Notes: generated by a model from the sequence alone, not told the origin. 63,677 nucleotides of DNA, filler included, from Octopus bimaculoides (GCF_001194135.2; 5 parts of 5 records of this genome joined end to end with filler, not necessarily neighbours in it); one strand, 5' to 3'; counted from the whole stretch's first letter, positions 1-63,677 are shown. Numbers and translations are program-made.

Positions 1-28964: not shown

Positions 28965-29292
28965 TTATGTTAATTTTTGCTCGGATGGTATGTAATTGTT
29001 TGTCCCAATAAATTCTTGACAGCAATTTTACCAAATTTCATTTTGAGAATAGAATAATTGTTTATTTCATAATAGAGATTAGTTAAATTGCTTTAGGAGT
29101 CAAGCATACTGTTCAATGAAGTGATAGGGTATCTATATCAATCAGTCATATGATTTAATTCAAACAGTATCTCATCAATGTATGAAAATATATCTAATGA
29201 CAAATAAAAAAGATATTGACAGATAGAGTAGAAGTTTAGGTGTATTTCAAGAAGGAAAAAAATAGACAAATAAATAAAACCATATTAAATAC

Positions 29293-29379
29293 CGGCAAAG
29301 AGGCGAATAACTGGTAAATGGATACTGACAGGCTGGCTAGCAACATCATATTTTATACACTGAGCTACAATTCCTGCAA
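29293..29379 (-). CDS. UBR1/UBR2: UBR1/UBR2 exon (87 nt, phase 1/1): (F)AGIVAQCIKYDVASQPVSIHLPVIRLFA(G)
   Basis: atctatttcag|TT GCA ... GCC G|gtattt. Carries the conserved VSIHLPLSRxxAG motif. Confidence 0.94.
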
Positions 29380-29486
29380 CTGAAATAGATAAAAATATAT
29401 TACCTTAAAGGGAAATGTTACAAAGAATTTTACACAAATCAGGTACTGACTTTACGTAGAACAAAATTTTCACATAAGTTTCATGT

Positions 29487-29720
29487 ATATGTAGGACATG
29501 GTTTTAATTTATATGTAGGACAAGGTTTTAATTTATATGTAGGACAAGGTTTTAATTTATATGTAGGACATGGTTTTAATTTATATGTAGGACATGGTTT
29601 TAATTTATATGTAGGACAAGGTTTTAATTTATATGTAGGACAAGGTTTTAATTTATATGTAGGACAAGGTTTTAATTTATATGTAGGACAAGGTTTTAAT
29701 TTATATGTAGGACAAGGTTT
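29487..29720. repeat. 24-bp minisatellite, ~10 near-perfect units (GGTTTTAATTTATATGTAGGACAA)
   Basis: Direct reading. It generates the spurious KLKPCPTY ORF. Confidence 0.97.
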
Positions 29721-29780
29721 TGATTTACACATAAGACAAGGCTCAAATCTAGAAAGAACAATGGTTGAATTTACCCTCAC

Positions 29781-29868
29781 AATCTTCCATTTTATGGGCA
29801 TCCAGTTTATCTCTACATTGGTAAAGGGTACAAAGAGTAGATCTAAAACAGTCACTAAAAACTGAAGC
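29781..29868 (-). CDS. UBR1/UBR2: UBR1/UBR2 exon (88 nt, phase 0/1): ASVFSDCFRSTLCTLYQCRDKLDAHKMED
   Basis: ctactttcag|GCT ... GAT T|gtgagg. Poorly conserved segment, but it bridges the phases of two well-supported neighbours exactly. Confidence 0.8.
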
Positions 29869-30262
29869 CTGAAAGTAGACAAGAGTAGAATGTGGAATGA
29901 AAGTTTATAGCATCACTTTACCTCTATTACCTATATTCAATCCAAATTACTAAAATGTTTTCAGAGTTAGTGCTTTATAGCTTTGCATTTCCTCAAAACC
30001 AAAACATACTAAAGATCAATACCCACATCACAGCCCTGCTTGGCAGTGAGGCTCACCTGAGTAACACTGGCCCAGCATATATAATTGTAAATATGTACAA
30101 CAGGTAAATACGGTTTCACAGCAAGTAATTACTATACAAAGGACTAAAGTGCTTTGTAAGCCAAGGGTGATCAGTTCAAATTCTCACCTAGATCCAATGA
30201 TTACAGAAGTCATCACAGCATGAAGAAAAAAATTTTCCACACTGCTAGACATAACTATATTC

Positions 30263-30505
30263 CTGTATGATCCATTTTACATGACATGACAGCTATACAC
30301 CCGTATGATCCAGTTACAACAATAGCTGTTCACCTGTATAATTCATGTTATAATACATGACAAGAATATATCTATATGAGCCATATTGCAACACATGACA
30401 ATTATACACCTGAGTGTATCCATGTTACAATTCATGACAAAAATACATTTGTATGATCCATGTTACACAACATGACAACTTGATGTCTGTGAGCCAATGT
30501 TACTA
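30263..30505. repeat. Decayed ~38-bp minisatellite, ~6-7 units (TGTATGATCCATGTTACAACACATGACAACTATACACC-like)
   Basis: Recurring tgtatgatcc and catgaca motifs at ~35-39 bp spacing. Confidence 0.75.
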
Positions 30506-30529
30506 TAAAGACCTCCTTTGGTCAAGAAT

Positions 30530-30830
30530 GACCATGGGATTGCACCTAGAAAGTTCTCCTCCAAGGAACAAGTCCGGGCAAGGTTGTTTATGGAAGACCA
30601 GCAGTCACCCAGGCATACCAGTCCCCCCCTCTCCACGCCACCAATGTTATCCAAGGGAAAGGCAAAGACCGATACAGCTTGGTATCAGTGACATCACAAC
30701 TCATTTCTACAGCTGAGTGAACTGGAGCAATGCGAAAAAGAGTCTTGCTCAAGAACACAGCACTGTCCGAGAATCGAACTCACCACCTCATGACTGTGAG
30801 CCCGACACTCTAACCACTGAGTCATGCATC
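30530..30830 (-). mobile_element. SINE family C/D, intronic in UBR
   Basis: Reverse match to the 13757 copy, including ccaagggaaaggcaaag. Confidence 0.8.
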
Positions 30831-30998
30831 TTCACAATGTTGCAATACATTACAACTATCAGACAGCTTATACACCAGCATGATCCAACAGGTCAGACCC
30901 AAATCATAATATTTCAAGTAACCCACCATAAGAAATAACAGATGTAAAATAATTAAAAACAAAAACAAATTTAATAAACTTCAAAATAAAATTCTTAC

Positions 30999-31127
30999 AT
31001 TACTGCCACACCAGTCCAAAAACAAAGCAATGTTATCTTGTAAACGAAGTTGAAGATTAAATGCACTTTCCCATTCTGGTTCTATTTCTAAATGTTGACC
31101 AGTTTTACGGGTGACAGAATCCATTCC
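30999..31127 (-). CDS. UBR1/UBR2: UBR1/UBR2 exon (129 nt, phase 0/0): GMDSVTRKTGQHLEIEPEWESAFNLQLRLQDNIALFLDWCGSN
   Basis: gttttacag|GGA ... AAT|gtaaga. Hallmark MQGM...GQHIEVDPDWE-type motif of UBR1/2. Lies within ORF 30981..31163. Confidence 0.96.
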
Positions 31128-31397
31128 CTGTAAAACAAGAAAAGAGAGATTGTAATGAAACAATATTTAAAGAATTGTTGTTTGTTGATAGTTTGGAAAA
31201 AGCCAAGTGGAGAAAAAAAAAAAAAATTCTACAACAATTTTATATCTTTAAAGGAATTTTAACACAACCTATGCAATTTTCAGATCCTTTCCACTTCCTT
31301 TAAACACAATGAACATAACTATTTTGCTGATGTCATTGAGCTGTGGAAGCTTCTTTCTGTTTACTAAATAGGTTCTTCAGTTTCAGAACTAACTTAC

Positions 31398-31503
31398 TTG
31401 TATGCTTATCAAAAGATCAAGCAATGCATTAAAGCCATTGCAGAAGCTTTTCTTCAATTGGTCTGTCCACTCTTCAGCACTTGGTTTACACAGCAATGCA
31501 TAT
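31398..31503 (-). CDS. UBR1/UBR2: UBR1/UBR2 exon (106 nt, phase 2/0): YALLCKPSAEEWTDQLKKSFCNGFNALLDLLISIQ
   Basis: catttcag|A TAT ... CAA|gtaagt. Similar to UBR1 [33 protein letters not shown]. Lies within ORF 31389..31622. Confidence 0.95.
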
Positions 31504-31564
31504 CTGAAATGTATGATAATGTATACAATATTAAAACTGCTAAATATATATATATATATATATA

Positions 31565-32010
31565 TAAGGAAGAAGCCCCAAACATAATTAAATGGAAGCT
31601 CCTTGAACAACCAGGGACTCATATAAACAAGAGCAAACGATGTAAGCTTTGCTTGGCAGAGAGGGAAAGAATCCTAAAAAAAAACTCACTTGACCTGGAG
31701 ACCTTTTTAAACTCCAAGAAAGAAGTATTTAGTCAATGCCCTCATCTAAAACATTCCTTACTTCAGACTTGGAATTCCCCATTTGTTGAATAGGCCAGCT
31801 ACAGCTCCTTTGAATATTACCACAGCCAAAGCCAATGTAAAAAGGATAACTCCATCCCAGCACAGACAATTATTTTTTGTTTACAAAACCAACTGATCAT
31901 TACATATTTCTTCCTCCAGTTGCAGAGAAGTTATGCTTCAGCTATATTTGAGTCTGATGAGTCACCTATACTGCTAAGCATTTTATGGGTGCAAAACCAA
32001 TGGTCATTCT
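31565..32010 (+). mobile_element. Penelope-like element 3' end (GIY-YIG C-terminus plus downstream region)
   Basis: NIIKWKLLEQ...SKRCKLCLAERERIL...LNSKKEVFSQCPH matches the PLE pattern IKWSIL...CxLCLxEK...LNKRxE...CRH. A hammerhead motif follows the stop codon. Confidence 0.8.
31950..32009 (+). ncRNA. Decayed type I hammerhead ribozyme (G12A) in the Penelope downstream region
   Basis: GAGT-CTGATGA-G-T-CACCTATA...TATGGGTG-C-AAAAC-CAATG-GTC-ATTC. All three stems form, but CGAAA reads CAAAA. Confidence 0.6.
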
Positions 32011-32041
32011 TTGACTGTGCATAACTTTTTAAATAAATATA

Positions 32042-32083
<42 letters not shown>

Positions 32084-32852
32084 TCCCACCCACATATGAT
32101 ATTAAATAAGTTCACAAGTCATATATCATAATATCAAATACAACTTATGAAATGTAAAATGACAAACTGCAAATTAGAAGTAAATAATGAAAAGAATTGA
32201 GTTTTGTCAGATTTGTGATTTAAATATAAAATAACTCAAACAAGGCCCCACTCTAGTGATTCAAGCACTCAAAATCCTCGTCATTATCCGCTATGTAAAG
32301 TAATTTAGGTGATGAGGCTACTGTGAACTTACTGATTATTTAAATAAGATCCACCCCATGCATATTTCACATATATTTAAGAATACTTGGATCCTTCTCC
32401 ACAAAAATAATAGGAGCAAACTGGCATTGGAGAGAGTGTCTTGCAGTTTTTGATTTAGCTCCCTGCACCAGTTCAAACCCCACTGAGGTCAACTGTGTCT
32501 CTGACCCTTTTGGGGATCTATAAAGTACCCCTTCTTGACTGGGATTGACTCTTCTCTCTCCCACAGGAAGAAAATGGACTGAACAGACCTGGAGAGGGAT
32601 GGGTTCTGCTAAGCCCAGAAATGTCCAAGACACATCATGTCATGACAGTGCCCTTATAGCTCTATCAAGAGTTGAGGATCCAATATGATATGGTTTCATT
32701 TATTGTCAAACCCCACAACAACTTTTATAAAATTAAGTAATCCACAAAAACTTCTGTTTTTTTTCCCTTTAATATTTTACAAACTTCTAATTTCCATATT
32801 CTGGAAGTTATCAAATCAAGTTAGCTTTACTCTATACACAAGAGCTACTTAC

Positions 32853-32931
32853 TTTAGATCATATAGTATAAACCAAGCTCTCTTAAATGAGTTGCCATTT
32901 TCACTTCTTCCAAATGATAATTTTCCTCTCT
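32853..32931 (-). CDS. UBR1/UBR2: UBR1/UBR2 exon (79 nt, phase 1/2): (K)RGKLSFGRSENGNSFKRAWFILYDL(K)
   Basis: tttgcgttgcag|AG ... CTA AA|gtaagt. Ends in the conserved xDLKY motif, which the next exon completes. Confidence 0.92.
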
Positions 32932-33199
32932 CTGCAACGCAAACGAAAACATTAAAAAGAAACTCAAAATTAAACCATTAACTTACGATAAGTTAATTAC
33001 AGCATAAATATTAATCAAATTCAGTAACATAACGAAATATTAAACACCAATGCAATTAGTTAAAGAAACAGTATTTAATAAACAAAAATGTTATTGGATA
33101 CTAGTTTTGAAAAGTGTTTGCAATGAAGGGTTTAAAAAATGTACTTCAGGTACAAGAGGGGGTAAACAGCTTTTTTCAACCATTCAGTAGCAAAGAGAA

Positions 33200-33410
33200 A
33201 TAATCCTATGGATTTGGATTTAAACTGAATAATCCATTGGATTTAAACTGAATAATCCATTGGATTTAAATTGAATAATCCCATGGGTTTAAATTGAATA
33301 ATCCATTNNNNNNNNNNCTGAATAATCCATTGGATTTAAACTGAATAATCCATTGGATTTAAATTGAATAATCTTATGGATTTAAATTGAATAATCCTAT
33401 GGATTTAAAG
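33200..33410. repeat. 23-bp minisatellite, at least 8 units (GGATTTAAACTGAATAATCCATT)
   Basis: Unit starts at 33216, 33239, 33262, 33285 and so on, with a 10-N gap inside. Confidence 0.95.
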
Positions 33411-33458
33411 AGTTAATGAATAAGAAAGTACATGTGAAGTGAAAGTGAAACAACTTAC

Positions 33459-33540
33459 TATTCTTTTTACTTTCACATTGTTTTAAGAAGGTCTGCAATA
33501 TCACTCCCAACAGGTTGTGTTCTGTGATTAGGAAACGAGC
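33459..33540 (-). CDS. UBR1/UBR2: UBR1/UBR2 exon (82 nt, phase 0/1): ARFLITEHNLLGVILQTFLKQCESKKN
   Basis: ctttatcatag|GCT ... AAT A|gtaagt. Similar to UBR1 ARHLIEEQNVISVITETLL. Joins exon A or exon B in frame. Confidence 0.93.
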
Positions 33541-35519
33541 CTATGATAAAGACAAAACAGTAGCATAATAGTTTTGGAAAGTTGTATAGAATTAAAATTC
33601 ATATTTAAACATAAACTTTAAATAACAAACCTAACTTCAATTAACCACTAATAATTAGTCTGCTCCGGTCATGCGAGACAAGGTCCCACTTCACAGTTCA
33701 GTGATCACAAATGGTATCCAGCAATAAAACTATTTCAATTAATTCCTACAAATTCCACAATTTCTATAAATATCTTAGTAGAGATATTTACTGTAATAAA
33801 ATTTACAGGGAAATGTATGGGATAAGAGGAGGGCAGACTGTCAAACCTTGCTGGGTTTTGACTGTCCATCTTCCTGAGGTTGATAAAGTAAAGAGTTAAA
33901 TACTGGAGGCTAATTTAGGCTAATTTAATTCACTGTGCATTGTTCCTCTTTCAACAATCAGTGACATTGTGTCAAAGCTAGTAGTCTGTGTAATATTCTT
34001 GAATAAATTGTAACTAATACAAAAGAAATAAAACCATAGCTATTATAAAAACAAGTATTCAAAAAAAGATAATCAAATACATTTTTAATTAAACCAATTA
34101 TTTTGTGATAGGTTATAATGGATTTCAGTTTAAAAGTTCTCAGTTAATGAGGATGCTATTTACCAAAAGAGCAACTCCATCAAACAATATCTTTGACTCT
34201 CTCTCTCTCTCATACATTCACATGTTTATATTTATGTCTGTTTTCCATACTTGCATGGGTTAGATGAATATGCTGTTAAGGCGTTGTTTTACAGCCAAAT
34301 GCTTTTGGTTACTAACCTTTACATGTTTTACAATTAAGGGAACTCATATCCCACTATGCTTTGAAGGCACAAATGATTTGTTGATAGAATAACTGACAAC
34401 AACAACACACATACACACAGAGTAATTCAGAATGAATGGTACAAAAAACAAAGCAAAAAAAGAAAAAACATACATGTGAGTGTTGTAATTAATATACTGT
34501 ATAATACAGGTATTCTTTTTTCTATCACTCATTTTGAATTACCATGTATATATGCATAGACAATAGTCCTTTTTTTTTAGTTTCCATAAATCAAATCCAC
34601 TCACAACATGGTTTTAGTCAACTGAAGACTGTAACATGACACCTGCTCAAGGTGCCATGCAGTGGGGTTGAAACCCAAACCATGTGGTTGGGAAGTGAAC
34701 TTCTTAACCACACAGCCATGCCTTTGCCTAAATATGTAGTAATACTGCTAAGCAGTACTTGGATGTCCATTAAGGACTTCCATAATCTTATTTTATTAAT
34801 CTCTCTCTCTCTTTCTCACATTTGTTATATGTGTGTGTGTGAAAGACAGAGAGAGAATAACAAAATATAAGTGTGAAAATCCTTAACAGACACCCAGGTA
34901 TTGCTCAACAATAGAAATAGAAGATTAAAACTTTATAAATACTTTAAAATAGGCAATACATTAAAAATGAAGACCATTTAAAGTTAATCACAGGAATGCC
35001 AGATAACACAGCTCCAACAGAGTTTCTACTTAACAAAAATATTTTTTTGTTAAATGATAATTAATGAAGGGAAAACTAATGTGCCAATGAGTTTCATTTT
35101 TAATTCTTTAATGCTTTAGACAGAGGAGGAAAGGCAAACCACCAACAGCGTTTCTCAGGGCTTCAGAGAATGGTGGAAAGGAAAGAAGAAGTTAATCAAA
35201 GACCAAAGACTTGATCCAATAATTGCAACAGAGTGCATTCTACTGAAGACAGCAAACTGGCAACTCCAATACTTCAGGCATGCTGCTTATCTAAAGTTTA
35301 GCTCTTTAACTGTGCAATTAAATTTCATGATTATTCCACTCCTGATGTTGAATATCGATCATAAAACAGAATTGGTATTTCCTACAAGTCATGTTATCTC
35401 AACAAACTTAACATGTCTCAACATAAAAATAGTTTCAAACATGACATTCCTCAAGAAAAGACAATTTGGGATATAAAACTGGTTTCTGAAGTTAAGGGAG
35501 AGGACATATCTGATTTCTT

Positions 35520-35748
35520 GTTTCTTTATTGCCCACAAGGGGCTAAACATAGAGGGGATAAACAAGGATAGACAAAGGGATTAAGTCGATTACATCGACT
35601 CCAGTGCACAACTGGTACTTAATTTATCGACCCTGAAAGGATGAAAGGCAAAGTTGACCTCGGCGGAATTTGAACTCAGAACAAAACGGCAGACGTAATA
35701 ACGCTAAGCATTTAGTTCGTGCTAACGTTTCCGCCAGCTCGCCGCCTT
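35520..35748 (-). mobile_element. Family B SINE, young-looking, alternative tail
   Basis: Reverse head ccagctcgccgcct. Core intact and CpGs retained. Confidence 0.88.
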
Positions 35749-35765
35749 TATATATATATCTGATT

Positions 35766-36135
35766 GGAGGTGCAATGGCCCAGTGGTTAGGGCAGCGGAC
35801 TCGCGGTTTCAAATCCCAGACTGGGCGTTGTGAGTGTTTATAGAGTGAAAACACCTAAAAGCTCCACAAGGCCCCAGCAGGGGGTGGTGGCGAACCCTGC
35901 TGTACTCTTTCGCCACAACTTTCTCTCACTCTTTCTTCCTGTTTCTTTTGTGCCTGTAGTTCAAAGGGTCAGCCTTGTCACACTGTGTCACGCTGAATAT
36001 CCCCGAGAACTACGTTAAGGGTACACGTGTCTGTGGAGTGCTCAGCCACTTGCACGTTAATTTCACGAGCAGGCTGTTCCGTTGATCGGATCAACTGGAA
36101 CCCTCAACGTCGTAAGCGGCGGAGTGCCAACAACA
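35766..36135 (+). mobile_element. tRNA-derived SINE family F (local name) with 10-bp TSD
   Basis: Head GGAGGTGCAATGGCCCAGTGGTTAGGGCAGCGGACTC, (CAA)n tail. ATATCTGATT at 35756 and 36136. Confidence 0.9.
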
Positions 36136-36580
36136 ATATCTGATTATATATATCTGATTTCTGCAGTAAAATGGGTTAATAGCTATTGCACACTACAAAA
36201 ATAAATAAATAAAACTTTTGTACAGATGGTTCAAATTCTTGCATACTGATTGTTGATAACTTTTGGGATTAAAATACCTGCAACATTTGCTGTGAATTTA
36301 TTAATTCTTCTCCAAAATCCTGATCTGTGGCAAATAAGCAGCTCAAGGAATTTTTCCAAACCTGTTTGTCCATATCAAGAAGTAGGAATATCAAGAGATA
36401 TTCTGATGACATACTGATACTGTTCTTTGGTTACTATTTACCATCAGCCCATGGTAAGGTTCTATAAATAATACTTTAATCCATTTTGAAATAAGGATTC
36501 ACTTATAGTTGTCAAAATAATTTAACATTTTGTTGACAAACTAACATGACTTATTTCAGATAGTCAGATGTTTAATATAT

Positions 36581-36685
<105 letters not shown>

Positions 36686-36709
36686 CACACATACACACAC
36701 ATATATGTG

Positions 36710-37579
36710 CAGGGTGCTATGGGTAAATTGTCGCATTTTATATTCTTAATTTTGCATATGCACATTGTTTGTTTTTGATTTTTTTTAACTACAAAGTATA
36801 GTAGGGTCAGTTGGGCACCATCTGCGACAAAAAAAAAAAAAAAAGCACCATGACGCAATTCACTTTGCTATGTTGTACTGCTTGGCATTCATGCCGGAAG
36901 CTCCAACACGGACATTTCAGAGTGTTTGTGTTTCAATCTGAGGACATGTATTGAGAGTGATAAAAAGATCAAACCTCCCATCAACATTATGGTGTCTGGA
37001 GTGATCACTAGTGATGGCAACATTATGCCTCCATTCATCTTCGCACACAGCCTCACACTCAACACGGAAGCCTACGTCAAGTGGCTGGAGGAGGTAGTAT
37101 TGCCCTAGGCCATACTACCTCCTCATACTGCTGGAAGACCTTATGTCTGGCAACAGGACTCTGCACCATGCCACGCAAGCAGGAGAACCCAGTCATGGCT
37201 GTCAGACAATTTCTGCGACCACATCACCCCTAACATCTGGCTATCTAACTCGCTAGACTGCATCCCCTTGATTATTATATGTAGAGTGCAGTTGAGCGAG
37301 AGACCAACAAAACTCTTTGTAACACCAAAGATGAACTGAAGGCAAGGATTATGGAAGCATTCACCAACTTAAATAAGGAGACCATCCAGAAGAGTTGCAG
37401 GAGATTCTGAAGTCATCTGGAGGCTGTGGTTGAAGCCAATGACAATTTTATAGAATAAATTTACTCTTTAGTATTTCAAGATATTTTTATGTAATTTTGG
37501 TAAATATATCTTAAAATGAGATGTCAGTGTTATTTTTATTTTTGCGTAAATTAGACAACAATTTATTCACCGCACCCTG
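36710..37579 (+). mobile_element. Tc1/mariner DD37D (maT-type) transposon, internally deleted and frameshifted
   Basis: Imperfect TIRs CAGGGTGC...AAATTG at both ends with TA on the right. YVWQQDSAPCH...WLSNSLDCIP(L)DYY, with 37 residues between the last two Asp once a 1-nt deletion is corrected. Confidence 0.88.
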
Positions 37580-37810
37580 TATGTGTGTATATATATATAT
37601 ATCTATATATATATATATATATATATATAGTAATATATTGCAAAATGTCTCAAATTATACAGCTACAAGAAACATTTCTTAGATCTTTTAATGATAACAT
37701 CTGGCAGCATATATTTCTGTGATGGAAATTAGTCTAAAAACATAGGTTTAGGTAATTTCTTTAGATATGGAACACTGCTTAAGAATGAGACAGCAGTAGA
37801 AACAACCTAC

Positions 37811-37909
37811 CACCTTAGGAGCTGTGAAAATCTGAAGGGAATCAGAGATAATGGAAACCGATCGTAAATGATCATCCTTGATAAAGTTCTGCATAAGTTC
37901 AGCATAGTG
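37811..37909 (-). CDS. UBR1/UBR2: UBR1/UBR2 internal exon, duplicated-exon variant B (99 nt, phase 0/0): HYAELMQNFIKDDHLRSVSIISDSLQIFTAPKV
   Basis: Long pyrimidine tract cttttgattttcttgtttcttattttag|CAC, donor GTG|gtaggt. Same length and phase as exon A, 15/33 aa identical including DDH and QIFT, no stops. Confidence 0.85.
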
Positions 37910-39559
37910 CTAAAATAAGAAACAAGAAAATCAAAAGAAACAGTAATAAAAATGTTATTACATGGCAGTCTTTGGCACTTACATAATCAATTACATCATT
38001 TTACATAAATAACAGCCATAAATATCAACTTTACTTTGTCATCCTTACAATACATAAACAGTTCTATCAAAGAAGTTTAAATTTTAAAATAGGTGAAAAT
38101 AGTATGTTATTAGTGATATCTTTTTTATAGTTGAACACAATTAGATATAAACATGTTTAGCTAATTCAGTTTTTAACAATCTAAATTTCTTTTTATGGAC
38201 AAATGCTTCAGTAGGTTGTACTTTCAATGAAAAAGAATTTAATTGTAAAGCAATACAACTATTAAAAACTATTGCAGAGGAGTAAATCAAATTTGATAAA
38301 TTTCTGTTTCATGGTTATCAATTGTATTCACAATTACAACAATTGATATTAAATTAGCAAATATTTGCTTTAAAAATGATAAAACAAATAGTTATGCTTT
38401 TATTATAAAGCAATTATTCATGCAACAATAGCATTTGGTGGTGCTGCCAAAGACAAACAATTTCTTTAAAAGAATTTCAAATTGTTTCAGTTGCTTTATA
38501 ACTTATTTGGTTCAGAAAATTAGTATATTTTTTAAAATAAATTTTAAGAAGTTTAACAAAAGCAAAAATGAAAATAAAAAAATTTCTATATATGGAATAT
38601 TCTCAGAGAAGCTTTGCAATATTGCACTTTAATTTTGATTTCATTTCTTTTTTTTCCAGCATGTATTTAAGCAAGCGCTAAAGATTGTTTAAAACAAGTA
38701 ATAATTCAACCATTGAAACTTCCAGAAAACAATGAAATCTTCATTAAAATATTACTGTAAATCAATGTCACATGTTAATTAATTTAGATAAAGAAAAGGC
38801 TAATTAATGATATACCTTTTTTCCATCATTTTAAAAAATGAAATGAAAAAGAAAGGGGAGAAATGTTTGTAATAAGCAGAACACACTTCAGCTCTATGTA
38901 CACTTTCATTCAACTAAAAGATTTATGAAAACTGACTGTCTTGTAATGTTTGTTTAACCTGGTGTAATTTTTTTTTTTAATGTTAGCTAGCCATGTAGAC
39001 CAATCAGCAAACAAGTATTGCAACCATTGCAATAGTGTGCAAACTATAAACAATAGGCACCAGGATTAAAACCAAGACACCTGCAATTCCCAGACAATTG
39101 CTTTCTCCACTTAAAAGTCAGCTGCAGCACCGATTTAAAGTTAGTTTTTAAGAAATGCCACAAAATACTCAAAAGAAAATAAACTATATTGCATTACATA
39201 ATTTGTTGCATTCAGCTACAAATGAAACCTGTCTGAACATCAAGTTTGTTTGAAAATTAAATATCTATCCTAGAATAACAATCTTATTCTATTTGTCAAT
39301 ATTGCTGAATCCTCCAAGAATTTAAAAGATACGAAAAAGTAACATGTCATTTAAGTTCCTTGATAGAATCAACACAATCACTAGACAGACCTAATTATAC
39401 CTACTTCTATACTAGTGTGCAGGTTAATAATTTCATGTAACATCAAGTCTAACTGAAGTACAATAAAGTTGATGCTTGGCTGTGATTTATGTTCAGGTGT
39501 TAGAAATTGTTTATGCAATTGCACAGTGAAACTGCCATGTGCTTTCCTGATTAACATAC

Positions 39560-39658
39560 CAGACTGGTCAGAGTAAAGATTTGGACAGAAAGGGACACGA
39601 CGGACACTTCATGGTCGTGGTCATCTTGTAAAAAGTCTTCCATCAGTTGAGAATATTT
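39560..39658 (-). CDS. UBR1/UBR2: UBR1/UBR2 internal exon, duplicated-exon variant A (99 nt, phase 0/0): KYSQLMEDFLQDDHDHEVSVVSLSVQIFTLTSL
   Basis: Acceptor atttccacag|AAA, donor CTG|gtatgt. Translation matches my recollection of the conserved UBR1 segment [33 protein letters not shown]. Confidence 0.93.
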
Positions 39659-40937
39659 CTGTGGAAATATAGCACAGTAACATTTCATTGACCCAAACAC
39701 GGCCAACCAGACAGTTAATTTGAAGAGAACAAAAGGGGCAAAGAGAATAACTGTATTGATTTGTCAGGAAAAGAAATCAAAGTGGAAAAAGAAATTGAGG
39801 GACACCAATGACTTGGCTGGAATTTAGAACAGTTTTTATTATTAAAAAAATATAAAATAAAAAAATAAAATGGAACAGATCAATATACAATTATATATAG
39901 TTTAAATTTCAGATCAGGGAGAAATGAGCCAATATATGTGTGTCTACACCAAATTTAGAGGAATTATATAATACAATATTGTAGTAAACATTAAAAACTA
40001 ATGCTAGCAATTTTTAGTAGATTTAGAGCTGCCTAATTTTTAACAGACTATCAAACTTTTGGCAATAGTCTTATCTACAACTCAATCAATACAATTCTTG
40101 TTCTATCTATTATTCAAAAATACTGTATTCTAGTACAAAATAATGAAGTTAATAAATAGTTTATTACTGGTTGAGTTGATAAACTAGAAATGAATTAAAA
40201 GCAACAGACATGAATTTTAAAATGTGATTGGGGAAATGTTCCTTCTTCAAGATTTTCTCACTATTTATATCTTTTACGACAGACTCACTTATTCTATGTT
40301 ATGCTCTGAACGTTCTGTTACACAAGTTAACTTCAGCAGAGCATCACATTCACTTAACTTGATTCACCAACTGAGACATTGTTTTAGTATTATTTCACAC
40401 TGAACATTCCACTATTAACTAAAAGTTAACAAAGAATGAATTTCTTTAAACTGAGATTTTGCTGTAAGAAATAATTGTGATCTACCAATTACTACACATT
40501 TCATCTTAGGTTTTCTTTATCCTAAAATGGCAGTACAATAAATTTAATCTTGATTTTTGTTTTTTTTACAACAATGTTTTTAAGGTGTCTTGAACCATTA
40601 CTAATTTTATCAGAATAATTATCACCACCATCATCATCAACATCTGCCTTCTATACTGGCAAGGATGGGACTAATTATAAATTTACTAAATAAGCAACTA
40701 ATTAAATTAAACAGTTTTGTAAAGTATTTTCCTGTCCTGTATTTGTAATAATTAAGTAAACGACATAATCATGAGGAATAGTTTAATATATTTCAGCACT
40801 ATCCCCATTAAAGATGCCAGCATTTCTACTAAACTTAAAGGAAACCCCTGCTAAAAATATCTAAGGAGACATAGTGGGGGAAAAAGTAAGATTCTCACAT
40901 TTACTCTATAAAAATTCAACCACTTAACCTAGTATTT

Positions 40938-41320
40938 ATCTTTTACTTGTTTCAGTCATTAGACTGTGGCCATGCTGGGGCACCACCTTGAAGAACTTTT
41001 AGTTAAATGAATCAACCCCAGGACTTATTTTTTTTTCTCTTTTAAGCCTGGTACTTGTTCTTTCAATCTCTTTTGCTGAACTGCTAAGTTACAGGAACAT
41101 AACCACACCGAAACTGGTTGTCAAGCAGTGGTGGGGGTGGTGACATCACACACACACACACACACAATGGGCTTCTTTCTTTTTCCATCTACAAAAGCCA
41201 TTCATAAGGTTTTGATCGGCCCAAGATTATAGTAAAAGACACTTACCCAAGGTACCACACAGTGAGACTGAACCGAGAACCATGTGGTTGGGTAACAAGC
41301 TTCTTACCACAAAGACACAC
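40938..41320 (-). mobile_element. SINE family A, full-length, intronic in UBR
   Basis: Matches the 54302 copy in reverse, with a central (CA)n. Confidence 0.85.
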
Positions 41321-41489
41321 CCAGCACAATTATTATTATTATAATGAATTTTATAAATGAACGTTTAAAATAGGCAACTAGATTCACAGCATTAGGTAAA
41401 AAGACATTAAGACCATTATTAATTTATCAATCAGGTAATCTCCCAACAAGCTAAATTTATGACAAATAGTTTTTTCTATTAATATCCTT

Positions 41490-42040
41490 TTCTACTCTAG
41501 ACACAAAGCCTGAAATTTTGGGGGAGGGGGCCAGTCAATTAGACTAACCCCAGTTCACAACTGGTACTTAATTTATTGACTTCGAAAGGATGAAAGGCAA
41601 AGTCAACCTCAGCTGAATTTGAACTCAGAACGTAGAGACAGACGAAATATTGCTAAGCATTTCGCCAGGTGTGCTAACGTTTCTGCCAGCCTGCTGCCTT
41701 ATTTTACTATTCATATCAAACAAGCTGTAGACCTATCTTTTCTTCAGAAAAATGCTTATTTGAAGATAAATTACTCTTACTCACCACTATTTCATGATCT
41801 ACCATCTGAAGAACAGGTTTAGCACCGTTTTAATATTGGTTTCAAATTTTGACACAAGGCCAGCAATTCTTTTTTTTTGGGGGGGAGGGTATAAGTTAAT
41901 TACGTTGTCCCCAGTGATTATTTGGTACTTATTTTATCGACCCCCAGGCAAAATTGACTTCAGTGGAATTTGAACTCAGATGGATGAAATGACACTAAGC
42001 ATTTTGGCCGGCATGCTAATGATTCTGCTAGCTCACCACC
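41490..42040 (-). mobile_element. Two family B SINEs (41490-41700 and 41835-42040)
   Basis: The reverse core and head are recognisable in both. Confidence 0.8.
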
Positions 42041-42119
42041 ATCATCATCATCATTTTTAATATTAATTCATATCCATGCAGGTACAGGAACAAATTAGCG
42101 TTTATTAATGTTTACAATA

Positions 42120-42340
42120 CGGCAGAATGACAAGGCATCATTCCCCTCAGGCTTATGTCAGCTTGTGTACGATGAGTCACATACACAGATCAAACGTCAA
42201 TCTGATTGTCCTCTTCCTATGGACACCTTCCCACTGTCAGTGCACAGCAATCTTTCTTGCAGATCAGAGAAATTGCCTCTCCAGCACATTCAGCTTACAT
42301 GTGCCCACCCAGCCACATCTCGACTAATTTTGCATCCTTT
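42120..42340 (-). mobile_element. Highly degraded RTE LINE 3' coding remnant (tentative)
   Basis: W-A-H-V-S-*-M (LRWFGHVxRM-like) followed by a GRGRP-like stretch. Confidence 0.3.
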
Positions 42341-42574
42341 CATATAAATTCATTTTTCACAAATAGAAAGGGATGCTTATCTCATTTCTCTCTACAGATC
42401 ATCTCTATTCAAAGATACTGACTTGTGTAGCCTCATTCTCTCTACACATGTATCATACAATCCATCTTTTATGTGGAGAGAGAGAGAGGTGGGGTATTCT
42501 GTTGCTGGAAGTATTTCCTGAATTTCTTCCAACTGGCTGTTTTTTTTTTTTCCTTCCTTACTCCAATTGCAAAA

Positions 42575-42900
42575 CTTTCACTACAACCACACCCGTCATT
42601 AACTAAGCTGCCTTAGGTAATAGAAACTGCCTAGTATTATCATGCAGTTTCAANNNNNNNNNNNNNNNNNNNNNNNNNNNNNNNNNNNNNNNNNNNNNNN
42701 NNNNNNNNNNNNNNNNNNNNNNNNNNNNNNNNNNNNNNNNNNNNNNNNNNCTTTCACTACAACCACACCCGTCATTAACTAAGCTGCCTTAGGTAATAGA
42801 AACTGCCTAGTATTATCATGCAGTTTCACTACAACCACACCCGTCATTAACTAAGCTGCCTTAGGTAATAGAAACTGCCTAGTATTATCATGCAGTTTCA
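42575..42900. repeat. 72-bp tandem repeat across a gap
   Basis: Unit tttcactacaaccacacccgtcattaactaagctgccttaggtaatagaaactgcctagtattatcatgcag: one copy before the gap and two after. Confidence 0.9.
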
Positions 42901-43327
42901 ATATTGTTGGAAACAAAACCTGAATGATAAAAGTTAGCAGTGTAAAGTTCTCAGAGGGTTTATGACAACAAAACAGAAATAGGTAGACTTTTTAAAAACT
43001 TATGTGAGAATCAACATCAAAGGCACTGAGTGATCTGGTGATATGGACATTGGAATGTAAATGAGTGATGATAGCTGAAGGTTAACAAGGTGCCCTTAAT
43101 TCATAGTAGAAGACACCAGTGTAGGAGTAAGGAGGCTTGAGAAGCGTTGGAAGTTCAGATCAGGTCTGAGATAGTGAGATCCTACAAATGAGATTACACA
43201 GAAAATATAAAGGAAGGCTTTATTGCTGATATTTAAAGCATGTTTCTCATGGGAAGAAGGTTTGTTGTGAAAAGTGAAACAGAGGAGGTAAACTGTCATG
43301 TTTAATAGCAATTTGTCATCATCTTAA

Positions 43328-43530
43328 ACCTTTCAGTATTCATCTCAAATATAATGCTTATTTATTCACGTGGTTCTGAATTAATCTTGCATTATCTTGT
43401 AGCTCTAAAGATTCAATGATGTGATTGTTTATCTTTTGAATGACATTGTAAGGTAGGTGTCAGAGGTCAATTTGAACATAAAACAGGTGGAGTATTTTGG
43501 CCAGATATCACCAACTTAAATGCTTAAGAG
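43328..43530. mobile_element. Degenerate piggyBac-type MITE (tentative)
   Basis: Decayed TTAA-CCCTTT...AAAGGG-TTAA-like ends. The body resembles a repeat I recall from octopus DNA; not verified. Confidence 0.3.
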
Positions 43531-43969
43531 CTAAGATGGTTTTAAACTTCTCTAGCATCATGATGAAGAAAGAAGAATTATATGAATGTAAACTATATTG
43601 TCTTCAGATTAATAAAGTGGAACAGGAGGCCAAAAAACCTGTTTGTACTAATACAAGCACACAAGTGTGGCTGTATGCTATGAAGCTTGCTTCCCAACCA
43701 ATGGTTTCTGGTTCAGTCTCAATGTGTATGAAACAAGTAAAAACGATTATCTGGAGGAAGTGGAGATATTTGTTAGTTTGGTAGGCACTGATTAAAATAA
43801 AGATGATGATGATGCACAGCAAGTTCAACTGCAGCCTACAGAAGCATCTCCTCTTTGCTCCTCTTAATGNNNNNNNNNNNNNNNNNNNNNNNNNNNNNNN
43901 NNNNNNNNNNNNNTTAATTAATTAANNNNNNNNNNNNNNNNNNNNNNNNNNNNNNNNNNNNNNNNNNNN

Positions 43970-44310
43970 GTTGCGGGAACCGAAGCCATAGCCTCCATGT
44001 ATGCCATGGAAGCCTCCAGCACGACGTCCGACATGACCATTGAAGTCACCAGCCACAAAGAGAAGGTCTCTGTCTCTTGTCGACGAGGTAGTTTGCAAGA
44101 GGGTGTCATAGAATTGGTCTTTCAGCCCATCTGGGAGCCCCGGTTGAGGGGCATAGGCTGAGATGACAGTAGCTAGCCTATGATGAAGCACTAGTCTAAT
44201 CTTAAGTACTCTGTCACATACTCTAACTACCTCGATTACCTTATCAACCCATTTCTCTGCTAGAAGTATTCCTACGCCCCCGACTCCATCAGTGTTCCCT
44301 GCCCAACAGT
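43970..44310 (-). mobile_element. RTE-clade LINE, apurinic-like endonuclease fragment
   Basis: Stop-free frame WAGNTDGVGGVGILLAEKWVDKVIEVVRVCDRVLKIRLVLHHRLATVISAYAPQ...LFVAGDFNGHVG. SAYAP and GDFNGHVG are APE-domain motifs. Runs into a scaffold gap. Confidence 0.92.
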
Positions 44311-45241
44311 AATATTACAACAACTAAAGCAGCAAATTAGCAGGGACATTAGAAATTCAGGGTCGGAAAAATTCTTTTGTAGTTTTGTTCTGATTAACAC
44401 TCTGCCCTTAAAATTACTGATGAGCCTAAATTTAAAAAAAGATGGGGGGAAACTGGCAGAATTGTTGACCAGCAGGAAAATGTTTGGTGCTACTTTACTG
44501 TGCAATCCACTGCAGTATCTGTAGACTACGCTGCGAAATAATCTGACTTGGGTTAAGTTTGGGTTTAGGGTTTGGTGATATCTGTATGGTTAAGATTTAA
44601 AGTTATGGTTTGACCACACACTAGTGGCATCTAAATACTTTGTGATAATTTTTCTGCTCTTTATATTCTGAGTTCAAATCCCATTAAGACCCATTTTACC
44701 TTTTATCCTTTCGGGGTTTTAAAATAAATAAAATAACAGTTAAATACTGGAGTCAAGTTTTCTAAAGGAATGCGTGTGACAATGAAATCTGAATTTAAAT
44801 GGGTTTCAGATCATACTCTCTTAAAATTTAGAGTTTTTTCTTTTTTTTTTGTAGTAACTATACATTGATACACTATATTGTTTACTACAGTCGAAGTTTA
44901 CTGAATAGCTGAATGGTTAAGAAACACAATCATGAAGCTTCAGTTTCAATCTCATTGCATGTCATCTTGATAAGCTTTCTATAATCTCGAATTAACCCGT
45001 ACTTTGTGAGTGAAGCTTGGTAGACCACATTTGTGTATAGGATCATCAGGTGGTCTTCACCTGTAATTGGAAAAACATATATCACTCTGTGTCATGTTAA
45101 TTCTGCCTGAATAAGTATGTTAAGTATATGTGTCTGTGAAATACTCAGCTACTTACATGTTAAATCAGGGGCAGGTAATTTAGTGGATTAAACAACCAAA
45201 TCCTCATCATCTTTTTACTACCATCAACACTATAATACATA

Positions 45242-45908
45242 CAGGAACAGGATATATCAACCAAATACCTGATGCACAAAATGGACAGAGATGCAGGAAA
45301 AGCAGTAAAATGTGACAACCAATGCAAACTTGTGGGGTTAACACCAAAGATATCACCTACATCACAAGCAGTTGTCCAAAAATGTCATTATGGTTTTATC
45401 TACCGATGAGACATGATGTTGTAGCTAGGACACTCTATAAGGAAGTCCATCAAAAGGATAACCCCAAGAATAAAGAAATAAGAACCCACAATATGGTAGA
45501 AGCCATAACTACTCATAATAAAAAGGAATACTGGTGGAATGTCCCAATGAAGACCCCAATAAAATGTAAGCACAACAGACCTGATTTGGGATAGAGAAGA
45601 GAAACTATGTACTGTTGGGGAAATCAGCTGCCCAGCGGATCTTAACATAAAGCCAAAGATTAATGAAGAAGAGAATACCTCTGTTGAATTATTGAGAAAT
45701 CTGAAGTTACTCTATCCAGGTTACAAGTGCTGGTTTATACCTGTGATTATTGAGGTACTGAAATATGCAACACACTGCCTAAATACCAATCTTGAGAAAC
45801 TGGGCTTCTCAAAACCAGAAACGAGAAAGCTAATTCGAAGACTACAGATCCAATCCCTCACTGGGACTGTAAAAATCTGTAGAACTTTCCAGAAGTTTAT
45901 CTTTTAAG
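45242..45908 (+). mobile_element. R4/Dong-like non-LTR retrotransposon 3' fragment (CCHC knuckle plus restriction-like endonuclease), frameshifted
   Basis: QEQDISTKY...CDNQCKL(C)G...ITSSC...RHDVVAR...WWNVPMKTPIKCKHNRPDL...EISCPADLN...FIPVIIEVL: the RHD, NRPD and D/E-x-x-x-P pattern of RLE elements. Confidence 0.85.
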
Positions 45909-46196
45909 TATATATGAGTATGTCTAGATATGCAACTATATGCATGAGAAGACATACATAAAACAAAACATACAAATCTGCACGTATACATACATACATA
46001 CATACATACATACATACATACACACATACATACACACATACTTACATACTCTGTTGATATTGAAATTCCAATGAAGGAGTCTTGGATCTTTGTTACAAAC
46101 CAGCTCTTTCTCTATTGGCAGGAAATCTTGAAATAAAACTGCATAATGAGATACATATATGCATGCATACATGTATAGATGGTAATAAAAATGGGC

Positions 46197-46760
46197 TGAG
46201 GAGGAGTGGCTGTATGGTAAGTAGTTTGCTTACCAACCACATGGTTCTGGGTTCAGTCCCACTGCAGGGCACCTTGGGCAAGTGTCTTCTACTATAGCTT
46301 CGGGCCGACCAAAGCCTTGTGAGTGGATTTGGTAGACAGAAACTGAAAGAAGACCATCGTGTCTATGTATATGTATATATATATATANNNNNNNNNNNNN
46401 NNNNNNNNNNNNNNNNNNNNNNNNNNNNNNNNNNNNNNNNNNNNNNNNNNNNNNNNNNNNNNNNNNNNNNNNNNNNNNNNNNNNNNNNNNNNNNNNNNNN
46501 NNNNNNNNNNNNNNNNNNNNNNNNNNNNNNNNNNNNNNNNNNNNNNNNNNNNNNNNNNNNNNNNNNNNNNNNNNNNNNNNNNNNNNNNNNNNNNNNNNNN
46601 NNNNNNNNNNNNNNNNNNNNNNNNNNNNNNNNNNNNNNNNNNNNNNNNNNNNNNNNNNNNNNNNNNNNNNNNNNNNNNNNNNNNNNNNNNNNNNNNNNNN
46701 NNNNNNNNNNNNNNNNNNNNNNNNNNNNNNNNNNNNNNNNNNNNNNNNNNNNNNNNNNNN

Positions 46761-46821
<61 letters not shown>

Positions 46822-47030
46822 ATATGTTTGTATATCTGTGTTTGTCCCCCCAACATCGCTTGACAACCGATGCTGGTGTATTTACGTCCCCGTAACTTAG
46901 TTGTTTGGCAAAAGAGACCAATAGAGTAAGTACTAGACTTGCAAAGAATAAGTCCTGAGGTTGATTTGCTCGACTAAAGGTGATGCTCCAGCATGGCCAC
47001 AATCAAATGACTGAAACAAGTAAAAGAGTA
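46197..47030 (+). mobile_element. SINE family A, central (TA)n expanded into a gap
   Basis: Head at ~46200, tail at ~47030. Confidence 0.85.
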
Positions 47031-48959
47031 AAAACAAAAAAAGTTGTTTCAGACGTGATTTTTATTGAACAAATCAATTACATCCTGTAAAAAAAAAATC
47101 CATTTTCTTCAGGTGAATTAAAATAGAATAAAATGTGACATTTAGGATTTTGGGCAAGTGTCTTCTACTATAGCTTCTCGATGCCAATATATATACATGT
47201 ATGTATATGTATGATATGTGTAAGTATGTGTGAATGTGAATTTGTATAAATGTGTGTGGATGAAAAAAGCGAATTTTTTGACTTCAGCACATTGTTGATG
47301 TTTGGCCTCCTAAATAGGCATGGTATGATTTGTTACAAAAATTTTATTAGATTTGTAGTAGCTTCATGCAGGCATGGCGTGGATTCAATCATCGATTGCC
47401 AAGAAAACATCTGGTAAATGTAACTACTGTCACTCACAGAAAAGCTATTGTTTTACCGTGAGAAAAGTGTTATTGAACTGTTAAGTGAAATTTGGTGATC
47501 GAGGATCGAATCCATGCTATACCTGCACAAAGCCACTACAGATTCAATAACATGTTTAATCTTTTCAGTTTTCCTTTTTATTTTCTTCTGTTTTCATGTT
47601 TATTAATTTTTTCATTTCTTTTCTTTGTTTTATTGAGGGTTAAACAATTTTTTTAGTTGGGGGAGATAACCACAAGTACCGATATTTTTCATAAAACGGG
47701 GGAGATAACCCAATTTTTATGAAAAATAGATAACCAAAAAGTACCAAAGACAGGAATATTTACAGACCAAATTGTTATGATAAATGGAAGCTCTCATTTC
47801 AAACGTGATCATCACCAAGAGATGGCTATTCAACAATTCTTTTTAGATTGTTTTATTATGATTATATCAGAAGGCTGTGGGTTCTCTGAGGTTTGGAAGC
47901 TGTCTAAAAGTAATATTTTCCAACGATGGCAACTCACGAATATTGCGGTCCCCGTTGAAGTGATCACTTGATGTTTTGATACTCAGAAATTTTATACAGC
48001 TATCTCTAAACCCCTTCTCCTGAAATCTCTAGACTCCAGGAATAATTTACTGACATTAGCAATATAAACTCTAAAATTTTGATAAACATCGTAAAGATGC
48101 TCTTAAATGATGAAGTCTGTCATTGCACTTAAAATATGAGTGACCCTTTGGTTGACATTTCTGTTGAAATCTCTGACAAACTATAGTTTCCATCTTGGTG
48201 AGATTCTTGACCCTAACGCATTCAGAAGGCATATTTCTCCTTATAACTACAAATTCTACTGAGATGATGGTTTAACTGTTCCAAATAACATTGGTGGCTA
48301 CAATGTGGATAGATTTAGAAAGAAATGAAAAGAATTATTCAAGTAATTTGATTTTTATATAACATCAATACAAAGATAAACTTCTTATGTTTTATTCTTT
48401 ACGTGTTTCAGTGATTAAGCTACAACCATTCTGGGGCACCGACTTGAAGAATTTTAATCAGAAGAATTTACTCTTTTACCAAACTGCTGTGTTATGGGGA
48501 CATAAACACACCAACACACACACACATACAATGGACTTGTTTCAGTTTCCATCTACTAAATCCACTTCAAAGGCTTTGGTCTGCCCTAGACAGTAATAGA
48601 AGGCACTTGCCCAGGGTGCCATGCAATGGGACTGAATGCAGAACTTTGTAGTTGGGAAGCAAATTTCTTACCACACAGCTACAGCAAAATCCCATCAGAA
48701 ATCCAAACAAGATCATGTGTATATATATATATATATATATATATGATGTCCACAAAATTCCAAACCATACTCAGCCATAATTGAGAATCTGCAGGTGCAG
48801 TAAGTAAGAGGGTCTTTTACTTATCCTCAAAGACATCTATCATGTAGCCTCCATCATCTGTAACAATGCACTAGCCATAAATCGTTTTAGTGAGTCGCTA
48901 GCATACCAAAAACAATGGTCTTATCATATATAAACAAGGAAGGTAACCTGGTTTAATCG

Positions 48960-50060
48960 CTCTTTTAGCATGAACAGCCTAGAAAATTCTAGGCCTAGTA
49001 AATCAAGATTCCCCAATAAGACATGCAAATATAAGAAATTCTTCAGAACTAATAACGTTAAAGTCAGCTATTCTTATCTGGTTAACCTCACACCCCAGAT
49101 TACACAACAGAGCTGTAAAAACATATCAAGCAACCTTCATCACAAAAGCAAAGATATAAATTCAAAAATTATTCAATGGACCTAAAATTGCAGGATTTAT
49201 CAAAAACATATTAAAATAGTGATATCACTTAACTGAAGACCTAAGATATTATTGAACATACTTCGAACAGATTTGAACAGCTTACCAGATGTAAACTAAG
49301 GGTGTATATGATCCTAATATTACAGTAAAAATCCTAACAGAAGAAGTTGACGTTGATAAACGAAATTAACAAGCAGTGGCAAGATGTTAAAGATGATACA
49401 TGCCACATACACAACACATGCTTATGCACACACAGACATACACACACACTATAAGAATTCCTCATGGAGTCTGTCAGGCATGTAACAACAAGACTAAAGA
49501 TTATCTTCACTTCACAGAGTAGCAGCAATATTCTAAACAAACTGATGGTCTTTGGCTCCTCCTACTTGAATACTCACCCACTTCCTATATATATCTTCAT
49601 TACTCTATCTCTCCTCCGGATCTTCTTTAGGATCTTTCAGAGCCTGTGGAGCACACTTAGGCAGGTTTTGTACACCTTGTAAGGTACCGCACTTCTGACA
49701 AGGACCACATCACTGTTGCAGCTGAAAGGTTCAGACTAGAAGAGAAGAGAAGTAGAAAAAAAAAAGAACTTTCCTATATTAAGAGTAACAGACTTAGCAA
49801 AATCCATCTACTTGGGTGAGAGATTAAAAACTTGAAACATCAGCTCGAGGGGTTGAGGGAAGAGGAGAGGAGTGAACCTCTAGTGAACCCTTGGACTATT
49901 TTCAACTTTGTTGACAAAAAGGAAACACACAGCTAGCAAGCCATATCTGGAACTTGAAAGATAGCAGTATCTACTGGCCGTCAAGTGGGGCATCATTGAG
50001 AGATCTAGGCCTTACATTATTGTGTCAAAGAATGCAGACTGTGTGTACTCATCAAATTGG
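48960..50060 (+). mobile_element. Penelope-like element fragments, interrupted and degraded
   Basis: KFFRTNNVKVSYSYLVNL (KIFNRNTVKVSYSC-like) near 49030; TQLASHIWNLKD and VKWGIIERSRPY near 49925-50020. Confidence 0.7.
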
Positions 50061-50319
50061 CTGCACTACTTCCTGGATTAGACAGTTTAACAAATTTTAG
50101 TCTCCCACCCTCAATCAATGACTTCCCCACAAGGCTTATATATATATGTGTATATGTATCAACGCATCAAATATATATGTTAGCATATATTTATAGTGTA
50201 TATATTTACTCATATTTAAAATTTCTATGTGTATCTATTATTTATATAAGAGTGGCTATCGGCACAGGAGTGGCAGTGTGCTTGCTTACCAACTACATGG
50301 TTCTGGAACACAATCAGTT

Positions 50320-51260
50320 TCCTCTTGACAATGCATTCCATGACTTTACTGACATGGGAGTTAAAGCAATAGGCTTATGATTTTTAGTATCTGCTCTGCT
50401 ATCTGCATTATGGACAGGATATATTGCACCTTCCTTTAACTTTTTGAAAAGTCTCCCAGTTGTGAAGAAGCTTTGGAAAAAGATCTGTAGTAGTCTTGCT
50501 GGAGCCTCATTGCATTTCTTTAGGAGGATTGCTGGGAATCCATCAGGACCTGTGACCCAGTTTACACTCATTATATCAGTGGCTGATATTACATCAGTTT
50601 CCTCTTTTTTGATGTTTGTCAATAATTCCCATCTCTTTGCCTAGAGCTGTGGTGCCAAACAACTCATCTGATATAGTTATACGCAAGTGTCCCAACGGAG
50701 TTGTGAAAATGCTTTTGTATTGCACATTCAGTATTTCACTTATCCTCTGGGGATCTGCAATCAGTGAGCCATTTTCTTTGATCAGCAGTCCTATCTTTCA
50801 CCTTGCTGAAGCAGACTCTTTCGCAAATCTATAAAAGGCTTTAGGGTTTGTCTTTACATTTTTACAACCCTGGCGCCCTCCTCTGCCCTCACCTTATTAT
50901 GGGAGTAGTTGATTTCATTTTCAATCTCAAGCAGTGTTTGTTTGAAATAGGACTTGTCACCATCCTTTGGTGGTCCACATAAACAGTATATGCATGTAAA
51001 GCAAGTCTGTGTATTCTTTCCAAAGCTATTTGTAACCATTTTGAAAATATGATGAGTAGACTTACAGATTTAGTGTATATCCACACATACACATGAAAGA
51101 GAATGGTTGGTAGGCAGTTGAACTTAGCTAAACTAAGATCCACCAGGAAGAAATGTAAATGGGTCTTTAACATCATTTCACTATGATGATTCACCAATGG
51201 CTCAATTCCTGAGAGACATCTGGGAAAGTGCTTATCGTTTGAATATACACTAACGAACAA
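50320..51260 (-). mobile_element. CR1/L2-group LINE fragment (endonuclease end, tether, start of RT), degraded
   Basis: CIYCLCGPP (IYRPP-like), KTNPKAFYRFAK, TGPDGFPAILLKKC, GAIYPVHNADSRADTKNHKPIALT (YRPISLT-like) across several frames. Confidence 0.8.
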
Positions 51261-51544
51261 GCAAACACAAATATAAAGTTGATATTCTTCCTATTTCTTT
51301 CACATTCTTAGTGTGTTTAGTTTTTTTTATTAAAGGCTATAACTAAAATATACAAAAAAACACAACTCTTCTGTTCTTTTATCTTTTGAATTTCCTTGTA
51401 CTTACCCAAAAATTCTAGGAAAACACAAATAGCAATGGGGTAAATACAAAGAAATACAAAAGATAAAGAGGTTCTATATACCAACAAGATAAGGATATAA
51501 TCATGAAATGATATATATAGATATATATGTAAACTTTATATATA

Positions 51545-63677: not shown

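What the first reader, a model, noticed from the sequence alone, without database searches (positions are those of the whole stretch)
37960..39540. Long-range inverted repeat positioned to block A-to-B splicing
Seen: plus-strand 37960-37969 (acatggcagt) is the exact reverse complement of 39531-39540 (actgccatgt). In the pre-mRNA, one arm lies 20-29 nt after the exon A donor and the other 51-60 nt before exon B. The helix extends by a G-U and an A-U pair, a 4-nt bulge, and 4 more pairs (37976-79 with 39525-28), 16 bp in total. Rough estimate: a 10-mer with 5 GC pairs within ~60-nt windows at both sites has a chance near 0.002. Inference: pairing collapses the 1650-nt intron so that donor A sits about 25 nt from a likely branch point (taataac, just 3' of the stem). 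That is too close for spliceosome assembly, or the stem masks the branch region. Known: intronic RNA pairings control mutually exclusive exons in insects.
Basis: partly seen in the sequence, partly recalled or inferred. Interest (0 to 1): 0.78.

Follow-up and report, generated by a model that had tools for sequence, protein, structure and literature searches.

The report
Intron hairpin between two alternative exons
The 10-base match is real, but it is only the tip of a roughly 100-base-pair hairpin, probably left by an old DNA insertion, lying between two alternative exons of a UBR1/UBR2 ubiquitin-ligase gene; that it stops the two exons being spliced together is plausible but unproven.

Summary
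The 10-mers 37960-37969 and 39531-39540 are exact reverse complements. They are the outer ends of an imperfect inverted repeat. Its core is 37960-38039 with 39460-39540, and it extends to 37960-38082 with 39349-39540.

The 10-mer alone is weak (P about 0.013). The extended repeat is far beyond chance: 0 of 2000 shuffles reach its score, and duplex z is -7.3.

The gene is on the minus strand and is a UBR1/UBR2-type N-recognin. Exons A (39560-39658) and B (37811-37909) are homologous 99-nt, phase-0 exons. The same pair occurs in other animals and is documented as mutually exclusive in mammalian Ubr2.

In two other species the A-B intron is only 63-65 nt. Here the intron outside the repeat is 19 + 50 = 69 nt. 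So the repeat most likely marks the ends of a 1581-bp insertion into a once tiny intron, which explains why it sits close to both splice sites.

Folding predicts the stem at pair probabilities mostly above 0.9, which restores a 69-nt effective intron. I found no sign of selection on the RNA: no wobble bias, no competing partner, and no such repeat in two distant relatives with long A-B introns. The blocking role stays an attractive, untested hypothesis.

The parts
39560..39658 (-). Exon A. It is 99 nt, phase 0-0, and encodes KYSQLMEDFLQDDHDHEVSVVSLSVQIFTLTSL. This is the canonical A type with His at position 16. Acceptor is cag, donor is GTATGT.
   Evidence: 76% identical to P0003. Aligns to human UBR2 residues 396-428.
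37811..37909 (-). Exon B. It is 99 nt, phase 0-0, and encodes HYAELMQNFIKDDHLRSVSIISDSLQIFTAPKV. This is the diverged B type with Arg at position 16. Acceptor is tag, donor is GTAGGT.
   Evidence: 45% identical to exon A over all 33 residues, 54% over the 28 that tblastn aligns. Closest to the B-type exon of L010.
37910..39559 (-). The A-B intron, 1650 nt, 27% G+C.
39531..39540 (-). It is the outermost part of the 5' arm.
37960..37969 (-).
39349..39540 (-). The 5' arm of the extended inverted repeat. The core is 39460-39540. It carries extra unpaired sequence of about 64 nt, roughly 39368-39431, relative to the other arm.
37960..38082 (-). The 3' arm of the extended inverted repeat. The core is 37960-38039.
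39541..39559 (-). The 19-nt spacer between the exon A donor and the stem (GUAUGUUAAUCAGGAAAGC).
37910..37959 (-). The 50-nt segment between the stem and exon B. It holds the branch-point candidates (UAAUAAC with A at 37955, -46; UUUAU with A at 37947, -38; UUGAD-type UUGAU with A at 37931, -22) and the polypyrimidine tract.
38083..39348 (.). Interior of the repeat-bounded segment. It is AT-rich (26% G+C). It has no Pfam hit at curated cutoffs among the intron ORFs tested (only two sub-threshold matches, 13.5 and 13.9 bits), no Rfam match and no other copy in the piece.
33459..33540 (-). Exon C of the same UBR gene (ARFLITEHNLLGVILQTFLKQCESKKN...). Either A or B joined to C-F gives an open frame.
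30999..31127 (-). Exon F (GMDSVTRKTGQHLEIEPEWESAFNLQLRLQDNIALFLDWCGSN), the most conserved UBR exon in the piece. Exons D (32853-32931), E (31398-31503) and G (29293-29379) lie around it.

Best explanation
The two 10-mers are the best-preserved outer ends of a long, decayed inverted repeat that bounds 1581 of the 1650 nt of the intron between two tandem alternative exons of a UBR1/UBR2-type N-recognin gene.

Origin (inferred). The repeat-bounded block is an old insertion into an intron that was once only about 65-70 nt long, as it still is in other animals. The most likely source is a non-autonomous DNA transposon or foldback element with terminal inverted repeats of about 120 nt; an inverted duplication is the alternative. 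This history alone explains why the arms lie 19 nt from the A donor and 50 nt from exon B.

Consequence (predicted by thermodynamics, not shown in vivo). In the pre-mRNA the arms pair into an imperfect hairpin of about 100 bp that loops out the insert. The folded A-B intron then has the geometry of the ancestral short one, 19 + 50 = 69 nt of unpaired sequence. The base of the stem abuts the branch region of exon B.

Effect on splicing (inferred). The stem most likely makes A-to-B joining inefficient and dampens use of the B acceptor. If so, the insertion did not destroy whatever exclusivity the short intron gave. Whether the pairing is maintained by selection is not shown.
For: - Gene and exons. 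A profile of the two exons hits 1700-2300-aa proteins carrying zf-UBR, ClpS, UBR1 winged-helix and PRT6_C domains. Exons A/B plus C-F align to human UBR2 residues 396-557 at E 2.8e-45. All exons have AG/GT borders, and either A or B keeps the frame open.
- The repeat is real and long.
- The stem is in the minimum-energy structure of the 1848-nt exon A to exon B RNA, with pair probabilities mostly 0.9-1.0.
- The same exon pair sits 63 nt apart in L008 and 65 nt apart in L010. Read-through ORFs P0005, P0100 and P0113 imply about 60-66 nt in further species. Here 69 nt lie outside the repeat.
- The mismatch spectrum fits neutral decay of a DNA repeat: 5 versus 3 strand-specific wobbles, 7 transversions, 81 gap columns.
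- Inverted repeats derived from mobile elements are common in this piece and inside the A-B intron of L007.
- The mammalian Ubr2 pair of 33-aa exons is reported as mutually exclusive (bioRxiv 10.1101/863175).
- Steric interference is scored at a donor-to-branch distance below 50 nt (PMC5740500). The effective distance here is 24-47 nt, depending on which branch candidate is used.
Against: - There is no target-site duplication at the repeat ends. At best there is CA versus TA if the ends are shifted by one base (read directly).
- No second copy of the arms exists in the 15.6-kb piece.
- There is no transposase remnant.
- The element's copy number in the genome could not be checked.
- L002 and L007 have long A-B introns, so a short ancestral intron in this lineage is an inference from L008 and L010 only. 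Introns of 65 nt splice well in many invertebrates, so short length need not mean exclusion in L010.
- The minus-strand duplex is somewhat more stable than the plus-strand one (-79.1 versus -65.5 kcal/mol). This could hint at RNA-level selection.
- Thermodynamic folding ignores co-transcriptional folding, proteins and helicases.
Confidence: 0.55

Rival explanations
1. The stem is a selected regulatory RNA structure whose purpose is to prevent exon A from being spliced to exon B. It would do this by bringing the A donor within about 25 nt of the B branch point, or by masking the branch region. It would thereby enforce mutual exclusion of two in-frame exons that nonsense-mediated decay cannot police.
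For: - Both exons are 99 nt and phase 0, so double inclusion stays in frame and needs another safeguard.
- The stem is very stable and is predicted with high probability.
- The unpaired remainder of 69 nt matches the natural 63-65-nt A-B introns of other species.
- The sense-strand duplex is about 14 kcal/mol more stable than the antisense one.
- The region about 20 nt upstream of a branch point, needed for U2 snRNP anchoring (my knowledge), would lie inside the stem for the -46 and -38 candidates.
Against: - No evidence of selection: wobble 5 versus 3, many transversions and indels.
- No competing partner, so it cannot work as a switch.
- No equivalent repeat in L002 or L007, which keep both exons with long introns.
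- The branch candidate at -22 gives 47 nt, near the permissive limit.
- Published long-distance pairings that bring splicing signals closer together activate splicing.
- No transcript data are available for this species.
Confidence: 0.25
2. The stem helps splicing rather than blocking it. By looping out 1.58 kb, it brings the A donor next to the B acceptor. This is how known intron-internal pairings work in 14-3-3 xi, Mhc, SF1, DNM1 and ATE1, and how yeast intron zipper stems work. The stem would then promote removal of the A-B intron. Both exons would be included together, or inclusion would simply be made efficient.
For: - Review PMC11802352 lists these cases as activating by bringing splicing signals closer.
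- The donor GU and the first 19 nt, and the last 50 nt with the polypyrimidine tract and two branch candidates, remain unpaired.
- Introns of 65-69 nt are spliced normally in many invertebrates (my knowledge).
Against: - Double inclusion would insert a duplicated 33-aa segment into a conserved helical region of UBR.
- Vertebrate proteins of this family, including the solved UBR1 and UBR2 chains, carry one copy, and the mammalian pair is mutually exclusive.
- The B type is conserved as a distinct variant across lineages, which fits alternative rather than joint use.
Confidence: 0.1
3. The hairpin matters as double-stranded RNA rather than for splice-site geometry. It could be a substrate for ADAR editing, which is very active in cephalopods, or for small-RNA production. 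Its position would then be incidental.
For: An imperfect duplex of about 100 bp predicted at high probability is the kind of structure ADAR enzymes bind (my knowledge). TE-derived inverted repeats in introns are the main editing substrates in other animals (my knowledge).
Against: Both arms are intronic, so editing would not recode the protein. Nothing in the sequence tests this. There is no Rfam match.
Confidence: 0.07
4. Chance complementarity in an AT-rich intron.
For: The 10-mer alone has P about 0.013 in the chosen windows, and about 11 such pairs are expected per intron.
Against: The extended repeat scores 52 against 18.7 +/- 2.8, with 0 of 2000 shuffles reaching it. blastn E is 1.3e-5. 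Duplex z is -7.3.
Confidence: 0.01

Closest known systems
Steric-hindrance mutually exclusive exons. Examples are alpha-tropomyosin exons 2/3 (my knowledge) and the 9% of human clusters with donor-to-branch distance below 50 nt (PMC5740500).
   Same: Two adjacent alternative exons whose joining would need a donor and a branch point too close together. The homologous UBR exon pair has a 63-nt intron in L008 and a 65-nt intron in L010. The folded intron here leaves 69 nt.
   Different: Here the linear intron is 1650 nt. The short distance exists only if a long-range stem forms, so it is conditional on RNA folding.
Docking-site and selector competing RNA structures. Examples are Dscam1 exon 6, 14-3-3 xi, Mhc and srp, and ATE1 exons 7a/7b (PMC4691838, PMC7797038, PMC6071210).
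   Same: Long-range intronic base pairing inside a cluster of tandemly duplicated alternative exons.
   Different: This is a single stem with no competitor, and both arms lie inside the one intron between the two exons. In those systems pairing activates the adjacent exon. They are also supported by conservation and covariation, which could not be shown here.
Intronic inverted repeats derived from mobile elements. Examples are inverted Alu pairs and MITE-like palindromes.
   Same: Decayed arms with indels and transversions, long imperfect dsRNA, and many other such repeats in this piece and in the L007 intron.
   Different: Inverted Alus usually flank exons and cause skipping or circular RNAs. 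Here both arms are in one intron and delimit almost all of it. No target-site duplication and no family copies were shown.
The mammalian Ubr2 mutually exclusive exon pair.
   Same: Same gene family, same exon position (human UBR2 residues 396-428) and the same 33-aa length. It is reported as an MXE event with 19 conserved residues between the two exons (10.1101/863175).
   Different: It is not settled whether the invertebrate and vertebrate duplications are the same event. Both vertebrate exons carry Arg at position 16, whereas the invertebrate A type has His and the B type Arg.
Yeast intron 'zipper' stems between the 5' splice site and the branch point (my knowledge: Libri 1995; Charpentier and Rosbash 1996).
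   Same: An intron-internal stem that shortens the effective distance between donor and branch point.
   Different: Those stems leave a permissive distance and improve splicing. Here the residual distance is 24-47 nt.

Membership tests
UBR1/UBR2 N-recognin gene | Exons homologous to the helical region that follows the UBR box and ClpS-like domain | tested here: met
   Exons A/B plus C-F align to PDB UBR2 9wbv_A residues 396-557 (E 2.8e-45) and to UBR1 9wbw_A (E 8.5e-37). Full-length hits carry zf-UBR, ClpS, UBR1 wing and PRT6_C domains. The UBR box itself lies outside the piece.
Tandem-duplicated mutually exclusive exon cluster | Adjacent homologous exons of equal length, same phase and intact splice sites | tested here: met
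   Both are 99 nt, phase 0-0 and have AG/GT borders. They are 45% identical over 33 aa. A-type and B-type exons recur in L002, L007 and L010.
Tandem-duplicated mutually exclusive exon cluster | Transcripts contain one exon or the other, never both | not testable with these tools
   No transcript data are available for this organism. The only documented case is mammalian Ubr2.
Docking-site/selector competing RNA structures | One docking element complementary to two or more selector elements, so that pairings compete | tested here: not met
   Only one significant complementary pair exists. All other combinations of the 300-nt exon flanks, and both arms against the flanking introns, score within shuffle noise. 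No further blastn hits were found. The upstream intron is incomplete in the piece.
Docking-site/selector competing RNA structures | Conservation or compensatory change of the paired arms across species | tested here: inconclusive
   No close relative was reachable. Distant relatives L002 and L007 have no terminal repeat (z -0.25 and +0.74). Such structures are rarely conserved at that distance (PMC5740500).
Steric-hindrance MXE | Donor of the upstream exon less than about 50 nt from the branch point of the downstream exon | tested here: inconclusive
   The linear distance is about 1600 nt, so the feature is not met. With the stem formed, the distance is 24, 31 or 47 nt for branch candidates at -46, -38 and -22.
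DNA transposon / MITE with terminal inverted repeats | Terminal inverted repeats at both ends of a discrete segment | tested here: met
   37960-38082 with 39349-39540; core of about 80 nt at 75% identity.
DNA transposon / MITE with terminal inverted repeats | Target-site duplication flanking the repeats | tested here: not met
   The flanks ...ATGTTATT and GCTTTCCT... share no direct repeat. CA versus TA appears only if the ends are shifted by one base (read). This could be due to decay.
DNA transposon / MITE with terminal inverted repeats | Multiple copies in the genome, or an empty site in a relative | not testable with these tools
   Only 15.6 kb of this genome is available, and there is no other copy in it.

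The most novel reading that the evidence does not exclude
A mobile element landed in a sterically constrained intron of about 65 nt between two mutually exclusive UBR exons. The event was tolerated, and is now kept under selection, because the element's own terminal inverted repeats fold back in the pre-mRNA and recreate the short effective intron. Mutual exclusion in this lineage would then depend on a long-range RNA stem acting through steric hindrance, not through competing docking and selector pairings.
Probability: 0.25. Interest if true: 0.65.

Novelty: new member of a known kind. Interest (0 to 1): 0.4.

Why it matters
If the stem does keep exon A from being joined to exon B, it would link two textbook mechanisms of mutually exclusive splicing: steric hindrance and RNA secondary structure. 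It would also show how a transposon insertion into a length-critical intron can be neutralised by the transposon's own inverted ends.

The locus is a clean natural test case. There is one stem, two in-frame exons, and relatives with the 63-65-nt 'empty' arrangement.

The analysis also gives a caution for sequence scans. An inverted repeat that hugs both splice sites can be the footprint of an insertion into a tiny intron rather than a designed regulator.

Separately, the tandem A/B exon pair of UBR1/UBR2 is shared by several invertebrate lineages, and a similar pair occurs in vertebrates. This points to isoform diversity in the N-degron ligase that has received little attention.

Tried and rejected
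- The search for homologous proteins with exons A+B and with the 165-aa A+C-F peptide returned nothing usable. The word index seems to miss these eukaryotic proteins.
- Pfam on all minus-strand open segments gave no family.
- A scan of JGI metagenome contigs for relatives of the two exons gave 337 pattern matches, none confirmed.
- Exact look-ups of three window ORFs (the exon B ORF, the exon A ORF, and the intronic ORF over the 5' arm) found nothing on record.
- Rfam gave only sub-threshold microRNA-family hits on GT/TA microsatellites and nothing in the A-B intron.
- Pfam on intron ORFs and on mariner-looking ORFs gave nothing at curated cutoffs.
- I searched for a competing partner of either arm and for direct paralogy of the exon flanks left by the duplication. 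All results were within noise.
- The strand-specific wobble test was uninformative, 5 versus 3.
- Chance was rejected as an explanation.
- A snoRNA or miRNA host role for the intron was rejected.
- A possible outward extension of the stem pairs AAUCAGGAAAG after the donor with CUUUUGAUU in the polypyrimidine tract. It appears in the duplex prediction but not in the full fold, and I did not count it.

Full report
**Observation**

The plus-strand decamers at 37960-37969 (ACATGGCAGT) and 39531-39540 (ACTGCCATGT) are exact reverse complements.

The gene lies on the minus strand. Exon A is 39560-39658, with acceptor cag and donor GTATGT. Exon B is 37811-37909, with acceptor tag and donor GTAGGT. 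The intron between them is 37910-39559, 1650 nt.

**Is it more than chance?**

The decamer alone is weak evidence.
- Dinucleotide shuffles of the first and last 60 nt of the intron give an exact complement of 10 or more in 1.3% of trials.
- About 11 decamer inverted pairs are expected anywhere in this AT-rich intron, and 12 are seen.

But the decamer is only the outer end of a much longer imperfect inverted repeat.
- blastn aligns 37960-38033 with 39464-39540: 79 columns, 74.7% identity, E 1.3e-5. Local alignment carries it to 38039/39460.
- A further collinear block, 38062-38080 with 39350-39368, was found independently.
- The local alignment score of the intron ends is 52, against 18.7 +/- 2.8 and a maximum of 37 in 2000 shuffles. 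Among window pairs at the same spacing across the piece, only those overlapping this locus reach that score.
- The duplex energy of the two 150-nt intron ends is -79.1 kcal/mol, against -42.4 +/- 5.0 for shuffles (z -7.3) on the sense RNA. On the antisense strand it is -65.5 (z -5.8).
- Folding the whole 1848-nt RNA from exon A to exon B places a stem joining 39349-39538 to 37962-38082 in the minimum-energy structure. Pair probabilities are mostly 0.9-1.0.

The repeat is real.

**What the gene is**

A profile of the two exon peptides, searched against 1.84 billion representative proteins, gave 184 hits. The long hits (1700-2300 aa) carry the UBR box, a ClpS-like domain, the UBR1 winged helix and the PRT6 C-terminal domain.

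Five more exons of the same gene follow on the minus strand:
- C, 33459-33540
- D, 32853-32931
- E, 31398-31503
- F, 30999-31127
- G, 29293-29379

All have AG/GT borders. Either A or B joined to C-F gives an open frame. That 165-aa peptide aligns to solved human UBR2 residues 396-557 (E 2.8e-45) and to UBR1 (E 8.5e-37).

A and B are both 99 nt and phase 0-0. They are 45% identical over 33 residues. A is the canonical type and is 76% identical to P0003. B is diverged.

**Comparative evidence on the exon pair**

The same tandem pair exists in other animals. All loci below were fetched with the look-up of encoding contigs.

| Locus | A-B intron |
|---|---|
| L002 | 554 nt |
| L007 | 2349 nt |
| L010 | 65 nt |
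| L008/L009 (GC-rich, vertebrate UBR2-type) | 63 nt |

Read-through ORFs P0005, P0100 and P0113 imply about 60-66 nt in still other species.

In the four invertebrate lineages, position 16 of the exon is His in the first exon and Arg in the second. A types resemble each other more than they resemble their own B partners. The duplication therefore predates the split of these lineages.

A preprint on CHO cells reports the Ubr2 pair as a mutually exclusive event between two 33-aa exons with 19 shared residues (10.1101/863175).

**The key point**

In the window, the intron sequence outside the inverted repeat is 19 nt (GUAUGUUAAUCAGGAAAGC) plus 50 nt (AAUAAC...UUUUAG). That makes 69 nt in all, about the size of the whole A-B intron in L010 and L008.

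The simplest reading is that a 1581-bp block bounded by inverted repeats was inserted into a once tiny intron. The closeness of the arms to both splice sites was the feature that made the finding look designed. On this reading it follows from history and needs no selection.

Several observations are consistent with a decaying DNA repeat.
- The arms differ by 15 mismatches: 7 transversions, 5 that would be G-U on the sense RNA, and 3 that would be G-U on the antisense RNA. There are also many indels.
- Other inverted repeats of mobile-element type are frequent in the piece.
- The A-B intron of L007 is packed with palindromic elements, although none at its ends.

Several observations count against a confident transposon call.
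- There is no target-site duplication. At best there is CA versus TA after shifting the ends by one base.
- There is no second copy in the 15.6 kb.
- There is no transposase remnant.

**How it probably works**

Shown:
- the repeat itself;
- its predicted pairing;
- the geometry.

Inferred:
- The stem forms in vivo.
- The folded intron behaves like a 69-nt intron whose donor lies 24, 31 or 47 nt from the branch candidates at -46 (UAAUAAC), -38 (UUUAU) and -22 (UUGAU). All three fall under the 50-nt criterion used for steric interference in human clusters (PMC5740500).
- From my own knowledge, U2 snRNP needs about 20 nt upstream of the branch point. For the two upstream candidates that region would lie inside the helix.

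Several points argue against treating it as established.
- Neither arm has a competing partner in the 300-nt flanks of either exon, nor in the parts of the flanking introns present in the piece. The docking/selector architecture is therefore absent.
- L002 and L007 keep both exons with long introns and no terminal repeat (z -0.25 and +0.74). The pair can evidently be maintained without such a stem.
- A recent review lists long-distance intronic pairings in 14-3-3 xi, Mhc, SF1, DNM1, PLP1 and ATE1 as activating, because they bring splicing signals together (PMC11802352).
- Introns of 65 nt splice well in many invertebrates (my knowledge).
- There are no transcript data for this organism.
- I could not verify that it is a cephalopod.

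**What could not be done**

The conservation test that would decide the matter needs orthologous introns of close relatives, and none were reachable.
- Two word-index protein searches failed.
- The metagenome scan confirmed nothing.
- Three exact look-ups of window ORFs found nothing.

Rfam shows no known RNA in the intron. Its only hits are sub-threshold matches on microsatellites elsewhere in the piece.

**Verdict**

The stem and the geometry are real, and the comparison with the 63-65-nt introns of other species makes a steric effect plausible.
- However, the position is explained by an insertion into a tiny intron, and no signal of selection or function could be obtained.

My probability estimates are:

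| Reading | Probability |
|---|---|
| Insertion relic that folds, with at most an incidental dampening of A-to-B splicing | about 0.55 |
| Stem selected to block A-to-B splicing | about 0.25 |
| Stem that promotes A-B joining | about 0.10 |
| dsRNA role unrelated to splice geometry | about 0.07 |
| Chance | about 0.01 |

It is an ordinary kind of object, an intronic inverted repeat in a known alternative-exon cluster. Its one interesting and testable twist is that the folded intron has about the same length as the natural short A-B introns found in other species.

Noticed in passing
L008 1284-1346 and L010 6047-6111: In a vertebrate-type UBR2 locus and in an invertebrate locus, the two homologous 99-nt exons are separated by introns of only 63 and 65 nt. 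Read-through ORFs P0005, P0100 and P0113 suggest the same in other species. This points to a steric-hindrance arrangement for the UBR exon pair.
   Followed up: partly
window 39634-39645 and 37849-37859: The full fold pairs a stretch of exon A with a stretch of exon B (11 pairs; probabilities 0.7-0.89 for the first seven, 0.3-0.6 for the last four). This may be a by-product of the long stem bringing the exons together. If it is real, it is an exonic dsRNA of the kind ADAR could edit.
   Followed up: no
window 36854-37336 (+): Three overlapping ORFs read like the C-terminal part of a mariner/Tc1 transposase (...WQQDSAPCHASRRTQSWL...). They lie in the B-C intron. Pfam gave no hit, so the resemblance rests on my reading only.
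   Followed up: partly
window 28317-28498 and 40939-41137; 41257-41320 and 43665-43727; 32470-32527 and 35620-35676: These are other inverted copies of dispersed repeats, probably SINE-like (200 nt at 73%, 64 nt at 81%, 58 nt at 76%). The first pair brackets the whole run of exons A to G and could in principle pair across 12 kb of pre-mRNA.
   Followed up: no
window 29479-29741: A 24-nt minisatellite, 11 copies, 95% matches, in the intron upstream (in the transcript) of exon G. It reads as a long open frame on both strands (GFNLYVGQ repeats) but is not coding.
   Followed up: no
window 33214-33409 with N run 33308-33317: A 23-nt tandem repeat, 8.5 copies, starts about 50 nt after the exon C donor and is interrupted by a 10-N assembly gap.
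   Followed up: no
window 42654-42750 (N) and 42752-42900: A 97-N gap is followed directly by a 72-nt unit repeated 2.1 times at 100% identity. This looks like an assembly artefact at a gap edge.
   Followed up: no
window 36583-36672, 28270-28304, 32050-32079, 37588-37638: These are (GT)45 and several (TA)n microsatellites. All sub-threshold Rfam 'mir-297/mir-466' matches fall on them and are artefacts.
   Followed up: yes
L007 intron 7637-9985: The A-B intron of this relative contains nested palindromic elements, for example two 247-nt copies in inverted orientation at 93% identity. These are MITE-like insertions away from the intron ends.
   Followed up: partly
window 30263-30478: A degenerate 38-nt tandem repeat, 5.8 copies, 67% matches, in the F-G intron.
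   Followed up: no
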